A DNA stretch of 64,000 bases, taken from assembly GCA_963765675.1 (NCBI GenBank), contig CAVXXK010000001.1:1600001-1664000 (forward strand), written 5' to 3'. The translations under genes and the position numbers were made by a program. This DNA comes from an uncultured delta proteobacterium. GTDB taxonomy: Bacteria > Desulfobacterota > Binatia > Binatales > Binataceae. Positions within the stretch are counted from its first letter, which is position 1. Each line of letters starts with the position of its first letter. Shown in pieces: positions 1-64,000 of the stretch. The notes beneath the pieces were generated by a model, which saw only the letters and a list, made by a program, of their open reading frames with translations, was not told where the DNA came from and ran no database searches.

Positions 1-348
1 CCGGGATTTTTGGAATTCATCTTGAGCCTCCTTCAATCTCGCGCGCATCAAGCGCAGCACATCGACTGGAGTATCAGTTCGTTTCTTGACATAGCCGCCG
101 ACCAACACGGCGCGTCGCCCGGGCAGGAATCCATAATATATCCGTACCCGCGTGCCACGGAGTTCAAACAGACCGCCGTCGAGGGATTTCGACCGCGGCG
201 GACGCATCTGGTTTCCCAGAGTGCGAAGGGCTCCGGTCAAAACCGCTGCGTCCTTGATATCCTTCGCGTCGGCGAGGTCGGCAACGAACTCGGCGAAGCT
301 TGATTGGCCTCCGGCCGTCAGGTGCTCGTGGACCGCCCAGTCCGGCAT
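1..348 (-). CDS. RelE/ParE (HigB/Gp49-like) type II toxin, runs off the window edge
   Basis: Missing from the ORF track. My translation from ATG 348 is MPDWAVHEHLTAGGQSSFAEFVADL...PPRSKSLDGGLFELRGTRVRIYYGFLPGRRAVLVGGYVKKRTDTP, which has the GLFELR / RIYY / KK-T-TP pattern of Gp49/HigB toxins. AAGGAGG followed by ATG at 20 (minus) probably starts the overlapping antitoxin. Confidence 0.8.
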   Translation of the reverse strand, partial: MPDWAVHEHLTAGGQSSFAEFVADLADAKDIKDAAVLTGALRTLGNQMRPPRSKSLDGGLFELRGTRVRIYYGFLPGRRAVLVGGYVKKRTDTPVDVLRLMRARLKEAQDEFQKSR

Positions 349-357
349 GCCATGATC

Positions 358-373
358 ATAAGGTATACCTTAT
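358..373. promoter_or_regulatory. Perfect 16-bp palindrome ATAAGGTATACCTTAT, probable TA operator
   Basis: Lies 10 bp upstream of the toxin ATG; AT-rich in a GC-rich background. Confidence 0.6.
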
Positions 374-406
374 TCGATCGCAACCGTCATCATTCCACTG
401 CAGCCG

Positions 407-440
407 CAAAAAAGGCGCCGCGAGGTTGGTCGCGGCGCCT
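407..440 (-). terminator. Rho-independent terminator after ahcY
   Basis: Minus strand AGGCGCCGCGA-ccaacc-TCGCGGCGCCT followed by a T run. Confidence 0.85.
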
Positions 441-469
441 GTCGAGTTAGCTAGTTCGAAATTGGTATT

Positions 470-1795
470 TCAGGTGCCCGATTCCCAGCTCTCCAAATAC
501 TTCTTCTGCTCGGCGGTCAGCGTGTCGATGCGGATTCCCATCGCGGCGAGCTTCACTTCCGCGACGTCCTGCTCGATCTCGAGCGGGACGTTGTGCACCT
601 TGGCCGGAAGCTGCTCGCTGGTCGCGACCCATTCCGAGGCGAGCGCCTGCGTCGCAAAGCTCATGTCCATCACCTGCGCGGGATGGCCCTCGGCGCACGC
701 GAGATTCACCAGCCGCCCTTGTCCGAGAATATAGAGCGTGCGGCCGTTGGAGAGGTGGTATGAGTCGACGTTCTTGTTGACGTCGTGTTCGATCGACTTG
801 GCCGCGTCGGTCAGATAAGCCATGTCGATCTCGACGTCGAAGTGGCCCGAGTTGCACAGAATCGCGCCGTCTTTCATCGCGGTGAAATGCTGCGCGGCGA
901 GCACGTGCTTGTCGCCGGTGGCGGTCACGAAGATATCGCCGACCTTGGCCGCGTCGATCATCTTCATTACCCGGAACCCGTCCATCGCGGCTTCGATCGC
1001 GCGAATCGGATCGACTTCGGTCACGATCACGTCGGCGCCAAGCCCGCGCGCGCGAGAGGCGATCCCGCGCCCGCAGTAGCCGTAGCCGCCGACCACGACG
1101 ACCGAGCCCGCGATCAGCACGCCGCTGGCGCGGATGATTCCGTCGAGCGTCGATTGCCCGGTCCCGTAGCGGTTGTCGAACAGATGCTTGGTCTGCGCGT
1201 CGTTGACCGCGACGACCGGAATCTTGAGCGCGTGATCTTTTTCCATCGCGCGCAGCCGGATTACGCCGGTGGTGGTCTCCTCCATGCTGGCGAAGACTTC
1301 CTCGGCGCTGTCTTTGTATTCGGTGTGAAGCAGGCTCACCAGATCCGCGCCGTCATCCATCGTGATGGTTGGTCTGCGATCGAGCACCGCGCGCAGATGG
1401 CTGTAATACGTATCGCGATCTTCGTCGTGAATCGCGTAGGTCGGGATGCCGAATTCGGCGACCAGCGCCGCGGCGACGTCGTCTTGGGTCGAGAGCGGAT
1501 TCGACGCGCAGCAGAAAACTTCGGCGCCTCCCGCCTTGAGCGCGCGGAGCAGGTTGGCGGTTTCGCAGGTGATATGCAGGCACGCGCCCATCCTCTGTCC
1601 CTTGAGCGGCTGTTCTTTGGAGAACCGCTCGCGGATACGCCGCAGCACCGGCATCTGGCGGTCGGCCCACTCGATGCGTTTTTTTCCGGCCGCGGCCAGT
1701 CCCAGGTCGCGCACGTCGTGATCGCCCGCGCCGGAATTGGCGCGTGTCTTTTGCGCGGCCTTGGGCATAACTTTACGCTTGGCGATTGATCCCAT
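470..1795 (-). CDS. ahcY: Adenosylhomocysteinase
   Basis: SNPLSTQD, EETTTG, KHLFDNRYGTGQS, GYGYCGRG and GRLVNL..AEGHP motifs; exact start uncertain. Confidence 0.97.
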   Translation of the reverse strand: MGSIAKRKVMPKAAQKTRANSGAGDHDVRDLGLAAAGKKRIEWADRQMPVLRRIRERFSKEQPLKGQRMGACLHITCETANLLRALKAGGAEVFCCASNPLSTQDDVAAALVAEFGIPTYAIHDEDRDTYYSHLRAVLDRRPTITMDDGADLVSLLHTEYKDSAEEVFASMEETTTGVIRLRAMEKDHALKIPVVAVNDAQTKHLFDNRYGTGQSTLDGIIRASGVLIAGSVVVVGGYGYCGRGIASRARGLGADVIVTEVDPIRAIEAAMDGFRVMKMIDAAKVGDIFVTATGDKHVLAAQHFTAMKDGAILCNSGHFDVEIDMAYLTDAAKSIEHDVNKNVDSYHLSNGRTLYILGQGRLVNLACAEGHPAQVMDMSFATQALASEWVATSEQLPAKVHNVPLEIEQDVAEVKLAAMGIRIDTLTAEQKKYLESWESGT

Positions 1796-1840
1796 CGTGA
1801 TTGTGTCCTTTATGCGGGGTGAAGACTTGAATCGATCCGT

Positions 1841-3025
1841 TTAGCGCTTCGCGACTCCAAACGCACTGTGCAGACGCTCGGCCATGTCGATACGCTCCCA
1901 CGGGAAAAGTCCGTCGTGAGGTTTGCGGCCGAAATGGCCGTAGGCGGCGGTCGCCTGGTAAATCGGACGCTTCAGAGTGAGCGTGCGGATAATTCCCGCC
2001 GGGCGGAAATCGAACAGCTCGCGCAGCGTTGACGAGAGCTTCGCATCCGGCACCACGCCGGTATCGAACGTGTCGATCAGAATCGAAACCGGTTCCGCGA
2101 CGCCGATCGCGTAAGCGACCTGGATTTCGCACTTTTTCGCGAGGCCCGCGGCGACCACATTCTTCGCCACGTAGCGCGCGAAGTAGCATGCCGAGCGATC
2201 GACCTTGCTCGGATCCTTGCCCGAGAACGCGCCGCCGCCGTGGCGTCCGTAGCCGCCGTAAGTATCGACGATAATCTTGCGCCCGGTCAGCCCGCAGTCG
2301 CCGTGCGGTCCTCCGATCACGAAGCTGCCAGTAGGGTTGACGTGATACACCGTCTGCTTGGTCAGATATTCAGCCGGAATAGTCTGCTTGATCAGTTCTT
2401 CGATTACGGTTTCGCGGATGGTTTCGTACTTGACCTCCGGTGAATGCTGGGTCGAGATTACCACCGCCGTGATCTCGACCGGGCGGCCGTCAACGTAGCG
2501 CACCGTGACCTGGCTCTTCGCGTCGGGACGCAGCCAGTTGACGCGCCGGTCCTTGCGCATCTTCGCCAGGTTCTCCATCAAGTGATGCGCCATCGCGATC
2601 GGCATCGGCATCAGCTCGGGCGTCTCGTCGCACGCGAATCCGAACATCAACCCCTGGTCGCCGGCGCCCTGTTCCTTGTGCAGTCCTTCGCCTTCAGTCA
2701 CGCCCTGCGAGATGTCGGTCGATTGCGGCTCGATCGCCATCATTACCGCGCAGGTCTTGCCGTCGAAACCCGACTCGACGCTGTCGTAGCCGATCTCCAG
2801 CGCGACCTTGCGCGCGATACTCACAAAGTCTGGATGCGCATGGCTGGTGATTTCGCCGGCCAAAACGATAAGCCCGGTCTTGGCCAGGGTTTCGAGCGCG
2901 ACCCGCGAATTCGGATCGTCGGCGATGAGCGAGTCGAGCACTGCGTCCGAGATTTGATCGCACATCTTGTCGGGATGGCCCTCGGAGACTGATTCGGACG
3001 TGAACAGGTAATCCTTAAGCGGCAT
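1841..3025 (-). CDS. metK: S-adenosylmethionine synthetase
   Basis: [19 protein letters not shown] and GGGAFSGKD motifs; AAGGAG SD before ATG 3025. Confidence 0.98.
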
Positions 3026-3268
3026 GCGCGATGGCTCCTTGAGACCGGACTTGACCGGCATTTATCTCCGGATTGGATCCGGCGACGGGACGCGGAAGCG
3101 AAGATTCAAAATCGTCTGAAGTGCGATTGCGGGCCGCTCGATCGCACCCGTGAAGGCGTCTTAGTCCGGTAGGGTTGCGAGCAACCCGGATTGCATAGTT
3201 TTCGAAGATATAACCGACGCATGGTAGCGGATCAAGGCAGCGGTTTGGAGCGATTTGAGCCAGCGGCA

Positions 3269-3550
3269 TCATTCCTCGCCAAAACGCTCTTCAAACAACG
3301 TTTCGATCGTTTTGATCGCCTCGCGTGCATCTTCGCCCTCGGCATGCAGCTTGAGCTTCACGCCCAGCTCCGCCCCCAGCATCATCAGGCTGGTGACGCT
3401 CTTGACGTTCACCTGATCTTTTCCGCGGCCGATCGTGATGCGCGCCTTGAACTTGCCCGCCGCCTGCGCCAGCGTCGACGCGGCCCGCAGATGCAATCCG
3501 AGTTGGTTCTTGATTTCGACTGTCGCCTCCACCGCATTCACGCGATCCAA
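3269..3550 (-). CDS. ptsH: HPr phosphocarrier protein
   Basis: IKNQLGLHLRAA (His15) and NVKSVTSLMMLGA (Ser46) motifs. Confidence 0.92.
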   Translation of the reverse strand: MDRVNAVEATVEIKNQLGLHLRAASTLAQAAGKFKARITIGRGKDQVNVKSVTSLMMLGAELGVKLKLHAEGEDAREAIKTIETLFEERFGEE

Positions 3551-3592
3551 GATACGGGGAAGCAGCGCGCAGGTAAACGAAGACGCTCCGCG

Positions 3593-4603
3593 TCAGTCGC
3601 GCGGTTCAGCGGAGATCTCCTTGCTGAACAGCTCCCGCAGACGGGTTTCGATCGCGCGGTCGCGGATACTGCCTTCGCGTTTGGCCCACGCGCGCAAGGG
3701 GATGACGGCTTTGGCCATGTTGCGATGTCCCCCGGCGCTGCCGATATCGCCGAACAGGTTCTTGGCAGCTTCACCGGCGTTGTCGCGTCCGGTCCCATAG
3801 CTGCGCACCGCGATAACCAGGTCGCGGCCGAGCTTGCCGGCGATCGCGACCCATTCCACGCCCTCGAACTGCAGGCAGAAATCCGCCGTCTGCACGATCA
3901 TGTCGTCACGCTCGACCCGGCCCAGGCAGGCCGCGATCAAGCGATCGCGAAACTCAATTCGCCCCATCACGCGCGCGACCACTTTTGCAAAGCTCTGAGG
4001 AATTTCGGGCCGGTCGATCTGCCGGAGCATGTTCAGGTTGGCGATAGGATACAGATGCACCAGCGCCTGCAGCACGTCGTCTGTCACCCGGCGCGACAGC
4101 GCGAGCGAATCGGTCCGGATGCCGTAGAGCAGGGCGGTCGCGAGTCGCTCGCTGATCTTCTCGCCGTCGGCCACCATGTATTCCGTCATTATCGAGGCGG
4201 TTGCGCCGTATTTGACCCGCACGTCCTCAAACGGTGCGCTGCCGGGGGTGTAACCGGGATGATGATCGATCACGATATCCGCGCGCGGCAGCTTGCCCTC
4301 GAAGTAGGCGGGCTGCACGTCGACCATCGCGATTTTGTCGAACACCGCGAGCGCCTCGGTGGTGGCCGGCATGATCGAGATTTCGAGCAGATGCACCATC
4401 GTGCGGTTCTCCGGCCTGGTCACCGGCTTGAAGCTGAAAAACGGCGTGGTCTGGCGATTGCGCCCCAAAAGCGTCCGCAGCGCCATCGCACTCGACATCG
4501 CGTCGGGGTCCGGATCGTCTTGCAATACAATCGCAATCCGATCGCCCTCGCCGACTATCGCGCGCAATTCGCGGAGTTTTTGCTTAGTGTCAGGTTGATC
4601 CAT
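3593..4603 (-). CDS. DHH family phosphoesterase (NrnA-like)
   Basis: DPDPDA, VD, IDHH, GIRTDS and AGGH motifs. Confidence 0.9.
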   Translation of the reverse strand: MDQPDTKQKLRELRAIVGEGDRIAIVLQDDPDPDAMSSAMALRTLLGRNRQTTPFFSFKPVTRPENRTMVHLLEISIMPATTEALAVFDKIAMVDVQPAYFEGKLPRADIVIDHHPGYTPGSAPFEDVRVKYGATASIMTEYMVADGEKISERLATALLYGIRTDSLALSRRVTDDVLQALVHLYPIANLNMLRQIDRPEIPQSFAKVVARVMGRIEFRDRLIAACLGRVERDDMIVQTADFCLQFEGVEWVAIAGKLGRDLVIAVRSYGTGRDNAGEAAKNLFGDIGSAGGHRNMAKAVIPLRAWAKREGSIRDRAIETRLRELFSKEISAEPRD

Positions 4604-4774
4604 ATACGAACGCTTGGCGGATGCTCCGCAAGCTTGTGCTTACCTCGGGTTGAACGATCCGTTGAAACAGAAGGCGCGCCTGGCGCCGATAGATGTGCCC
4701 GCCGGGGGCTGCATGAGCTTTCGGGGATACCACAGCCTCGCGCGACGAATCAATGCTATAGATTAAACACCCCC

Positions 4775-5035
4775 ATGGAGACGCCACCAGAATCATCGTC
4801 GAAAAAAGCAACCGCGCTCGAACCGTGCCTCCTGTGCCGCAGACCCGCGCAGGAGTGGCTCTTGCGTATCGCGATCGAGGATACGGGCGGCCTCAAGCAG
4901 GAGGGCTTTATCTGCGCCAACTGCGCGGTTAAGCTCAGGCTCGCCTCTGAAAAAAATCGCGACCTGCAAATCGACCCATGGATTCACGACGCGATCGCGC
5001 ACATCCTGCGCGGTGTGCAGAGCGAGCAATCCTGA
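4775..5035 (+). CDS. Small hypothetical protein with two CxxC pairs
   Basis: 86 aa (METPPES...CLLC...CANC). Fills the gap immediately upstream of lysS on the same strand. Confidence 0.55.
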   Translation: METPPESSSKKATALEPCLLCRRPAQEWLLRIAIEDTGGLKQEGFICANCAVKLRLASEKNRDLQIDPWIHDAIAHILRGVQSEQS

Positions 5036-5062
5036 ACGAACCTTCTCGAAGGAATACGATCG

Positions 5063-6682
5063 ATGGCGTCTGGCCCGGAACAATCTCACCAGAATTCTCC
5101 GCAAAGTAGCGACCTGTGGCCGCATGAGGAAGCCGCGCGCGTAGCCGACCGCGTCCGCGCCTATCCGCCAGGGCGTCCGGTCATTTTCCAGAGCGGATTC
5201 GGACCCTCGGGCCTGCCGCATCTGGGCACGATGTGCGAAGTGTTGCGCCCCTCTTACGTGCGACACGCACTTGCGATGCGCGAGCCGAATCGCCCGTCGC
5301 GCCTGATCGTTTTCATCGACGACATGGACGGCTTGCGCAAGGTTCCCGAGAACGTGCCCAATCGCGAGCTGATGCAGTCGCATCTGGGCGAGCCTGTCTC
5401 GCGGATTCCGGATCCTTTCGGATGCTGCCAGAGCTTCGCCGATCACATGCTCGGACTTCTACGCGAATTTCTCGCTCCGGTCGAAGTCGATTACGAGTTG
5501 GTGCGCTCCTCCGAGATGTATAGCGGCGGCAGCTTCGATGAGGGACTGAAGATTATTCTCGCGAAGCATCGCGAGATAATCGCGATCGTCACGCCGACGC
5601 TACGTCCGGAAAATCGCGCGGGATGGTCTCCGATCATGCCGCTATGCCCGAATTGCGGGCAGATCGTCGAGCGTTCGGTGACCGCGTATCATCCCGAGCG
5701 CAACACGATCGAGTTCATCTGCGAGCGCAGCGCCAAGGCGAAGCAGGGATGCGGCTTCACCGGCGAGCAGAGCGTGCTCGGTGGCCTCGCTAAAGCGCAG
5801 TGGAAGGTCGATTGGGCGCTCAGGTGGTTCACGCTCAAGGTCGATTACGAGCTTTACGGAAAGGACCTGACCCCCTCGGCGCAACTGTCGGCGCCGATCG
5901 TTCGTATCATGGGCGGCAATCCGCCGCTCGGCTTTCCATTCGAGATGTTCCTCGACGAGCAGGGGCACAAGGTCTCGAAATCGGTCGGCCGTGGGGTCAG
6001 CGTCGATCAATGGCAGCGCTACGCGCCGGTGGAAGTGCTGAAATTTTTTCTGCTGCAGAATCCTCGGCGCGCGCGGAAGCTTTTCCTCGAATCGATTCCA
6101 CAATACGTCGACGACTATCTCGAGGCACTGCGCGAATACGCCGCCGCACCCAATTCGGAATCACGTGCCGACTCGCCGCTCGAGTTCGTGCTGCAGAAGG
6201 AGAGCCCGCGCCGCTTCGACTCGCAGCTTTCGTTCGGGATGATGATGAACCTGGTCGGCGCGCTCGGCAGCTCGGACCGCGACTTTATCTGGAACTACCT
6301 GAAAGGCTATGACGCGGCGATAGCAGGCGATCCTGAAACCGCCGCGATGGGCCGCGCGCTGATGGATTGCGCGCTCAACTTCTATCGCGACTTTGTCGAG
6401 CCCGGCAAAACGCCTTACGCTCCCAGTGTCGCCGAAACCGGCCAGCTACAGAGCCTCGCAGATTTCCTGCGCGCGAACCCCGGCGCCGCCGCCGAGGAGA
6501 TCGAGAAAATCATCTATGATCTTGGCCGCGCAAATTACGAGAAGCCCGGCAAAATTTTTCCGCTGATGTATCGCGCGATCCTGGGTCAGGAGCGCGGCCC
6601 GCGATTGGGCGCCTTCATCCGCCTGGCCACTCCCGCACGAATAATCCAGCTCCTGGAATCCGCAATCACCCGCGCCACCTGA
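5063..6682 (+). CDS. lysS: Class I lysyl-tRNA synthetase
   Basis: GPSGLPHLG (HIGH-like), DDMDGLRKVP, KAQWKVDW, KVSKS (KMSKS-like) and ERGPRLG motifs. Confidence 0.93.
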   Translation: MASGPEQSHQNSPQSSDLWPHEEAARVADRVRAYPPGRPVIFQSGFGPSGLPHLGTMCEVLRPSYVRHALAMREPNRPSRLIVFIDDMDGLRKVPENVPNRELMQSHLGEPVSRIPDPFGCCQSFADHMLGLLREFLAPVEVDYELVRSSEMYSGGSFDEGLKIILAKHREIIAIVTPTLRPENRAGWSPIMPLCPNCGQIVERSVTAYHPERNTIEFICERSAKAKQGCGFTGEQSVLGGLAKAQWKVDWALRWFTLKVDYELYGKDLTPSAQLSAPIVRIMGGNPPLGFPFEMFLDEQGHKVSKSVGRGVSVDQWQRYAPVEVLKFFLLQNPRRARKLFLESIPQYVDDYLEALREYAAAPNSESRADSPLEFVLQKESPRRFDSQLSFGMMMNLVGALGSSDRDFIWNYLKGYDAAIAGDPETAAMGRALMDCALNFYRDFVEPGKTPYAPSVAETGQLQSLADFLRANPGAAAEEIEKIIYDLGRANYEKPGKIFPLMYRAILGQERGPRLGAFIRLATPARIIQLLESAITRAT

Positions 6683-6707
6683 TCTCTTCGATCCGAGCCG
6701 CCGGATG

Positions 6708-7241
6708 GTCCCTCTCCCAACAAGATTGGGAGAGGGTGGCGCGCGTTGCGCGCGACGGGTGAGGGACCTACAGCAAGGATTCTTTGATCCTTTCGAGCGC
6801 TGCCGTCATGTCGCGCAGCAAGTCGGGGTTCCAAAAGCGGATCACGCGGAAGCCCTGAGCTTCCAGATAGCGCGTGCGTTCGGAATCGTGTTCGGTCTGT
6901 TCCAGATGCTGGCCGCCGTCCAGTTCGACGATCAGTCTGCGCTCAAGACAGCAGAAATCGGCAATGAACGGTCCGATCGGAACCTGCCGGCGAAACTTGA
7001 AGCCGGCACAGCGGCGGCCGCGGAGCTTGTTCCAAAGCGCCTGTTCGGCGTCGGTTTGGGTGCGGCGCAGAGATCTCGCGCGGTCGCGAGTCAGTTCCGG
7101 AGGTCGGTTCATACAAGCGGAGATCATCGCAGCGAGAGCGTCCGGATTTCAATGCTGTAGGTCCCTCACCCGCGCGTCACGGCGATTGCCAAAAAAGAGC
7201 AATCGCCGCGCCGCCCTCTCCCAAACGATAGGGAGAGGGAC
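6708..7241. mobile_element. Putative DUF559 element, intact copy
   Basis: Outer 11-bp IR GTCCCTCTCCC/GGGAGAGGGAC. Inner perfect 20-bp IR at 6756-6775 and 7153-7172. Each end also forms its own hairpin. The element encloses only the DUF559 gene. Confidence 0.7.
6768..7112 (-). CDS. DUF559 / Vsr-like endonuclease
   Basis: RARSLRR.QTDAE..LW, FRRQVPIGPFIADF, IVELDGGQH and GFRVIRFWN motifs. Confidence 0.92.
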   Translation of the reverse strand: MNRPPELTRDRARSLRRTQTDAEQALWNKLRGRRCAGFKFRRQVPIGPFIADFCCLERRLIVELDGGQHLEQTEHDSERTRYLEAQGFRVIRFWNPDLLRDMTAALERIKESLL

Positions 7242-7375
7242 AATCACGGAGAACACGCGCGCAGCTTGGCAACCGTTCCAATTATTTCCGCTCTTCTGTG
7301 TTTCCTCTTACCCTGCTAGACAGATAGCTCGGAACCTACACATTAACCCTGCAACAACCGAGCGAGAAATCAACA

Positions 7376-7480
7376 ATGGCAAGCGAACGGCAACGAAGTA
7401 TCAAGCGGCGGCGCAAGCGCAAAGAGACACGACTCAAGGCCAAGATTCGCGAGTCGCGCAAGAAAAAGAAGAAGCGTTAG
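7376..7480 (+). CDS. 34-aa highly basic small protein
   Basis: MASERQRSIKRRRKRKETRLKAKIRESRKKKKKR, with 20 of 34 residues K or R. Below the ORF-track cutoff. Confidence 0.6.
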   Translation: MASERQRSIKRRRKRKETRLKAKIRESRKKKKKR

Positions 7481-7554
7481 CGCCGCGATCTTGCATTCGC
7501 ACCCGCGGCGCCGAGCCGAGGTGCGCGCGGAATTTCTGCACAGGAGTTTTTACG

Positions 7555-8376
7555 ATGGCATACGAGACCCTGCTCTATGAGACGAGCGGCGAGATTGCGA
7601 CGATCACGCTTAATCGTCCCGCCCGGATGAACGCCTACACCACCGAAATGGGCATCGAGATCGCCGACGCGATGCTGCGTGCCGACGCTGACCCGGCGGC
7701 GCGCGTGATTATCATGACCGGCGCCGGCAATCGCGCGTTCTGCGCGGGTGCGGACATGGCGATGTTCGCGTCCAACATCAAATCGCGCGAGGGCACCAAG
7801 TCCCAAGATTCCGAAGACGGCGGAGAGCGCCGGCGCGGCGCGATCTCCCTGCCGATGATCATGCGCGGGCTCAGCAAGCCGACTATTGCGGCCATCAACG
7901 GCTACGCGCTTGGCGTGGGATGCACCATACCGCTGCTGTTTGACGTCCGCGTCGCTTCCGACAACGCCAAGATGGGCGTGATCTTTCCGCGCGTCGGCCT
8001 GATGAGCGAGCTCGGCTCGAGCTACCTGATGCCGCGCCTGATCGGACTCGCGCGTACTGCCGAGATGATGCTGACCGGACGCCAATACAGCGCCGAGCAA
8101 TGCCTCGCGATGGGTCTGGTGAGCCAGGTGTTTCCCGCGGCCGAGCTGATGCCGAAAGCGCGCGAACTCGCGGGCGAGATGCTCGACTGTTCACCGTTGT
8201 CGCTCGCGATGACGCGCCGTGCGCTCTACCAGGGACTCGACGGCACGCTCGAAACCGCGATGCAGTTCGAGGGCTTCGCGCTCGAGAAATGTTACGTATC
8301 GCCCGAGCACAAGGAATACGTGAGTGCCTTCATGGAAAAACGCAAGCCCGACTTCCGCAAGATCAAACACGGCTAG
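7555..8376 (+). CDS. Enoyl-CoA hydratase/isomerase
   Basis: ITLNRP..MNA, AFCAGADM and KPTIAAINGYALGVG motifs; AGGAG SD. Confidence 0.92.
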   Translation: MAYETLLYETSGEIATITLNRPARMNAYTTEMGIEIADAMLRADADPAARVIIMTGAGNRAFCAGADMAMFASNIKSREGTKSQDSEDGGERRRGAISLPMIMRGLSKPTIAAINGYALGVGCTIPLLFDVRVASDNAKMGVIFPRVGLMSELGSSYLMPRLIGLARTAEMMLTGRQYSAEQCLAMGLVSQVFPAAELMPKARELAGEMLDCSPLSLAMTRRALYQGLDGTLETAMQFEGFALEKCYVSPEHKEYVSAFMEKRKPDFRKIKHG

Positions 8377-8526
8377 CGCGGGACGATGTGACGGCTTGAT
8401 TTAGGAGGTGCCCGGCGCTAAATTTGAATTTATTAGTTAGTTAGTCTCATAAATCACAAATAGCCGCGGAACGCCCGATTGCGACTGGCCCGCGCGGTGA
8501 AAAAAGCAAAGGAAGGTGTGACACAA

Positions 8527-9168
8527 ATGGCACTTCATCTCGGCAGCGAAGCTCCGGATTTCACTCAGGAATCCACCGAAGGACCGATCAAGTTTCATCA
8601 GTGGATTGGTAACCATTGGGCCGTTCTATTCTCTCATCCTGCGGATTTTACCCCGGTCTGCACGACCGAGCTCGGACGCGTCGCCGCACTCAAACCGGAG
8701 TTCGAGAAGCGCGACTGCAAGGTGCTGGCGGTGAGCGTCGATGGTGTGCCGTCGCACAAGGGATGGATCGGCGATATCGAGGACACGCAGAAGGTCAAGA
8801 TGAACTTCCCGATCCTCGCCGATCCCGATAAGAAGGTTGCGACGCTCTACGACATGATTCATCCCGAGTGGAACCACACGGCTACGGTCCGCTCAGTTTT
8901 CGTGATCGACAACAACAAGAAGATCCGCTTGGTTCTGACTTATCCAGCGAGCACCGGGCGCAACTTCGACGAGATTCTGCGCGCGATCGATTCGTTGCAG
9001 CTCACGGACAAGTACTCAGTCGCCACGCCGGTTGATTGGAAGCATGGCGAGGACGTGGTTATCGCACCGTCGATAAAGGATCCTGCCGTACTCAAGGAAA
9101 AGTTTCCGAAGGGCTACAAGGAGCTGCGGCCCTATCTGCGCCTGACGCCCGATCCTTCCAAAAAGTAA
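8527..9168 (+). CDS. 1-Cys peroxiredoxin (Prx6)
   Basis: FSHPADFTPVCTTELG and YPASTGRNFDEILR motifs. Confidence 0.96.
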   Translation: MALHLGSEAPDFTQESTEGPIKFHQWIGNHWAVLFSHPADFTPVCTTELGRVAALKPEFEKRDCKVLAVSVDGVPSHKGWIGDIEDTQKVKMNFPILADPDKKVATLYDMIHPEWNHTATVRSVFVIDNNKKIRLVLTYPASTGRNFDEILRAIDSLQLTDKYSVATPVDWKHGEDVVIAPSIKDPAVLKEKFPKGYKELRPYLRLTPDPSKK

Positions 9169-9193
9169 GCGCGATCGCGTAGCGCACAAAAGT

Positions 9194-9228
9194 AAAACCC
9201 GGCTCGAATCGTTCGAGCCGGGTTTTTT
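9194..9228. terminator. Bidirectional intrinsic terminator
   Basis: AAAACCCGGCTCGAA-tcg-TTCGAGCCGGGTTTTTT between convergent genes. Confidence 0.88.
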
Positions 9229-9249
9229 CGTCGTGAAATTTGCGTGGTG

Positions 9250-11001
9250 CTATTCCCCGGCGAGCGCGCTGAGCAGCAGATCGATATCCGGAGTGCCGAG
9301 TCCCGACGCGCGATCGTAACCGACGGTCGCCTCAAATCCTTTTACCAGATGATCTTGGCCATTAGGTTTCGCAGTCTCCACGTTGTTGTTGCCTTGCGTA
9401 ACGTCGCGAATTCCGGCGCCGCCGTTCTTGTAGACTGAGTAGAGCGCGGCGTTCAGGTTTCCAACTCGCTGCTCGCCCTCGTGCTGCGCGAGAAGCTGCG
9501 CGATTCCGGCCCAATAGGGAGTACCAATACTGGTGCCGCCGATGCAGCAGGTCACTTGGCCACTACTTCCGAAGAAAAACCCGGGATTAGCGGGCGACGC
9601 CGCGAGTGACACGTCGGGAACTGCGCGTTTGCCGCCGATCCTGGGAATGCCCTTCTGGAATTGCGGTTTGGCAAAGATTCGGCTGTTGCCGCCGCCGGTG
9701 GCACCGTACTGATCGTTCCACACCGATTCGGCCACGCTGCCCACATCGACGCCGCCGGAGTAGTTCGGAGTGAACTGGGTCCCACCGACCGCCGTTACGT
9801 GCGGATCAGCGGAAAGCTCGTTTACGTTTCGTTTGGTGCCCTCGACGCAAGAGTCTGTGCTTTTGTCGAACGAGTATCCTGCCGCACCTCGATCGCCGGT
9901 AGCGACGAAGACCGATTGACCCTGGGCGGCCGCCTGTTGCAGGAACCCGTTCAGCTCGTTCGAATAGAATTTCTTCGCGCCGCCGCAAAAGCTGAAGCTG
10001 ATACTGATCGCGCCGCAGGTGTCGTCGCTAACCGCTTCCATACCAGCATCAACCAGGCCGTTGCCGTCGGGCGAGGTCGCGTTGTCGCCGATATATGCGA
10101 AGATCGGCACCCCGGGCGCCGCCGCATGCGCGTATTCGACGTCGAGCAGCGTCTCGGTTTCATCTGAGTTGAACGGATCGCCACCCTCGGAAGCGAGTTT
10201 GCGGGTCAGATCGATCGTCGGAAGGCCGAACTGCGTGTCGAAGGCTGCGACAGACGGATCGTCGAAGTCCGAGTCCTCGATTACGGCGATACAGTCTGCG
10301 CCCGAGCCGGTTTCGCTCGGAGTCTGGTCATAGAAGGTGTAAAGATCGTTCGGTCCAAAATGGGTGATGTCGCCGATAGTCACGTCGGGCGAGGCCGAGG
10401 CGGTGGGCACGTAGCGAACGTTCGGATGCGAACGCAAGATATTCGACAAGCCCCGAATCGAGCCGACCATCGGCGCGATAGAAGCTGGCACCGACGGGTC
10501 GCCCAGGTTGACGTAGAGCGCGCCGCTCGCGTTGGTATGAATCTTCACTTTGAAGGCCGATTCGGCCGACCCTGCTGCACCGCTGAATACGATCGCGCGT
10601 TTCGCAATGCTCGTGGACTCGATCTTGAAGCCTTTGCCCACAAGCCACGCGGCCACCGATGACATTTCCGCCTGGGTCGGGCCGAAGCGCGCGTTGAATT
10701 CGCCCGGCGCGAGCCATCGATGATACTGCGGCGAGGAAGGATCCTGCTGTGCCTCAATCAGTTTCTCGATCGCGCCAGGATTGTGCAGTGCGAGCGAGAT
10801 TTGCATCCGGAGGGTCTTCGACGCGGTGATCTCGGGACCGCTCGAGAAGTCTGCCGCTTCATCGGCGTGATTGCCGGCGATCGTCGTCGCCTGGTTAAGC
10901 GCGGTGGCCGACGCGGCGGTCTGTGCGCTCGCCGTGGATACTCCGGTTGCGGCCAACGCGAGAATTAAAGCCGCGCAATGAAGCTTTATCGTGTGCAACA
11001 T
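9250..11001 (-). CDS. S53 sedolisin/kumamolisin-family peptidase
   Basis: Signal peptide, pro-kumamolisin domain, and ETLLDVE, TGDRG, VPDVS, GGTS and GYD..SGLGTP motifs. Confidence 0.92.
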   Translation of the reverse strand: MLHTIKLHCAALILALAATGVSTASAQTAASATALNQATTIAGNHADEAADFSSGPEITASKTLRMQISLALHNPGAIEKLIEAQQDPSSPQYHRWLAPGEFNARFGPTQAEMSSVAAWLVGKGFKIESTSIAKRAIVFSGAAGSAESAFKVKIHTNASGALYVNLGDPSVPASIAPMVGSIRGLSNILRSHPNVRYVPTASASPDVTIGDITHFGPNDLYTFYDQTPSETGSGADCIAVIEDSDFDDPSVAAFDTQFGLPTIDLTRKLASEGGDPFNSDETETLLDVEYAHAAAPGVPIFAYIGDNATSPDGNGLVDAGMEAVSDDTCGAISISFSFCGGAKKFYSNELNGFLQQAAAQGQSVFVATGDRGAAGYSFDKSTDSCVEGTKRNVNELSADPHVTAVGGTQFTPNYSGGVDVGSVAESVWNDQYGATGGGNSRIFAKPQFQKGIPRIGGKRAVPDVSLAASPANPGFFFGSSGQVTCCIGGTSIGTPYWAGIAQLLAQHEGEQRVGNLNAALYSVYKNGGAGIRDVTQGNNNVETAKPNGQDHLVKGFEATVGYDRASGLGTPDIDLLLSALAGE

Positions 11002-11073
11002 GGCTCCTGATCCCGAGTCAGTGAATATGGCTCCATCGTAACATCGATCACGATTCGGCAAGGATAAACTTGA

Positions 11074-12861
11074 CTAATGCGCAGCGATCGCACTGGTCAG
11101 ATTGTCGATATCAGGCGTTCCCAATCCTGAGCTGCGATCATAACCCACGGTCGCCTTGAACCCGGTCACATGATGGAACGTATTGATGCCTTTGGTGACG
11201 TCGCGGAATCCGGCGATCGAATAGAGGATAGGATTGAGCGGCCCGATACGGGTAACGCCCGCCTTCTGTGCTGCGAGCTGCGCGACTCCCGCCCAATACG
11301 GGGCCCCCATGCTGGTGCCTCCGATACAGCATGCGATTCCGCCTTGGTAGCCGAGAAAGAATCCTGGATGGAGCGGCGACGCGACCAGCGCTACGTCCGG
11401 CACGTCGCGATTCGCGTCGGTCGGGATGAGTCCGCTTTGGTAGGAAGGCTTCGGGAAGGCGCCGCTTTCTCCGCCGCCGCCCGAGCCGGTTTTGTCCTTC
11501 CATACGGATTCACGAGTGCTGCCGACGTCGTTGCCCTTCTTATAGTGCGGCGTGAATTGCGTTCCGCCGACCGCGGTGATGTTGGGATCGGCCGATAGCT
11601 CGCTGACATTGTGCGAAGTGCCGGCCACGCAGGCGTTGCCTTGCTTGTTGATGACATAGCCGGCCGCGCCAAAATCTCCCGACGACGCGAACACCGCTTG
11701 CCCCTGCGAGGCTGCATGCGCCGCGATCGAATCGATCTCGCCGGTATAGAACGTCGACGGCTCGCCGCAGAAACTGAAGCTGATGCTGATCGCGCCGCAG
11801 GTGTCGTCGTTCGCTGCCTGAATCCCCGCGTCCAGGACGCCGTTGCCGCTTTCCGATTCCGAATCATTGCCGATGTAGGCGTAGATCGCCACGCCGGGCG
11901 CGGCGGCATGCGCGTACTCGACGTCCAGCAGCGTTTCGATTGCGTCTCCGTTTTCTCCGGGGTTGCTTCCGTCGGGGAAGACGCGCACTGGGCTGAACGA
12001 TTCGACGCCGAACTCGCTATCGAACGCGTTCACCGATCCGTTGTCCAGGTCGGAATCCTCGAGCACGGCGATACAGTCTGTTCCGGCGCCGTTATTGGTC
12101 GAGCTGGTCGGCGGAGTCTCGTCATAGAACGTATAGAGATCATTGGGGCCAAAATGGGTCCTGAGCTTTCCGATCTTCGCGTCAGGCAACTTCGCAAAGT
12201 CGGGCGAGACCTGGACCGCAGGTTGCGCGTGCGCGAGGTTCGACAAGCCTCGGATCGACGCGACCATCGGCGCAATCGATTTCGGCACAACTGGATCGTT
12301 CAGGTTGGTGTATCTTTTCTGGGTCGAATCGGTATGAATCGTGACGCCAAACGCAGACTCGGCGCTTGCCGCCGGGCCTGAAAAAACAACTTTGCGCAGC
12401 GGGAGGCTCTGCGACTCGACCGTGAAACCCTGGCTGCTCAGCCACGAGCTTACTGCGGCAATATCAGACTGCGTGGGACCGAAGCGGGCGCTGAATTCAG
12501 CCGGAGTGAGCCACTGATGGTATTGCGGCGATGTGCGATCTTGTTGTGCGGCGATAAGTTGGTCGAGTGCGGCGCGATTATGCAGCGCAAGCATCACCGC
12601 CATCCGCAATGGTTGCGTGGAGGCAATCTCAGGACCTGCTGCGAAGTCTGCGCCTTCTGCGGGATGATTCCCGGCGATCGAGACCTTCGCTTCTCCGGCC
12701 GTCGCATCGTTCGTCGACGCGGTGGCTGCGGCGGCGGAGTCTTGCGCTCGCGCGGGGGATACGCCCGCGATTGCGAACGTGAGCGAGATCGCCGCCGTCA
12801 TTGCGCTGATTCGGCGGGCGATTCTCTGTTTGTTCGCCTTCTCAGTTGACTTTGGTTCCAT
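11074..12861 (-). CDS. S53 sedolisin-family peptidase, tandem paralog
   Basis: Same motifs (ETLLDVE, SSGDFG, VPDVA, GGTS); start uncertain. Confidence 0.92.
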   Translation of the reverse strand: MEPKSTEKANKQRIARRISAMTAAISLTFAIAGVSPARAQDSAAAATASTNDATAGEAKVSIAGNHPAEGADFAAGPEIASTQPLRMAVMLALHNRAALDQLIAAQQDRTSPQYHQWLTPAEFSARFGPTQSDIAAVSSWLSSQGFTVESQSLPLRKVVFSGPAASAESAFGVTIHTDSTQKRYTNLNDPVVPKSIAPMVASIRGLSNLAHAQPAVQVSPDFAKLPDAKIGKLRTHFGPNDLYTFYDETPPTSSTNNGAGTDCIAVLEDSDLDNGSVNAFDSEFGVESFSPVRVFPDGSNPGENGDAIETLLDVEYAHAAAPGVAIYAYIGNDSESESGNGVLDAGIQAANDDTCGAISISFSFCGEPSTFYTGEIDSIAAHAASQGQAVFASSGDFGAAGYVINKQGNACVAGTSHNVSELSADPNITAVGGTQFTPHYKKGNDVGSTRESVWKDKTGSGGGGESGAFPKPSYQSGLIPTDANRDVPDVALVASPLHPGFFLGYQGGIACCIGGTSMGAPYWAGVAQLAAQKAGVTRIGPLNPILYSIAGFRDVTKGINTFHHVTGFKATVGYDRSSGLGTPDIDNLTSAIAAH

Positions 12862-13004
12862 CACGCCCCTATTGGACACCTCTAAACCCAAACCCACCGC
12901 GAGCCAGCCGGATTTGAAGATTTGCCGTTTCACACGCTAATCGCGGGTTAGACGTATCCTCACACGCAGGCATTCATCCACGCCTCTTTTATACACTATG
13001 TTGG

Positions 13005-15128
13005 TTATCGTGACAATTTGTCGGTAGAAGCGGCCGCCTCCAGTTGCGTCTTCAGCGCGCGTGCCGCGGCATTGCCCGGCTGAATCGCGAGCGCCTGCTT
13101 GCACTGCGCCAGAGCCTCGCGATCGCGGCCCTGCGCGTGCAGGCTCTGCGCCAGCATCGTATGAAGTAGTGGATTGTCAGGTGAGACGGCGAGAGCTCGC
13201 TGATACTCGGCGATCGCGCCCTCATGATTGCCTTGCAAGTCCATCACCGAACCCAGCGACGCGATCACCTGCACCGACGGATCCCTCGCCGCGACTTCGC
13301 GGAGCAGCGTTTCCGCGCCTGCGTAGTCGTGATGCTCGGCCATGAACGTAGCGCGCAGGTAGGCCGCGGAATTGGCGCTTTTGGGGTCGGCCTCCGCGAC
13401 CTTAATCGCGGCCTCGGCACCAGCGGTGTCGCCGGCCTTGTCCGCGACGCGCGCCAGCTCGAGGTCGAAGACCATCGGCACCTGGTTGCCAAGCATCTTG
13501 AGCGCCCGACCCATCTCGACGTCGGCTTCCTTGTAATGACCTTGCGCCGCATGCAGCCGGCCGAGGTTGTACAGGTCGGGCCCGTCATCGGGATTGAGTT
13601 CGATATCGGTGCGGAACTCACGTTCCGCTCCCGGCCAGTCGTGCTGCTTCTCGAGCAGCATCCCGAGCCGTCCGTGGCATAGCGTCGAGCTCGGATCCTC
13701 CTGGATACATTTGGTGAAGAGGGTGTATTCGTCGTGGTAATAGCCTTCGGTATGCCAGGTAGCAGCGCCGTACACCGCGATCACCGTCACCGCGATCGCG
13801 GTCGCCAGATTGCGCGTGTCGCCGCCGCGGGCGGCATAGCTGGCCGCGATATCACCGAGCAGCAGCACCCATCCGAACGCCGCCAGGTATTCGTAGCGGT
13901 CCTGGATCAGCATCACGCGCATCAGTCCGCCAAGATTCATCACCGGCGCAATCTCGAACAGCATCCATAGCACGAGGAAGAAATACAGCCGGCGATGCGG
14001 ATGCGTCCGCAGCAGGAGATAGCCCGCAATCGCAAGCGCGGCGAGTCCAATGACGGGCAGATAAAAGAGTCGCGAGCGCAGGCTGGTGGCGAAGGTGAAG
14101 GCGTGCGCGGGTCCCGCGATCCACGGCACCGTCAGCATCACGGCGTAATGCGCCAGCGCCGACGGGATCGACATCAGGACCTGTGGAAGGGTCGCGGTGT
14201 TGCCGGGCGAGTGGCCATTGATATGGCCCAATACCGCGATCCGAAGCGCGAGATAGATCGCCGCGAGCACGAGGTAGGGAGCAGTCTTCCATACGGCGTC
14301 GGCGGCGCGCCCGACGAGCTCGCGAAGCTCGGTCTTGCGAGGAGGTTGATCCGGCGGCGCGTCTTCAAGGATGAACACATACGCGATCAGCAATCCCGGC
14401 ATCATCACGGCTAGCTCGTGGCTCAGCAGTCCTCCGACAAACAGGGCAAGTGAAATCGAGAGGTTTCGGGCCGGCGCGCGTTTGCGTTCGATAAAAAACC
14501 ACATCGAGCCGAGGTAGAACGCCGCGACCATCGGAAATGGAATCGCGCACGGCCACGCCGCCGCCTGCACTCCGATCGGCAGCACGCCAAAGAGAGTCGC
14601 GCCCGCGCACGAGGCGTAGCGGCTCTTCGTCAGCGAGAGTCCCACCTGGTAGAGCGCATAGACCGCGATCAGATGGGTCAGCACGATCGAGATGTGCCAT
14701 CCGACCGGATTGAACCCGAACATCTGGTAATTCAGCCCGAGCCACACATCCTGCAGTGGGCGGTAGTAGTTGCTCTTGGGGAAGGTGCCGTTGGGCCGAA
14801 ACCACCACAGGTCATGCCCGAACGACTTCCAGATGAACGACCACTGGCTGATGAGCGGGTTCAGGTCGATCATCTCGTGGTCGTCGTAAACGAACGCGTT
14901 GCCGAAGCATCGCAGATACACCAGCAAGGTGACGCCGACGGCGATCCACGGTGCGAGCGCCGGAGAGTCGAGGATCGAGCCGCGTACTGAGGCCGGCGCG
15001 GCGGTGCGCGGCGGCCGCGCGGGAGAAACCGGCGGCTGCTCGCGCCGCGAGCCTTTTGCCGATGCGCCCCGAGCAGCGCGCTTTTTCGATTTCGATGCCA
15101 AGCCGAAATAATCTAACGGATTGATCAC
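13005..15128 (-). CDS. TMTC-like GT-C membrane glycosyltransferase with C-terminal TPRs
   Basis: FVYDD loop after the first TM, YYRPL, ~11 TM segments, DRYEYL, then TPR repeats. Confidence 0.72.
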   Translation of the reverse strand: MINPLDYFGLASKSKKRAARGASAKGSRREQPPVSPARPPRTAAPASVRGSILDSPALAPWIAVGVTLLVYLRCFGNAFVYDDHEMIDLNPLISQWSFIWKSFGHDLWWFRPNGTFPKSNYYRPLQDVWLGLNYQMFGFNPVGWHISIVLTHLIAVYALYQVGLSLTKSRYASCAGATLFGVLPIGVQAAAWPCAIPFPMVAAFYLGSMWFFIERKRAPARNLSISLALFVGGLLSHELAVMMPGLLIAYVFILEDAPPDQPPRKTELRELVGRAADAVWKTAPYLVLAAIYLALRIAVLGHINGHSPGNTATLPQVLMSIPSALAHYAVMLTVPWIAGPAHAFTFATSLRSRLFYLPVIGLAALAIAGYLLLRTHPHRRLYFFLVLWMLFEIAPVMNLGGLMRVMLIQDRYEYLAAFGWVLLLGDIAASYAARGGDTRNLATAIAVTVIAVYGAATWHTEGYYHDEYTLFTKCIQEDPSSTLCHGRLGMLLEKQHDWPGAEREFRTDIELNPDDGPDLYNLGRLHAAQGHYKEADVEMGRALKMLGNQVPMVFDLELARVADKAGDTAGAEAAIKVAEADPKSANSAAYLRATFMAEHHDYAGAETLLREVAARDPSVQVIASLGSVMDLQGNHEGAIAEYQRALAVSPDNPLLHTMLAQSLHAQGRDREALAQCKQALAIQPGNAAARALKTQLEAAASTDKLSR

Positions 15129-15180
15129 TCCGCGCGAAACAGGCCTTGATTTTCTTCAACCCGCAGCCATTCTTCGTGCG

Positions 15181-15209
15181 TTGACACGAGAAGGCGGGGG
15201 CCGGAGAAT
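15181..15209 (+). promoter_or_regulatory. Sigma70-like promoter of rpoZ
   Basis: TTGACA-N17-GAGAAT ending 9 bp before the ATG. Confidence 0.55.
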
Positions 15210-15218
15210 CATCATCAA

Positions 15219-15416
15219 ATGGCCAGAATTACAGTAGAGGATTGCCTCGATAATATTCCCAACCGTTTCGAGCTGGTGCTGAGCGGCGCACGCCGCGCCA
15301 AGCAGCTCCTAAAGGGCGCGCGTCCGCTGGTCGAAAGCGACAACAAGGAAGTTGTGACCGCGCTGCGCGAAATCGCGGCCGGCAAAGTCACGATCGAAGC
15401 GCCCAGCGAAGGATAG
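15219..15416 (+). CDS. rpoZ: RNA polymerase omega subunit
   Basis: [26 protein letters not shown]...ALREIAAG. Confidence 0.96.
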
Positions 15417-15517
15417 CGCGTTTCCGTTTCACGCCTACGCGTGAACTCCGTCAAGCTATGCTCCGCCCCTGAGAGAGAAACGCCCGGGACTGATCTCCGC
15501 AGGCCGGAATAATTCCG

Positions 15518-16633
<1,116 letters not shown>

Positions 16634-16657
16634 CCGGTCTTCGTTAGAGCGCTGAGT

Positions 16658-16920
16658 GTCCCTCTCCCAAAAGATTGGGAGAGGGTGGCGCGCGCTGCGC
16701 GCGTCGGGTGAGGGACCGACAGCGAGACTCTTTTTCCAATTCGACCGCGGCGCGAGCAATCCAAAGCGAATCTTCGAACGTTCTGTGCCGAGGGGTTCGC
16801 GTGATCGTCGGGCACCAAGCGCAGATTCTGATTCTGTAGGTCCCTCACCCGCGCGTCACGGCGATTGCTAAAAAGAGCAATCGCCGCGCCGCTTGCCCTC
16901 TCCCAATCTGGGAGAGGGAC
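16658..16920. mobile_element. Non-autonomous, internally deleted copy of the DUF559 element
   Basis: Both ends are near-identical to those of 6708-7241. The interior is ~120 bp with decayed similarity to the DUF559 3' end. Confidence 0.72.
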
Positions 16921-16940
16921 AATCCGCAACGAATCAGCGA

Positions 16941-17750
16941 TCAATCCAGCGGCACCACTTTCTCTACCTTGGCGCCTGAATCCAGATGAATCCCCGGCGC
17001 GAGCGCGGTCGAGCGGCCCTTGCCCGAGCCGTTCTCGACGTAGACATCGTAGTCGCCCGGATCGAGCTTGAATTGATGCGACGCTCCGGGTGCGCTCTGC
17101 GCAACCTGGCTCTGGGAGCCCGCACGCAGCACGATCACGCGGGTCGCGCTGTCGATTGGGAGCTTCTGCAAAGTGGTCTGCACGTCCAGCTCCGCCGGCA
17201 CGACCTGGTCGAGCGTCAATCGCGCGCGCTCGGCGGGACGCAGCGCTACCGCGTGCCAATCGTAACCCTGCGGGGGCGCGTCGACGTGCACGTCCACCAG
17301 TTGCGGCGCGAACAGATATTTTTCGCCGGTCAAAAAGCTCGCGACCTTCGCGTGCGGAGGATCGCTCGCCGTCACCGTGACGCCAAGCCCCGCATCCTTG
17401 CCGTGCTTGTCGGTCACGTCCACTTCCATCACGGCCACGTTGGCGATCATCACGGTATGCGTGCGCCCCGATTCGATCTTGACGTCATCCTTAGTGACGC
17501 TGCCGCCGACGATCGGAAGCACCAGCCTATAGGAGCCGGGCGCAAGCGCGATCGATGAGCCCGGCCGCACCTCGCCAACTGTCTTGCCGCCCGGCGCTAT
17601 CACCTGCGCGGCGTTAACGGCGCCCGCTCCCTTCTCGCCCATCACGTCGAGCTTCAAAAGGCCGGTGTCGGCGCCGAGCGCCGCGCTCGCGACGGCGAAA
17701 GCGAGCGCGAATGCGAGCGTCGCGGATCGCATGAGAGCAATCGATCTCAT
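16941..17750 (-). CDS. Hypothetical secreted protein
   Basis: Signal peptide (LAFALAFAVASAALGA) and about three repeated beta-rich modules (e.g. LAPGSY, LDPGDYDV). Confidence 0.7.
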   Translation of the reverse strand: MRSIALMRSATLAFALAFAVASAALGADTGLLKLDVMGEKGAGAVNAAQVIAPGGKTVGEVRPGSSIALAPGSYRLVLPIVGGSVTKDDVKIESGRTHTVMIANVAVMEVDVTDKHGKDAGLGVTVTASDPPHAKVASFLTGEKYLFAPQLVDVHVDAPPQGYDWHAVALRPAERARLTLDQVVPAELDVQTTLQKLPIDSATRVIVLRAGSQSQVAQSAPGASHQFKLDPGDYDVYVENGSGKGRSTALAPGIHLDSGAKVEKVVPLD

Positions 17751-17851
17751 TCTGCCCACAATATGCGGATCTTATGATGCCGAAAACCGCCGCGAGGCTT
17801 GCCCGCGTGCCGCGCCCCGCGTTACAAGCGCGATCGTGAGGTGAGCCGCCG

Positions 17852-19588
17852 ATGCCGCGAATAGTCGTCGAGAAAAATATCGCCGTGCCGATGCGCGACG
17901 GCACTGTCCTGCGCGCCGATCTTTATCGCGCCGACACGCCCGAGAAACTTCCCGTGCTGCTAAACCGCACGCCGTACAACAAGTCGATGCCGATGGTGTT
18001 TGCGATGACCCTCGACGCGTTTCGCGCCGCCGAGGCCGGCTACAACGTCCTGGTGCAGGATTGCCGCGGCCGCTTCGCCTCCGACGGCGTCTTCAATTGC
18101 TTCACCGACGAAGCGCGCGACGGCTACGACACGATCGAGTGGGCCGCCCGCCAGCCGTGGGCCGATGGAAAAGTCGGCACCTACGGCGCGTCGTACATGG
18201 GCGCGACGCAGTGGCTCGCCGCCACGCAGACGCCGCCTTCCCTTAAAGCGATGGTCCCGTCGATCACCGCGAGCGATTATCACGACGGATGGACTTACCA
18301 GGGCGGCGCGTTCGCGCTGTTCTTCAACGTGTCGTGGACGATGGGAGCGCTCGCGCCGGTGCGGCTTTTGCGCGAACGCGCGAAGAATCCCGCGGTGACG
18401 GAAGAGCTCATCCGCACCGTCGGATCGATCGACACGATGCTCGAGGCGATGAAGCATCGCCCGCTCGCCGAGTTCCCGATCTTCCGCGCGGGAGCGCCGT
18501 ACTTTTTCGATTGGCTCAAGCATCCAGCGTACGACGACTACTGGCGCGCGCTATCGATCGAAGAGAATCACACGAAGATAAATGTTCCCGCGCTGAATAT
18601 CGGCGGATGGTACGACATCTTTCAGGGCGGAACGATTCGCAACTACCTTGGGATGCGCTCGCACGGAGCGAGCGACGCGGCGCGCACCGGACAGCGGCTA
18701 ATGATCGGGCCGTGGAACCATGCGGTGCCGTTTGCCAACCTGGTTGGCGCGGTGGACTTCGGCTACCAGACGGGAGCGGTCTCCGCCGATATCGACGGAC
18801 AGCAACTGCGCTTCTTCGATCAGCATCTGAAGGGCAAAGACGTTTCGCAAACCTCGAACGTGCGGCTGTTCGTGATGGGAATAAATCAGTGGCGCGACGA
18901 AAGCGCATGGCCGATTCCCGGCACCGAGATGTGCCGCTACTTTCTTCGTAGCCGCGGGCGCGCCAACTCCGCCGCCGGCGACGGCGCGCTCTCGACTGAA
19001 GCGCCGGGTTCCGAGCCCGCCGATTCGTTCCTCTACAATCCTCTCGATCCAGCGCCGACCGCGGGCGGTGGACTGTGTTGCTATCCTGCCGCGCTCTCCG
19101 GCGGCGCGTTCGATCAGGCCGCGGTCGAGACACGCTCCGACGTGCTGGTCTATTCGACCGAGCCGCTAGCCGAGGATCTGGAGGTGATCGGGCCGATCAC
19201 GCTGACGCTCTATGCGTCGTCGTCGGCGCCGGACACCGACTTCACCGCGAAGCTGGTTGACCTCGGACCGTGCGGACTCGCGAAAAATCTGACCGATGGG
19301 ATCATTCGCGCGCGCTATCGCGAATCGCAGTCGCAGGCGAAGCTGCTTACTCCCGGCAAGGTCGTCGAGTTCAAGATCGATATGTGGAGCACCGCCAACG
19401 TGTTCAAAGCGGGCCATCGGATACGGCTCGAAATCAGTTCGTCGAACTATCCGCGCTTCGATCCGAACCCGAACACCGGGCACGATCTGTTCACCGACGC
19501 CGAGGTGCAACCCGCGATGCAGACGGTGATGCACGATCGCGGCTTCGCGTCGCATCTGATGCTGCCGGTCGTTCCCTCGCGCCATTAG
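17852..19588 (+). CDS. CocE/NonD family hydrolase
   Basis: MRDGTVLRADLY, RTPY, GASYMG, GGWYD and IGPWNH motifs. Confidence 0.95.
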   Translation: MPRIVVEKNIAVPMRDGTVLRADLYRADTPEKLPVLLNRTPYNKSMPMVFAMTLDAFRAAEAGYNVLVQDCRGRFASDGVFNCFTDEARDGYDTIEWAARQPWADGKVGTYGASYMGATQWLAATQTPPSLKAMVPSITASDYHDGWTYQGGAFALFFNVSWTMGALAPVRLLRERAKNPAVTEELIRTVGSIDTMLEAMKHRPLAEFPIFRAGAPYFFDWLKHPAYDDYWRALSIEENHTKINVPALNIGGWYDIFQGGTIRNYLGMRSHGASDAARTGQRLMIGPWNHAVPFANLVGAVDFGYQTGAVSADIDGQQLRFFDQHLKGKDVSQTSNVRLFVMGINQWRDESAWPIPGTEMCRYFLRSRGRANSAAGDGALSTEAPGSEPADSFLYNPLDPAPTAGGGLCCYPAALSGGAFDQAAVETRSDVLVYSTEPLAEDLEVIGPITLTLYASSSAPDTDFTAKLVDLGPCGLAKNLTDGIIRARYRESQSQAKLLTPGKVVEFKIDMWSTANVFKAGHRIRLEISSSNYPRFDPNPNTGHDLFTDAEVQPAMQTVMHDRGFASHLMLPVVPSRH

Positions 19589-19643
19589 CCGCGATAGTTT
19601 GCGGGTGAGCTGTCCGCAAGAACCTTCCGCTACCGAGGTCCCG

Positions 19644-20018
19644 ATGCCAGAGAAATCTCCGAGCGCCGGCGTGATCGAATGGAAAACCGCGTGGGAGTCG
19701 CGCGATGCGGCGCGCGTCGCCGCGATGTACTCGCCGGCGGGTCGCCATTCGAGCTCGATGATCGCGTCGCTGTGGCCGGAACTTGGACGCACGGTTCTGA
19801 TCGGGCGCGACGAGATTCGCGCCTACGCCGTACGCGGTCTCGAGCGTTTCACCGAGTTGCGCTTCGAGCTTGTGACCGTGACCGAAGCGGATGGACGCGC
19901 CGCCGTCGAGTATCGCCGCCATTCCAACCTTGACCCCGCGAATCCCAGGCACGTGCTGGAGCTGATCGAATGGGACGCGGACGGGCTGATATCCTCGTGC
20001 CGCGTTTTCCACTTCTAG
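19644..20018 (+). CDS. SnoaL/NTF2-like protein
   Basis: WKTAWESRD..VAAMY and GRDEIRAY patterns. Confidence 0.75.
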   Translation: MPEKSPSAGVIEWKTAWESRDAARVAAMYSPAGRHSSSMIASLWPELGRTVLIGRDEIRAYAVRGLERFTELRFELVTVTEADGRAAVEYRRHSNLDPANPRHVLELIEWDADGLISSCRVFHF

Positions 20019-20058
20019 TTGGCCGTACGATGCGATCGGATCTTAGAGATAGATCCCG

Positions 20059-21438
20059 ATGAAGCTATCCACCCGCCTTTTCGGGACCACCTACCGCTTC
20101 GATTCGGTGCGCGAGGTTCTGGCCCGCGCCAACGAGGCGCGCTCCGGCGACGAGCTGGCAGGACTTGCGGCGCGGTCGGAGCGCGAACGCGTCGCGGCCA
20201 AGATGGTGCTGGCCGATCTGACGCTGAACGATCTGCGCAACAATCCGGTGGTGCCGTACGGGCGCGACGAGGTGACGCGGATTATCGACGACAGCCTCGA
20301 TCGCGCCGAGTTCGCGCGCCACAGAAATCGCACCGTCGGCGAGCTGCGCGAATGGCTCCTCGATGACGCGACGACCGGCGACGATATTGCCCGCGCCGGC
20401 CGTGGCTTCACCGGCGAGATCGCTGCCGCCGTCGCGAAGCTGTCCTCGAATCTCGATTGCATCACGATTGCCGCCAAGGTTCGCGTCATCACGCGCGCGC
20501 GGACGACGATCGGGATACGCGGACGGCTCTCAACGCGGCTTCAACCGAATCATCCGCGCGACGATCCAGGCGGCATCGCGGCCGCGATTTACGAAGGGCT
20601 GTCTTATGGGTGCGGCGACGCGCTCATCGGCATCAATCCGTGCATCGACGAGCCCGACAATATCCGCCGCCTGCTCGATCTCACCGCGGAAATAATCGCG
20701 CGCACCGGCGTGCCCACGCAGAACTGCGTGCTCGGCCATATCACGACGCAAATTCGCGCGCTCGAAGCCGGCGCGCCGCTCGACATTCTTTTCCAGAGCC
20801 TCGCCGGTACCGAAAAAGCCAACGCGGGATTCGGAATCACAGTCGCGATGCTCGACGAAGGCGCGGCCGCCGTGCGCGAGCGCGGCGCGCTCGATGCTCC
20901 CAACCTTACCTATTTCGAAACCGGGCAGGGCTCCGAGCTCTCCGCCGGCGCGCATGAAGGCGCGGATCAGGTCACGCTCGAAGCGCGATGCTACGGCCTT
21001 GCGCGCCGCTACGCTCCGCTGCTGGTCAACACGGTGGTCGGATTTATCGGTCCCGAATATCTCTACGATGCGAAACAGATCGCGCGCGCCGGGCTCGAAG
21101 ATCACCTGATGGGCAAGCTGCTCGGCGTGCCGCACGGCGCCGACGCCTGTTACACCAATCACGCGCGCGCCGATCAGAACGATTGCGAAAGCCTCGCCGT
21201 TCTTCTCGCCGCCGCGGGATGCAACTACTTCATGGCGCTGCCGATGGGCGACGACGTGATGCTCTCGTATCAGAGCACGAGCTATCACGACGCGGCGGCG
21301 CTACGGCAGGTGCTGAATCTCAGGCCCGCTCCGGAGTTCGAGCGCTGGTGCGAGCAGCGCGGAATCCTGTTCGGCGGCCGGCTCACCAAACGCGCAGGCG
21401 ACCCGGCGCTGGTGATGACGAAGCGGCGGGCCTCATAA
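20059..21438 (+). CDS. eutB: Ethanolamine ammonia-lyase large subunit
   Basis: RLQPNHP.DD, YFETGQGSELS and NTVVGFIGPEYL motifs. Confidence 0.96.
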   Translation: MKLSTRLFGTTYRFDSVREVLARANEARSGDELAGLAARSERERVAAKMVLADLTLNDLRNNPVVPYGRDEVTRIIDDSLDRAEFARHRNRTVGELREWLLDDATTGDDIARAGRGFTGEIAAAVAKLSSNLDCITIAAKVRVITRARTTIGIRGRLSTRLQPNHPRDDPGGIAAAIYEGLSYGCGDALIGINPCIDEPDNIRRLLDLTAEIIARTGVPTQNCVLGHITTQIRALEAGAPLDILFQSLAGTEKANAGFGITVAMLDEGAAAVRERGALDAPNLTYFETGQGSELSAGAHEGADQVTLEARCYGLARRYAPLLVNTVVGFIGPEYLYDAKQIARAGLEDHLMGKLLGVPHGADACYTNHARADQNDCESLAVLLAAAGCNYFMALPMGDDVMLSYQSTSYHDAAALRQVLNLRPAPEFERWCEQRGILFGGRLTKRAGDPALVMTKRRAS

Positions 21439-21439
21439 C

Positions 21440-22234
21440 GTGGCGCGGAAGAATCGCGGCCGCAAATCCTCCGATAACTTCGCCGCGATGCGCCGCGCGA
21501 CTCCCGCGCGTCTCGGCGTCGGCCGCGCCGGACCTCGCTACACGACGGCCGCGATGCTCGCGCTGCGCGCCGATCATGCTCGCGCGGTGGACGCGGTCCG
21601 AATGGAAGTGCCGCGCGATTGGCCCGCGCGCAATGCGATGCCGGAGCTCAAGACGCGCGCGCGCGACCGCGAGGTTTATCTGCTCCGGCCGGAGCTGGGG
21701 CGGATGCTCGCGGAGGACGACGCCGAGCGCCTCGCGCAGCGCTACGCTCGCCGCGCGCGAATCTCGGCGGCGGAGCGCGCGAAACCCTCGCTCGTGCTCC
21801 TGGTCGGTGACGGCCTCTCGTCGGCCGCGGTGCAGGCGCACGCGCCGGCGATCGTGCGCGCGCTCAAAAAGAAACTGGCAGCGCGCTTTCGCGTTAGCGG
21901 AACATTCTTCATCCGCAACGCGCGCGTCCGCGTCGAGGATCATGTCGGCGAAATTCTGCGCCCCGACCTCGTCTGCATGATTATAGGCGAGCGCCCGGGC
22001 CTCGCGACCGCCGAGAGCCTGAGCGCCTACGTGATCTGGCGTCCGCGCCTCGCGTCGCTCGAGCCCGATCGCACGGTGATATCGAATATTCATCCGGGCG
22101 GACTGAGTATTGCCTCGGCCGCGGGAAAAATCGCACGCCTGTGTGCCGAGGCTTCCGCACATCAGGCCAGCGGCGCAGCCCTTGCCACGCGCCTGACGCG
22201 TCCTGCATTGACAGATCCGATGACAGCGGGTTAG
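21440..22234 (+). CDS. eutC: Ethanolamine ammonia-lyase small subunit
   Basis: TPARLGVGRAG, YLLRPELGR, DGLSS and IGERPGL..AESLSAY motifs. Confidence 0.94.
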   Translation: MARKNRGRKSSDNFAAMRRATPARLGVGRAGPRYTTAAMLALRADHARAVDAVRMEVPRDWPARNAMPELKTRARDREVYLLRPELGRMLAEDDAERLAQRYARRARISAAERAKPSLVLLVGDGLSSAAVQAHAPAIVRALKKKLAARFRVSGTFFIRNARVRVEDHVGEILRPDLVCMIIGERPGLATAESLSAYVIWRPRLASLEPDRTVISNIHPGGLSIASAAGKIARLCAEASAHQASGAALATRLTRPALTDPMTAG

Positions 22235-22268
22235 TAGTCTCACCTCGCCGATTGCCACAGAGGAATTT

Positions 22269-22592
22269 ATGCTTCATTGCACAGCCTGCGGACACATGAT
22301 TCACGAAAGCGCGCGCGCATGTCCGCAATGTGGCGCTCCGCCGCCTGTCGGTTCCTGGGCGCGTGAAGATGTTTCCGATCGATCGCGGCTGATCACGCTG
22401 CTGCTGTGCGTCTTTCTGGGATACCTCGGTATCCACCGTTTCTACGTCGGCAAGACTGGCACCGGTATTCTGTGGCTACTCACCGGCGGTCTCTTTGTAA
22501 TCGGAGCGCTAGTCGATCTCATCATGATCGCCGCCGGTAGTTTTACCGATGAGGACGGACTTCGGGTCCTTGATTGGGACGTGCCAGGCTAG
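22269..22592 (+). CDS. Zinc-ribbon + TM2 domain protein
   Basis: CTACG..CPQCG followed by FLGYLGIHRFYVGK. Confidence 0.9.
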   Translation: MLHCTACGHMIHESARACPQCGAPPPVGSWAREDVSDRSRLITLLLCVFLGYLGIHRFYVGKTGTGILWLLTGGLFVIGALVDLIMIAAGSFTDEDGLRVLDWDVPG

Positions 22593-22701
22593 CGGCGATA
22601 TTTTGGATCTCGGCGTTCTTTCGACAGCACATTTAACTAACGACATTGCCGGTTGATTCCGCTGCGAATAGAGTCAAAGTGAAGTATCAGGTTCATTCAT
22701 C

Positions 22702-23115
22702 ATGTCCGATCACGATGCCGTGCTCGCCGCGAACCGCGCCTTCTACGACGCGTTCGAGAGCCTCGATGCGGAGCAGATGGAAGCGCTATGGCTGCGCGAC
22801 CAGCGGATCGTGTGTATCCATCCGGGATGGCGCAAGCTGTCGGGATGGGGTCCGATCATGGCTAGCTGGGAGCGGATCTTCGATAGCGCATTCGAGATGA
22901 AATTCGAGTTGGGCGAGCTCGACGTGATGATCAGCGGCGACCTTGCGGTGATCGTCGTCGAAGAGGAGCTGACCCAGCGCGGCTACGACGGCGTCTCGCG
23001 CTCGCAAGTCCTCGCGACCAACGTGTTCGAACGCAGAGGCGACAAGTGGTTCATTATCCTGCATCACGGCTCGCCAGTAATCGCGCCACCCAGCGACGAC
23101 CCTCCGCTGCAGTAG
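22702..23115 (+). CDS. SnoaL/NTF2-like protein
   Basis: AANRAFYDAF, CIHPGW and ATNVF..HHGSP motifs. Confidence 0.88.
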   Translation: MSDHDAVLAANRAFYDAFESLDAEQMEALWLRDQRIVCIHPGWRKLSGWGPIMASWERIFDSAFEMKFELGELDVMISGDLAVIVVEEELTQRGYDGVSRSQVLATNVFERRGDKWFIILHHGSPVIAPPSDDPPLQ

Positions 23116-23150
23116 TGGAGCAATACTAACTGTATAGGACTGTAAGGAAT

Positions 23151-23599
23151 TCCCTCTCCCTGACCAGGGAGAGGGATCAAGGGAGAGGGTACATTGGCGT
23201 CAGCAGGCAAGCGCAAACGAGCAGTACCACTCGTGCATCAACGCGCCCGCCAATTGCGCCGCGAGCAGACCGACGCGGAATCGAATCTACGGAACCGAAT
23301 CCGCGCAAAGCGCCTGAACGGCTTCCATTTCCGGCGCCAATTTCCGATAGGCAATTTCATCGCCGACTTCTGCTGTCATGAATCGCGCCTCGTGATCGAG
23401 CTCGATGGCGGCCAGCATGTGGATCGTGCCTCATACGATGCCTGGCGTACGAGCCTGATCGCCGAGCGCGGTTATCGAGTGATTCGATTCTGGGATACAT
23501 GAGGTGCTTATGAATATGGAAGGCGTAATCGAGGCTATACTCACTGCGCTGGAAGAGACCTCTCCCTTCGCTCTCTCCTTGGACAAGGAGAGGGTATAA
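23151..23599. mobile_element. Second DUF559 element (divergent subfamily)
   Basis: Left end TCCCTCTCCCTG-ac-CAGGGAGAGGGA plus AAGGGAGAGGGT. Right end ACCTCTCCCTT plus a CTCTCCTTG-ga-CAAGGAGAG hairpin. Confidence 0.6.
23194..23599 (+). pseudogene. DUF559 endonuclease with a +1 frameshift near 23499
   Basis: ELDGGQH..GYRVIRFWD is followed by a stop at 23502. The typical tail EVLMNMEGVIEAIL continues in the next frame to TAA 23599. Confidence 0.8.
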
Positions 23600-23622
23600 G
23601 AAGGAGCAAGGAGAAAATCAGA

Positions 23623-24498
23623 ATGTTGAAACGAGTCGATCGGGTGCAGATTGCGGTCGAAGATCTCAATGCGGCGGAGAAGATCGCGGCTGATACTTTC
23701 GGCGCCGAACTGCTACGGCGTGATACTGCCGAACCGGTTGCGGCGCGGCGCTCGACGATGCAGGCGGGTTCGAGCTTGATCGAGCTGCTCGCACCGGCAG
23801 GCGCTGGACCGGTCAAGGACTTCGTCGACCGATGGACCAGCGGACTCTTCGGCGTCGGTTTTTCGGTCGCCGATCTGGACGCCGCGGCGAGTCATCTGCA
23901 AGGCGAAGGAGTCAAATCTAATCGCGACGCGGGGCAGCTCTTTATCGATCCCGCCACGACAGGTTTCGGAATGCGAGTGGTGCTGAGTACGCATCACGAA
24001 CGCGTACCGGTCGGTGCAATCAAGTGGATCTATGAGACCACCAACGTAGTCAGCGATTGGCATGCGGCCTCGGCGCGCTACACGCAGATCTTCCAACTGA
24101 ATCCGGCGATCTTCGTTCCGATCGAGAGCAAGGAGTTCGGATACGCCGGCACCCTCACGATGTTCGATGCGCCCGCCCGTCTGGATCGAATCGAGATCTC
24201 GCAGATCACGAATGCGGCGGGTGCGATGGGACGTTTTCATCAGAAGCGCGGCGACTCGCTATATATGTTCTTCGTCGAGACCGACGATCCTGGCGCGCTA
24301 GCCAAGCGCCTCGAGTCGCGTGGCGCGCGTTTTGCGGCGCACACCCGCGACGAAGCGGGCCTCGCGGAGTTGTTCATCCATCCGAGCGCTTTCCTGGGCG
24401 TGCTGGTAGGAGTCAGCCGCACCGACCACGCATGGACCTGGTCGGGCGATATCGCCCGCGCCCGCCGCGCCGCCGCCTCCCGCGCCGCCCGCGGATGA
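23623..24498 (+). CDS. VOC/glyoxalase family protein (two domains)
   Basis: VDRVQIAVEDL, IELLAP and FIHPS..GVLV motifs. Confidence 0.8.
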   Translation: MLKRVDRVQIAVEDLNAAEKIAADTFGAELLRRDTAEPVAARRSTMQAGSSLIELLAPAGAGPVKDFVDRWTSGLFGVGFSVADLDAAASHLQGEGVKSNRDAGQLFIDPATTGFGMRVVLSTHHERVPVGAIKWIYETTNVVSDWHAASARYTQIFQLNPAIFVPIESKEFGYAGTLTMFDAPARLDRIEISQITNAAGAMGRFHQKRGDSLYMFFVETDDPGALAKRLESRGARFAAHTRDEAGLAELFIHPSAFLGVLVGVSRTDHAWTWSGDIARARRAAASRAARG

Positions 24499-24532
24499 CG
24501 AGTGGTCGTTCTCTTGAAAGGGCGTGTGTGCT

Positions 24533-24549
24533 ATATATCAATGATATAT
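24533..24549. promoter_or_regulatory. vapBC operator ATATATCA-A-TGATATAT
   Basis: Perfect 8-bp IR overlapping the start codon; TTGAAA -35-like hexamer at 24514. Confidence 0.65.
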
Positions 24550-24796
24550 GGCTAAGAAGACAAGCAAACAGGCGACTGCCAAAGTATTTACCACCGGGCG
24601 CAGTCAAGCGGTGCGCATCCCAAAGGAATACCGCTTCTCGTGTGACGAGGTAACTATCGAGCGCGAAGGCGAGCGTGTGATCCTGACGCCTCGTCCACGC
24701 TCCTGGCGCGAATATTTCGCCCGCTCGCAACGGTTCAGTGACGACTATCCCGAAGATGTCGCTGATGCGCCGCCGCAAGAACGCGAGAAGCTCTAA
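24548..24796 (+). CDS. vapB: VapB antitoxin (AbrB/VagC type)
   Basis: AKVFTTGRSQAVRIPKEYRF. Confidence 0.93.
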   Translation: MAKKTSKQATAKVFTTGRSQAVRIPKEYRFSCDEVTIEREGERVILTPRPRSWREYFARSQRFSDDYPEDVADAPPQEREKL

Positions 24797-25200
24797 TGCG
24801 CCACCTCATGCTCGACACGAACATCTGCATCCATGCGATCAGACGCAACGCACCAGAAGTGCTTCGCCGCCTCGAGAACACGAGCCCTCAGGAAGTCGCG
24901 ATTTCTTGCCTTGTTGCTGCCGAGTTGTGGACCGGAGTGATGAAGTCTCGCGAGCGACAACGCAACGAGCAGGCCTTGAGGGAATTCCTCAACTTTGTGC
25001 GGGTCCTTGATTGGCCCGCCGAGGCTGCGCTCATTTATGGAGAAATACGAGCCGCGCTCGAATCGAAAGGGCGCCCGATCGGCGCGATGGACCTGCTGAT
25101 CGCAGCCCACTGCGTCCACGAACGCGCGACGTTGGTCACGCGAAACTACGACGAGTTCGCTCGCGTTAACGGACTCAAGCTCGAAGACTGGAAATCATAG
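24796..25200 (+). CDS. vapC: VapC PIN toxin
   Basis: MLDTNICI, IGAMDLLIAAH and LVTRN..EF.RV.GL motifs. Confidence 0.95.
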   Translation: MRHLMLDTNICIHAIRRNAPEVLRRLENTSPQEVAISCLVAAELWTGVMKSRERQRNEQALREFLNFVRVLDWPAEAALIYGEIRAALESKGRPIGAMDLLIAAHCVHERATLVTRNYDEFARVNGLKLEDWKS

Positions 25201-25201
25201 A

Positions 25202-25230
25202 AAACGGGCGGTCGTGAGGACCGCCCGTTT
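25202..25230. terminator. Bidirectional terminator
   Basis: AAACGGGCGGTC-gtgag-GACCGCCCGTTT between vapC and sat. Confidence 0.75.
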
Positions 25231-25253
25231 GTGCTCATTCTTAATTGCGCGCG

Positions 25254-26429
25254 CTATTTCGATTCGCGCATTGCTTTGATCAGGATCGCCGCCAGCTCGG
25301 GGCGGGTGAACTCCGGTGGCGGGGCTTGGCCGGCGCGCAGCATCTCGCGCACCTTGGTGCCCGACAGGATCAGGCGGTCGGCGTCGGTATGCGGACAAGT
25401 CTTGAACGACGCCATCCCGTTGCACTTGTTGCAGTAGAAACTGTTCTCGAACGTCAGCGGCGTGATGCCCATCTCTTCCGGCGCGAAGCGCGAGAAGATT
25501 TTCTGCGCGTCGTAGGTGCCGTAGTATTTGCCCACGCCGGCATGATCGCGCCCGACGATAAAGTGAGTGCATCCATAGTTGCGCCGGATGATCGCGTGCA
25601 GGATCGCCTCGCGCGGGCCGCCGTAGCGCATATGCGCCGGCATCACCGAGAGCATCGCGCGATCCTTCGGATAGTAGAGTTCGAGCAGAACCTTGTAGGT
25701 TTCCATCCGCACCGCTGCCGGAACGTCGTCGCCCTTGGTCTCGCCGACCAGCGGATGGATCAGCAGGCCGTCGCAGATTTCGAGTGCGGATTTCTGAATG
25801 TGTTCGTGCGCGCGATGGGTAGGGTTGCGGGTCTGGAACGCGACGATTTTTTTCCATCCACGCTCGCGGAATGCGGCACGCGTCTCGCGCGGCTCGAGCC
25901 GATATTCCATGAAGGTGCGGCCCGGGATGTCGTCGATAAGAATCACGCGGCCAGCGAGGCAATACGGCGGCATCGAGGTGACGTTCTTCGCGCCCGGATG
26001 CGCGTCTTCGGCGGTGCCGAAAACCGCTTCGGCCTCGCGCTTGCGATCGACCTTGTAAATCTCCGCGAGCTTCAGGATCGCGAGCGGCTTGCCGTCTTCG
26101 GTTGCCAGAGCGATATCGGCGCCGACCTTGAGCGAATGCGCGGTCGCCTGGTCAACCGCGAGCGTGATCGGAATCGACCACGGCGTGCCCGACGCAAGCC
26201 GCAGCTCGTCGCGGCTGCGAGTGTAGTCGGCTTCGCCCATGAATCCGGTCAGCGGAGAGAACGCGCCCGAGGCGAGCATCTCGAGGTCCGAGAGGTCGCG
26301 CGCGGTCAGAGTCACAACCGGCAGCGACGCGGCGTGCGTGCGCAGCGCGGCGCGTTCGGCCGCGGGCGCTTTCAGGTCAACCAGCTCGCCGCCGCCGTGT
26401 GCGGAGATTGCGTCGTCGCGCACGCTCAT
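25254..26429 (-). CDS. sat: Sulfate adenylyltransferase
   Basis: [22 protein letters not shown] and VGRDHAG motifs. Confidence 0.97.
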
Positions 26430-27007
26430 CGCGAACCTCCCGCCGACACTTTGCGTGCCGCGCTGTCAGCAGCGCCGTGACGGGGAATGAAGTTCCCCTC
26501 CTCGAGGGTCGCGAGCAGCTTCTTAAGACTGTGCTCGACCTTCTCCGCGCTGCTGTCGATCATCAGCTCGGGAGTAACAGGCTCTTCGTACGGATCGGAA
26601 ACCCCGGTGAACGATTTGATCTCGCCGGCCAGCGCCTTCTTGTAGAGACCCTTCACGTCGCGCTCGACCAGAGTCTCGAGCGGGCACTTCATGAAAACCT
26701 CGAAGAAGCGGGTGTGCAGCTTGCGGACTTCGTCACGCACGTCGCGATAGGGCGAGATGGCCGCCGAGATCGCGATCACACCGTTGCGCGCGAGCAGATT
26801 GCAGACATAGCCGATGCGCCGAATATTGGTGTCGCGGTCTTCTTTCGAGAACCCGAGACCCTTCGACAGATTGGTGCGGACTTCGTCGCCGTCGAGGATT
26901 TCGACGCGATGTCCGCGTTGGCGGAGTTCTTGCGCAGCTAGATTCGCCAGAGTTGACTTACCTGCCCCGGATAGTCCGGTAAACCATAGGGTAAAGCCCT
27001 GATCCAT
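26426..27007 (-). CDS. cysC: Adenylyl-sulfate kinase
   Basis: [16 protein letters not shown] and [10 protein letters not shown] motifs. Confidence 0.97.
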
Positions 27008-27032
27008 GATGCTTTGTTCGATGCTCCTGAAA

Positions 27033-27083
27033 TAGATTACTTTGTATGTTCGATAAGTTATCTAATTCTCACTGATCACTCAA
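27033..27083 (-). promoter_or_regulatory. Internal promoter and palindromic operator for cysC-sat
   Basis: Minus strand TTGAGT-N17-TAACTT. The IR TAGATTACTT-N12-AAGTTATCTA overlaps the -10. Confidence 0.5.
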
Positions 27084-27145
27084 GACAAGCCGGGCTTCTG
27101 CCTCCGAGAAAACTTCATCAAAATAATGCTGCAAAATCAGGTACT

Positions 27146-28621
27146 TCAACGACCTACGCCAAAGCCTATCAACGGCCAATAGAAATGCACCATCAGGTTC
27201 AGCCCGATCCAGGCGCTGAGGATCATCAGCGCGCCTGGAACCAACAGCTCGCGGGCGCGCAGGTAGCCGCTCGAGTATGCGAGCGCGTTTGCCGGAGTTC
27301 CAACCGGCAAGATGAATGTCAGACCGGCGGGAATCGCGATGACCAGCGACATCGCGCGCGCGTCGATTCCGAAATGGCCCGCGAGTCCCAGCCCGACCGG
27401 AAGCAGCGCCGCGACCACCGCGGAGTGGCTCAGCAACTCGCCGAGCAACTCTGCGCCGAGCGCCAGGATCGCGAGCACGACGACGGCGGAACCGATACCA
27501 CCCAAGGTTTCCCGTGCGAGGTAGGCGGCGGCGCCGGTATGCTGCAGCGCGGCGCCGAGTGCGATTGCGCCGCCGTACATCAGGACGATTCCCCAGTTGA
27601 CGTATTCTTCAACCTCGCGCCAACTGAGCAGTCCCAGCGCGAACAGCGCGACCACGGCGAGAATTGCGATCGCGGCGTATCCGTATTCGTGGCTGGTCGC
27701 CATCCAGGTCACGACCGTGACGGCGAGAACTATCGCGACGCCGATCTCCTCGAAGGTCATGCGGCCGAGTTTGGCCGCGCGCTGCTTGAGTTCCTGCGCG
27801 CTCTGCTCCACCGAGTCGAGGTCAGTGGGGAAAAAATGACGCAGCACGAACCATCCGGCGATCAGCAGCGCGACCACCAGCGGAATCGTTGCGGCGCTCC
27901 AATGCAGAAACGAAATCGTCTGGCCTGTCGCTTCCGAAAGCATCCCGAGCGCGAGCATCGCGCGCGCTCCGCCGAGCAACGTTGCGATTCCGCCGATATT
28001 GGTTCCCCACGCCATCGCGAGAAACAGCGCGGTCGCATAGCGCGAGCGGCCGGGAACGAGGTTCATCGTGTTGGCCAGGTCGAGCACGATCGGAAAAACG
28101 ATCGCGGCGACCGCGTGCTCCGGAATGACGAACGACATCAGCGCGGAGAGCAGATAAATCGAACCGACCAGCGAGCGCGGCGTGCGTCCGAACCGGCTGA
28201 AGACCGTCAGGGCGACGCGGCGGCCGAGTCCGCGATGGTTTACCGCGGCGGCGAGCATGAACGCCGCCAGGATGAAAAACATCGCCTCGTTTCCGAACAG
28301 CGCGTATGCCTGCCGCTGCGGCATCACGCCCGAGAGTCCCAGCAGAACGATCACGAGCAGGCTCGTGACCATCAGGGGAAGCGCGCCGGTGATCCAGTAG
28401 AGGCAGGCGAGCGCGAAGACCGCGATCGCGCGCTCGGCGGCGACGCTTAAGCCGGCGGGCGGTTTCGCGCGCACCAGAACGACGAAGATGATCGCGCCGG
28501 CGACGAGAATAATCGTGCGCAGGCTGCGCGACAGGATCACCAGCGCGATCGGCCGCGTGTCGACGACGACTTCCTCGAGCTCGTGCGCGCGCGCCGCGCG
28601 TATTTCCGGCTCGGGCGTCAC
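27146..28621 (-). CDS. SLC13/DASS anion permease
   Basis: Multi-TM protein with WGTNIGGIATLLG and FILPVGTPANA motifs. Confidence 0.9.
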   Translation of the reverse strand: MTPEPEIRAARAHELEEVVVDTRPIALVILSRSLRTIILVAGAIIFVVLVRAKPPAGLSVAAERAIAVFALACLYWITGALPLMVTSLLVIVLLGLSGVMPQRQAYALFGNEAMFFILAAFMLAAAVNHRGLGRRVALTVFSRFGRTPRSLVGSIYLLSALMSFVIPEHAVAAIVFPIVLDLANTMNLVPGRSRYATALFLAMAWGTNIGGIATLLGGARAMLALGMLSEATGQTISFLHWSAATIPLVVALLIAGWFVLRHFFPTDLDSVEQSAQELKQRAAKLGRMTFEEIGVAIVLAVTVVTWMATSHEYGYAAIAILAVVALFALGLLSWREVEEYVNWGIVLMYGGAIALGAALQHTGAAAYLARETLGGIGSAVVVLAILALGAELLGELLSHSAVVAALLPVGLGLAGHFGIDARAMSLVIAIPAGLTFILPVGTPANALAYSSGYLRARELLVPGALMILSAWIGLNLMVHFYWPLIGFGVGR

Positions 28622-29781
28622 AGGTGAGAGGAATCGAAAGACGCGCGCACGCGCCGTACACGCAGCCGCCTGCGCAAACGCGCAAGCGAACGCGTGGCGA
28701 GAGCGCCGAGCCGGTTTCGCGACAGTTGATGAATGAGCGATTGGAATTGCGCAGCGCCGCTTACGAGATAACGCGCGTCCAGGATCGTGAAGGAAGTCGA
28801 AACATCGCGCATCCAGTTAAGACTGATTCCCGCGCGGGTGGCGGCCTCGAACGATGCGGCCGCAATCTGGACCGCGTCGTCCAGCGCGCGGTCGTCAGCG
28901 CCGCGCGGCGCGAGAGTGCCGAATGTAGGCAGCACTCTGGCCGCGATCAGTTCCGTCGCGGCGGCTTGCAGAGCCGCTTTCGGCGCGAGATCGATCAGCA
29001 AATCCGACCATACCGCGCCGCTGGGGAAAATTCGGGCCGCGTGGCTGAGCGCCGCGAGATAGCGCTCGCGTCCATAGAAGCGCACGCGGCCCGGGAAATG
29101 ACGCAGCATCGCCTCCTCGCTCGCTGCCTCGAGGTTGAAGCAGATCACGTCGACGCCCTCGGCGTACGCCAAATCGATCGTGCGCAAGTCGGCCGGGGGA
29201 TGCATCGTTACCGCGACGATTGTATCAAAGTGCCGATCGATCGCTTCGAGATACGGCTTGAGGATCGCGAATCCGGCATCGACACCGGGAAAATATCCGA
29301 GCACGAAATGCACGAACTCGGCGTCGCCGTCGTCAAACGCGCCGCGCACCGCCTCGACGACTTCATCGACGGGCCAGAGCTCGCCCGCGTGCGCGGTCAG
29401 TTCACGGCCGTGGCAGAGCGCGCAGGTTTTTCCTGCCGCACCGATACCGCATCCGCCGCCGAGCGCGACGGTAACCCACGTCGAGCGCATCGCGGCGATC
29501 GCGCCGAGCTCGATACCGCGCGTGTTGCGCCTGGCGGCGAACGGGGGAGTGTGCGCGACGCGGACGGCGGTCAAGTTCGCGCCGTCGCGAATCACATCCG
29601 GGTTTTCCGCGATCGAAATCGGCGAAGCGGAATTGATCCGTGCGCTTGCCCAGATTTCATCGGCGAGCAGGAGCTCGATCGTCTCCGCCGTATCTGCGTT
29701 GGGTCGCGCGTTGGCCGGCGCGAGTCCGTAGAGCTCGAGCGCGAGCTTCAGCCGCGCGGGATTGGATTCTTCAGACGGCAC
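28618..29781 (-). CDS. Radical SAM protein (CX8CX2C)
   Basis: CGIGAAGKTCALC, CFNLE and GAVWSDL motifs. Probable GTG start at 29781 overlapping the HAD stop. Confidence 0.7.
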   Translation of the reverse strand: MPSEESNPARLKLALELYGLAPANARPNADTAETIELLLADEIWASARINSASPISIAENPDVIRDGANLTAVRVAHTPPFAARRNTRGIELGAIAAMRSTWVTVALGGGCGIGAAGKTCALCHGRELTAHAGELWPVDEVVEAVRGAFDDGDAEFVHFVLGYFPGVDAGFAILKPYLEAIDRHFDTIVAVTMHPPADLRTIDLAYAEGVDVICFNLEAASEEAMLRHFPGRVRFYGRERYLAALSHAARIFPSGAVWSDLLIDLAPKAALQAAATELIAARVLPTFGTLAPRGADDRALDDAVQIAAASFEAATRAGISLNWMRDVSTSFTILDARYLVSGAAQFQSLIHQLSRNRLGALATRSLARLRRRLRVRRVRASFDSSHL

Positions 29782-30533
29782 CGGATTTCCTGGCGGTGGA
29801 TTTCTTGCGCGGCACCGGCGCGCGGGCGCCGCCGAGCGGGCGCGACGCGGCGAGATTGCGATGAATCGCCAGTGCAGCGGGTGAGGAATAGATCTCCGAG
29901 GCTCCCGCGGTGACCAACCGATCGCGCGAGTCCTCATCGGACGCGATTCCGATAAAGGGCATTCGTGCGCGGCGCGCCGCGTGCAGGTCGGCCGTCGCTG
30001 TCGCCGACGAAGATCGCGTCGCTGGCGCGCACGCCGCCAAGCTCCAGCGCGCGCTTGAGCATCGCGGGCGCGGGCTTCAGCGCAAGCTTCGCGTCACGCC
30101 CGACGATAAATGCGATCGCAATGCTGACACGATAGCGGCTCAGCCATCGCATGACCGTGACCGACGAGTTTGAGGTCACGATCCCGGCGGCGAGCGTGCG
30201 TGTGGAGATTGCGCGCAGGAGATCGAGCGTCCCTTCCAGCGGCCGCGCGCGATCGACGCCGGCAAGTTCGAATTTCTCGATCAGCTTCGAGATGCGGGCG
30301 AGCATCTTTGCCTTGCGGGCGTCGGTGGCGCGTTCCAGATGCGCGCGATAAGCCTCGTACATCGCAAGCGCGCGTAGGGGGGATTGCTGCGTGATTTTGC
30401 GCGGCGCGTCCGCGCGCTCGAGAATTCCGCGGACCTCGCCGCGCAATGTCGGCCAGTCCACGACCGGATCGAGCCGCGCGAGAGTGGTATCGAAGTCGAA
30501 CAGCCAGAGTTTTGGTTGGGTCGAGGCTGTCAT
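29771..30533 (-). pseudogene. HAD-family hydrolase, frameshift near 29997
   Basis: FDFDTTL, VTSN, KPAP and FVGDS motifs; DLHAARRARMPFIGI continues in another frame to 29771. Confidence 0.8.
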
Positions 30534-31171
30534 GCGGATGCACTCGCGCAGGCGCAGTTGAGGTTTCGCAACGGTTCATGTATCCGCGACGCGTAGCCGT
30601 CGAACTCGACCAGGGCGGCGCGTGGCGCGGCGTCGTATCCGGCAAGGAGCTTGAACGCTTCCGCAGTCGCAGCCATCGCGACGAGTCCGGCTTGGGAAGA
30701 GCGCTTGCCAAACGGTTTCGCGAGTAGAGAATCGGAGCAGAGCGCGCACGGCGGTGGAGCAGGGAAGACGCCGATCCGCGCTGGCGAATCGAGCCGCGCA
30801 ACGACGCTCGGGACGCGGACGAGTTTGGCGCAGAGCGCGCGCGCCGGCGACAGAGCGCCGGCATCGCCGATGATCGCAAAGAGAAGATTCGCGGTGCGCG
30901 CGGAATCGTCTGGTGCGAACGTGGTGACGGTGGAATCGGGATTGAGCGCGCGCATCGCGATGGCGAGTTCGTTGATATCGGCGGCATCGCCGTCGAGATA
31001 GATTCGTCCGACTCCCGCGCCGGCCAGATAAGCAAGCGGCGCCTCGAGGTCCTGACGGTCGCTGACGATAACGATCCGCGCGGCGAGCAGGCGTTCCTGC
31101 GCGCGGCCGCCGACACGCGGCACGATTATCTGGCGGCTATAGCGTTCGATTTGTGTGTCACTCAGCGGCAT
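30530..31171 (-). CDS. Degenerate ThiF/MoeB-like protein
   Basis: LSDTQIERYSRQII..GGRAQERL, YLAGAGVG, CxxC and CxC are present, but the GxGxxG motif is absent. Confidence 0.75.
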   Translation of the reverse strand: MPLSDTQIERYSRQIIVPRVGGRAQERLLAARIVIVSDRQDLEAPLAYLAGAGVGRIYLDGDAADINELAIAMRALNPDSTVTTFAPDDSARTANLLFAIIGDAGALSPARALCAKLVRVPSVVARLDSPARIGVFPAPPPCALCSDSLLAKPFGKRSSQAGLVAMAATAEAFKLLAGYDAAPRAALVEFDGYASRIHEPLRNLNCACASASA

Positions 31172-31477
31172 CGGGTGTTCGTGGATAGCAGATAGCGCGC
31201 CGGACATTCGCGGCGCGAAAGAGAACAGGTTACACAGATTATCGCAGATCAAGAACCGCCGCGACGCAGGGCGAATCACAGGCCCAGTGGGCATGAAGTG
31301 ATGCCCTCGTCCGACGGCTTTTGCCGGGATCGCGGTGGGTTCGTTTGGTAAATTTTCTATGGGCTCAAAAAATAAACTCCTTGAAGACGCTGGCAATTTT
31401 TGCCTGATGGGTCCGTTTTAAGCGTCTTTTTGGTACCTCGATTTTCGGAAGATTTGAGGCGCGGGAAAAAAAGACTA

Positions 31478-31587
31478 AACACGAAGACACCAAGGAATAG
31501 GAAGACACTAAGACGCGAAGAATACGCATTTCCACGCGCGGCGCGCGGAAATGCGTCAGTTCTTTGTGCCTTGGTGTCTTGGTGGTT
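31478..31587. repeat. CACCAAG/CTTGGTG-type palindromic repeat
   Basis: Tandem (GA)CACCAAG-like units pair with CTTGGTGTCTTGGTG around a central ACGCATTTCC..GGAAATGCGT hairpin. Confidence 0.6.
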
Positions 31588-32018
31588 GGATTGATGCCTG
31601 CGGCTGGTCGCGGCGGCATTCTCGTCGAGAAAAGCTCGCAGAGATCTCCCGGCGGATGTGCTGATCGCTTCCACGCGATCAGCTTTGCACGAAGTGGATT
31701 TGGGCATAAGGCTGAACAGTTCAGCCATGAACAAATCTGGCAAAAACCCGAACGATCGTTAGGTTGAAAGAGCGGTGCTCATGATGCGTTTGGTCGCTCT
31801 CTCCCAAGGTTTTTCTCGTCCTGGAAGGGAGAGGCCAGATGCAGGACCCTTAAATTTGGACGCGCGCAAAATGTGCGGCTATATCTCTTTTTTAATCGCG
31901 CGGCGCTTCGCGCCCCGCTGAAAAATGTCCGTCACCTGATCTCCGTTTCAGGGTGAGGAATATCCTTGCCACGTGTGGTGATGACAGTGTCCACCATATC
32001 GCCTAAGCTCTCTCCTCG

Positions 32019-33707
32019 ATGGCCGCGAACCTGCTTTTCTTTGGCGATAACCTCAAAGTTCTGCGCGAAAATATCGCTACCGAATCGGTTGATCTGGTTT
32101 ACTTGGATCCGCCGTTTAACTCTGAGCGCGATTACAACGTGCTGTTTAAAGAGCATGGCACGGAATCCGAAGCGCAGATCCGCGCCTTCGAGGACTATTG
32201 GCACTGGGATCTCCAGGCGGAGCGCACCTATCGCGAGTTGACCGCTGTAGATGCCGAGAACAACGGCGTCCCGGGGCGCTTAGTGTCCCTTACGGAATCG
32301 CTGCGCGCATTCCTCGGCACCAGCGACATGATGGCCTACCTTGTGATGATGGCGATTCGGCTCGCCGAGCTGCGCCGCGTGCTGAAGCCGACAGGCTCCA
32401 TTTACCTGCACTGCGACCCAACCGCAAGCCACTACATAAAACTGACCTTGGACGGGATTTTCGGTCCAGAGAATTTTCTTAACGAAATCGTTTGGCAGCG
32501 GACAGCATCCAAAGGGCTTACGAAGCGACGCTTGGCGAGCAACCACGACACGGTTTTTGCCTATCGGCGATCTGACCAGGCCATTTGGAATGAGAGTTCA
32601 ACGTTTGAACCCTATATCGAATCTCAACTCGATCCGAAAACCGCGTCCAAGTACGCGCAGCAGGATTCTGATGGCCGGCGCTATCAGCTCACAAGTCTGA
32701 TCAATCCCAACCCCAATCGCCCCAACCTCACGTACGAGTTTCTTGGAGTCACACGTGTTTGGCGCTGGACAAGGGAAAGGATGAACGCGGCGTACCAAGC
32801 CGGCGAGATTGTTCAGTCAAAGCCCGACTCAATTCCGCGTTTCAAGCGGTATCTCGACGAGCAACGCGGACATCCTTTAGGAGACGTATGGGGTGACATT
32901 CGCCCACTGAATTCTCAAGCGGCGGAGCGGTTAGGGTATCCCACTCAGAAGCCAGTTGAACTGCTCGAGAGAATCATTTCCCTATCTTCGAATGAAGCAG
33001 ACGTAGTCCTCGATCCATTCTGCGGATGCGGCACTGCTTTGCACGCCGCCGAGCGATTGAAACGGCGCTGGATCGGTATCGACATTACGCATCTCGCGAT
33101 CGGCCTCATCCGCAATCGGCTCGATACTGCTTTCCCGGGTATCAAGTACGAAGTACACGGGGTACCAGCCGACGCGGAGGGCGCCCGATCGTTGGCCGAG
33201 TCCGATCCCTACGATTTCCAATGGTGGGCGCTCCCGCTCATTGGCGCGCGACCTGTGGCCAACAGCGACCCCGGCGCTACGCGCGGAAAGAAGGGGATGG
33301 ACCGTGGAATCGATGGCGTAATCCGGTTCATCGACGACCCTGCATCAGGCCGCAGCAATCGAATCGTCGTTTCCGTGAAGGCCGGAAGGCATCTGAATCC
33401 TGCGATGGTTCGCGATCTGCGTGGAACCATCGAACGTGAGAAAGTTCCGATCGGCGTGCTGCTCTCGATGTATGAGCCGACATCTGAGATGCGTTCGGAA
33501 GCGGCGAAGGCGGGCTTCTGGCATTCCGATTCCTGGGGACGTGACTATCCGCGTGTCCAGCTTCTGACGATCGAAGAAGTATTTGGCGGAAAGAGAGTCG
33601 AATATCCGGGGCGCGATGTGACGCTACAAGCCGCGCCCGCGGAAGCTGCCATGCGCGAGAATCTGCCACTTCCTGGCGTGAAGCCAGCATCGCGGACGAA
33701 GCGTTGA
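32019..33707 (+). CDS. N6/N4 DNA methyltransferase fused to an Mrr-like PD-(D/E)xK domain
   Basis: DPPF precedes YPTQKP and DPFCGCGT (beta order). The C-terminus has DRGIDG..VSVKAG..VRDLRGT. Confidence 0.88.
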   Translation: MAANLLFFGDNLKVLRENIATESVDLVYLDPPFNSERDYNVLFKEHGTESEAQIRAFEDYWHWDLQAERTYRELTAVDAENNGVPGRLVSLTESLRAFLGTSDMMAYLVMMAIRLAELRRVLKPTGSIYLHCDPTASHYIKLTLDGIFGPENFLNEIVWQRTASKGLTKRRLASNHDTVFAYRRSDQAIWNESSTFEPYIESQLDPKTASKYAQQDSDGRRYQLTSLINPNPNRPNLTYEFLGVTRVWRWTRERMNAAYQAGEIVQSKPDSIPRFKRYLDEQRGHPLGDVWGDIRPLNSQAAERLGYPTQKPVELLERIISLSSNEADVVLDPFCGCGTALHAAERLKRRWIGIDITHLAIGLIRNRLDTAFPGIKYEVHGVPADAEGARSLAESDPYDFQWWALPLIGARPVANSDPGATRGKKGMDRGIDGVIRFIDDPASGRSNRIVVSVKAGRHLNPAMVRDLRGTIEREKVPIGVLLSMYEPTSEMRSEAAKAGFWHSDSWGRDYPRVQLLTIEEVFGGKRVEYPGRDVTLQAAPAEAAMRENLPLPGVKPASRTKR

Positions 33708-33787
33708 ATCGCGTTGCCGCGAATTCAGGGGCGTCGAACGCCGTCAGCTCGTGGGGTCGCGCGCCGTGCGTTCGTCCAAACCTCCGC

Positions 33788-34495
33788 CTAAGGCAACCAC
33801 CGCAGCGTGAATAGACTTACCCAGAGAATCCAAACCATCAGCCAGACTAAAATGCCGATGGAGACCGTCCGGAATAGAGAGAAACGGATCCAAGCTTTCG
33901 GTCGCCAAAGCACATTGGCCAAGTTGTCCAAGAACCGGGCTGCGTTGTCTCGATCTTTTGGTTCTAACAGCGATAGAGTAGCCGACTTTCGATCGATGAG
34001 ACCGCGCCGTTCAGTTTCGTCGAGCGCCCAACGTACGCCGTCTCGAAAATTAAGAAGGTACTGAGCCTGCCTGCCCTGCTCGTACCTCGCTTGAGCAAGT
34101 CGGACGGAGGCCATTCCGCCCCACGGATCCGACACACCACCGAGGGCTGCGGGCAGGTTAGCCTTACACTCCAGATCGAAGCGTCGGATCGAAGCGGCGA
34201 GCGCCTTTAGCCGGCGAGCGGCGTCAACATCTCTACGATATTCGCTAAACACTCCGACTGCACAAATGACCGGAAGAACAAAAAGGGCATACATCCAGAA
34301 GGAAGGCGGCCTCATTCTGTTCAAGATTGCGGCGGCATTGATCGGCGGTATTCCTGGCTGAAGCACCAGAATTATAACAACAAGAGCTGAAACGGATAGC
34401 ACCGCTCCGTAACGCGGTGCACTTGGAAGTAGCGTCAGACCTCCGACGAGAACTCCGGCTACCACGGTGATGAGCAATTCGTTGAGATTCGCCAT
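33788..34495 (-). CDS. Hypothetical membrane protein
   Basis: Three N-terminal TM segments and one C-terminal TM segment; lower GC than its neighbours. Confidence 0.55.
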   Translation of the reverse strand: MANLNELLITVVAGVLVGGLTLLPSAPRYGAVLSVSALVVIILVLQPGIPPINAAAILNRMRPPSFWMYALFVLPVICAVGVFSEYRRDVDAARRLKALAASIRRFDLECKANLPAALGGVSDPWGGMASVRLAQARYEQGRQAQYLLNFRDGVRWALDETERRGLIDRKSATLSLLEPKDRDNAARFLDNLANVLWRPKAWIRFSLFRTVSIGILVWLMVWILWVSLFTLRWLP

Positions 34496-34654
34496 AGCTC
34501 GACCCAGAGATAACGTATCTCGCACTGCCCTTGAAACTGCGCGGATTTGCGGATCATCTAATACCGCCGAAGGCGAATTGTGATTGCGCCGCTGCGAACG
34601 AAGAACCTTTGTCTGACCCGTGTGCGTCTGCGATTCAAAAAATGCAGAGCAGCA

Positions 34655-34731
34655 CCCTCACCCACGCATCACGATGCTTGCGAAAAGAGCGCAAGCATCG
34701 CGCCGCGTCGCCCTCTCCCGGCGGGAGAGGG
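34655..34731. repeat. Solo right end of the DUF559-element family
   Basis: CCCTCACCC, then a stem with an AAAAGAG loop, then CCCTCTCCC..GGGAGAGGG. Confidence 0.7.
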
Positions 34732-34800
34732 TATCAGCGTGCGGATCCGTTTCTGAGTCGCGCGGCGCTGGCGCGCCGCGGTGAAAAATGTCCCTTACCC

Positions 34801-34912
34801 ATTGAACACTTGGTGCCCTCGCCCGACGGCGACGATGATTTTGTCGGGATCGGCACTCCAGGTGAAGGGCTTGGGTTGTTGTTGGTTTCGGCGAGGAAGC
34901 GGTTGATGGCGG
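34801..34912 (-). mobile_element. IS630-family transposase C-terminal remnant
   Basis: Minus strand reads AINRFLAETNNNP, a frameshift, then KPFTWSADPDKIIVAVGRGHQV, matching the IS630 tail pattern as I recall it. Confidence 0.7.
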
Positions 34913-34960
34913 GCGAGCCTAGGGAATCTCCCTTCGGAACCTTCCGTCAGGTTCTATCGA

Positions 34961-35503
34961 CTAGTGGACTCCTTGGTCTGCCTTTTTGCATTTCGAGAGA
35001 ATATCGTCGACAACGCGGGCGATCGGCGCAGTGGCGTCAATGCTCATCGCATTCTTCGGAACATCCTCTTTCGTTGCATACAATCGCGCAATGAGTTCGC
35101 GTTCCTCTGGTTTTCCGCCGAAGTCAGTTGGGTCCAGTGCCACGCGCTCATCAATCCGCCGGTTCATGGTGTCCAGGTCGACCTCCAGGACAAACACGCC
35201 GTCAAGTAAGTCGATGAATTTTGAAAAATTCCTCGAACCGCCGCAGAAAAAGGTGACCGCCTCATCCTGATTGGCGACGTAGGCTTTTACTTTCTCCACA
35301 TCCCAAATCCAGTGCTTGGACAACCAGGTAACCGTCGGTGTACCCGTTTCCGGAGCCGTCGGTAGACCTGTTTCCGGATCGCCTCGATACACCAATTCCC
35401 GGTCACCATGAATGGCCTGGTATCCGCGCCGCTGCAATTCTGTGCAGACCGCGGTTTTGCCGGCGCCGGAAACGCCTTCGATCAAATAGTTTCTGACACC
35501 CAT
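34961..35503 (-). CDS. P-loop nucleoside/nucleotide kinase-like protein
   Basis: NYLIEGVSGAGKT, FFCGGSRN and IDATAP motifs. Confidence 0.82.
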   Translation of the reverse strand: MGVRNYLIEGVSGAGKTAVCTELQRRGYQAIHGDRELVYRGDPETGLPTAPETGTPTVTWLSKHWIWDVEKVKAYVANQDEAVTFFCGGSRNFSKFIDLLDGVFVLEVDLDTMNRRIDERVALDPTDFGGKPEERELIARLYATKEDVPKNAMSIDATAPIARVVDDILSKCKKADQGVH

Positions 35504-35611
35504 TTCCGCTCTGGTTGATCGCTCGCTCATGAGCCGTCGGGGTGTAACGGCGCGATTACCTTAACTCGGTTGCTTCCACTCAGAAAGTGCCACGTACCCC
35601 GGGTGCCGAGG

Positions 35612-35811
35612 CGAGATTTCCTTCGGCGTTGCTCGGGACAAGCTCTCGCGATTCCTGCCGTGCAATGTGACCTGGATGGCACCAGATGCATTACCTGCGC
35701 GCGCTCGGAATGACACAAAACCTCGCGAGAGCTGTCATTTCGAGCGCGAAGCGAATGTGGGTTTCGTGTCGTGCATATGGTTACGCGCCGCGTGCGTCGC
35801 GAGAAATCTCG
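35612..35811. repeat. GTCATT(C/T)CGAGC-type REP doublet with a nested insertion
   Basis: 35700-35715 pairs with 35733-35748. The outer arm CGAGATTTC|TCGCGA is split by 25 nt. Confidence 0.6.
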
Positions 35812-35886
35812 GCAGCTGCGATAGCAGCCCAGCGCAATGGGTTACGCAAAGCTCCTCTTTCAGGGCGGCGGGGGATCAGATACGCG

Positions 35887-36132
35887 CTACTCGATTACGT
35901 TTTTTTCTATGGTCTCGACGGTTACGCCGGAGGAGCGGAGCCATACGATTGCGCGCTCGATTTGGTCGCGGGTGCCCTCGAATTCGAGCGCTACCAGGCC
36001 CATCTCCTCGGATACGCTGGCGCCGCGGATGTTGAATACCAGGTCGAACTTCTTCACCAGGTGATAAAGCAGCGGCTCCTTGATCAGCGAGCGTGGGTAG
36101 CTCAAGTAGTAGCGTTCGTGGATGCGTTCCAT
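35887..36132 (-). CDS. NIL domain protein
   Basis: EPLLYHLVKKFDLVFNIRGASV..GLVALEFEG..GVTVE. Confidence 0.88.
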   Translation of the reverse strand: MERIHERYYLSYPRSLIKEPLLYHLVKKFDLVFNIRGASVSEEMGLVALEFEGTRDQIERAIVWLRSSGVTVETIEKNVIE

Positions 36133-37164
36133 TTAGCGGTCACCTGCGGAGCGCTTGCGATGCCACTCCTGCCATCCGATCCATAAGTTGGTCGATAGGT
36201 ACTTGTCGCCGAAGTCGGGAAAGATCGTCACCACGCATCCTTCCTTGAGCGATTGCGCGACCTTGATCGCCGCGATCATCGCGGCGCCCGACGATTGCCC
36301 GACCAGGATGCCTTCGTCGTGGCCGAGCGCGTACACCATGTCGTAGGCTTCTTCGGTGCCGACCGCGATTTTCGAGTCGAGCTCGTTTTCGTGGTAGATG
36401 CCGGGGACGATCGACGACGCCATGTGCTTGAGCCCCTCGAGCCCGTGCATCGCATCGTCCGGCTCGACGCCGATCACCTGGATGCGCGGATTTACTGACT
36501 TGAGGTAGCGCCCGGTTCCCATCAGGGTGCCGCCGGTGCCCATCGCGGCCACGAAGTGCGTTACTTTGCCCGCGGTCTGATGCCAGATTTCGGGGCCGGT
36601 GGTTTCGAAATGGGCCAGGGGATTGGCTTCGTTATTATATTGATCGGGCTTGAAGTACTTGCCGGGGTTCTGCTCGATCAGCTTGCGGCAGAGCATGATC
36701 GCGCCGTCGGAAGATTCCATCGCGTCGGAGAAAGTGATCGTCGCGCCGTACGCCTCGATAATCTTTTTGCGCTCGCGGCTGACGTTTTCCGCCATCACCA
36801 GCTCGACCGGATAGCCGACTACCGCACCGACCATCGCGAGCGCGATTCCGGTGTTGCCGGAGGTCGAGTCGATGATGGTCTTGCCGGGACGCAGGCTGCC
36901 GTCGGCGAGACCAACTTCGATCATCTTTTTCGCGGCGCGATCTTTCACCGAGCCGCCGGGGTTGAAGCCTTCGAGCTTGGCGAAGATCCGCACTCCGGGG
37001 GCGAGCAATCCGCGCACATGCCGTACGATCTCGAGCATCGGCGTGTTGCCGATAAGCTCGAGCACGCTTTTGGCGCGCGCGGCCGGAACGACCTCATGCT
37101 CGAGGTCGTGCGGCAGCTTAGCGTCCGCCAGCGATCGCCGGGACGATTGAAATGTCGTCGCCAT
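36133..37164 (-). CDS. cysM: Cysteine synthase (CysM-like, PLP)
   Basis: IGNTP, KLEGFNPGGSVKDR, TSGNTG and MGTGGT motifs. Start uncertain because it overlaps the MoaD-like gene. Confidence 0.88.
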   Translation of the reverse strand: MATTFQSSRRSLADAKLPHDLEHEVVPAARAKSVLELIGNTPMLEIVRHVRGLLAPGVRIFAKLEGFNPGGSVKDRAAKKMIEVGLADGSLRPGKTIIDSTSGNTGIALAMVGAVVGYPVELVMAENVSRERKKIIEAYGATITFSDAMESSDGAIMLCRKLIEQNPGKYFKPDQYNNEANPLAHFETTGPEIWHQTAGKVTHFVAAMGTGGTLMGTGRYLKSVNPRIQVIGVEPDDAMHGLEGLKHMASSIVPGIYHENELDSKIAVGTEEAYDMVYALGHDEGILVGQSSGAAMIAAIKVAQSLKEGCVVTIFPDFGDKYLSTNLWIGWQEWHRKRSAGDR

Positions 37165-37396
37165 CCTTGACCTTGGAATTGAGTGACTCGAGGAAGCGGA
37201 TGTCGTCGCCGTTCAGATAGATATTGACGAAGCGGCGAATCTCGCCCTTGTCGTCAAGCAGGCGCTCGCGGATTCCCGGATGGCGCCGCTCGAGATCTTC
37301 GAGCACCAGGCGGATCGAGGCGCCGTCGGCGGGGACTTCGTCGACACCGGCGGTGAAACGGCGAAGCGGGGTTGGGACTCTGACCTTTACTGGCAT
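37118..37396 (-). CDS. MoaD/ThiS/CysO-type sulfur carrier protein
   Basis: VPTPLR, FVNIYLN..DIRF and C-terminal PAIAGG-R*. Confidence 0.92.
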   Translation of the reverse strand: MPVKVRVPTPLRRFTAGVDEVPADGASIRLVLEDLERRHPGIRERLLDDKGEIRRFVNIYLNGDDIRFLESLNSKVKDGDDISIVPAIAGGR

Positions 37397-37492
37397 TGGA
37401 TGCTCTCTACCTCCGTTCTGGATCTTGATGCTTATGCCGCGGGTGCGCGGCAGACAACCGATGCGCACTTAATCTGTCAGTAAATTGCACCT

Positions 37493-38755
37493 TCATGCGG
37501 CGCTGTTTGCGGCGCGTTTGCCGCCTGCGAGGCGCTCGAATAGCGCGTCGAATTCGCCCAGCCGCGCGTCGATCACCATCGGCTTTTCGATCGAGCCGGC
37601 CACCGCTTCGAGCGTCTTGTAGCCGTTGCCGGTGATCGAGACGACGGTGGTCTCGTCGGGTTTGATTCGGCCCTGGCGCGCGAGCTTGATCGCGACGGCG
37701 AGCGTGGTGCCGCCGGCGGGCTCGGCAAAAATGCCCTCGGTGCGCGCGAGCAGCTTGATCGCGTCGATAATTTCGGGGTCGGTGGCAGATTCGCCCCATC
37801 CTCCGGACTCGCGCACTGCGCGCAGGACGTAGAAGCCATCGGCGGGATTTCCGATCGCGATCGATTTGGCGATAGTGTCCGGCTTCACCGGCGTGATCAG
37901 GTCGGTGCCCTTGTGCAGCGCGTGGATCACCGGCGCGGAGCCGGTAGCCTGCGCGGAAAAGATCTTGAATACGTCGCTCTTGATCAGCCCGACTTCCTTC
38001 AGCTCCTTAAATGCCTTGGCGACTTTCGGCAGAATGGTGCCGCCGGCGGTCGGGACGACGATATTGTCGGGCAGCCTCCATCCGAGCTGCTCGGCGATTT
38101 CGAAGCCAAAGGTCTTTGCGCCCTCGGTGTAGTAGGGGCGCAGATTGATATTGACGAAGGCCCATCCGTACTTGTCCGCGATTTCGCTGCACAGCCGATT
38201 CACGTCGTCGTAGTTGCCGCGGATCGTGATCACCTGCGCGCCGTATATGGTCGAGCCGACGATCTTTCCGGCCTCGACGTTCTCGGGCATGAAGATGTAG
38301 CACTTGAGTCCGGCGCGCGCGGCGTGCGCGGCGACTGCGGTTGCAAGGTTGCCGGTCGAGGCGCAGGAGACGGTGGTGAAGCCGAACTCGATCGCCTTGG
38401 TGATTGCGACCGAGACCACGCGGTCTTTGTATGACAGCGTCGGATGATTGACGGTGTCATCCTTGACGTAGAGATGGTGGAGTCCGAGCTCGGCGCCAAG
38501 GCGTTTGCAGTGCACCAGCGGAGTGAAGCCGGAATGCGGTCCGATGACGGGCTCGCTATCTACGGGCAGCAGCTCGCGGTAGCGCCACAGATTATGCGGC
38601 CGCGATTCGATTTTCGCGCGCGAGATCGCCGCGCGAATTTTCGCGTAGTCGTAGGTGACCTCGAGCGGGCCGAAACAGGTCTCGCATACGTGCAGCGGCG
38701 CGATCGGATATTCCTGTCCGCACTCCTTGCATTTCAAATTGTTGATGAAGCTCAT
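37493..38755 (-). CDS. Threonine synthase-like PLP enzyme (possible MetM-type homocysteine synthase)
   Basis: N-terminal CxxC..CxxC, PTLSYKDR, ASTGN and ITGNG motifs; sits next to a sulfur carrier gene downstream of a SAM riboswitch. Confidence 0.85.
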   Translation of the reverse strand: MSFINNLKCKECGQEYPIAPLHVCETCFGPLEVTYDYAKIRAAISRAKIESRPHNLWRYRELLPVDSEPVIGPHSGFTPLVHCKRLGAELGLHHLYVKDDTVNHPTLSYKDRVVSVAITKAIEFGFTTVSCASTGNLATAVAAHAARAGLKCYIFMPENVEAGKIVGSTIYGAQVITIRGNYDDVNRLCSEIADKYGWAFVNINLRPYYTEGAKTFGFEIAEQLGWRLPDNIVVPTAGGTILPKVAKAFKELKEVGLIKSDVFKIFSAQATGSAPVIHALHKGTDLITPVKPDTIAKSIAIGNPADGFYVLRAVRESGGWGESATDPEIIDAIKLLARTEGIFAEPAGGTTLAVAIKLARQGRIKPDETTVVSITGNGYKTLEAVAGSIEKPMVIDARLGEFDALFERLAGGKRAANSAA

Positions 38756-38774
38756 GATTCCCCTCATTCTCCCG

Positions 38775-39491
38775 TCATTCTAATTGACGAGCAGTCTCGG
38801 CTGCGCCTGATTTCACGCGTAGCGCCGCTCCGCAGGCGCATCCTTCGCGCGCGGCCACGTCCGTCAGCCGGAAGCGCGCGGAAATTGTCGCGTCGTAGGT
38901 AAGAATCCGTCCGGCGAGCGACGGTGTCGCGCCGCGTATATACGCGAGCGCCTCGGCCGCCTGGATCTCTCCGATCGCGCCGGCGACTGGGCCGATAATT
39001 CCCGCGTCGCGGCACGAGGCGATTTCACCCGGCTCCGGCGGCGCTTCGAACAGGCATCGCAAACACGCCGAGCGTCCGGGCAGAATCGTCATCGCCTGGC
39101 CCGCCATCCCGAGCACGCCGCCATATACGAACGGGCGATCGACAGCGGATGCGATATCGTTAATGAGAAACTTCACGGACGGATCGTCGGTCGCGTCGAT
39201 TGTGAAATCGTGCGCGGCGGCGAGGGCAGGGCCGTTGATTGCGTCGAAGGCGATCTGGCGGGCGCTGATCTCGACGCGCGGAAACGCGAGGCTCAATCGG
39301 CGCGCGGCAGCTTCTACCTTGGGCTTGCCGAGATCCTCGATTCGATAGATCACCTGGCGCGCGAGATTCGAGAGATCGACGGGATCGGGATCAACGATCG
39401 TGATAATTGCGTTGCCCGCGCGCGCGAGCGCCCACGCGGCGGGCGCGCCCAGTCCTCCGGCTCCGATTATCAATATGCGTCGATCAGGCAA
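38775..39491 (-). CDS. ThiF/MoeB adenylyltransferase
   Basis: IIGAGGLG, DPVDLSNLARQ, DATD, CLRC and SCRDAGIIG motifs. TTG start inferred downstream of the riboswitch terminator. Confidence 0.9.
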   Translation of the reverse strand: MPDRRILIIGAGGLGAPAAWALARAGNAIITIVDPDPVDLSNLARQVIYRIEDLGKPKVEAAARRLSLAFPRVEISARQIAFDAINGPALAAAHDFTIDATDDPSVKFLINDIASAVDRPFVYGGVLGMAGQAMTILPGRSACLRCLFEAPPEPGEIASCRDAGIIGPVAGAIGEIQAAEALAYIRGATPSLAGRILTYDATISARFRLTDVAAREGCACGAALRVKSGAAETARQLE

Positions 39492-39549
39492 CGTCGTTTT
39501 CCCGTGCCACGGCTCGCGAGTGATGGCGAAAGGCCAACGATGGAGGATT

Positions 39550-39587
39550 AAAACAAAAACCCTCTTCCTGCGATAAGGACGAGGGTT
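39550..39587 (-). terminator. Riboswitch expression-platform terminator
   Basis: AACCCTCGTCCT-tatcgc-AGGAAGAGGGTT followed by TTTGTTTT; contains CCTTATC, complementary to the P1 3' strand. Confidence 0.8.
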
Positions 39588-39598
39588 CGACAACTCTC

Positions 39599-39714
39599 GC
39601 CTTATCTTCCAAGAACCTTCAACCGAAGGATCTTGCAGGAGTTAGCACCAACTCCGTGAGGAGCCGGTTGCTGCGGCATCGTCGGGCCAGTCCCTCCGCC
39701 GCTCTCGATAAGGC
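39599..39714 (-). ncRNA. SAM-I (S-box) riboswitch
   Basis: GCCTTATCGAGAGCGGCGGAGGGACTGGCCCGACGATGCCGCAGCAACC...GGTGCTAACTCC...GATAAGGC shows the S-box consensus blocks. TTGACA lies at 39755-39760 upstream. Confidence 0.95.
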
Positions 39715-39965
39715 CGTCAATGGCTCGATCAGAAATATACGACGACGAGATCGCTGTCAAACCCCCGACCACGCGGTCAGGCGGGAATGGGTCCGGCAGA
39801 ACGTCGCGATGTGAGACGCGTAAATAAGCAATCAGACAATTCTTCTCATTTTTGGATTGAAATGCAGGATGTGAATCTTGTAGCCTGCGCCAGCGGTCGG
39901 CAATCAATGTCGTTCCAGTTGGTTCGTGGGGCGAACGACGCGTCGTCACTTAGGAGCAGAGCTAA

Positions 39966-41606
39966 ATGCTGTCGCGCGTTCTGGGGCTTTCGATCCGGGT
40001 AGCGTTCGTGGCCGCACTAGCGGCGTCCATTACAGCCTGCGACCCATGCGGGAGTTGCAAGTCGAAGAAAGTTACGCCAACCCCGACTCCGACCATCGTG
40101 CCGACGCCGACGGTGACACCTAGTCCGACTCCAAGTATCACGCCAACCCCGACCGTAACGCCGACGCCGACTATTAGTCCAACCTCCACGCCGACTCCTA
40201 CGATCACGCCGACACCGACTCCGACTCCCGGTGCCGGCAACGCTTCGTCTCTGATCGGTGTTGACCCGAATCTGGGTGAAGCGTTCGTGCCGATCGCACT
40301 GCCGCCTGACCCCTCGAATTTGGCGCCCGGGAGCAACGCGGTGAAGACCAAGCGCACGCTTGGGGCGACGAGCAATGCCGCGATCCTCGGCCCGAGCATC
40401 GCCGTCATGGATGTCACCGTTGATCCAGATTCCGTAGATCCGTTTATCGCTAGCGCTGAGTTGAGCCATGACGATCCGATCACCGGTATCGCGGTCGATT
40501 CGACCGATGGACTGGTCATTATCGTCAGCGGAGAGTCCGGGTTAGGCGGCTTTGTCGATCTGCTCGATGAGAGCACCAACCAGCTGACTGCGAACTCGCC
40601 GATCTCGATGCCGGCCGGAAGCGAGCCCGGAGAGTTCGGGCAGGTGATCTTTAACTCGACGACGGACCAGGCGCTGATCAGCGTGACATCCAATAGTTCC
40701 TGCGGAACGCCAAATACATGCACCGGATTTTTGCCGTTCACGCCCAGCGCAAGCTCGCCGTCATTCGGGACGCTGATTCCGGCGACCTATCCGCAGAGCT
40801 TCGGCTTCAATGTTGCGTCGCAACAATTGATCGACGTGCCAAGCTCCGAGCCGGGGACGATCAGCGTGGTCGATCTGGCCAAGGGCGAGTGCATCCTTAC
40901 CGACTCGAATCTGACCAATGGCGGTGAGCTGCCGCAGAGCGGAGCGATCGACGCGACCACGGATTTGGCGGTGATCGGCGGCGATACGGTACCCGGGCTG
41001 AACGGCACCACCACGATCGTCAACCTGTTTGGCTCGACGCTGAACGGGACCCCGCCGGCATGCACGGTGGCGGAGGGCGGCACGACGCCGAATTCGCAGC
41101 AAGTCACCGATCTGCAGCCGGGCAATCTGATCTCGGCGGTTAACAGCTTCACGCACTACGCGTTCGTTGCGACCTCCGGCACCGACGCGGTAACCCTGAT
41201 CCAGTTGCCGAACACGACCAATACCCAGTTTCCCGGAATACCGGGATCGCCGCAGCTCACCCAGCTACCCAACGATCCCAACGATTGCCCGTGGGTTACG
41301 CAGGGCTTCCCCAATGGCGTTGCGATCGACGAGACCAACGATTTCGCCTATGTCGTGAACTCAACGGATTGTACGATCAACGGTCAGCCGTCGTTCCTGG
41401 TGCAGATCGATCTCAACGCGTTCGCGGATTTTCCCGACGGAATCGCTACCTTCCTGGGAACGGGACCGTGCGCAAACACCACGACGCCGCTTAACTGCAA
41501 TAACTTCAACGGCGTGGTGTACTTCCCGCTGCCGACCGTTACCGGCGACACCAATGGCTCGGTGAATCATTTGAATGCGGCAGGGAATAGGGGCTCGAAG
41601 AAGTAG
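39966..41606 (+). CDS. Putative lipoprotein with Pro/Thr linker and beta-rich (propeller-like) domain
   Basis: Signal peptide ending ITA-C, a TP repeat, and an acidic Cys-containing domain. Confidence 0.7.
40071..40229 (+). repeat. Coding (T/S)PTPT(I/V) tandem repeat
   Basis: About 50 aa Pro/Thr tract with degenerate codons. Confidence 0.85.
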
Positions 41607-41627
41607 AAGGCGGGCGCGACAACGCAG

Positions 41628-41673
41628 AAAAAGAAGCGCCGGAGCGAGCGATCGCCCTGGCGCTTTTCATTTT
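41628..41673. terminator. Probable bidirectional terminator
   Basis: AAGCGCCGG..CTGGCGCTT stem flanked by A and T runs, between convergent genes. Confidence 0.6.
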
Positions 41674-41680
41674 GGGAAGA

Positions 41681-42682
41681 CTAGAGCAGCAGTTCCGCGA
41701 TCTGGATTCCGTTGAGCGCGGCGCCCTTGCGCAATTGATCGCCGGTCACCCAGAAATTCAGCGCATTGGCGACGCCTAGATCCTCGCGGATGCGGCCGAC
41801 CATGCAGTCGTCCTGGCCCTCGGCGATAATCGGCATTGGGTAGCGATCGTGCGCGGGGTCATCCACGACCCGCAGTCCCGGAAAGCGCTCGAAGGCAGCG
41901 CGCGCCTGGGCCGCGGTGACCTTCACCTCGGTCTCCGCGTTGACGGCGATCGAATGCGCGGTGAAGACGGGAACGCGCACCGTGGTCGGTGAGATCGCGA
42001 GCTCCGGCAGCCCGAGAATCTTGCGGACCTCGCCGACCAGCTTCATTTCTTCGCCGGTGTAGCCGCCCTCGCCGAATTTGTCGATATGCGGGATCACGTT
42101 GAACGCGATCTGATGCTGGAAGTGGCGCGGTTCGATTTTCTCTCCGCGCGACCACGCCAGGGTTTCCTCGCGCAGCGCGGCGATGCCCTCGACGCCGGCA
42201 CCCGAGACTGCCTGGAAGCTGGTCGCAACGACGCGGCGCAGGCGTCCGGCGTCGTGCAGGGGCTTTAGCGGCATCACGGTGACGATGGTGGTGCAGTTTG
42301 GGCAGGAGAGGATTCCGCGATGCGCTTTCGCGGCGGCGGCGTTGATCTCGGGCACGACCAGCGGAACCTCCGGGTTCATCCGGAACGCGCTCGACTTATC
42401 GATCACGGTCGCGCCAGCCTTCACCGCGATCGGCGCGAACTCGCGCGACTGAGCGGCGCCGGCCGAGAACAGCGCGATATCGATATCGTTGAAGGAACTC
42501 GCTGCGAGCAGCTCGACCGGGATATCGTCGTCGCCGAAGCGGACGGTCTTGCCGACCGATCGGGCCGACGCGAACGCGCGCAGATCGCGCACGGGAAAGT
42601 TGCGCTCCTTGAGAAGCCTGAGCGTGGTCTGGCCGACCGCTCCCGTCGCGCCTACCACCGCAATTCGTTGTCCGCTGGCCAT
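41681..42682 (-). CDS. asd: Aspartate-semialdehyde dehydrogenase
   Basis: GATGAVG, PNCTT, QAVSGAG, RVPVF..HS and DQLRKGAALN motifs. Confidence 0.96.
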   Translation of the reverse strand: MASGQRIAVVGATGAVGQTTLRLLKERNFPVRDLRAFASARSVGKTVRFGDDDIPVELLAASSFNDIDIALFSAGAAQSREFAPIAVKAGATVIDKSSAFRMNPEVPLVVPEINAAAAKAHRGILSCPNCTTIVTVMPLKPLHDAGRLRRVVATSFQAVSGAGVEGIAALREETLAWSRGEKIEPRHFQHQIAFNVIPHIDKFGEGGYTGEEMKLVGEVRKILGLPELAISPTTVRVPVFTAHSIAVNAETEVKVTAAQARAAFERFPGLRVVDDPAHDRYPMPIIAEGQDDCMVGRIREDLGVANALNFWVTGDQLRKGAALNGIQIAELLL

Positions 42683-42722
42683 CTGCTCCACTCTGCCGGA
42701 TGCGCGGCGCCAGGTGCGCCGG

Positions 42723-43751
42723 CTATTTTCGCGCGAGCACTGCCTGATACTGCGCTGGTCCTGGAACCGTAGTGAGTTTGACCTCGCGGAATCCGGCGGC
42801 CTCGAGCATTTTCCGGTATTCAGAAAGGGTATAGGTGTCGCCGTCGCGGGTCCAGATGAGCATCGTCAGCGCGAACGCGAGTGCGAAGCGCTCTTTTTCT
42901 CGCGCCTCGTCGGGCACCATATCGACCACCACCAGCGCTCCGCCGGGAGCAGCCGCGGCATACAGGCGGCGCGAGAGTTCGAGATTCTTCTCGAGCGAAA
43001 AGTGATGATAGATATTCGGCGCGAGAATCAAATCGTAGCCGGAGCCGAGGTCGTCGGAAAAAATGTCGCCCGCGCGGAACTCGACGCGATCGGCAACTCC
43101 GGCCTGCTGCGCATTGGCCTGCGCATGTTTGACCACTCCCGGCCAATCGACGCTGGTCAGGCGCGCGCCCGGAAACCGCTTGAGCGCACCGAACCCGTAG
43201 AAGCCCGAGCCGCACGCGATATCGAGAATTTTCTTCGGCGCGCTGCCGGGGAACATCGTGGCTGCCGTCTCGGCGACCGCGGGCCCCGCAAGCTGCGCCA
43301 TCATCCGTGAGCCGCGTGCGAAGTCCTGCCAGAAGGGATTGTCCTCGGCCTCGGCGGATTGATTTTCGAGCAAGGTATGTCCGGACTTGACGACTTCAGT
43401 CAGGTGCGCGAGCGCGTTCCAGATGAGCGGATTCGCCGTGATCGCCGTCATCCCACCGGCGTATGCTGGCGAGCCTTTTACGAACAGAGCCTGCCCGCCA
43501 GGAGTATTCGCATAGTGCCCGTCGGTCTTCGTGAGCGCGCCGAACGCGACCAGCGCGTCGCACAGAATTCGGGTCGAGCGGACCGGCAGCTTCTTGGCGG
43601 CGGCGATTTTCTCCGGCGTGTCGTCGCCGTGAGCGACATGGGTAAAGACCTCGAGATCGATTCCGGCCTTCAGTGCCGCGGTGCTGGCCGCGCCCTGCAT
43701 AATCGCGAGCAGACTTTGTGGTGAACCGGGAGCGCCGTATTCTTCAGCCAT
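42723..43751 (-). CDS. SAM-dependent methyltransferase with dimerisation domain
   Basis: N-terminal wHTH and LDIACGSG, GDIF and NIYHHF motifs. Confidence 0.9.
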   Translation of the reverse strand: MAEEYGAPGSPQSLLAIMQGAASTAALKAGIDLEVFTHVAHGDDTPEKIAAAKKLPVRSTRILCDALVAFGALTKTDGHYANTPGGQALFVKGSPAYAGGMTAITANPLIWNALAHLTEVVKSGHTLLENQSAEAEDNPFWQDFARGSRMMAQLAGPAVAETAATMFPGSAPKKILDIACGSGFYGFGALKRFPGARLTSVDWPGVVKHAQANAQQAGVADRVEFRAGDIFSDDLGSGYDLILAPNIYHHFSLEKNLELSRRLYAAAAPGGALVVVDMVPDEAREKERFALAFALTMLIWTRDGDTYTLSEYRKMLEAAGFREVKLTTVPGPAQYQAVLARK

Positions 43752-43811
43752 CTTTTTTGATCCTTTTCCGCGCTGTCGTTTGGCGAGTTATACCGCGTGC
43801 GCGCACTCAAG

Positions 43812-44459
43812 TCAGGGGTGTTCGAGGATCCAGCGCTCGACGATTTCATAAACCTTCTCGCCGTGCGCGCTGAAACTGTGGTCGGCACCCGCGATCAGTT
43901 CCAGGCGCTTGGGTTCGCCGGCGCGCTCGAACAGCGCTTCGGACGATTGCTGCGGCAGGATCGCGTCGGCGGTTCCGTGCACCAGCAAGAGCGGGCGCGG
44001 CGCAAGCTCGCCGACCATGTGCGCTCCGCCAAGCTGGCTCGAAATAGCGACGACCGTCGTAACGGCGGGGACGAGAGTGCCCGCGTTGATCGCGATCGCT
44101 CCGCCGAACGAATGCCCGACCGTCGCGACGCGCTGATACTCGACGCCGCGCAGAAACGTCAGCGCCGCCATCGCGTCCACCAGGCATTCGGCGAACTCTC
44201 CGGGCGCGCGATAATCCAGCCGCGCGACCGCAATTCCCTGCTTCGGCAGCGCGAGGCCGAGCCGCGCATATAGATGAGCCGGGCCGTCGAGCCCACCCAT
44301 CGCACCGCTTGCGCAGAGCACCGCTCGCAGCGGCTTGGGGGCGGCATGCAGGAGCATTGGGATGTCGCCGCGGGTGGTGCGGATGACGAGTCGGCGCGCG
44401 CCGGCAATTTCGTCGCCCGGCTCGACGCCCGTAATGCGCAGATTGATGTCATCGCTCAC
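43812..44459 (-). CDS. Alpha/beta hydrolase
   Basis: GHSFGG, VHGTAD and GADH triad motifs. Confidence 0.88.
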   Translation of the reverse strand: MSDDINLRITGVEPGDEIAGARRLVIRTTRGDIPMLLHAAPKPLRAVLCASGAMGGLDGPAHLYARLGLALPKQGIAVARLDYRAPGEFAECLVDAMAALTFLRGVEYQRVATVGHSFGGAIAINAGTLVPAVTTVVAISSQLGGAHMVGELAPRPLLLVHGTADAILPQQSSEALFERAGEPKRLELIAGADHSFSAHGEKVYEIVERWILEHP

Positions 44460-44464
44460 GCGGG

Positions 44465-44743
44465 TCAGCGTCCTGAGCGGTTAGGCGTGTGGTCGAGGCC
44501 GGGGTCGCCGCTCTCGCCCAGCATGCGCATCGCATAGCGAATCATCATCGTGAGCCGCTCGATCCGTTCGAGGATCTCGCGATGCTGTTCGTGCGGCGTC
44601 TCGGGCAGCATCCCGGCGGTGTAGGCAAGGCTCTGTTCGAGCACCTCAATAGCGCGTTCGAGACTCTCGCGCTGCGGAGCGCGCGGGTTGCGATTGCGGC
44701 GCCGCTCGGCCGCAATTTCCGCAAGATTGATAATTTCCGCCAC
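44465..44743 (-). CDS. Hypothetical protein
   Basis: 92 aa, GGA-rich SD, co-oriented 5 bp upstream of the hydrolase. Confidence 0.6.
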   Translation of the reverse strand: MAEIINLAEIAAERRRNRNPRAPQRESLERAIEVLEQSLAYTAGMLPETPHEQHREILERIERLTMMIRYAMRMLGESGDPGLDHTPNRSGR

Positions 44744-44804
44744 GGCAGGATCCCTTCCACAATTATCGTCTATCGAGAATTATTCGTACAGCGGTCGGAC
44801 GAAT

Positions 44805-44988
44805 GGCACAGCATGAAACGCGGGCTCGGAGCATGGACGTCCCGGGATTTCTCCCTTCGGTCGAAATGACGGATGTGGGCTTGGCTGGGACTACGATACT
44901 CATTTGCCCAGTCCGCATTCGTCATTCCGAGCCCTGGGCGAGGAATCCCGGGACGTCCATGCTCCGAGTCCGCGTTTCATGCTGTGCC
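44805..44988. repeat. 184-bp inverted repeat containing a CGTCATTCCGAGC REP pair
   Basis: 44805-44849 versus 44944-44988 is complementary at 44 of 45 positions; inner CGAAATGACG / CGTCATTCCG pair. Confidence 0.85.
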
Positions 44989-45597
44989 TTCTCGGTCGGG
45001 ATTTCGCGCGCGCGGCAGGAACTCGAATCGCGCCAGAGTCTCGTAAACTGCGCCGCCAGCGCCGAGATGACTGCGGTAGAGGCGCATCTCATTGATTCTC
45101 GAGGCTCCGAAATCGCGCTCGGCGACTGCCGCGATCACGCGTGCCGCGGTCTTCGCGCCGTTGGGACCGCGTACCCGTCCGAGCGTCAGGTGCGGCGACC
45201 ATCGACGCTTCTCGGACGCAAATCCGCTCTCCGATGCGGCCTCGTCAACGCGGCGGGCAAGATGCGCGAGCGCCTCGCTTTCGAGGCCGGCCCAAATGAC
45301 GCGCGGGCGGTGCAGATTGGGAAAGACGCCGGTTCCTCGCGTGCGGATCTCAAACGCGGCGGTTGCCGATGCGACGCGGGCGAGTGCGTCACTTAGCGGC
45401 GCAAGTCTTTCGAAATCGACGGCGGCGCCGAGGAACTTCAAAGTCGCGTGCAGCTTATCGGGCGTTGTCCATCCGATTCCGTCTCCGCGGGTACGCGCGT
45501 GTGCGATGAAGCTCGCGATGGATTCTTCGACCTGCGCATTCATCCGCACCGCGACGAATGCCCGCAGGGTCGGCGGGCCTACTTGTCGAGCTCCCAT
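44977..45597 (-). CDS. thpR: RNA 2',3'-cyclic phosphodiesterase
   Basis: RAFVAV, HATLKFLG and PHLTLGR (two HxT motifs); start uncertain. Confidence 0.88.
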   Translation of the reverse strand: MGARQVGPPTLRAFVAVRMNAQVEESIASFIAHARTRGDGIGWTTPDKLHATLKFLGAAVDFERLAPLSDALARVASATAAFEIRTRGTGVFPNLHRPRVIWAGLESEALAHLARRVDEAASESGFASEKRRWSPHLTLGRVRGPNGAKTAARVIAAVAERDFGASRINEMRLYRSHLGAGGAVYETLARFEFLPRARNPDREGTA

Positions 45598-46178
45598 TCG
45601 ACCAGTTGCAGGCGATCGTTGCCGAAGAACATCGCGCCGTTGACGAATATGGTCGGCGAGCCGAAACCTCCGCGCGCGATCAGCTCGTCGGTATTGGCGC
45701 GCAGTTTTTCTTTGTACGCCGCCGCCGCGATCTTTTCGAAATATTCTTTTTCGTCGAGTCCGACTTCGCGCACGATTCACTTCAGCACGTCGTCCTGGCT
45801 GATGTCGTGATTGTCGCCCCAATAATCCTCAAACACGCGGCGTGAATACTGCGAGATCTTTCCATGCTCGAGCGCGACGAATGCCCCGCGCATCGCCTTT
45901 ACCGAGTTCACCGGGAACACGGTCGGGCTTCCTATTTTGATCCCATAAAAGTGCGCCCAATCCTGCAGATCCTTCGCGTAGTAGCGTGCCTTGGGTTTGA
46001 CCGGATTGGTCCGCGTCTCATAAACCGACGGATTCACCGTATTGAAAACTCCGCCGACCAGAAACGGACGCCATACCAGGTCGGCACGATGCCGCGCGGC
46101 GACGCCTTCGATCTTGGTGAACGCGAGATAGGTCCATGGGCTGGAGCAGTCATAAAAAAATTCGAGCTTTTTGGGCAT
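45579..46178 (-). pseudogene. 2-hydroxychromene-2-carboxylate isomerase / DsbA-like protein with an in-frame TGA
   Basis: FFYDCSSPWTYL...DVLK*IVREVG...GFGSPTIFV..FGNDRL; the stop at 45777-45779 is in frame. Confidence 0.82.
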
Positions 46179-46257
46179 CAGCGGACCTCCGGAAACTTCC
46201 TGCGATGCCGCGAGAATAGAGTAGTTCGGCGCGGAAGTTCCAGCGCGCCGCGCGCGG

Positions 46258-47166
46258 CTATTGGGCGACGGCGGTCGAGCCATCCACCTCGACCAGGTCG
46301 GCGGTGACTTGCCCGATGAATGCCGCGGCCTGCATCCTGAGCGGCAGCCGGCGATGGTCGGCGCTGACCCAGATGGTGGTCGTCGTGGCCTGATGCTTGT
46401 AGTTGCCGTTGCTCAGGTAGAGCACGCCCGGCGTGATCTTGAGCGCGGGAAATACGCCGAGAGGAGTGCGGATAAGCTCGCGATCATCGACGTGAAAGCT
46501 GAAGACATAGCGGGTGGTGCCGCTGAAGACGTCGTATTCGTAGTTCGCGCCCGGATCGAGGCTCTGCGTCAGCGCCATCATCGCACCGGAAATAGGACCC
46601 CACGGATCGGTCGAGATGAATTCGCGGGTCGTGATTCCGCGCGGATTTTTCTTCTCGGCGGTGACCAGATTTTTGGCGCGATCGAAGCCGATCGTGTATT
46701 CATCGAAGCGCTTGTTCTCGGATTGGCGCTGATAGACTCCGCTGGTGGCGAGAGAGCCGGTCGCGAAACTCTCCTTCATGTAGTCGCGCATCTTGAACAG
46801 CACATCGACGATCGGCGTGGTCTCGATCCACGCCTCGGCCTTCCACAGCGACGGATCCTTCTTGTCGCGATGGAGCTCAAAGCGCGCGCGGGCGGCAGGT
46901 ATTCCGATCCACGAGGCCTGATAAACCAGCTTCTCGCCGTCGTGGAACGGGATCGGTCCTGCACTATACGCAGGCACCTTGATATCCGCAGGCAGCACTT
47001 CCGGCGTTGGCGAGACGGAAGGCCGCCGCGGATGGCGGCGGGGATGGGCTGGGTCGGGCGACGCTGCGCTACCCGCGCCTACAAGAATCAGCGCGCAAAA
47101 TGCTATCGCAAGCAAAGCCGCGCCACGCCTGTATAATCCACGCTTGGGCGATTCAACTCGACTCAC
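46258..47166 (-). CDS. DUF3108-like secreted protein
   Basis: Signal/TM segment and PF..GEKLVY..SW.GI, TPLGVF and IWVSAD.RRLPLR motifs. Confidence 0.75.
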   Translation of the reverse strand: MSRVESPKRGLYRRGAALLAIAFCALILVGAGSAASPDPAHPRRHPRRPSVSPTPEVLPADIKVPAYSAGPIPFHDGEKLVYQASWIGIPAARARFELHRDKKDPSLWKAEAWIETTPIVDVLFKMRDYMKESFATGSLATSGVYQRQSENKRFDEYTIGFDRAKNLVTAEKKNPRGITTREFISTDPWGPISGAMMALTQSLDPGANYEYDVFSGTTRYVFSFHVDDRELIRTPLGVFPALKITPGVLYLSNGNYKHQATTTTIWVSADHRRLPLRMQAAAFIGQVTADLVEVDGSTAVAQ

Positions 47167-47242
47167 GCTTCCCGCCTTACCACTTGCTTGCATTCGCGAA
47201 CATGATACCTGATAATTTTGAACTATTCGGGAGGATCGTGAA

Positions 47243-48040
47243 ATGTCGAAGAGCCGATTTGTAGCCGCGGCAGCCATCCTCTTCGCCGCGCTCGCGCTTC
47301 CCCATATCGCCTGCGCCCAGGATGAGTACGGCGGTGAGGGATTGGGCAGTGCGACCAGCAGCAATCCGATGATGCATCAGGGCGTCACGAAGGCCGGCGT
47401 TGACGACGTCGCAAATCGTGCGCAGAAGGAATCCGCGTTCAAAATTATCAAGGACGTGAAGCTCGGCTTGAAGGATGCCGACCCCAACGTCCGCGTCAGC
47501 GAGCTCAACAAACTGCGCAACCTCGACGATCCTGAAGTCAACCGCATCCTGGTCCAAAGCATGAGCGACCCGGACATCCGGGTGAAGATGAAGGCGATCG
47601 ACCTCCTTGGCGCGCGCGAGGCCAACGATTCGGTCGAGCCGATGGCGCAATTGCTGTTCCTGCGGCAGACGGAACCCGCCGTCAAGCTGCACGCAGTCGC
47701 AGCGCTGGGCAGAATCGGTGACGCGAAGGGCGCGTTGCCGGTCATGCAGTATATGCAAGAGGAGAACGACGATCGCGCTCGCGGTACCGCGGTGTTCGCG
47801 CTCGGCGAAATCGGCAGCGACAAGGCCTCGCCGATACTGATCAAGGCAGCGGACGAGGACAAGAGCCCGATGGTGCGGCGGCTGGCGAAGGAAGCGCTCG
47901 AGAAGATCGATGGAGAGCTGCCGACCCAGCACAGCACGCAGGTCGCATCCGGCAAGAACGACAGCGAGTCCACGCCGACCGATCAGAAGCTCGCCAAGCT
48001 GCGCGACTACGATCAGAAACTGCAGGACGAGGAGCGATAA
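47243..48040 (+). CDS. Secreted HEAT-repeat protein
   Basis: Signal peptide; repeated D..VR..A..ALG.IG units. Confidence 0.85.
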   Translation: MSKSRFVAAAAILFAALALPHIACAQDEYGGEGLGSATSSNPMMHQGVTKAGVDDVANRAQKESAFKIIKDVKLGLKDADPNVRVSELNKLRNLDDPEVNRILVQSMSDPDIRVKMKAIDLLGAREANDSVEPMAQLLFLRQTEPAVKLHAVAALGRIGDAKGALPVMQYMQEENDDRARGTAVFALGEIGSDKASPILIKAADEDKSPMVRRLAKEALEKIDGELPTQHSTQVASGKNDSESTPTDQKLAKLRDYDQKLQDEER

Positions 48041-48075
48041 TCGGCGCTGAGCGCGGAGAAACAGTTGATCAGATG

Positions 48076-48113
48076 ACGGGCCGCGCGGACTAATCCGGCG
48101 GCCCGTTTGTTTT
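48076..48113 (+). terminator. Intrinsic terminator
   Basis: ACGGGCCGC..GCGGCCCGT followed by TTGTTTT. Confidence 0.65.
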
Positions 48114-48141
48114 CGGCCATAAACGATTCGAGAGGGACCAG

Positions 48142-48501
48142 ATGATGACGTACAAAGGCGGATGCCATTGCGGACAAGTACGATTCGAGGTCGAGGGCGA
48201 GCTTGCGAGAGTCTCAGACTGCGATTGTTCAATCTGCTCGAAGGCGGCGTTTCTGCACTGGCGGATCGAACCCGAGCAACTGAAGCTCCTCACGCCGTGG
48301 GAAAATCTGGCGAACTACAAGTGGAACACCGGCCGCGCGAGCCATTACTTCTGCAAGCATTGCGGAGTCGCGGTGCTGCGTCATCCGCGTGGCGCGCCGG
48401 AGAAGTATTCGGTCAACGCGCGATGCGTCGACGGGTTCGAGATCTCGGCGGTCAGGATCGAACATATCGACGGCAAAAATCTGTCGCTCACCGTCGAGTA
48501 A
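48142..48501 (+). CDS. GFA/CENP-V family protein
   Basis: GGCHCG, CDCSIC, FCKHCG and VNARC motifs. Confidence 0.92.
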   Translation: MMTYKGGCHCGQVRFEVEGELARVSDCDCSICSKAAFLHWRIEPEQLKLLTPWENLANYKWNTGRASHYFCKHCGVAVLRHPRGAPEKYSVNARCVDGFEISAVRIEHIDGKNLSLTVE

Positions 48502-48510
48502 TCTGCATCG

Positions 48511-49974
48511 ATGCGGTTGCTGTACATTGATATCGATACGCTGCGAGCAGATCACCTCGGGTGCTACGGTTACGCGCGCCGCACCAGCCCGAATATCGAC
48601 GCACTGGCGCGCGAGGGAATCCGCTTCGACTCGGTCTATGCGTCCGACACTCCGTGCCTGCCGTCGCGCACGGCGCTTATTACCGGACGGTTCGGAATCC
48701 ATAACGGCGTGGTCTCGCATGGTGGGACGGGCGCCGATCTCTTCGTCGAGGGCGCGCGCCGCGGCTTTCAATCGCGCACCGCGTACACGAGCTGGGCGCG
48801 CCGGATGCGCAGCGTCGGGATGCATACCGCGACGATCAGCACCTTCGCCGAGCGCCATTCCGCGTACCACTGGGACGCGGGATTCAACGAAGTCATCAAC
48901 CTCGGCACGATGGGTATCGAGACCGCCAATATGGTCGCGCCGCTCGCGCTCGATTGGCTTATCCGCAACGGCGCACGCGACAACTGGTTCCTGCATGTGC
49001 ATCTGTGGGATCCGCACACTCCCTATCGGACGCCGGCTGAATACGGCGACCCGTTCAAGCACGACGCCACGCCCGGCTGGATCACCGAGGAAGTTCGCGA
49101 GCGCCACTGGCGCAGGCCGGGGCCGCATTCCGCGCAGGAGATGATCGGTTTCAAGCCCGCGGAAAATTCCACCGCCGCACGAACGCCTCGCCAGCCGCAG
49201 CTGGCGGCGTCGATGGTGGAGGTGCGCGCGATGTTCGACGGCTACGACATCGGAATCAAATTCGCGGACGACCATATCGGACGCCTGATGAATCAGCTCG
49301 CGGAGCTTCGCGTGCTCGAAGACACCGCCGTCATGATTTCCGGCGATCATGGCGAGACGCTCGGCGAACTCGGCATCTACTGCGATCATCACACCGCGGA
49401 CGAATGCGTCTCGCATCTGCCGATGGTACTGAAATGGCCAGGGCTTGCCGCCGGACGTGTCGAGTCCGGGATGCACTATCAAATCGATATCGCGGCGACA
49501 ATTCTGCAACTGCTCGGCGCTCGCGTGCCCGCGGATTCCGACGGCGTGGGCTTTGCCGCCGAGCTTCGCGCGGGAGCATCGTCGGGCCGCGACTACCTGG
49601 TGCTCTCGCACGGCGCGTGGACGGCGCAGCGCGCGGTCCGCATCGGCGATCATATCGCGATTCGCACTTATCATGACGGCTACCACGGATTTCCTCCCCT
49701 GATGATGTTCGATCTGAAGCGCGATCCGCACGAGACGCACGACCTCGCGCCGGAGCATCCCGAGCTCGCGGCGGAGGCGATGGCGAAGCTCGAACAGTGG
49801 CACACCGAACAGATGGCGCGTTCGTGGAACGGGATCGATCCGATCTGGACGGTGCTGCGCGAAGGCGGACCGTGGCACGTGCGCGGCCATCTGCGCGAAT
49901 ACCTCGAGCGGCTACGCGAGACCGGCCGCGCCGAATGGGCCGACCGCCTCGCGACGGAGCATCGCCAGGAGTAG
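48511..49974 (+). CDS. Sulfatase
   Basis: DTLRADHL, CLPSR (CxPxR), DPH.PY and GDHGE motifs. Confidence 0.93.
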   Translation: MRLLYIDIDTLRADHLGCYGYARRTSPNIDALAREGIRFDSVYASDTPCLPSRTALITGRFGIHNGVVSHGGTGADLFVEGARRGFQSRTAYTSWARRMRSVGMHTATISTFAERHSAYHWDAGFNEVINLGTMGIETANMVAPLALDWLIRNGARDNWFLHVHLWDPHTPYRTPAEYGDPFKHDATPGWITEEVRERHWRRPGPHSAQEMIGFKPAENSTAARTPRQPQLAASMVEVRAMFDGYDIGIKFADDHIGRLMNQLAELRVLEDTAVMISGDHGETLGELGIYCDHHTADECVSHLPMVLKWPGLAAGRVESGMHYQIDIAATILQLLGARVPADSDGVGFAAELRAGASSGRDYLVLSHGAWTAQRAVRIGDHIAIRTYHDGYHGFPPLMMFDLKRDPHETHDLAPEHPELAAEAMAKLEQWHTEQMARSWNGIDPIWTVLREGGPWHVRGHLREYLERLRETGRAEWADRLATEHRQE

Positions 49975-50000
49975 CGCGACTTGGCAAAGGGGGGGACGTG

Positions 50001-50750
50001 ATGCACTTGAGGATCGGTAGAATAATCGTGGTGGTAGCTATAGTCGCGATTCTACCCGGCATCGCCGCCGCCGGTTCGGTTCAAATCGGAATGCTCAGTT
50101 CGTCAAAGTCCGACGACTGGATCTGCGGAGAAGACATTCCCTTGTCCGCGCCAAATAGTCAGTCATCGTGTGAGAGCGCGAAATTCGGACCATGTTCAGA
50201 GTGCGATGAGCTGGCGGTTAAGAATCAGTCAGATGTGCCCGTGAAATTGAGGATCAAGATAATCGGGCCAGGATTCGCGCAGCCATGTGACGGGGGCGCG
50301 ATCGCTGGATTTATGATGTGTCCTTCGGGTGTGAGCGTAAGCGTTGGCTCTCTCGACGAATGCGGCGATTCTCTCCAGCCGGGAAAGAGTTGCACCTTGC
50401 CGATCGAGTTCTGCCCCGAACAGTCAGGCGAGAGTCACGGCGAGGTGCGTGTGACCGCCGCGTCAGGCTCCGACCAATCGCACCTCGAGGTTTTCAATCT
50501 CGCCGGTTCCGGCGATTACACGCCGGAGCTTGCCGCCGCTGACGAAGCGAGACGCAGCCAACTCGACGTGTTGATGAAGATTCTGTACGTCAAAAAGGTC
50601 GAACTCGATACCACAAGTAACGACATCGCGATCAACGTCGAAGTCACCGAAGACGACAAGATCGATCAAGTGCGCCGCCTCGTACCGCCGAAAATCGAAG
50701 GCTACCGAACTGAGGTCACGACCTATAGCCCAATCGCCTGCGCCGATTAG
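50001..50750 (+). CDS. Secreted Cys-rich protein with an ASH/Ig-like domain
   Basis: Signal peptide, LQPGKSCTLPIEFCP..G.V.V pattern and 10 Cys residues. Confidence 0.6.
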   Translation: MHLRIGRIIVVVAIVAILPGIAAAGSVQIGMLSSSKSDDWICGEDIPLSAPNSQSSCESAKFGPCSECDELAVKNQSDVPVKLRIKIIGPGFAQPCDGGAIAGFMMCPSGVSVSVGSLDECGDSLQPGKSCTLPIEFCPEQSGESHGEVRVTAASGSDQSHLEVFNLAGSGDYTPELAAADEARRSQLDVLMKILYVKKVELDTTSNDIAINVEVTEDDKIDQVRRLVPPKIEGYRTEVTTYSPIACAD

Positions 50751-50751
50751 G

Positions 50752-51513
50752 CTATTGTCGCTGTGCCGCACCAACCAACCGGACGAAAGCGCCGTCGCGC
50801 AGGATTGGGACGGCGATGCTCACGTCGCGCTCGGATGCCCAGGTTACGTCCTGCTCGAAGCCGCGATCGATTAGTTCGCGGCCGGAGGCGCACTCGTTCA
50901 GCGCACGTGGCAGATCGCTCTCTGCGTCGCGGAATGCAGCTAGCGCGGTGCGAGCTTCGGGCGACATCGAGATTGCTCCGAGCGCCGCGAGGATCGCGCC
51001 GGCGCCGATTAAGTCCTCGAATGCGGGACGCAGTGCGTCGGTCGAGCTCCATCGTTCTCCCGCCGCGATAACCGCGATTGGGACGCCGATTCCGAGCGCG
51101 GCCTTTGCGACCGCCGATGCGTTACGAAGGCATCCGGCGAGAACCGTTGCGCCGGATTTCGCCGCCGCGAGTGATACCTGTGCGCCGTTCGGTGATGCAA
51201 CGATGATCTTCATGCCGGGCCGGGCAAGCGCCATGGTTGACGGCGAGAGCGAGAACGGTTGGGCGGAAGTTGTAGCCCGCCGCGCGGCTGTCTCGATTCC
51301 GCCAACTCGTTTAGCCAACGCTTTCGATGCGCCCTTCGCGAATTGGCACGGATAGGCCTCGGCGCCCTGTGAGACTGCGACATCGACCGCGGTCGAGAAA
51401 CTCATCAGGTCCACGACTATCAACACGCGCGAGGTTCGGCCCAGCTCGGATGCGCCGTCGACGCCCCAATCGAAGCGCGCGTCGAAGCCGCTTTGATCGT
51501 AGATTGCGCTCAT
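50752..51513 (-). CDS. 2-phosphosulfolactate phosphatase-like (ComB family)
   Basis: VVDLMSFST, SLSP, SPNG, GCLRNA, AAGERW and EDLIGAGA motifs. Confidence 0.88.
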   Translation of the reverse strand: MSAIYDQSGFDARFDWGVDGASELGRTSRVLIVVDLMSFSTAVDVAVSQGAEAYPCQFAKGASKALAKRVGGIETAARRATTSAQPFSLSPSTMALARPGMKIIVASPNGAQVSLAAAKSGATVLAGCLRNASAVAKAALGIGVPIAVIAAGERWSSTDALRPAFEDLIGAGAILAALGAISMSPEARTALAAFRDAESDLPRALNECASGRELIDRGFEQDVTWASERDVSIAVPILRDGAFVRLVGAAQRQ

Positions 51514-51547
51514 CGAAAGACTGATATGCGGCGCGGACGGCGCGCGA

Positions 51548-53173
51548 TTATCCGCGCGTCAGCCAATTGCCCGCCATCACGCCGTCGCCACGCCACTTTC
51601 CGTCCTCGACCACCGCGCGCCCGTTGACGATTACGTGCTCGATTCCGACCGGGTCGCGATTGGGCGAGCGCGCGTCGGCGTCGCATCCCACGCGCTCAGG
51701 ATCGAAGATGCAGAAATCGGCGGCGGCGCCGGCGCGGACGTAGCCGCGTCCGCCAAGATGCATCCGCTCGGCCGCCATCCCGGTCATTTTGTGGATCGCG
51801 TCTTCGAGCGAAAGCAGCCCGAGCTCGCGTACGTAGTAGCCGAGGATGCGCGGATAGGTGCCGAAGCTCGCGGGATTGTTGTGTCCGCGCGAGGTCAGGA
51901 TCGTGTCCATCTCGAATGCGTTCAGACGATGGCTCATCGCTGAGCGCAGTGCCTGCTCGTCGTTGTCGTCGCCGCTGTAGAGATGAATCAGCACGCGGGC
52001 GCGGGTTCCGCTCTCGCGCGCGATCGTCAGGTAAGCCTCGACCGGATCGAGCTTCATCGCCTCGGCGATCTCACCGAAGTACATTCCTTCGAAGTGTTTC
52101 AGCTCGGGCTTCACCGCCCACATCAATTGCACGGTATCGTGGATGAAGGCCTTGAGCGGCTGAAAGCCCGCGGCAAGCCGCGCCCATCCGTCGTGGCTGT
52201 CGAGCAGCTCTTCGAGCTGATTCTGCGACCACGACGGAAAGATGATCCGGATCGTGGTGTTGCCGCAGGTGTAGGGGAAGGTATCGAACGCGACGTCGAT
52301 ACCGTCGTTCTTCGCCTGTTCAATATCGGCAAGAATCTCATTCACAGTTGGCCAGGTTCGGCGTCCGACGAAAATCAGGTGCGAGATCTGAAGCGGCACG
52401 CGCGCCTGGCGCGCGACCGCGACCATCTCACGCACTGCGAGCAGGTTGTGCGCTATGCGGCTGTCAAAGAATAGCGACCGGGTCGAGTAGGCGCGCAGAT
52501 GCGACGTCAGCACGCCGCCCGCCGCGCCGGCGACACTCGCCAGCGCGGCAAGCTCGGCGGGCTTCGCGATCATCCCGGGAAAATATCCGAGCCCGGTCGA
52601 CACTCCGACCGCGCCGTCGGCCATCGCGCTCTCCGCCATCGCCTGCATCGCGCGCAGTTCCTCGACCGACGGGTCCGCCGCGCTCGCGCCCATCACGCTG
52701 AGCCGGATACTGCCGTGACCCGCGAGATGCGCGACGTTCAGCGCAAGGCCCTGGCGCTCGAGATGCGCGCCGTATTCGGCGACGCTGGCCCATTCCCAAT
52801 CGAACTTGCGCTCCGAGAGCATCTGGCCCGAAGCGTCGAGCATCCGCGTCATCCCCGGGCGAATCGGCGCGACCGAGAATCCGCAGTTGCCGCCGACAAA
52901 CGTGGTGACGCCCTGCATCAGGAAAGGTTTGAGGATCGCGCCATGCTCGGGAATCGGAGCGATCCAGTCGGAATGCGAATGGAGATCGATAAATCCCGGC
53001 GCGACGATCATGCCGCTCGCATCGATTACTCGCGCGGCGGAGGCCTCCGCGCTCTCGGTGGGCTCCATTATTGCGGCGATGCGCCGGTCTTTTACCGCGA
53101 CATCGGCGCGCCTGCGCGGGGCGCCGGAGCCGTCGATAATCGTGCCGTTACGAATCAGCAGATCGTATTCCAT
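51548..53173 (-). CDS. N-acyl-D-amino-acid deacylase family amidohydrolase
   Basis: APGFIDLHSHSD, GNCGFS and GTYPRILG motifs. Confidence 0.92.
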   Translation of the reverse strand: MEYDLLIRNGTIIDGSGAPRRRADVAVKDRRIAAIMEPTESAEASAARVIDASGMIVAPGFIDLHSHSDWIAPIPEHGAILKPFLMQGVTTFVGGNCGFSVAPIRPGMTRMLDASGQMLSERKFDWEWASVAEYGAHLERQGLALNVAHLAGHGSIRLSVMGASAADPSVEELRAMQAMAESAMADGAVGVSTGLGYFPGMIAKPAELAALASVAGAAGGVLTSHLRAYSTRSLFFDSRIAHNLLAVREMVAVARQARVPLQISHLIFVGRRTWPTVNEILADIEQAKNDGIDVAFDTFPYTCGNTTIRIIFPSWSQNQLEELLDSHDGWARLAAGFQPLKAFIHDTVQLMWAVKPELKHFEGMYFGEIAEAMKLDPVEAYLTIARESGTRARVLIHLYSGDDNDEQALRSAMSHRLNAFEMDTILTSRGHNNPASFGTYPRILGYYVRELGLLSLEDAIHKMTGMAAERMHLGGRGYVRAGAAADFCIFDPERVGCDADARSPNRDPVGIEHVIVNGRAVVEDGKWRGDGVMAGNWLTRG

Positions 53174-53217
53174 ACGGCGAAATCTAGGCGCACCGCACGC
53201 TCCGCGCAAATCGCGCG

Positions 53218-53631
53218 TCAGCGACGGCGGAAAGTTGCGGCGCGAAGGTCGGTCTGTGTGAAGTCTTCGCCCTGGAACAAGATTGAAGTGTGGTTGTTTT
53301 TCGCTACCGCATAGGCAAAGCAGTCACCAAGGTTGAGTTGGGCAGGATGCCCGCGCCCTTTGCCGTAACGCGCGAACGCGTCAAGCGCCGCCTCGGACTC
53401 TTTCGCACCAATCGGAATCAGCTCGACCCGTGTCAACTCGAGAAAATCGCGAACTGCCTCTGTCGCTTCTTTGACGCTAATCTGCCGCTTGCGGCAGATG
53501 CCGAGCACTGCCTCGAATATCGCGATCGGCGATGTTATCGGCGCCCGCGCCGCGGCAAGCAGATCTGCCAGTGCGCCGGCATCATGCTCGCTTGTCAGAA
53601 TGGCGACGATCGCCGACGCATCGACGAACAT
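53218..53631 (-). CDS. vapC: VapC PIN toxin
   Basis: MFVDASAIVAIL and YGKGRGHPAQLNLGDCFAYA motifs. Confidence 0.94.
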   Translation of the reverse strand: MFVDASAIVAILTSEHDAGALADLLAAARAPITSPIAIFEAVLGICRKRQISVKEATEAVRDFLELTRVELIPIGAKESEAALDAFARYGKGRGHPAQLNLGDCFAYAVAKNNHTSILFQGEDFTQTDLRAATFRRR

Positions 53632-53870
53632 TATTCGTCCTCGCTGAGCTCGTCGTAGAAATGTTTGTCCGCCTGCAGCCCGGTCGGCGGATGGGCCAGC
53701 ACGCGGGCCTGCAGCTCGCGGAGCTGCTCCCGCAGCGAGGGCGCCTTATTGAGGCGGCGCAACTCGTTCTCTAAGGCCAGCTTCACCGCTTCGGTTTTGT
53801 TGATGCGTTTACGCGCGGCCAATCGTCTGGCGAGTTGGTTGACGGTTTCATTTCGGATATTCAGGGGCAT
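53631..53870 (-). CDS. vapB: VapB antitoxin (Rv0623-like)
   Basis: MPLNIRNETV..LARRLA....KTEAV..AL; its stop overlaps the vapC start. Confidence 0.88.
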   Translation of the reverse strand: MPLNIRNETVNQLARRLAARKRINKTEAVKLALENELRRLNKAPSLREQLRELQARVLAHPPTGLQADKHFYDELSEDE

Positions 53871-53993
53871 TTTGGATCTCCGAGGTATCGTAAAGACAAT
53901 AGCGTCTACACACGAACGCCGCAACTTTATCTTTATCAATCGCGCGGTGCCCACTTGCGCGGGTGGCGCGGGCGTATGAAATTCGATGTTTCT

Positions 53994-54989
53994 ATGACGA
54001 CCGTGTTGATAATCGGAGGGCAGGGTGCGCTTGGATCGATCGTAGCCGAAGCGATGCGCGCGCAGGGCGATCTGACGGTGCTGATCGGCGGGCGGCGGGC
54101 GGAGCGGCGCGAGGATTTCCGCTACCTCGATCTGGCGCGGCCCGAAACGATTGCACCGGCGCTTGCGGGCGTTGACTTCGCGATCAGCACGGTCGCCGAT
54201 CCGCAGTTCGAGCTGGAACGGGTCGCGGTGGAGACTGGCGCGCGTTCGATGAACATCTCGAGCGCGGTCCTGCCGATCGGCGGACACGTCTCGCTGCGCG
54301 GGCGAGGACTCGCGATCGTGCACGCGGGGCTGGCGCCGCTTGGGCTGCAGGCGCTCATCGCCAAGGCGATGATTGCGCGCCGTCCTGAGGCGGCGCGGCT
54401 GGAAGTCGCGATGTGCTTTTCCGCGCGCGGCGCGAGCGGTCCGCAGGGCCGCGAGTTCGCATACCAGACGCTGGTGCGGCGTCCGTTCGAGCCGTCGCGC
54501 GAGATTGAATTCAGCGCGCCGATCGGGCGGCGGCGATGCTTTTCCGCGGCGATACCCGAGCGCGATATCCTGCACGCGCTGATACCCGAGGGCGACGCGG
54601 GTGTCTTTGTCGGATTCGCCGAGCGAACGATTCATCTCGCGGTCAGCGTGATGCGATCGAGCGGGATGATTCGGATGATTCCGCGCGCGATGTTTGTCGG
54701 ACGCGCCGCCGCGTCCGCGCCCGCCGTCGCGACCACCGAGCCGATGCGCCAGTGGGTGGCCATCTATGACGCGAGCGGCAGGCGGCTCGGTGCGACGGTC
54801 ACGGAAGGCGACGGCGACTATCGCACGACCGCGATGGTCACGCGCGCGTTTCTTGACGCGCTGATCGAACGCCTCAAAACGCGCAAGCCGTTCGGAGTGC
54901 ATAGCGCGGAAAAGCTCTTCGATTTGGCGGACGTGACCCCGCACCTTCCACCCGAGGTGCGCATCTGCGAGCTCGTGGCTACGCCTTGA
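53994..54989 (+). CDS. Saccharopine-dehydrogenase-like NAD(P)-binding protein
   Basis: VLIIGGQGALG, IGGR and HAGLAP.G motifs. Confidence 0.65.
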   Translation: MTTVLIIGGQGALGSIVAEAMRAQGDLTVLIGGRRAERREDFRYLDLARPETIAPALAGVDFAISTVADPQFELERVAVETGARSMNISSAVLPIGGHVSLRGRGLAIVHAGLAPLGLQALIAKAMIARRPEAARLEVAMCFSARGASGPQGREFAYQTLVRRPFEPSREIEFSAPIGRRRCFSAAIPERDILHALIPEGDAGVFVGFAERTIHLAVSVMRSSGMIRMIPRAMFVGRAAASAPAVATTEPMRQWVAIYDASGRRLGATVTEGDGDYRTTAMVTRAFLDALIERLKTRKPFGVHSAEKLFDLADVTPHLPPEVRICELVATP

Positions 54990-56298
54990 CTAGGCCGCTC
55001 GCGTTGCCGCTGGGACGCGGGCGTGCGGGAAACACGTGATCGATCTGCGCCTCGGTAAGTCCCATGTGCGAAGCCAGCACGATGGCGATCGGATCACGGA
55101 AGTCGGTAGTGATTGCGAGGTCGCGTTCCTGGTAGAGCTCGCCCGGCTGCAAGCCAGGCCATCGGCCATACATCTTTCCGCCGCGCACCTGACCGCCCAT
55201 CACCCACATCACGTTGCCGTGACCGTGATCGGTGCCGGCATTGCCGTTTTCATGCATCGTGCGGCCGAACTCGGAGATTACCAGGATAGTGGTGTCCTGA
55301 TAGGTCTGGCCGAGCGATTGTTTGAAACTCGCGAGTCCCTCGGCGAGCGGCCGGAGATGGCCTGCGAGCTGTCCCTCGGCGGCGCCCTGGCTGACGTGCG
55401 TATCCCATCCGCCGAGCGCGAGGAATGCGACGCGGATCGTCGGATCGTGCTGCATCAGATGCGCAAGGCGGTCGGTGTCCTGCGAGAAGCCTTGCGGCGA
55501 GGGCGCGCCGGCGTCGGCGGCGGTCATGTCTTGCTGAAGTTCGGCCATGAGTTTCGTGCGCGCCATCCGGCCGTCGCGGTAGGTGCGGCTGATTGGATCG
55601 TTGCCCGTGTAGAGGCGGTCGAAGGCCTCTTCGATAACGGGGCGATCGAGCGGCATCGGACGCGCCGCGGCTCGGCCCAGCGGCATGTTGGCGGCCGGCA
55701 TTTTTCCGCTCAGGATGCGCGGCATCGTCGGCCCCATGCTCAGCGCCTCGGTTGGGCCGTGAACTCCCGGAAGTTGCGCCAGCGTGCGATTCAGCCATCC
55801 GTCCTGTGTGCTCTTGATGCCAGGCGTGCCGCTCTCCATGTAGTCTTGCGCGTCGAAGTGCGAGCGGTTCGGATCGGGTGAGCCGGACGCGTGCACGAAC
55901 GCGAGCGTGCGCTCATTCCATAGCGGCATGATCGCGGACAGAGCGGGATGCATCCCGAAGTAGCCGTCGAGATCGAGCACGCCGCCGGGAGCACCTGCGC
56001 GGCCGACCGCGATAGTCGGGCGCGATTCGTAATAGATCGGATCGCCGTGAGGAACGACGACATTCATGCCGTCAACCGCGCCGCGCAGGAACACAACCAC
56101 GAGACGGTTCTTGTCGCCGGTGGAGGCGAGCGCTCGACCTGCCCACGCGTGCGGGCTGATGAGCACGATACCTGCGGCTGAGAGCAGTGAGGCGCGGCGC
56201 AGAAAGGCACGCCGAGACATCGTGCTGAAAGCATCCTTCGCGCACAGTGCGCATTTGGAATCGCCGGCCAGGAGTTTTTCGTCGATTGGCTCCATCAT
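54979..56298 (-). CDS. DUF1501 protein (Tat signal)
   Basis: SRRAFL, FLRGAVDG, RSHF.AQ, GGWDTH, SEFGR and GTDHG motifs. Confidence 0.93.
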   Translation of the reverse strand: MMEPIDEKLLAGDSKCALCAKDAFSTMSRRAFLRRASLLSAAGIVLISPHAWAGRALASTGDKNRLVVVFLRGAVDGMNVVVPHGDPIYYESRPTIAVGRAGAPGGVLDLDGYFGMHPALSAIMPLWNERTLAFVHASGSPDPNRSHFDAQDYMESGTPGIKSTQDGWLNRTLAQLPGVHGPTEALSMGPTMPRILSGKMPAANMPLGRAAARPMPLDRPVIEEAFDRLYTGNDPISRTYRDGRMARTKLMAELQQDMTAADAGAPSPQGFSQDTDRLAHLMQHDPTIRVAFLALGGWDTHVSQGAAEGQLAGHLRPLAEGLASFKQSLGQTYQDTTILVISEFGRTMHENGNAGTDHGHGNVMWVMGGQVRGGKMYGRWPGLQPGELYQERDLAITTDFRDPIAIVLASHMGLTEAQIDHVFPARPRPSGNASGLVKA

Positions 56299-56305
56299 CG
56301 TGTTC

Positions 56306-57969
56306 CTACCGCGTCATGAATTCGGGGCTGCCCAAAAGCAAAGCGGCGCGCAACTGCGGAGTCGCCGACTCGATCGCCTCGGTAGTGTTGGCGCTGAGCG
56401 CACCCGCTCCCAGCGTCCTGTCCAAAGCGTCGGGATTGGGCGGCGTCATCTTAGGACCCTTACGTGGCTGGGCAGGAGTGTCGAAGCTGGTCTTCATCGC
56501 GCCTGCGTGTTTTCCGAAACCGCGGTTCTCTTTGCGCTCCGCGTCCGGCGATTCGCCTGCCTCTTCCTCGAACGGCGGATGCTCCAGAGGCAGATTGCCG
56601 CTGCCGAAGGCGGACGCGAAACTCAGCCGCATCATCATCCCGTCGGGATTGAGCCATGCGTCCCTTGTGTTCGAGTAACCGTTGGGAGTCTGGCAACCGT
56701 AAAGCGGCTGCCCGAGAAGCTGCATCGTTCCGTACAGCGGACGATAGTTGCGCACCCATACGCCGGTCGCGCGCGCACACGAAATTACATATTCGTAGGG
56801 CGATTTGAATTTCGAGCGATAGTAGCGCCGGTCCCAAAACTCCGGCGACGCGAACATCGCCGCCAGCACCTCGCGGAGATCGCCGTCGGTGGCGAGGTAG
56901 CGCGCGGCCATCGTGTCGGTCAGCGAGGCGGGTGGATTATCGGTCACGAAATATTGCGCGAGCTGGAAGCTCAGATGCTTCGCGGTCGCCGGATGCCGCG
57001 CCAGCATCGCGAGCGCATCCTCGCCCTCGGACATTCCGGCGCCCTGGATCGTGTAGCCGAGAAAAGTCTTCGACGAGAAATCATGCCGATCGGGATCGAA
57101 ATGGAACAGGCTTGGCGACGGCGGCGGCATCCGGTTCGCGCCCTGCCGGCCGAAGCCACGGCCGAAGCGCGACATCGGGCCGCGCATCCCGTCGCGCGCC
57201 ATAAGATTTTCTCGCGATTTGGATTTTCGCGCGAGATGCCCCATCCGGTGAGTATATGCGCCAGCGCGATCACGTCGGCCTGCGAATATCCGCCGCCGAC
57301 GCCGAGCGTGTGCAGCTCCATTACCTCGCGCGCGTAGTTCTCGTTGATCCCTTCGAACTTGCCCTTGGCTCCGGCGCTGCCGGGATTCGTATTCTGCCAG
57401 TTGTCGAGATAGAAGAGCATCGCCGGATGCTTCGCCGTGGCCAGGAGCATCGTGCGGAACTTGCCCATCGTATGCGGCCGGATCGCGGTCTCCTCGAACG
57501 ATCCGGTCCAGATATTATCCAGCCCTTTGCCGCGAAAGACATTGAAGTGGTTGAACCAGAACGCGGTCAGCACTTCCTGGAGCTGGCGCGGACCGTCGAT
57601 CGCGCGGGCGATGCGCGCCTCGATCGCCTCTCGCATGACGATCTGCTGGCGGATGCGCGCGTCCTTGAGATCGCCTTTCAGAACGTCCTTGTCGGCACCC
57701 TTATCCTGACGCCGCACTTCCATGATCGGCCCCTGGAATTCTCGAAACAGTTCGAGCGGAGACATGTGCAGCGTGCGATAGTTTGCGATCTGATCGTGGA
57801 GGCTCGCGGGAATCGGAATTTCCGACTCGGGATAGAGCTGCTCGTGGATGTAACCCTCCGGACCGACTTGCCGAAGGTGTTCGATATCGCCCGGCCGCGG
57901 CCCGAAGGCGAGGCGGTTCAGGAGGTGAAGTGGGCGCTTTTGCGCGGGTATGTCGCTGGCATCGTCCAT
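56306..57969 (-). pseudogene. DUF1800 protein, frameshift at ~57200-57240
   Basis: FWFNHFNV, AMLFYLDN and NENYAREVMELHTLG occur in one frame; HPATA, KFKSP, PNGY and SPEFM in another. Confidence 0.88.
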
Positions 57970-58025
57970 CTGGATCGCATCCCGTAAGGATATACGCCGC
58001 CGCCGCGCGATGGATGCGCCCTTCT

Positions 58026-58799
58026 CTACTTGAGCTTACGGCCGGCGGCGCGCTTTTGCGCGATCGTGGCGGCACCGCCCTCGGCGACCCATCGCGTTTG
58101 CCGCGCGATTCCATTGACGATTTCGACTTCGCGCGGGGTCAGTCCGCTGCGGCCGAATATCGCGCGAATCGCCAGCATGATGTGCTCCGGGTTGTGAACG
58201 GGCAGGAAGCCTATCGCAACCAGCGACTCGGCCAGCCGCTCCAGGGCGGCGTCAACCGCGGCCGTTTCCGCAAATTCCGGTGCGGCACGCGCGGCAGAAG
58301 GAGCTTCGGTGTCGGCGAGCATCAGCTCGTACGCGACGATCATCACCGCCTGCGCGAGATTGAGTGATGGGTACTCGGGCGCGGTAGGAATGGTGATCAG
58401 CCGGTTGCAAAGTTTGAGCTCGCGGTTGGTCAGTCCGCGATCCTCGGGGCCAAATACGATCCCGATTCGGTTGGCCGTCGCGAGCGCCGCCAGATCGCGC
58501 ACTACTGCGCGCAGAGGCTCCGCGCCGGCGCGATAGAATCCCGGTCGACAGGTGGTGCCGAAGGTTATCGTGCGATCGGCGAGCGCACCTGCGAGGTCGG
58601 GATAAATCGAGGCTCGCGCGAGCAGATCGCGCGCATGCACCGCCATCGCGGTCGCCGCACGGCTCGGGAGCGATGCTTGCGGCGCGACAATCCGCAAATC
58701 CGCAAAGCCCATGTTCTTGAGCGCGCGTGCGACCGAGCCGATATTGCCCGCCTGCAACGGTTTGAACAGCACGAACGCGGTCTGCTCGCGAAGCGTCAT
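58026..58799 (-). CDS. TrmJ/TrmH-family RNA methyltransferase
   Basis: GNIGSVARALKNMG, FGPEDRGL and SLNLAQAV motifs. Confidence 0.93.
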   Translation of the reverse strand: MTLREQTAFVLFKPLQAGNIGSVARALKNMGFADLRIVAPQASLPSRAATAMAVHARDLLARASIYPDLAGALADRTITFGTTCRPGFYRAGAEPLRAVVRDLAALATANRIGIVFGPEDRGLTNRELKLCNRLITIPTAPEYPSLNLAQAVMIVAYELMLADTEAPSAARAAPEFAETAAVDAALERLAESLVAIGFLPVHNPEHIMLAIRAIFGRSGLTPREVEIVNGIARQTRWVAEGGAATIAQKRAAGRKLK

Positions 58800-58906
58800 C
58801 GGTCAATCGTTATAGCATCGGCGACTCGCATCGTGGATGGCGCATCACCGGGTCTGACGAGTATGGTCGCTCGAAAAGCCCAAGCTCGGTGAGAGGGGTG
58901 GTAGCG

Positions 58907-59374
58907 ATGAAATGGCCAACAGGATTCGAGCCCGAGAAGTCTTCAGTCTATGCGCGCAACGAAATCGTGATTGCCGCGCCGCCTGAGCGGATTTGGCGAT
59001 GGATAATTCGCGCGGCCGGGTGGCCCGAATGGTACAGCAACAGCTCGAACATCGAGTTCCTGAGTGGAGGCTCGCCCGATATTGCGCCCGGCACCGAGTT
59101 CAAATGGAAAACCTTCGGCGCGACGATCACCAGCCGCGTGATCGTGTTCGAGCCGCCGCGAGAACTGGCGTGGGACGCGCGCGGAGTTCTGACCGCGGTG
59201 CATGGATGGACGATCGAGCCCGCGGGCGCCGTGTGCCGCGTCGTCACTGAGGAGACGCAGAACGGAATCCTGCCCAAGCTGGCGGGGTGGTATTTGCGCC
59301 CGATGCTCGAGCGGGGCCATCAGAACTGGGTCGAAAGTCTAAAGCGCGTGGCCGAAGGCGGCGAACCGTCGTAA
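58907..59374 (+). CDS. SRPBCC domain protein
   Basis: NEIVIAAPPERIW..WPEW and FEPPRELAW motifs. Confidence 0.88.
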   Translation: MKWPTGFEPEKSSVYARNEIVIAAPPERIWRWIIRAAGWPEWYSNSSNIEFLSGGSPDIAPGTEFKWKTFGATITSRVIVFEPPRELAWDARGVLTAVHGWTIEPAGAVCRVVTEETQNGILPKLAGWYLRPMLERGHQNWVESLKRVAEGGEPS

Positions 59375-59770
59375 TCAGGAATCTTGGTCCAGAGTCAGTT
59401 CGAAGGCGCCGGGCTCGCTCATCGCGCCGAATAGCGCGAGAAGCTGGCCGAGAGCCATTACCGGCATGAACATCCAATACTTCCGCCGCACCAGACTCAT
59501 CAGACGGGTGCGTTCGCCGGAGTCGTCGATGAATCGTGCGCGGCCATGGAATTTTTCTCCGCCAATATTGATCAGAGCGGTCGGCGTTTTGCGCAGATTC
59601 TTTACCCAGTTGCGCGCTACATTCGCGGTCGGAAGGACGATCTTGTCGCCCGCGACGGCGAACCAGATCGTCACGTCGTATGATTTGCCCGACTTGCGGC
59701 CGACATGCGTCAGGACGAGCGTCTGTCGGCTCGCGACTTTCGACAACCTCGCGGAAGTTTTGTCGTCCAT
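59375..59770 (-). CDS. Ddn-like (deazaflavin-dependent) nitroreductase/quinone reductase family
   Basis: LTHVGRKSGK and WVKNL..P motifs. Confidence 0.78.
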   Translation of the reverse strand: MDDKTSARLSKVASRQTLVLTHVGRKSGKSYDVTIWFAVAGDKIVLPTANVARNWVKNLRKTPTALINIGGEKFHGRARFIDDSGERTRLMSLVRRKYWMFMPVMALGQLLALFGAMSEPGAFELTLDQDS

Positions 59771-59781
59771 CGCGATACGCT

Positions 59782-61071
59782 CTACTCGGTGACGGTTTCC
59801 ATCACCCGCCCGCTGCCAGTATCGATGATCTGGACCTCGACCGGTCCGCTGACTTTGTAATCTTTTTTCGCGGTATCGATTCCGGACTTGAGGTCGGTCA
59901 TGAACTTCTGCTTGGCGAACGGCGGCATCTGGTCCATCGGAAAATTATCCATCAGGAGCTTGGCTTTGGTATTCGACGACCACTGAATCGAACCCACCTT
60001 CGGTCCCGCGACCGGAAGCCCGCGCACTATCTGCTCGAAGTCGCCCTGAAAAGTCTTGGCGGATTGCGCCGCCGCCTGCGCCGCCGACGACGCCTGCGAT
60101 CCGGCGGTATTCGCGTCGGAAGCTCCGGACGCAACCGGCCCTACGCCGCCGCCCGCGATCTTCGCCATCAGATCTTTCACCTGGCTCTTGGCGTTGTCGT
60201 CGGGCGCGAGGCTGTATGCCTTGGTCAGCGCCGCCTGCGCGTCACCCTGCTTATTCTGCTGCGCGAACGCTACGCCCATATTGTAGTAGGCCTGAAACAT
60301 GTCGGGTTTGATTTTGATCGCGCGCTGATATTGCACCAGCGCCTGGTCAGGATTGCCGGTGTAAAGGTACATTGTGCCGAGATCGGTGCGCACTTCCGGA
60401 TCGTCGGGCTTCTTCTTGAGGAAATGCTCGTATGCGGCGATCGCCTCGTCGTACTTGTTGGTGTCGTAGTCGATATCGCCGATTCCGCGCAGCGCCTGGA
60501 GATTGTCCGGGTCGAGCTTCAGCACGTGACCGTACGCGTCGACGGCCTTCGAGTAATAGGTGTCATCGAACATCGCGGCGCGCATCGAAACGTTGCCCAG
60601 CTCGATCCACGCGGCAGGGTCCTTGGGTTTAGCCTTAGCGTCCTTTTCGAGCTTGTCGATAAAGCTGCGCGCCTCGGTGGGAAGCTGCACGCGTGGATGT
60701 CCTGCCGGGAGCTGATTGGGCGCGTTGTTACCGGCGGTGCCGCCGAGCGAGTTGCTCGCGCTGCCGCTGGGAAGCTGGCCTGCACTGTCGGTTTGCGCGA
60801 TCGGAGCCGACGCGACCTGTTGCTTTACGGCCGCCGGGGTGTGCCACATGATCCACGCGGCGGCGCCGAGTCCGATCACGGTTATCGCGATAAACACCGC
60901 TACGAACGTGACCGTGAGCGGCATCGCCTCTTTCGCTACGGGCATCGCCGATGGCTTGGCGGCCTCTTCGGAGCCGGCTGGCGACGCCGCCGCGCCGAGC
61001 GCGCGGCCGCATTCGACGCAGAACTTCGCGCCCGCCATCAACGGGGCGCCGCAATGCGGACAAAATCTCAT
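59782..61071 (-). CDS. Zinc-ribbon, single-TM, TPR protein
   Basis: FCPHCG..FCVECG, a TM segment, LPAGHP and multiple TPRs. Confidence 0.85.
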   Translation of the reverse strand: MRFCPHCGAPLMAGAKFCVECGRALGAAASPAGSEEAAKPSAMPVAKEAMPLTVTFVAVFIAITVIGLGAAAWIMWHTPAAVKQQVASAPIAQTDSAGQLPSGSASNSLGGTAGNNAPNQLPAGHPRVQLPTEARSFIDKLEKDAKAKPKDPAAWIELGNVSMRAAMFDDTYYSKAVDAYGHVLKLDPDNLQALRGIGDIDYDTNKYDEAIAAYEHFLKKKPDDPEVRTDLGTMYLYTGNPDQALVQYQRAIKIKPDMFQAYYNMGVAFAQQNKQGDAQAALTKAYSLAPDDNAKSQVKDLMAKIAGGGVGPVASGASDANTAGSQASSAAQAAAQSAKTFQGDFEQIVRGLPVAGPKVGSIQWSSNTKAKLLMDNFPMDQMPPFAKQKFMTDLKSGIDTAKKDYKVSGPVEVQIIDTGSGRVMETVTE

Positions 61072-61183
61072 CGTCAAATTCCTACCTGACGCGATCAGGT
61101 ATTAGCAATACGGCTTGGCGCGCCGGGTTTATGCTCGGCGGCGCGATCGGGTATAGTTCGCCCGAAGGCAAGGAGAAACGCGA

Positions 61184-61835
61184 ATGCATCTATATGATTC
61201 CTTCGGTCCCAATCCGCGCGCGACGCGGATGTTTCTTGCGGAAAAGGGCATCAAGCTCGACACTCAAAAATGTCGATCTGATGAAGGCGGAGAATCGCCG
61301 CCCTCCCTACACCGATCGCAACCCCGGCGGCCAACTGCCGGCGCTCGAACTCGACAACGGCCAGTGTATCGGCGAGACCGTTGCGATTTGGGAATACCTC
61401 GAAGAGAAGCATCCGACGCCGGCGCTCATCGGTACCACTGCGGAGGAACGCGCCGAGGCGCGGATGTGGCAGCGGCGCGTCGAGCTCAAGATCACCGAGC
61501 ATCTCTACAACGGGTTCCGCTATTCCGAAGGCGCCGCGTTGTTCAAGGATCGCATGCGGATCCTGCCCGAGGCCGCGCCCGGTCTGAAGCAGGTCTCGCA
61601 GGACGGACTCAAGTGGCTCGACGGTCTGCTGGCGGGACGCGAGTATATCGCGGGCAAGCGCTTCACGATCGCCGACATCATCCTGTACTGCGCGCTCGAT
61701 TTCGGCTCGGGCGTCGGCCAGAAGATCGATCCGTCGCTGGCGAATCTGAATGCATGGTTCAAGCGTGTCGACGCGCGGCCGAGCGCGAAATCGAGCTTGC
61801 ATCCCGCATCCGCGCAAACCGGCATGAAGGGATAA
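61184..61835 (+). pseudogene. Glutathione S-transferase, frameshift near 61265
   Basis: MHLYDSFGPNPRATRMFLAEKGI, then NPGGQLPAL..ETVAI..FTIADI in the next frame. Confidence 0.88.
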
Positions 61836-61857
61836 GGCGCTCGCGATTGAGATTGGT

Positions 61858-62871
61858 ATGCCGCCAACTATCGAGGAGATCTCCGTCCAACTGACGCGCC
61901 TGGTGCGCGCGAAGACGGGCGATTCCGGCGCGGCCGTGCGCGAGATCTCGCCACTGCCGGGCCATGCCGGATTCGGCTACAGCTTCGTGCTCGATCGCAC
62001 CACCTCCGGCGCTCCGGCCGGCAAACTGGTGCTGCGCGTCGCGCCCGAGGGAGTGCGAATCTCCGGTCCTGCCGACGTGATTCGGCAGGCAAAGATAATG
62101 CAGTCGCTGGCCGACACCGACGTCCCAGTGCCGCCGATAATCTGGTACGGCGACGAGGCGGAATTTTTCGGACGGCCGTATTTCGTCGATGGATTCCTCG
62201 ACGGGTTCCGCCTCGCCGACAATCCTCCGATCTCGCGCGCCGAAGCGCTCAGCCTGGCGCACAAAGCGATCGAGAAGCTCGGCGCGCTGCATCGCGTCGA
62301 TTGGCGTCCGCGCCGCGACGCCTGGGGCGACCCGACACCGCTCAGCGACGAGATGAAGCGGCTGGACCATCTGCTCGACCGCCCGACTCTCGATCCCGCC
62401 GTCGTCGCGCGCGGGCCCGAGCTTCGCGCGAAGCTCTATGCGTCGTTGCCGAAAAATCCTCGCGTCGGATGCGTTCACGGCGACTTCCAGTGGTCGAACA
62501 TCATGTTCAACAAGGGTGAGGTCGCCGCACTGATCGATTGGGAGATCGCGCTATGCGGCCCGACCCTGCTCGACGTCGGATGGATCTCGTTCTTCGCCGA
62601 TCCTGCCAGCTTCCATGTGACGAACGACGCGAATCGCACCTCGCCGCTAAGCGCCGACGAGATCTTCACGGTGTACTCGGAGGTGGCGGGAGTTCCGGTC
62701 TCCGCGGATGAAGTCCGATGGTTCCGCGCGTTCGCGGGCTACCGGTTCGGCGTGATCACCTGCTTCAACGTCATGCTGCATCGGCGGGGAAAGCGCGACG
62801 ATCCGCATTGGGAAGAGATAGCGCTCTCTGCGCCCACGATGTTCTCGCACGGGATCGAGCTGCTCGGGTGA
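61858..62871 (+). CDS. APH-family phosphotransferase
   Basis: LVLR, VPVP, HGDF..NI and IDWE motifs. Confidence 0.9.
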   Translation: MPPTIEEISVQLTRLVRAKTGDSGAAVREISPLPGHAGFGYSFVLDRTTSGAPAGKLVLRVAPEGVRISGPADVIRQAKIMQSLADTDVPVPPIIWYGDEAEFFGRPYFVDGFLDGFRLADNPPISRAEALSLAHKAIEKLGALHRVDWRPRRDAWGDPTPLSDEMKRLDHLLDRPTLDPAVVARGPELRAKLYASLPKNPRVGCVHGDFQWSNIMFNKGEVAALIDWEIALCGPTLLDVGWISFFADPASFHVTNDANRTSPLSADEIFTVYSEVAGVPVSADEVRWFRAFAGYRFGVITCFNVMLHRRGKRDDPHWEEIALSAPTMFSHGIELLG

Positions 62872-62902
62872 GAAGTGAACCATCCGAGCGCGAGGTGTGA
62901 CT

Positions 62903-64000
62903 ATGGATGCCGCAGCCAAAACCCGGGCCGAAGCAACCGCCGCGGAACCGAAAGTCGCCGAGCACAAAATCCCGGACGACGATCATCCCGCGCTCAATGC
63001 GATTCTCGGCGCCAACCCGTTCGTCGGTATCGACGCCGCACAGGTCGTCGGCACGCTTGCCCGATTCTTCGGCCATCTTGCGGCGCATCCGGCGGCGGTT
63101 GCCTCGCGCGGGATGCAGCTCGGCCTCGAGATCGCGCAGGTCGCGACCGGGACGTCGGAGATCGAACCGGAAGCCGGCGACAAGCGCTTTGGCGATCCCG
63201 CGTGGCGCGAGCATCCGATCTACCGCCGCGTGATGCAGTCCTATCTGGCGTGGCGCACCGCGATGCACGATCTCGTCGGCGACGACGACTTTGGCGACTG
63301 GAAAGACGCCGAGCAGATGCGCTTCGCCGTGACCCTTATGACCGAGGCGCTCGCGCCGACCAACACGCTGGCGGGTAATCCTGCGGCGCTCAAGCGCGTA
63401 TTCGACACTGCGGGCACGAGTCTCGCGCGCGGGCTCAAAAATTTTGTGAGCGATGTAATTTACAACGGCGCGATGCCCGAGCAGGTGGACAAGCGGCCGT
63501 TCGAGGTCGGCAGGAACCTCGCAGTGACGCCGGGGGCGGTGATATTGCGTACCCCATTGTGCGAAGTAATCCAGTACAAACCTGCTACCGAAAAAGTATT
63601 CGAGCGGCCGCTGGTGCTGATTCCTCCGCAAATCAACAAATACTACATCATGGATCTGGCGCCCGGACGGAGCTTTATCGAATACGCAGTCAAACACGGA
63701 ATCCAGGTATTCACTATCAGTTGGCGCAATCCTACGCCCGCAAATCGCGACTGGGGACTCGACGACTATGTAACCGCGTGCAAGCAGGCAATCGATGCCG
63801 CGTGCGAGATCACCGGCAGCGCCGACGCGAACGTAGTCGCAATCTGCGCCGGCGGAATCACGGCTTCGCTGATGCTGGGGCATCTAGCGGCGGCCGGGCA
63901 AAGCCGCGTGCATGCGGCGACGCTGTTGGTGACGATGCTGGATACGTCGATGCCGTCGATGACCGGGATGTTCGCGACCGAGGACGCGATCAAGTCGGCA
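62903..64000 (+). CDS. phaC: Poly(hydroxyalkanoate) synthase, class II-like, truncated by the window
   Basis: Missing from the ORF track. My translation contains DKRF.DPAW, LAPTN, NLAVTPGAV, PPQINKYYIMDL, SWRNP and AICAGG. Confidence 0.9.
   Translation, partial: MDAAAKTRAEATAAEPKVAEHKIPDDDHPALNAILGANPFVGIDAAQVVGTLARFFGHLAAHPAAVASRGMQLGLEIAQVATGTSEIEPEAGDKRFGDPAWREHPIYRRVMQSYLAWRTAMHDLVGDDDFGDWKDAEQMRFAVTLMTEALAPTNTLAGNPAALKRVFDTAGTSLARGLKNFVSDVIYNGAMPEQVDKRPFEVGRNLAVTPGAVILRTPLCEVIQYKPATEKVFERPLVLIPPQINKYYIMDLAPGRSFIEYAVKHGIQVFTISWRNPTPANRDWGLDDYVTACKQAIDAACEITGSADANVVAICAGGITASLMLGHLAAAGQSRVHAATLLVTMLDTSMPSMTGMFATEDAIKSA

Follow-up and report, generated by a model that had tools for sequence, protein, structure and literature searches.

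A DUF559 nuclease gene bracketed by inverted triplex-motif repeats next to lysS in a Binataceae genome: a candidate nuclease-repeat partnership

The stretch of DNA analyzed here (64,000 nucleotides, referred to as the window) belongs to the genome of a Candidatus Binataceae bacterium (G000; other G numbers denote the compared genomes). Downstream of lysS, which ends at position 6682 (class I; Pfam tRNA-synt_1f, E 3.6e-108), lies a 534-bp cassette whose only Pfam-supported ORF is a DUF559 gene on the minus strand (Table 1). The initial annotation had described this unit as palindrome-ended, with a DUF559 nuclease as its only gene, no transposase and no obvious target-site duplication. The repeat, ORF and fold analyses recovered all of the listed features, and delimit a discrete cassette bounded by inverted repeats; the ORF and Pfam search found no transposase ORF in it, and no target-site duplication was found at the copies with inspected flanks.

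Table 1. Features of the lysS-site cassette and of two related loci in the window
Feature	Positions	Strand	Evidence
Whole cassette: two inverted triplex-motif ends around a single DUF559 gene	6708..7241		repeat and Pfam searches
Left outer hairpin: GT, CCCTCTCCC (6710-6718), 9-nt loop, GGGAGAGGG (6728-6736)	6708..6736	+	repeat search and fold
Left inner GC hairpin, CGCGCG stem	6738..6756	+	fold
Left third block GGGTGAGGG, adjoining the gene, within the inner inverted repeat arm 6756-6775	6757..6765	+	repeat search
DUF559 nuclease gene, 119 aa	6768..7127	-	Pfam PF04480, E 2.9e-41
Promoter-like site TTGAAA-18-GATGAT, within the cassette	7123..7152	-	single weak consensus match
Right-hand inner inverted repeat arm; contains third block CCCTCACCC (7163-7171)	7153..7172	+	repeat search
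Right inner hairpin GGCGATTGC ... GCAATCGCC	7174..7214	+	repeat search and fold
Right outer hairpin: CCCTCTCCC (7214-7222), 8-nt loop, GGGAGAGGG (7231-7239), AC	7214..7241	+	repeat search and fold
Two-ended copy without a gene, same subfamily, 263 bp	16658..16920		repeat comparison
Second DUF559 cassette, gene truncated (Pfam positions 4-90)	23152..23594	+	Pfam and motif search

The arms of the left outer hairpin (6710-6720 and 6726-6736, 11 nt) and of the right outer hairpin (7214-7222 and 7231-7239, 9 nt) are 100% complementary. An outer inverted repeat of 15 nt (6704-6718/7231-7245, 93% complementary) has as its core the 11 nt reported initially, and a fully complementary inner inverted repeat of 20 nt (6756-6775/7153-7172) includes the stop codon of the gene (6768-6770). 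Folded as single-stranded DNA, the two cassette ends reach -23.6 kcal/mol (z -4.3) and -26.1 kcal/mol (z -5.2), and none of 200 shuffles folds as well. The TTGAAA stretch of the promoter-like site is invariant in all five orthologous copies. Transcription terminators were considered as a role for the hairpins and rejected, as the scan found no T-run after them and no terminator-like site at either end.

Judged by its sequence, each end is probably a variant of the BoxC/PIT/TMECO intrastrand-triplex repeat, to which a GC hairpin has been added. In both ends the hairpin lies outward and the third block toward the gene. The block GGGTGAGGG fits the TMECO block GGGNGAGGG, and under general pairing rules it could presumably form purine-motif triplets with GGGAGAGGG at 9/9 positions, as expected of a predicted triplex. 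The TMECO consensus consists of the three blocks CCCTCNCCC, GGGNGAGGG and GGGNGAGGG, with a first loop of N3-6 and a second loop of N3 (Holder et al., 2015; PMC4666352). The three cassette blocks match this consensus and are mirrored at the right end, and the repeats share with TMECO, as described in that text, an intergenic and dispersed location, conserved stems and variable loops; most hairpins of this genome also have a 3-nt first loop. The cassette ends differ from the published form in their first loops (9 and 8 nt, longer than the N3-6 of the definition), in their second loops (20 nt at 6737-6756 or 42 nt at 7172-7213, each with its own GC hairpin, vs. N3), and in their arrangement as inverted pairs around a gene. 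The left inner hairpin is a variable module at the position of TMECO loop 2, where other cassettes carry different hairpins, and the right inner hairpin module is also present in most of the approximately 100 solo units of the genome.

The hairpins are not private to the lysS-site cassette. Genome-wide we found 91 perfect CCCTCTCCC-N3-14-GGGAGAGGG hairpins and 114 units consisting of a third block, an inner hairpin and an outer hairpin. Full, gene-less and solo forms, which the initial annotation had proposed to count, all exist: two-ended copies of the subfamily number at least eight, and the genome holds at least seven gene-less two-ended copies and more than 100 solo units. The 114 units include only two identical pairs, and there is thus no sign of a recent burst. 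The short copies align to the full cassette solely at ~6708-6800 and ~7141-7241, and their interiors (~100 nt) show no recognizable derivation from the gene; that they are internal deletions is suggested by the 10-25 nt of the gene 3' end that they keep, and by an in-place case (cassette 3 in G009). The locus of the gene-less copy in the window is occupied in G009 and holds a solo hairpin in G005, and compared with G009 its ends are 93-94% identical and its interior 59%. The second cassette of the window has canonical flanking triplex motifs without inner hairpins. Repeat-to-repeat spacing is equal in the three intact cassettes (397-399 bp, by two counts), and the other two align to the lysS-site cassette at 62-64% DNA identity. 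A further repeat pair with 384-bp spacing (C1:889371-889820) was examined as a sixth cassette and discarded, having no DUF559 remnant (best tblastn E 2.6).

With the strict motif, hairpins lie within 200 bp on both sides of three of the genome's five DUF559 genes, compared to a random-interval rate of 0.00024 (binomial P 1.4e-10), and with a general pyrimidine/purine-hairpin detector all five are bracketed (random rate 0.0038). The same holds in a sample of the class, where 25/30 loci are bracketed on both sides and 29/30 on at least one (24/29 and 28/29 without the G107 locus), and hairpins number 4.66 per kb close to the gene vs. 0.35 per kb farther off. Across many phyla, both sides are bracketed at 62 of 72 loci and at least one side at 70, with densities of 4.45 and 0.33 per kb respectively; these 72 are the loci with enough flank from 80 that were found with a single query protein and represent the query's own subfamily (48-92% identity). 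The enrichment of hairpins near DUF559 genes, which the initial annotation had suggested testing, is borne out, hairpins being ~13 times denser beside these genes than at least 450 bp away. Where a third block is present on one side of the hairpin only, it lies toward the gene in 57 cases and away from it in 10.

Gene and repeat also co-occur among genomes. Among 121 genomes of the class, DUF559 is present in 22/26 with at least 20 hairpins vs. 13/95 with fewer (Fisher odds ratio 35, P 1.7e-11; without G107, 21/25 vs. 13/95, P 4.9e-11), a statistic that in both forms ignores kinship. The repeat-rich genomes without DUF559 are G043, G067, G104, and G138, and G114 has a fragment only; thirteen repeat-poor genomes contain DUF559, some of them bearing other motif types. 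In E. coli K-12, where 23 TMECO sites are known, ycjD (DUF559) has a TMECO-type motif on its 3' side only, ~160-210 bp away, and its 5' hairpin is of another kind. On the protein tree of DUF559, repeat subtype shows weak clustering (20 changes, where 300 shuffles gave 24.3 on average and never fewer than 21), with kinship as a confounder and one subtype dominating (76/101 rows). The DUF559 gene and the repeat are physically and phyletically linked across phyla.

Such a link could arise passively, if triplex repeats provoke recombination and trap DNA between their pairs, the activity of DUF559 being unrelated to them. Genetic variability is indeed raised around TMECO sites according to the text of Holder et al. 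(2015; PMC4666352), and the lysS 3' end beside the cassette exists in two diverged forms that are 70-73% identical. Further, the same two ends surround ~950 bp of other cargo in G001:C349, an AT-richer ORF with a weak PEGA match, which indicates that the ends are not exclusive to DUF559. Passive trapping leaves unexplained, however, why DUF559 is the cargo at those 62 of the 72 cross-phylum loci, why the third blocks have a fixed orientation, and why DUF559 is present in repeat-rich genomes; in G000, where inward-facing repeat pairs lie less than 600 bp apart, no recognizable coding cargo other than DUF559 is present between them. We therefore regard passive cargo as rather unlikely.

The lysS-site cassette is common to four genomes of the genus (G000 and three congeners), and the unit is 83-87% identical in G009, G005, G002:C130, and G003:C38. 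Its dS (0.31-0.37) resembles the values for the genes beside it (ECH, 0.41-0.50), so its inheritance looks vertical, and the cassette looks resident at this site rather than jumping. The gene has a dN/dS of 0.07-0.14 against its orthologs and is under purifying selection. Identity to the three orthologs reaches 97-99% at the left end and 91% in the coding sequence, and the spacers adjoining the cassette are 31-46% and 67-75% identical; the repeat ends are far more constant than the surrounding DNA, also in gene-less copies. In the lysS tree (one gene, with star-like dS), G000, G001, and G003 group at 89/92, and G009 and G005 at 100/100.

Orthologous loci form a decay series, from the full cassette through a gene-deleted doublet (G009, cassette 3) and a solo motif (G001) to a remnant (G005). 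One locus has two types of solo hairpin, of which one kept the left loop and the other the right loop, indicating independent collapses. Four sequencing runs were compared as contigs only, the best of them containing 0.22 of the sampled words. In the environmental run X3, a near-identical contig of 279 nt joins position 6709 to 7214, and so is missing exactly 504 bp and retains a single hairpin; the joint shares 11 nt (CCCTCTCCCAA), with one mismatch in each flank. All changes with a readable direction, taken from the surviving hairpin loop, are deletions, and no new insertion could be polarized at the compared loci. Cassettes decay in place via deletion between repeated hairpin arms, which yields gene-less doublets, solo hairpins and remnants, and the lysS locus is polymorphic, with the environmental deletion and with solo or empty sites in relatives. 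The initial annotation had named as outcomes counting against it an element fixed without empty sites, and hairpins no more common near DUF559 genes than elsewhere; neither was found.

It had also read the unit as a mobile element. In its strong form, this would be an autonomous element that moves itself, with DUF559 as a transposase-like enzyme acting on the structured ends. The terminal inverted structure around a single gene, the two-ended copies of the subfamily in G000, and the clean, hairpin-free empty sites that G005 and G003 show at a single short-copy locus are consistent with such an element, as is a second locus in G003:C38 and G002:C103 that holds the same cassette at 87% identity. 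However, the flank which that copy shares with the lysS-site copies measures 9 nt on the left and ~29 nt on the right, which looks like recombination rather than end-precise transposition, and the vertical dS at lysS and the lack of target-site duplications, identical copies or a polarized insertion also argue against self-movement. The same absence of a transposase and of target-site duplications at the inspected copies sets the cassette apart from classical IS elements and MITEs. PD-(D/E)xK nucleases cut DNA, and we know of none that carries out strand transfer on its own, which counts further against this reading. DUF559 is also rare on plasmids (47/72,556 records, mostly chromids or chromosome-size records) and in phages (2/50,697 records). 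What survives of the mobile-element reading is the discrete cassette with its full, solo and empty copies; the vertical dS and a record of readable changes made up of deletions do not fit it, and we consider autonomous movement unlikely.

The protein matches PF04480 with 140.2 bits (cut-off 20.6) over profile positions 4-108 of 109, and has a further Pfam match, MTES_1575, slightly below its own cut-off. Residues D57, E68, D70, and H74 are of catalytic type, intact, and invariant in 16/16 aligned sequences; by analogy to the fold family, they probably have a catalytic role. The closest solved structure by sequence is PDB 3hrl_A (E 2.2e-26, residues 24-114), named "Endonuclease-Like Protein" of Neisseria gonorrhoeae, an entry name that gives no more, and we know of no published function for it. 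The search of PADLOC defence-system families returned none.

DUF559 and Vsr belong to the same fold family (PMC3424549), and DUF559 might accordingly act as a Vsr-like repair enzyme that fixes T:G mismatches arising from cytosine methylation, a role proposed for Caulobacter VsrA, the repeats being incidental. VsrA (CCNA_02930), which has a DUF559 domain and is the only DUF559 protein known to have a phenotype, causes DNA damage in vivo and shows its phenotype in methyltransferase-mutant cells (Matthey et al., 2026; PMC12907096); the available text ties it to cytosine methylation and does not discuss repeats. This in vivo damage shows that active nucleases can occur among DUF559 proteins. The cassette protein shares the fold family with VsrA and matches the Vsr profile weakly (E 0.0047), but its TIGR00632 score of 17.2 bits is far from the cut-off of 97.85. 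Moreover, the only PF03852 (Vsr) match of the genome, at C1:957732, already lies ~1 kb from the only C5 methyltransferase, none of the five DUF559 loci adjoins a C5 methyltransferase, and mismatch repair leaves the repeat bracket unexplained, all of which makes it very unlikely as the role of this gene. Least credible is an invertible switch, in which the perfect 20-bp inner inverted repeats would drive programmed inversion of the gene segment: DUF559 is enriched among the targets predicted for programmed inversion (odds ratio 14.3; Milman et al., 2023; PMC9881135), but the gene points the same way with respect to the unlike ends in G009, G005, G002:C130, and G003:C38, as it does at the one end of the partial G002:C103 copy, the four runs show no strand-changing joints (a weak test, on contigs only), and the promoter-like site is enclosed by the inverted repeats, so that inversion would not switch expression.

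Instead, the cassette has its closest parallels in systems where a small enzyme lives with its own repeats. Like the cassette, NTS-ssnA-NTS places repeats on both sides of a small single-domain nuclease gene, has hairpin repeats with added oriented sequence and hundreds of solo repeats per genome, and shows co-occurrence of gene and repeat across genomes; in the available text, 42% of homologs are flanked on both sides, and the gene is present in 81% of repeat-rich genomes (Chenal et al., 2025; PMC11893778). The two differ in enzyme, Ssn being of the GIY-YIG superfamily and the cassette protein of the PD-(D/E)xK type (Vsr fold, Pfam DUF559 only), and in the sequence and structure of the repeat. 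They also differ in that Ssn activity on its repeat is proven, while that of DUF559 is inferred. With REPIN-RAYT, as described by Bertels and Rainey, the cassette shares inverted repeat doublets as the unit, many dispersed doublets, and a repeat-flanked enzyme gene that is low in copy number, vertically inherited and long-lasting. RAYT, however, is an HUH (Y1) tyrosine transposase acting on REP hairpins, different in fold and chemistry from the cassette enzyme, and here a genome has several diverged cassettes (five in G000).

A nuclease within a selfish insertion is also found among homing endonucleases. One such enzyme is that of PDB entry 3r3p, which we take to be I-Bth0305I. It is a Vsr-fold homing endonuclease of group I introns, of the same clade (PMC3424549), and the homing cycle of invasion, fixation and decay resembles the cassette series. 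Unlike these endonucleases, the cassette has no intron or intein, and it has for its site not a unique conserved gene but a dispersed repeat. Occupied, solo and empty alleles are seen at cassette loci, and the lysS tree does not separate gain from loss.

For the repeats themselves, Holder et al. (2015; PMC4666352) tied no mobility genes to TMECO in a text that does not contain the word "endonuclease", and cited earlier work in which the repeats had no promoter or terminator activity. Our literature searches found no paper that connects DUF559 with these repeats. The initial description of the element as undescribed therefore applies to the DUF559 link, but not to the repeat, which is known as BoxC/PIT/TMECO (PMC4666352), or to the architecture, which has analogs in REP-RAYT and NTS-ssnA-NTS.

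On balance, we think it somewhat probable that the DUF559 cassette is a nuclease-repeat partnership similar to REPIN-RAYT and NTS-Ssn, and not a cut-and-paste transposon. By analogy to those systems, the DUF559 nuclease would act on the repeat: it may recognize the folded or slipped repeat and nick at or beside it, recombinational repair between repeat copies would then spread and homogenize the repeats, and occasional repair may copy the cassette into another repeat-bearing site. More tentatively, as a serious possibility that we do not yet hold to be probable, DUF559 proteins may be the missing partner enzymes of BoxC/PIT/triplex repeats in general. They would then represent a nuclease-repeat symbiosis of independent origin, the third beside HUH/REP and GIY-YIG/NTS, in which a Vsr-fold nickase reads folded or slipped three-block DNA, and recombinational repair spreads and homogenizes the repeats and copies the nuclease's own cassette. 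In that case the small DNA nucleases specific for structure would also gain a new family.

Catalogues of BoxC/PIT/triplex-motif repeats go back to the 1990s, and the repeats occur in many bacterial genomes; DUF559 is, to our knowledge, an orphan nuclease family that is very widespread and has a solved structure but no known substrate. The available text on the repeats assigns them no origin, function or mobility gene (PMC4666352). With the cross-phylum link between DUF559 and the repeats, the question of the substrate and that of the repeat partner both become testable by ordinary experiments, and the lysS locus contributes a clear series of decay stages as well as a deletion, at the population level, whose junction is defined. 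If the partnership is real, a third enzyme fold would join the small nucleases that live alongside structured repeats of their own.

Downstream of the DUF559 cassette (window 6708-7241), which lies 3' of lysS, are a small basic ORF and then an enoyl-CoA hydratase gene (ECH). Both cassette ends share one three-part anatomy, mirror-imaged, consisting of an outer hairpin, an inner hairpin and a "third block" next to the gene, and a perfect 20-nt inverted repeat contains both third blocks and also spans the DUF559 stop codon. Repeat search and folding bore out every detail of the initial annotation's description of this interval (gene, inverted repeats, stop codon and end hairpins). The solved structure nearest by sequence to the 119-aa protein is 3hrl (E 2.2e-26). 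The protein has all of the acidic and histidine residues (D57, E68, D70, and H74) that do not vary across 16 aligned members of the family. The stretch directly downstream of the cassette (7242-7481) is highly conserved across the genus, empty sites included, and leads into a very basic 34-aa ORF (7377-7481) with no Pfam match.

Features of the cassette and related loci (window positions unless a contig is named)
Feature	Position	Strand	Remarks
class I lysS	5063-6682		ends 25 nt before cassette
outer hairpins	6708-6736 and 7214-7241		GT-CCCTCTCCC-loop-GGGAGAGGG
inner GC-rich hairpins	6738-6756 and 7174-7214		unlike at the two ends
left third block	6757-6765		GGGTGAGGG
DUF559 gene	6768-7127	minus	119 aa; PF04480 E 2.9e-41; sole supported ORF in 6708-7241
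right third block	7163-7171		CCCTCACCC
gene-less two-ended copy	16658-16920		within window
second window cassette	23152-23594		gene 23236-23496 truncated, Pfam positions 4-90, 112-aa open frame
C5 cytosine methyltransferase and canonical vsr	G000:C1:955625-957953		ordinary pair, about 1 kb apart

The three blocks match the consensus of TMECO, the E. coli intrastrand-triplex motif formerly called BoxC or PIT, as printed by Holder et al. (2015; PMC4666352): CCCTCNCCC N3-6 GGGNGAGGG N3 GGGNGAGGG. However, the cassette has a 20- or 42-nt hairpin where TMECO has a 3-nt second loop. Given the fit of the blocks and the replacement of this loop by a hairpin, the ends are a variant form within a repeat class that is known but unexplained. 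Inner hairpins are swapped among positions between the three intact cassettes of the window's genome (G000), leaving the three blocks as the constant part of the ends.

The genome-wide count that the initial annotation had proposed found full, gene-less and solo copies in the 4.5-Mb G000 assembly: 91 perfect hairpins of the cassette type, 114 full units (third block, inner hairpin and outer hairpin; median nearest-neighbor identity 96%, only 2 identical pairs), and at least seven gene-less two-ended copies of the cassette's subfamily (233-274 bp). Five DUF559 loci are present, three with intact genes, one truncated and one with a stop codon. Pyrimidine/purine hairpins lie within 250 bp on both sides of all five (random-interval rate 0.0038), and with the strict motif both-side bracketing is found in 3/5 vs. 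a random rate of 0.00024. The second window cassette has canonical flanking triplex motifs without inner hairpins. Repeat-to-repeat spacing is the same in the three intact cassettes (397-399 bp, varying with counting method), and the other two share just 62-64% DNA identity with the one at lysS. G000 also has 20 copies of a hairpin subfamily whose arms are CCCTTCCC, and it contains no DUF559 gene of that type; the CCTCCCCC subfamily (10 copies) accompanies the broken cassette at C3:61096-61537.

Among 121 sampled genomes of the window's class, 35 carried DUF559; two-sided bracketing was found at 25 of the 30 best loci and brackets on one side or more at 29 (24/29 and 28/29, respectively, without the locus from one unpublished genome, G107). 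A many-phyla set of 80 loci, including Proteobacteria, Chloroflexota, Planctomycetota, Nitrospirota, Deinococcota, and Elusimicrobia, gave 62/72 and 70/72 among those with enough flank. Hairpin enrichment near DUF559 genes, which had also been proposed for testing, was found in both sets, with densities of 4.66 per kb near the gene vs. 0.35 farther off in the class sample and 4.45 vs. 0.33 in the many-phyla set. When a hairpin has a third block on one side only, the block is toward the gene in 57 cases and away from it in 10. DUF559 also occurs in 22/26 genomes with at least 20 hairpins vs. 13/95 below that number (odds ratio 35, P 1.7e-11; without G107, 21/25 repeat-rich genomes, P 4.9e-11; kinship ignored in both). 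Four repeat-rich genomes lack a detected DUF559 gene and one more has a fragment only. Absences given by the PF04480 search may reflect limited sensitivity, as its control missed E. coli despite the DUF559 annotation of ycjD in K-12. This ycjD has a TMECO-type motif on its 3' side only, between ycjD and fabI. Besides the motif, a ~25-nt stretch in that interval (compared stretch L144, 6196-6465) duplicates the ycjD 3' end and may be what is left of a second DUF559 copy.

The lysS-site cassette is also present in the congeners G009, G005, and G002 (contig C130), with 83-86% identity across the whole 2.8-kb query. Measured against these copies, its dS (0.31-0.37) is close to that of the ECH flank (0.41-0.50) and of lysS (0.32-1.09; alignments of 207-539 codons), and the dN/dS of its DUF559 gene is 0.07-0.14; such flank-like dS and low dN/dS are the mark of a gene that is resident and functional. 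Identity to the orthologues is 97-99% in the left end and 91% in the coding sequence, and 31-46% and 67-75% in the adjoining spacers. The gene-less copy in the window and its G009 orthologue are 93-94% identical at the ends and only 59% in the interior; thus the ends stay constant even without the gene, either from selection or from conversion. Over the last 383 nt of lysS (6300-6682), G000 shares only 70-73% identity with G009, G005, and G002 (L002, L003, L004), beside a cassette 91-99% identical and an ECH start 89-97% identical; this gene end adjoining the cassette occurs in two diverged forms.

Comparison of the lysS 3' region in relatives, likewise proposed earlier, revealed a solo hairpin bearing the left hairpin's loop in G003:C90, a degenerate relic in G002:C193, and a mere 6-nt trace in the genome G001. 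In a 279-nt contig from the soil sequencing run X3 (one contig, depth 2.8), 6709 is joined to 7214 with 504 bp absent and 1 mismatch per flank, and the joint lies inside 11 nt, CCCTCTCCCAA, common to both hairpins. The G003:C90 hairpin loop (L006, about 2590-2830) holds an unrelated ~190-bp element with its own inverted ends and an apparent 4-nt flanking duplication, and the lysS 3' region of three other genomes (G004, G006, G010; L025, L027, L024) carries another repeat with inverted ends, rich in CACAGATT-like words; the unpublished G010 entered the analysis for this region alone. At the locus of cassette 3, a further DUF559 cassette of G000, both ends remain without the gene in G009, a solo motif in G001, and a remnant in G005; the cassette 2 locus of G009 carries a truncated solo hairpin. 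The solo hairpins of G001 and G009 differ at one locus of a gene-less two-ended copy, one having the left loop and the other the right, indicating independent collapses, and at another such locus the sites in G005 and G003 are cleanly empty. Together with the X3 joint, these solo, gene-lost, remnant, and empty alleles show repeated deletion between direct repeats made by the hairpin arms.

On balance, we favor a reading by analogy, in which the DUF559 protein and the repeat probably form a cognate nuclease-repeat partnership, because repeat-flanked enzyme genes, dispersed repeats, vertical inheritance, and constant ends occur together here as in REPIN-RAYT and NTS-ssnA-NTS. The enzyme genes, one or a few in number, each lie between inverted repeat copies and are vertically inherited under purifying selection, alongside many dispersed solo and gene-less two-ended copies with constant ends. 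This pattern recurs in the descriptions consulted of REPIN-RAYT and of NTS-ssnA-NTS (PMC11893778); in the second system, cleavage of single-stranded DNA next to the hairpin repeat by the small GIY-YIG nuclease has been demonstrated. Recognition in the favored reading could, speculatively, involve a mismatch: Vsr-type enzymes read one, and if the third block paired with the hairpin arm instead, a single T-T or A-A mismatch would result.

It is unlikely that the gene is instead a passive passenger at a hot spot of recombination, an explanation favored by an element in G001:C349 (L032, 1501-2625), where the same two end modules surround about 950 bp that are richer in AT and include a 186-aa ORF. 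As this cargo differs, the cassette ends can bracket non-DUF559 cargo. The ORF has a lipoprotein-like N-terminus by eye and a weak PEGA match (E 0.0045) under the cut-off.

An autonomous transposon proper is less likely still. Of the mobile element proposed initially, what stands are the empty or solo sites in relatives and a relocated copy; on the other side, dS is like that of the flanks, and a cassette gain did not emerge from locus comparison with the lysS tree. In this single-gene tree G000 groups with G001 and G003 (support 89/92), which is compatible either with an ancestral cassette lost several times or with repeated gains at a single site. The relocated cassette, 87% identical, is found in G003:C38 and G002:C103 at a second locus, which in G000 is occupied by different genes. 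Compared with window 6699-7270, the G003:C38 copy (L022) shares flank with lysS-site copies over 9 nt on the left (with the G009 copy) and about 29 nt on the right (with the window). Judging from these alignments, one relocation did happen, and the shared flanking nucleotides make it look like recombination, not end-precise transposition.

More doubtful again is a mismatch-repair enzyme with incidental repeats, which is weakened by the canonical Vsr already beside the sole C5 methyltransferase of G000. An inversion switch is very improbable: predicted inversion targets are enriched for DUF559 in the results consulted from Milman (2023; PMC9881135), but gene orientation is identical in four copies spanning both ends, and a partial fifth copy is concordant at its single end.

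The element had also been called a candidate undescribed one. The repeat class and the DUF559 family are known already, and two systems of this kind, built on different enzyme folds, are in print. What stands is that no paper in the openly accessible article texts searched links DUF559 to triplex repeats, nor do those mentioning DUF559 deal with repeats. Holder et al. (2015; PMC4666352) state that they did not find any mobility genes close to the motifs, and Kosinski (2005) and Steczkiewicz (2012) handle the DUF559 family solely as a predicted nuclease. In the proposed nuclease-repeat partnership, the Vsr-fold nuclease would recognize a folded or slipped three-block structure and nick at it; recombinational repair among repeat copies would then spread and homogenize the repeats, and the same repair may occasionally copy the cassette.
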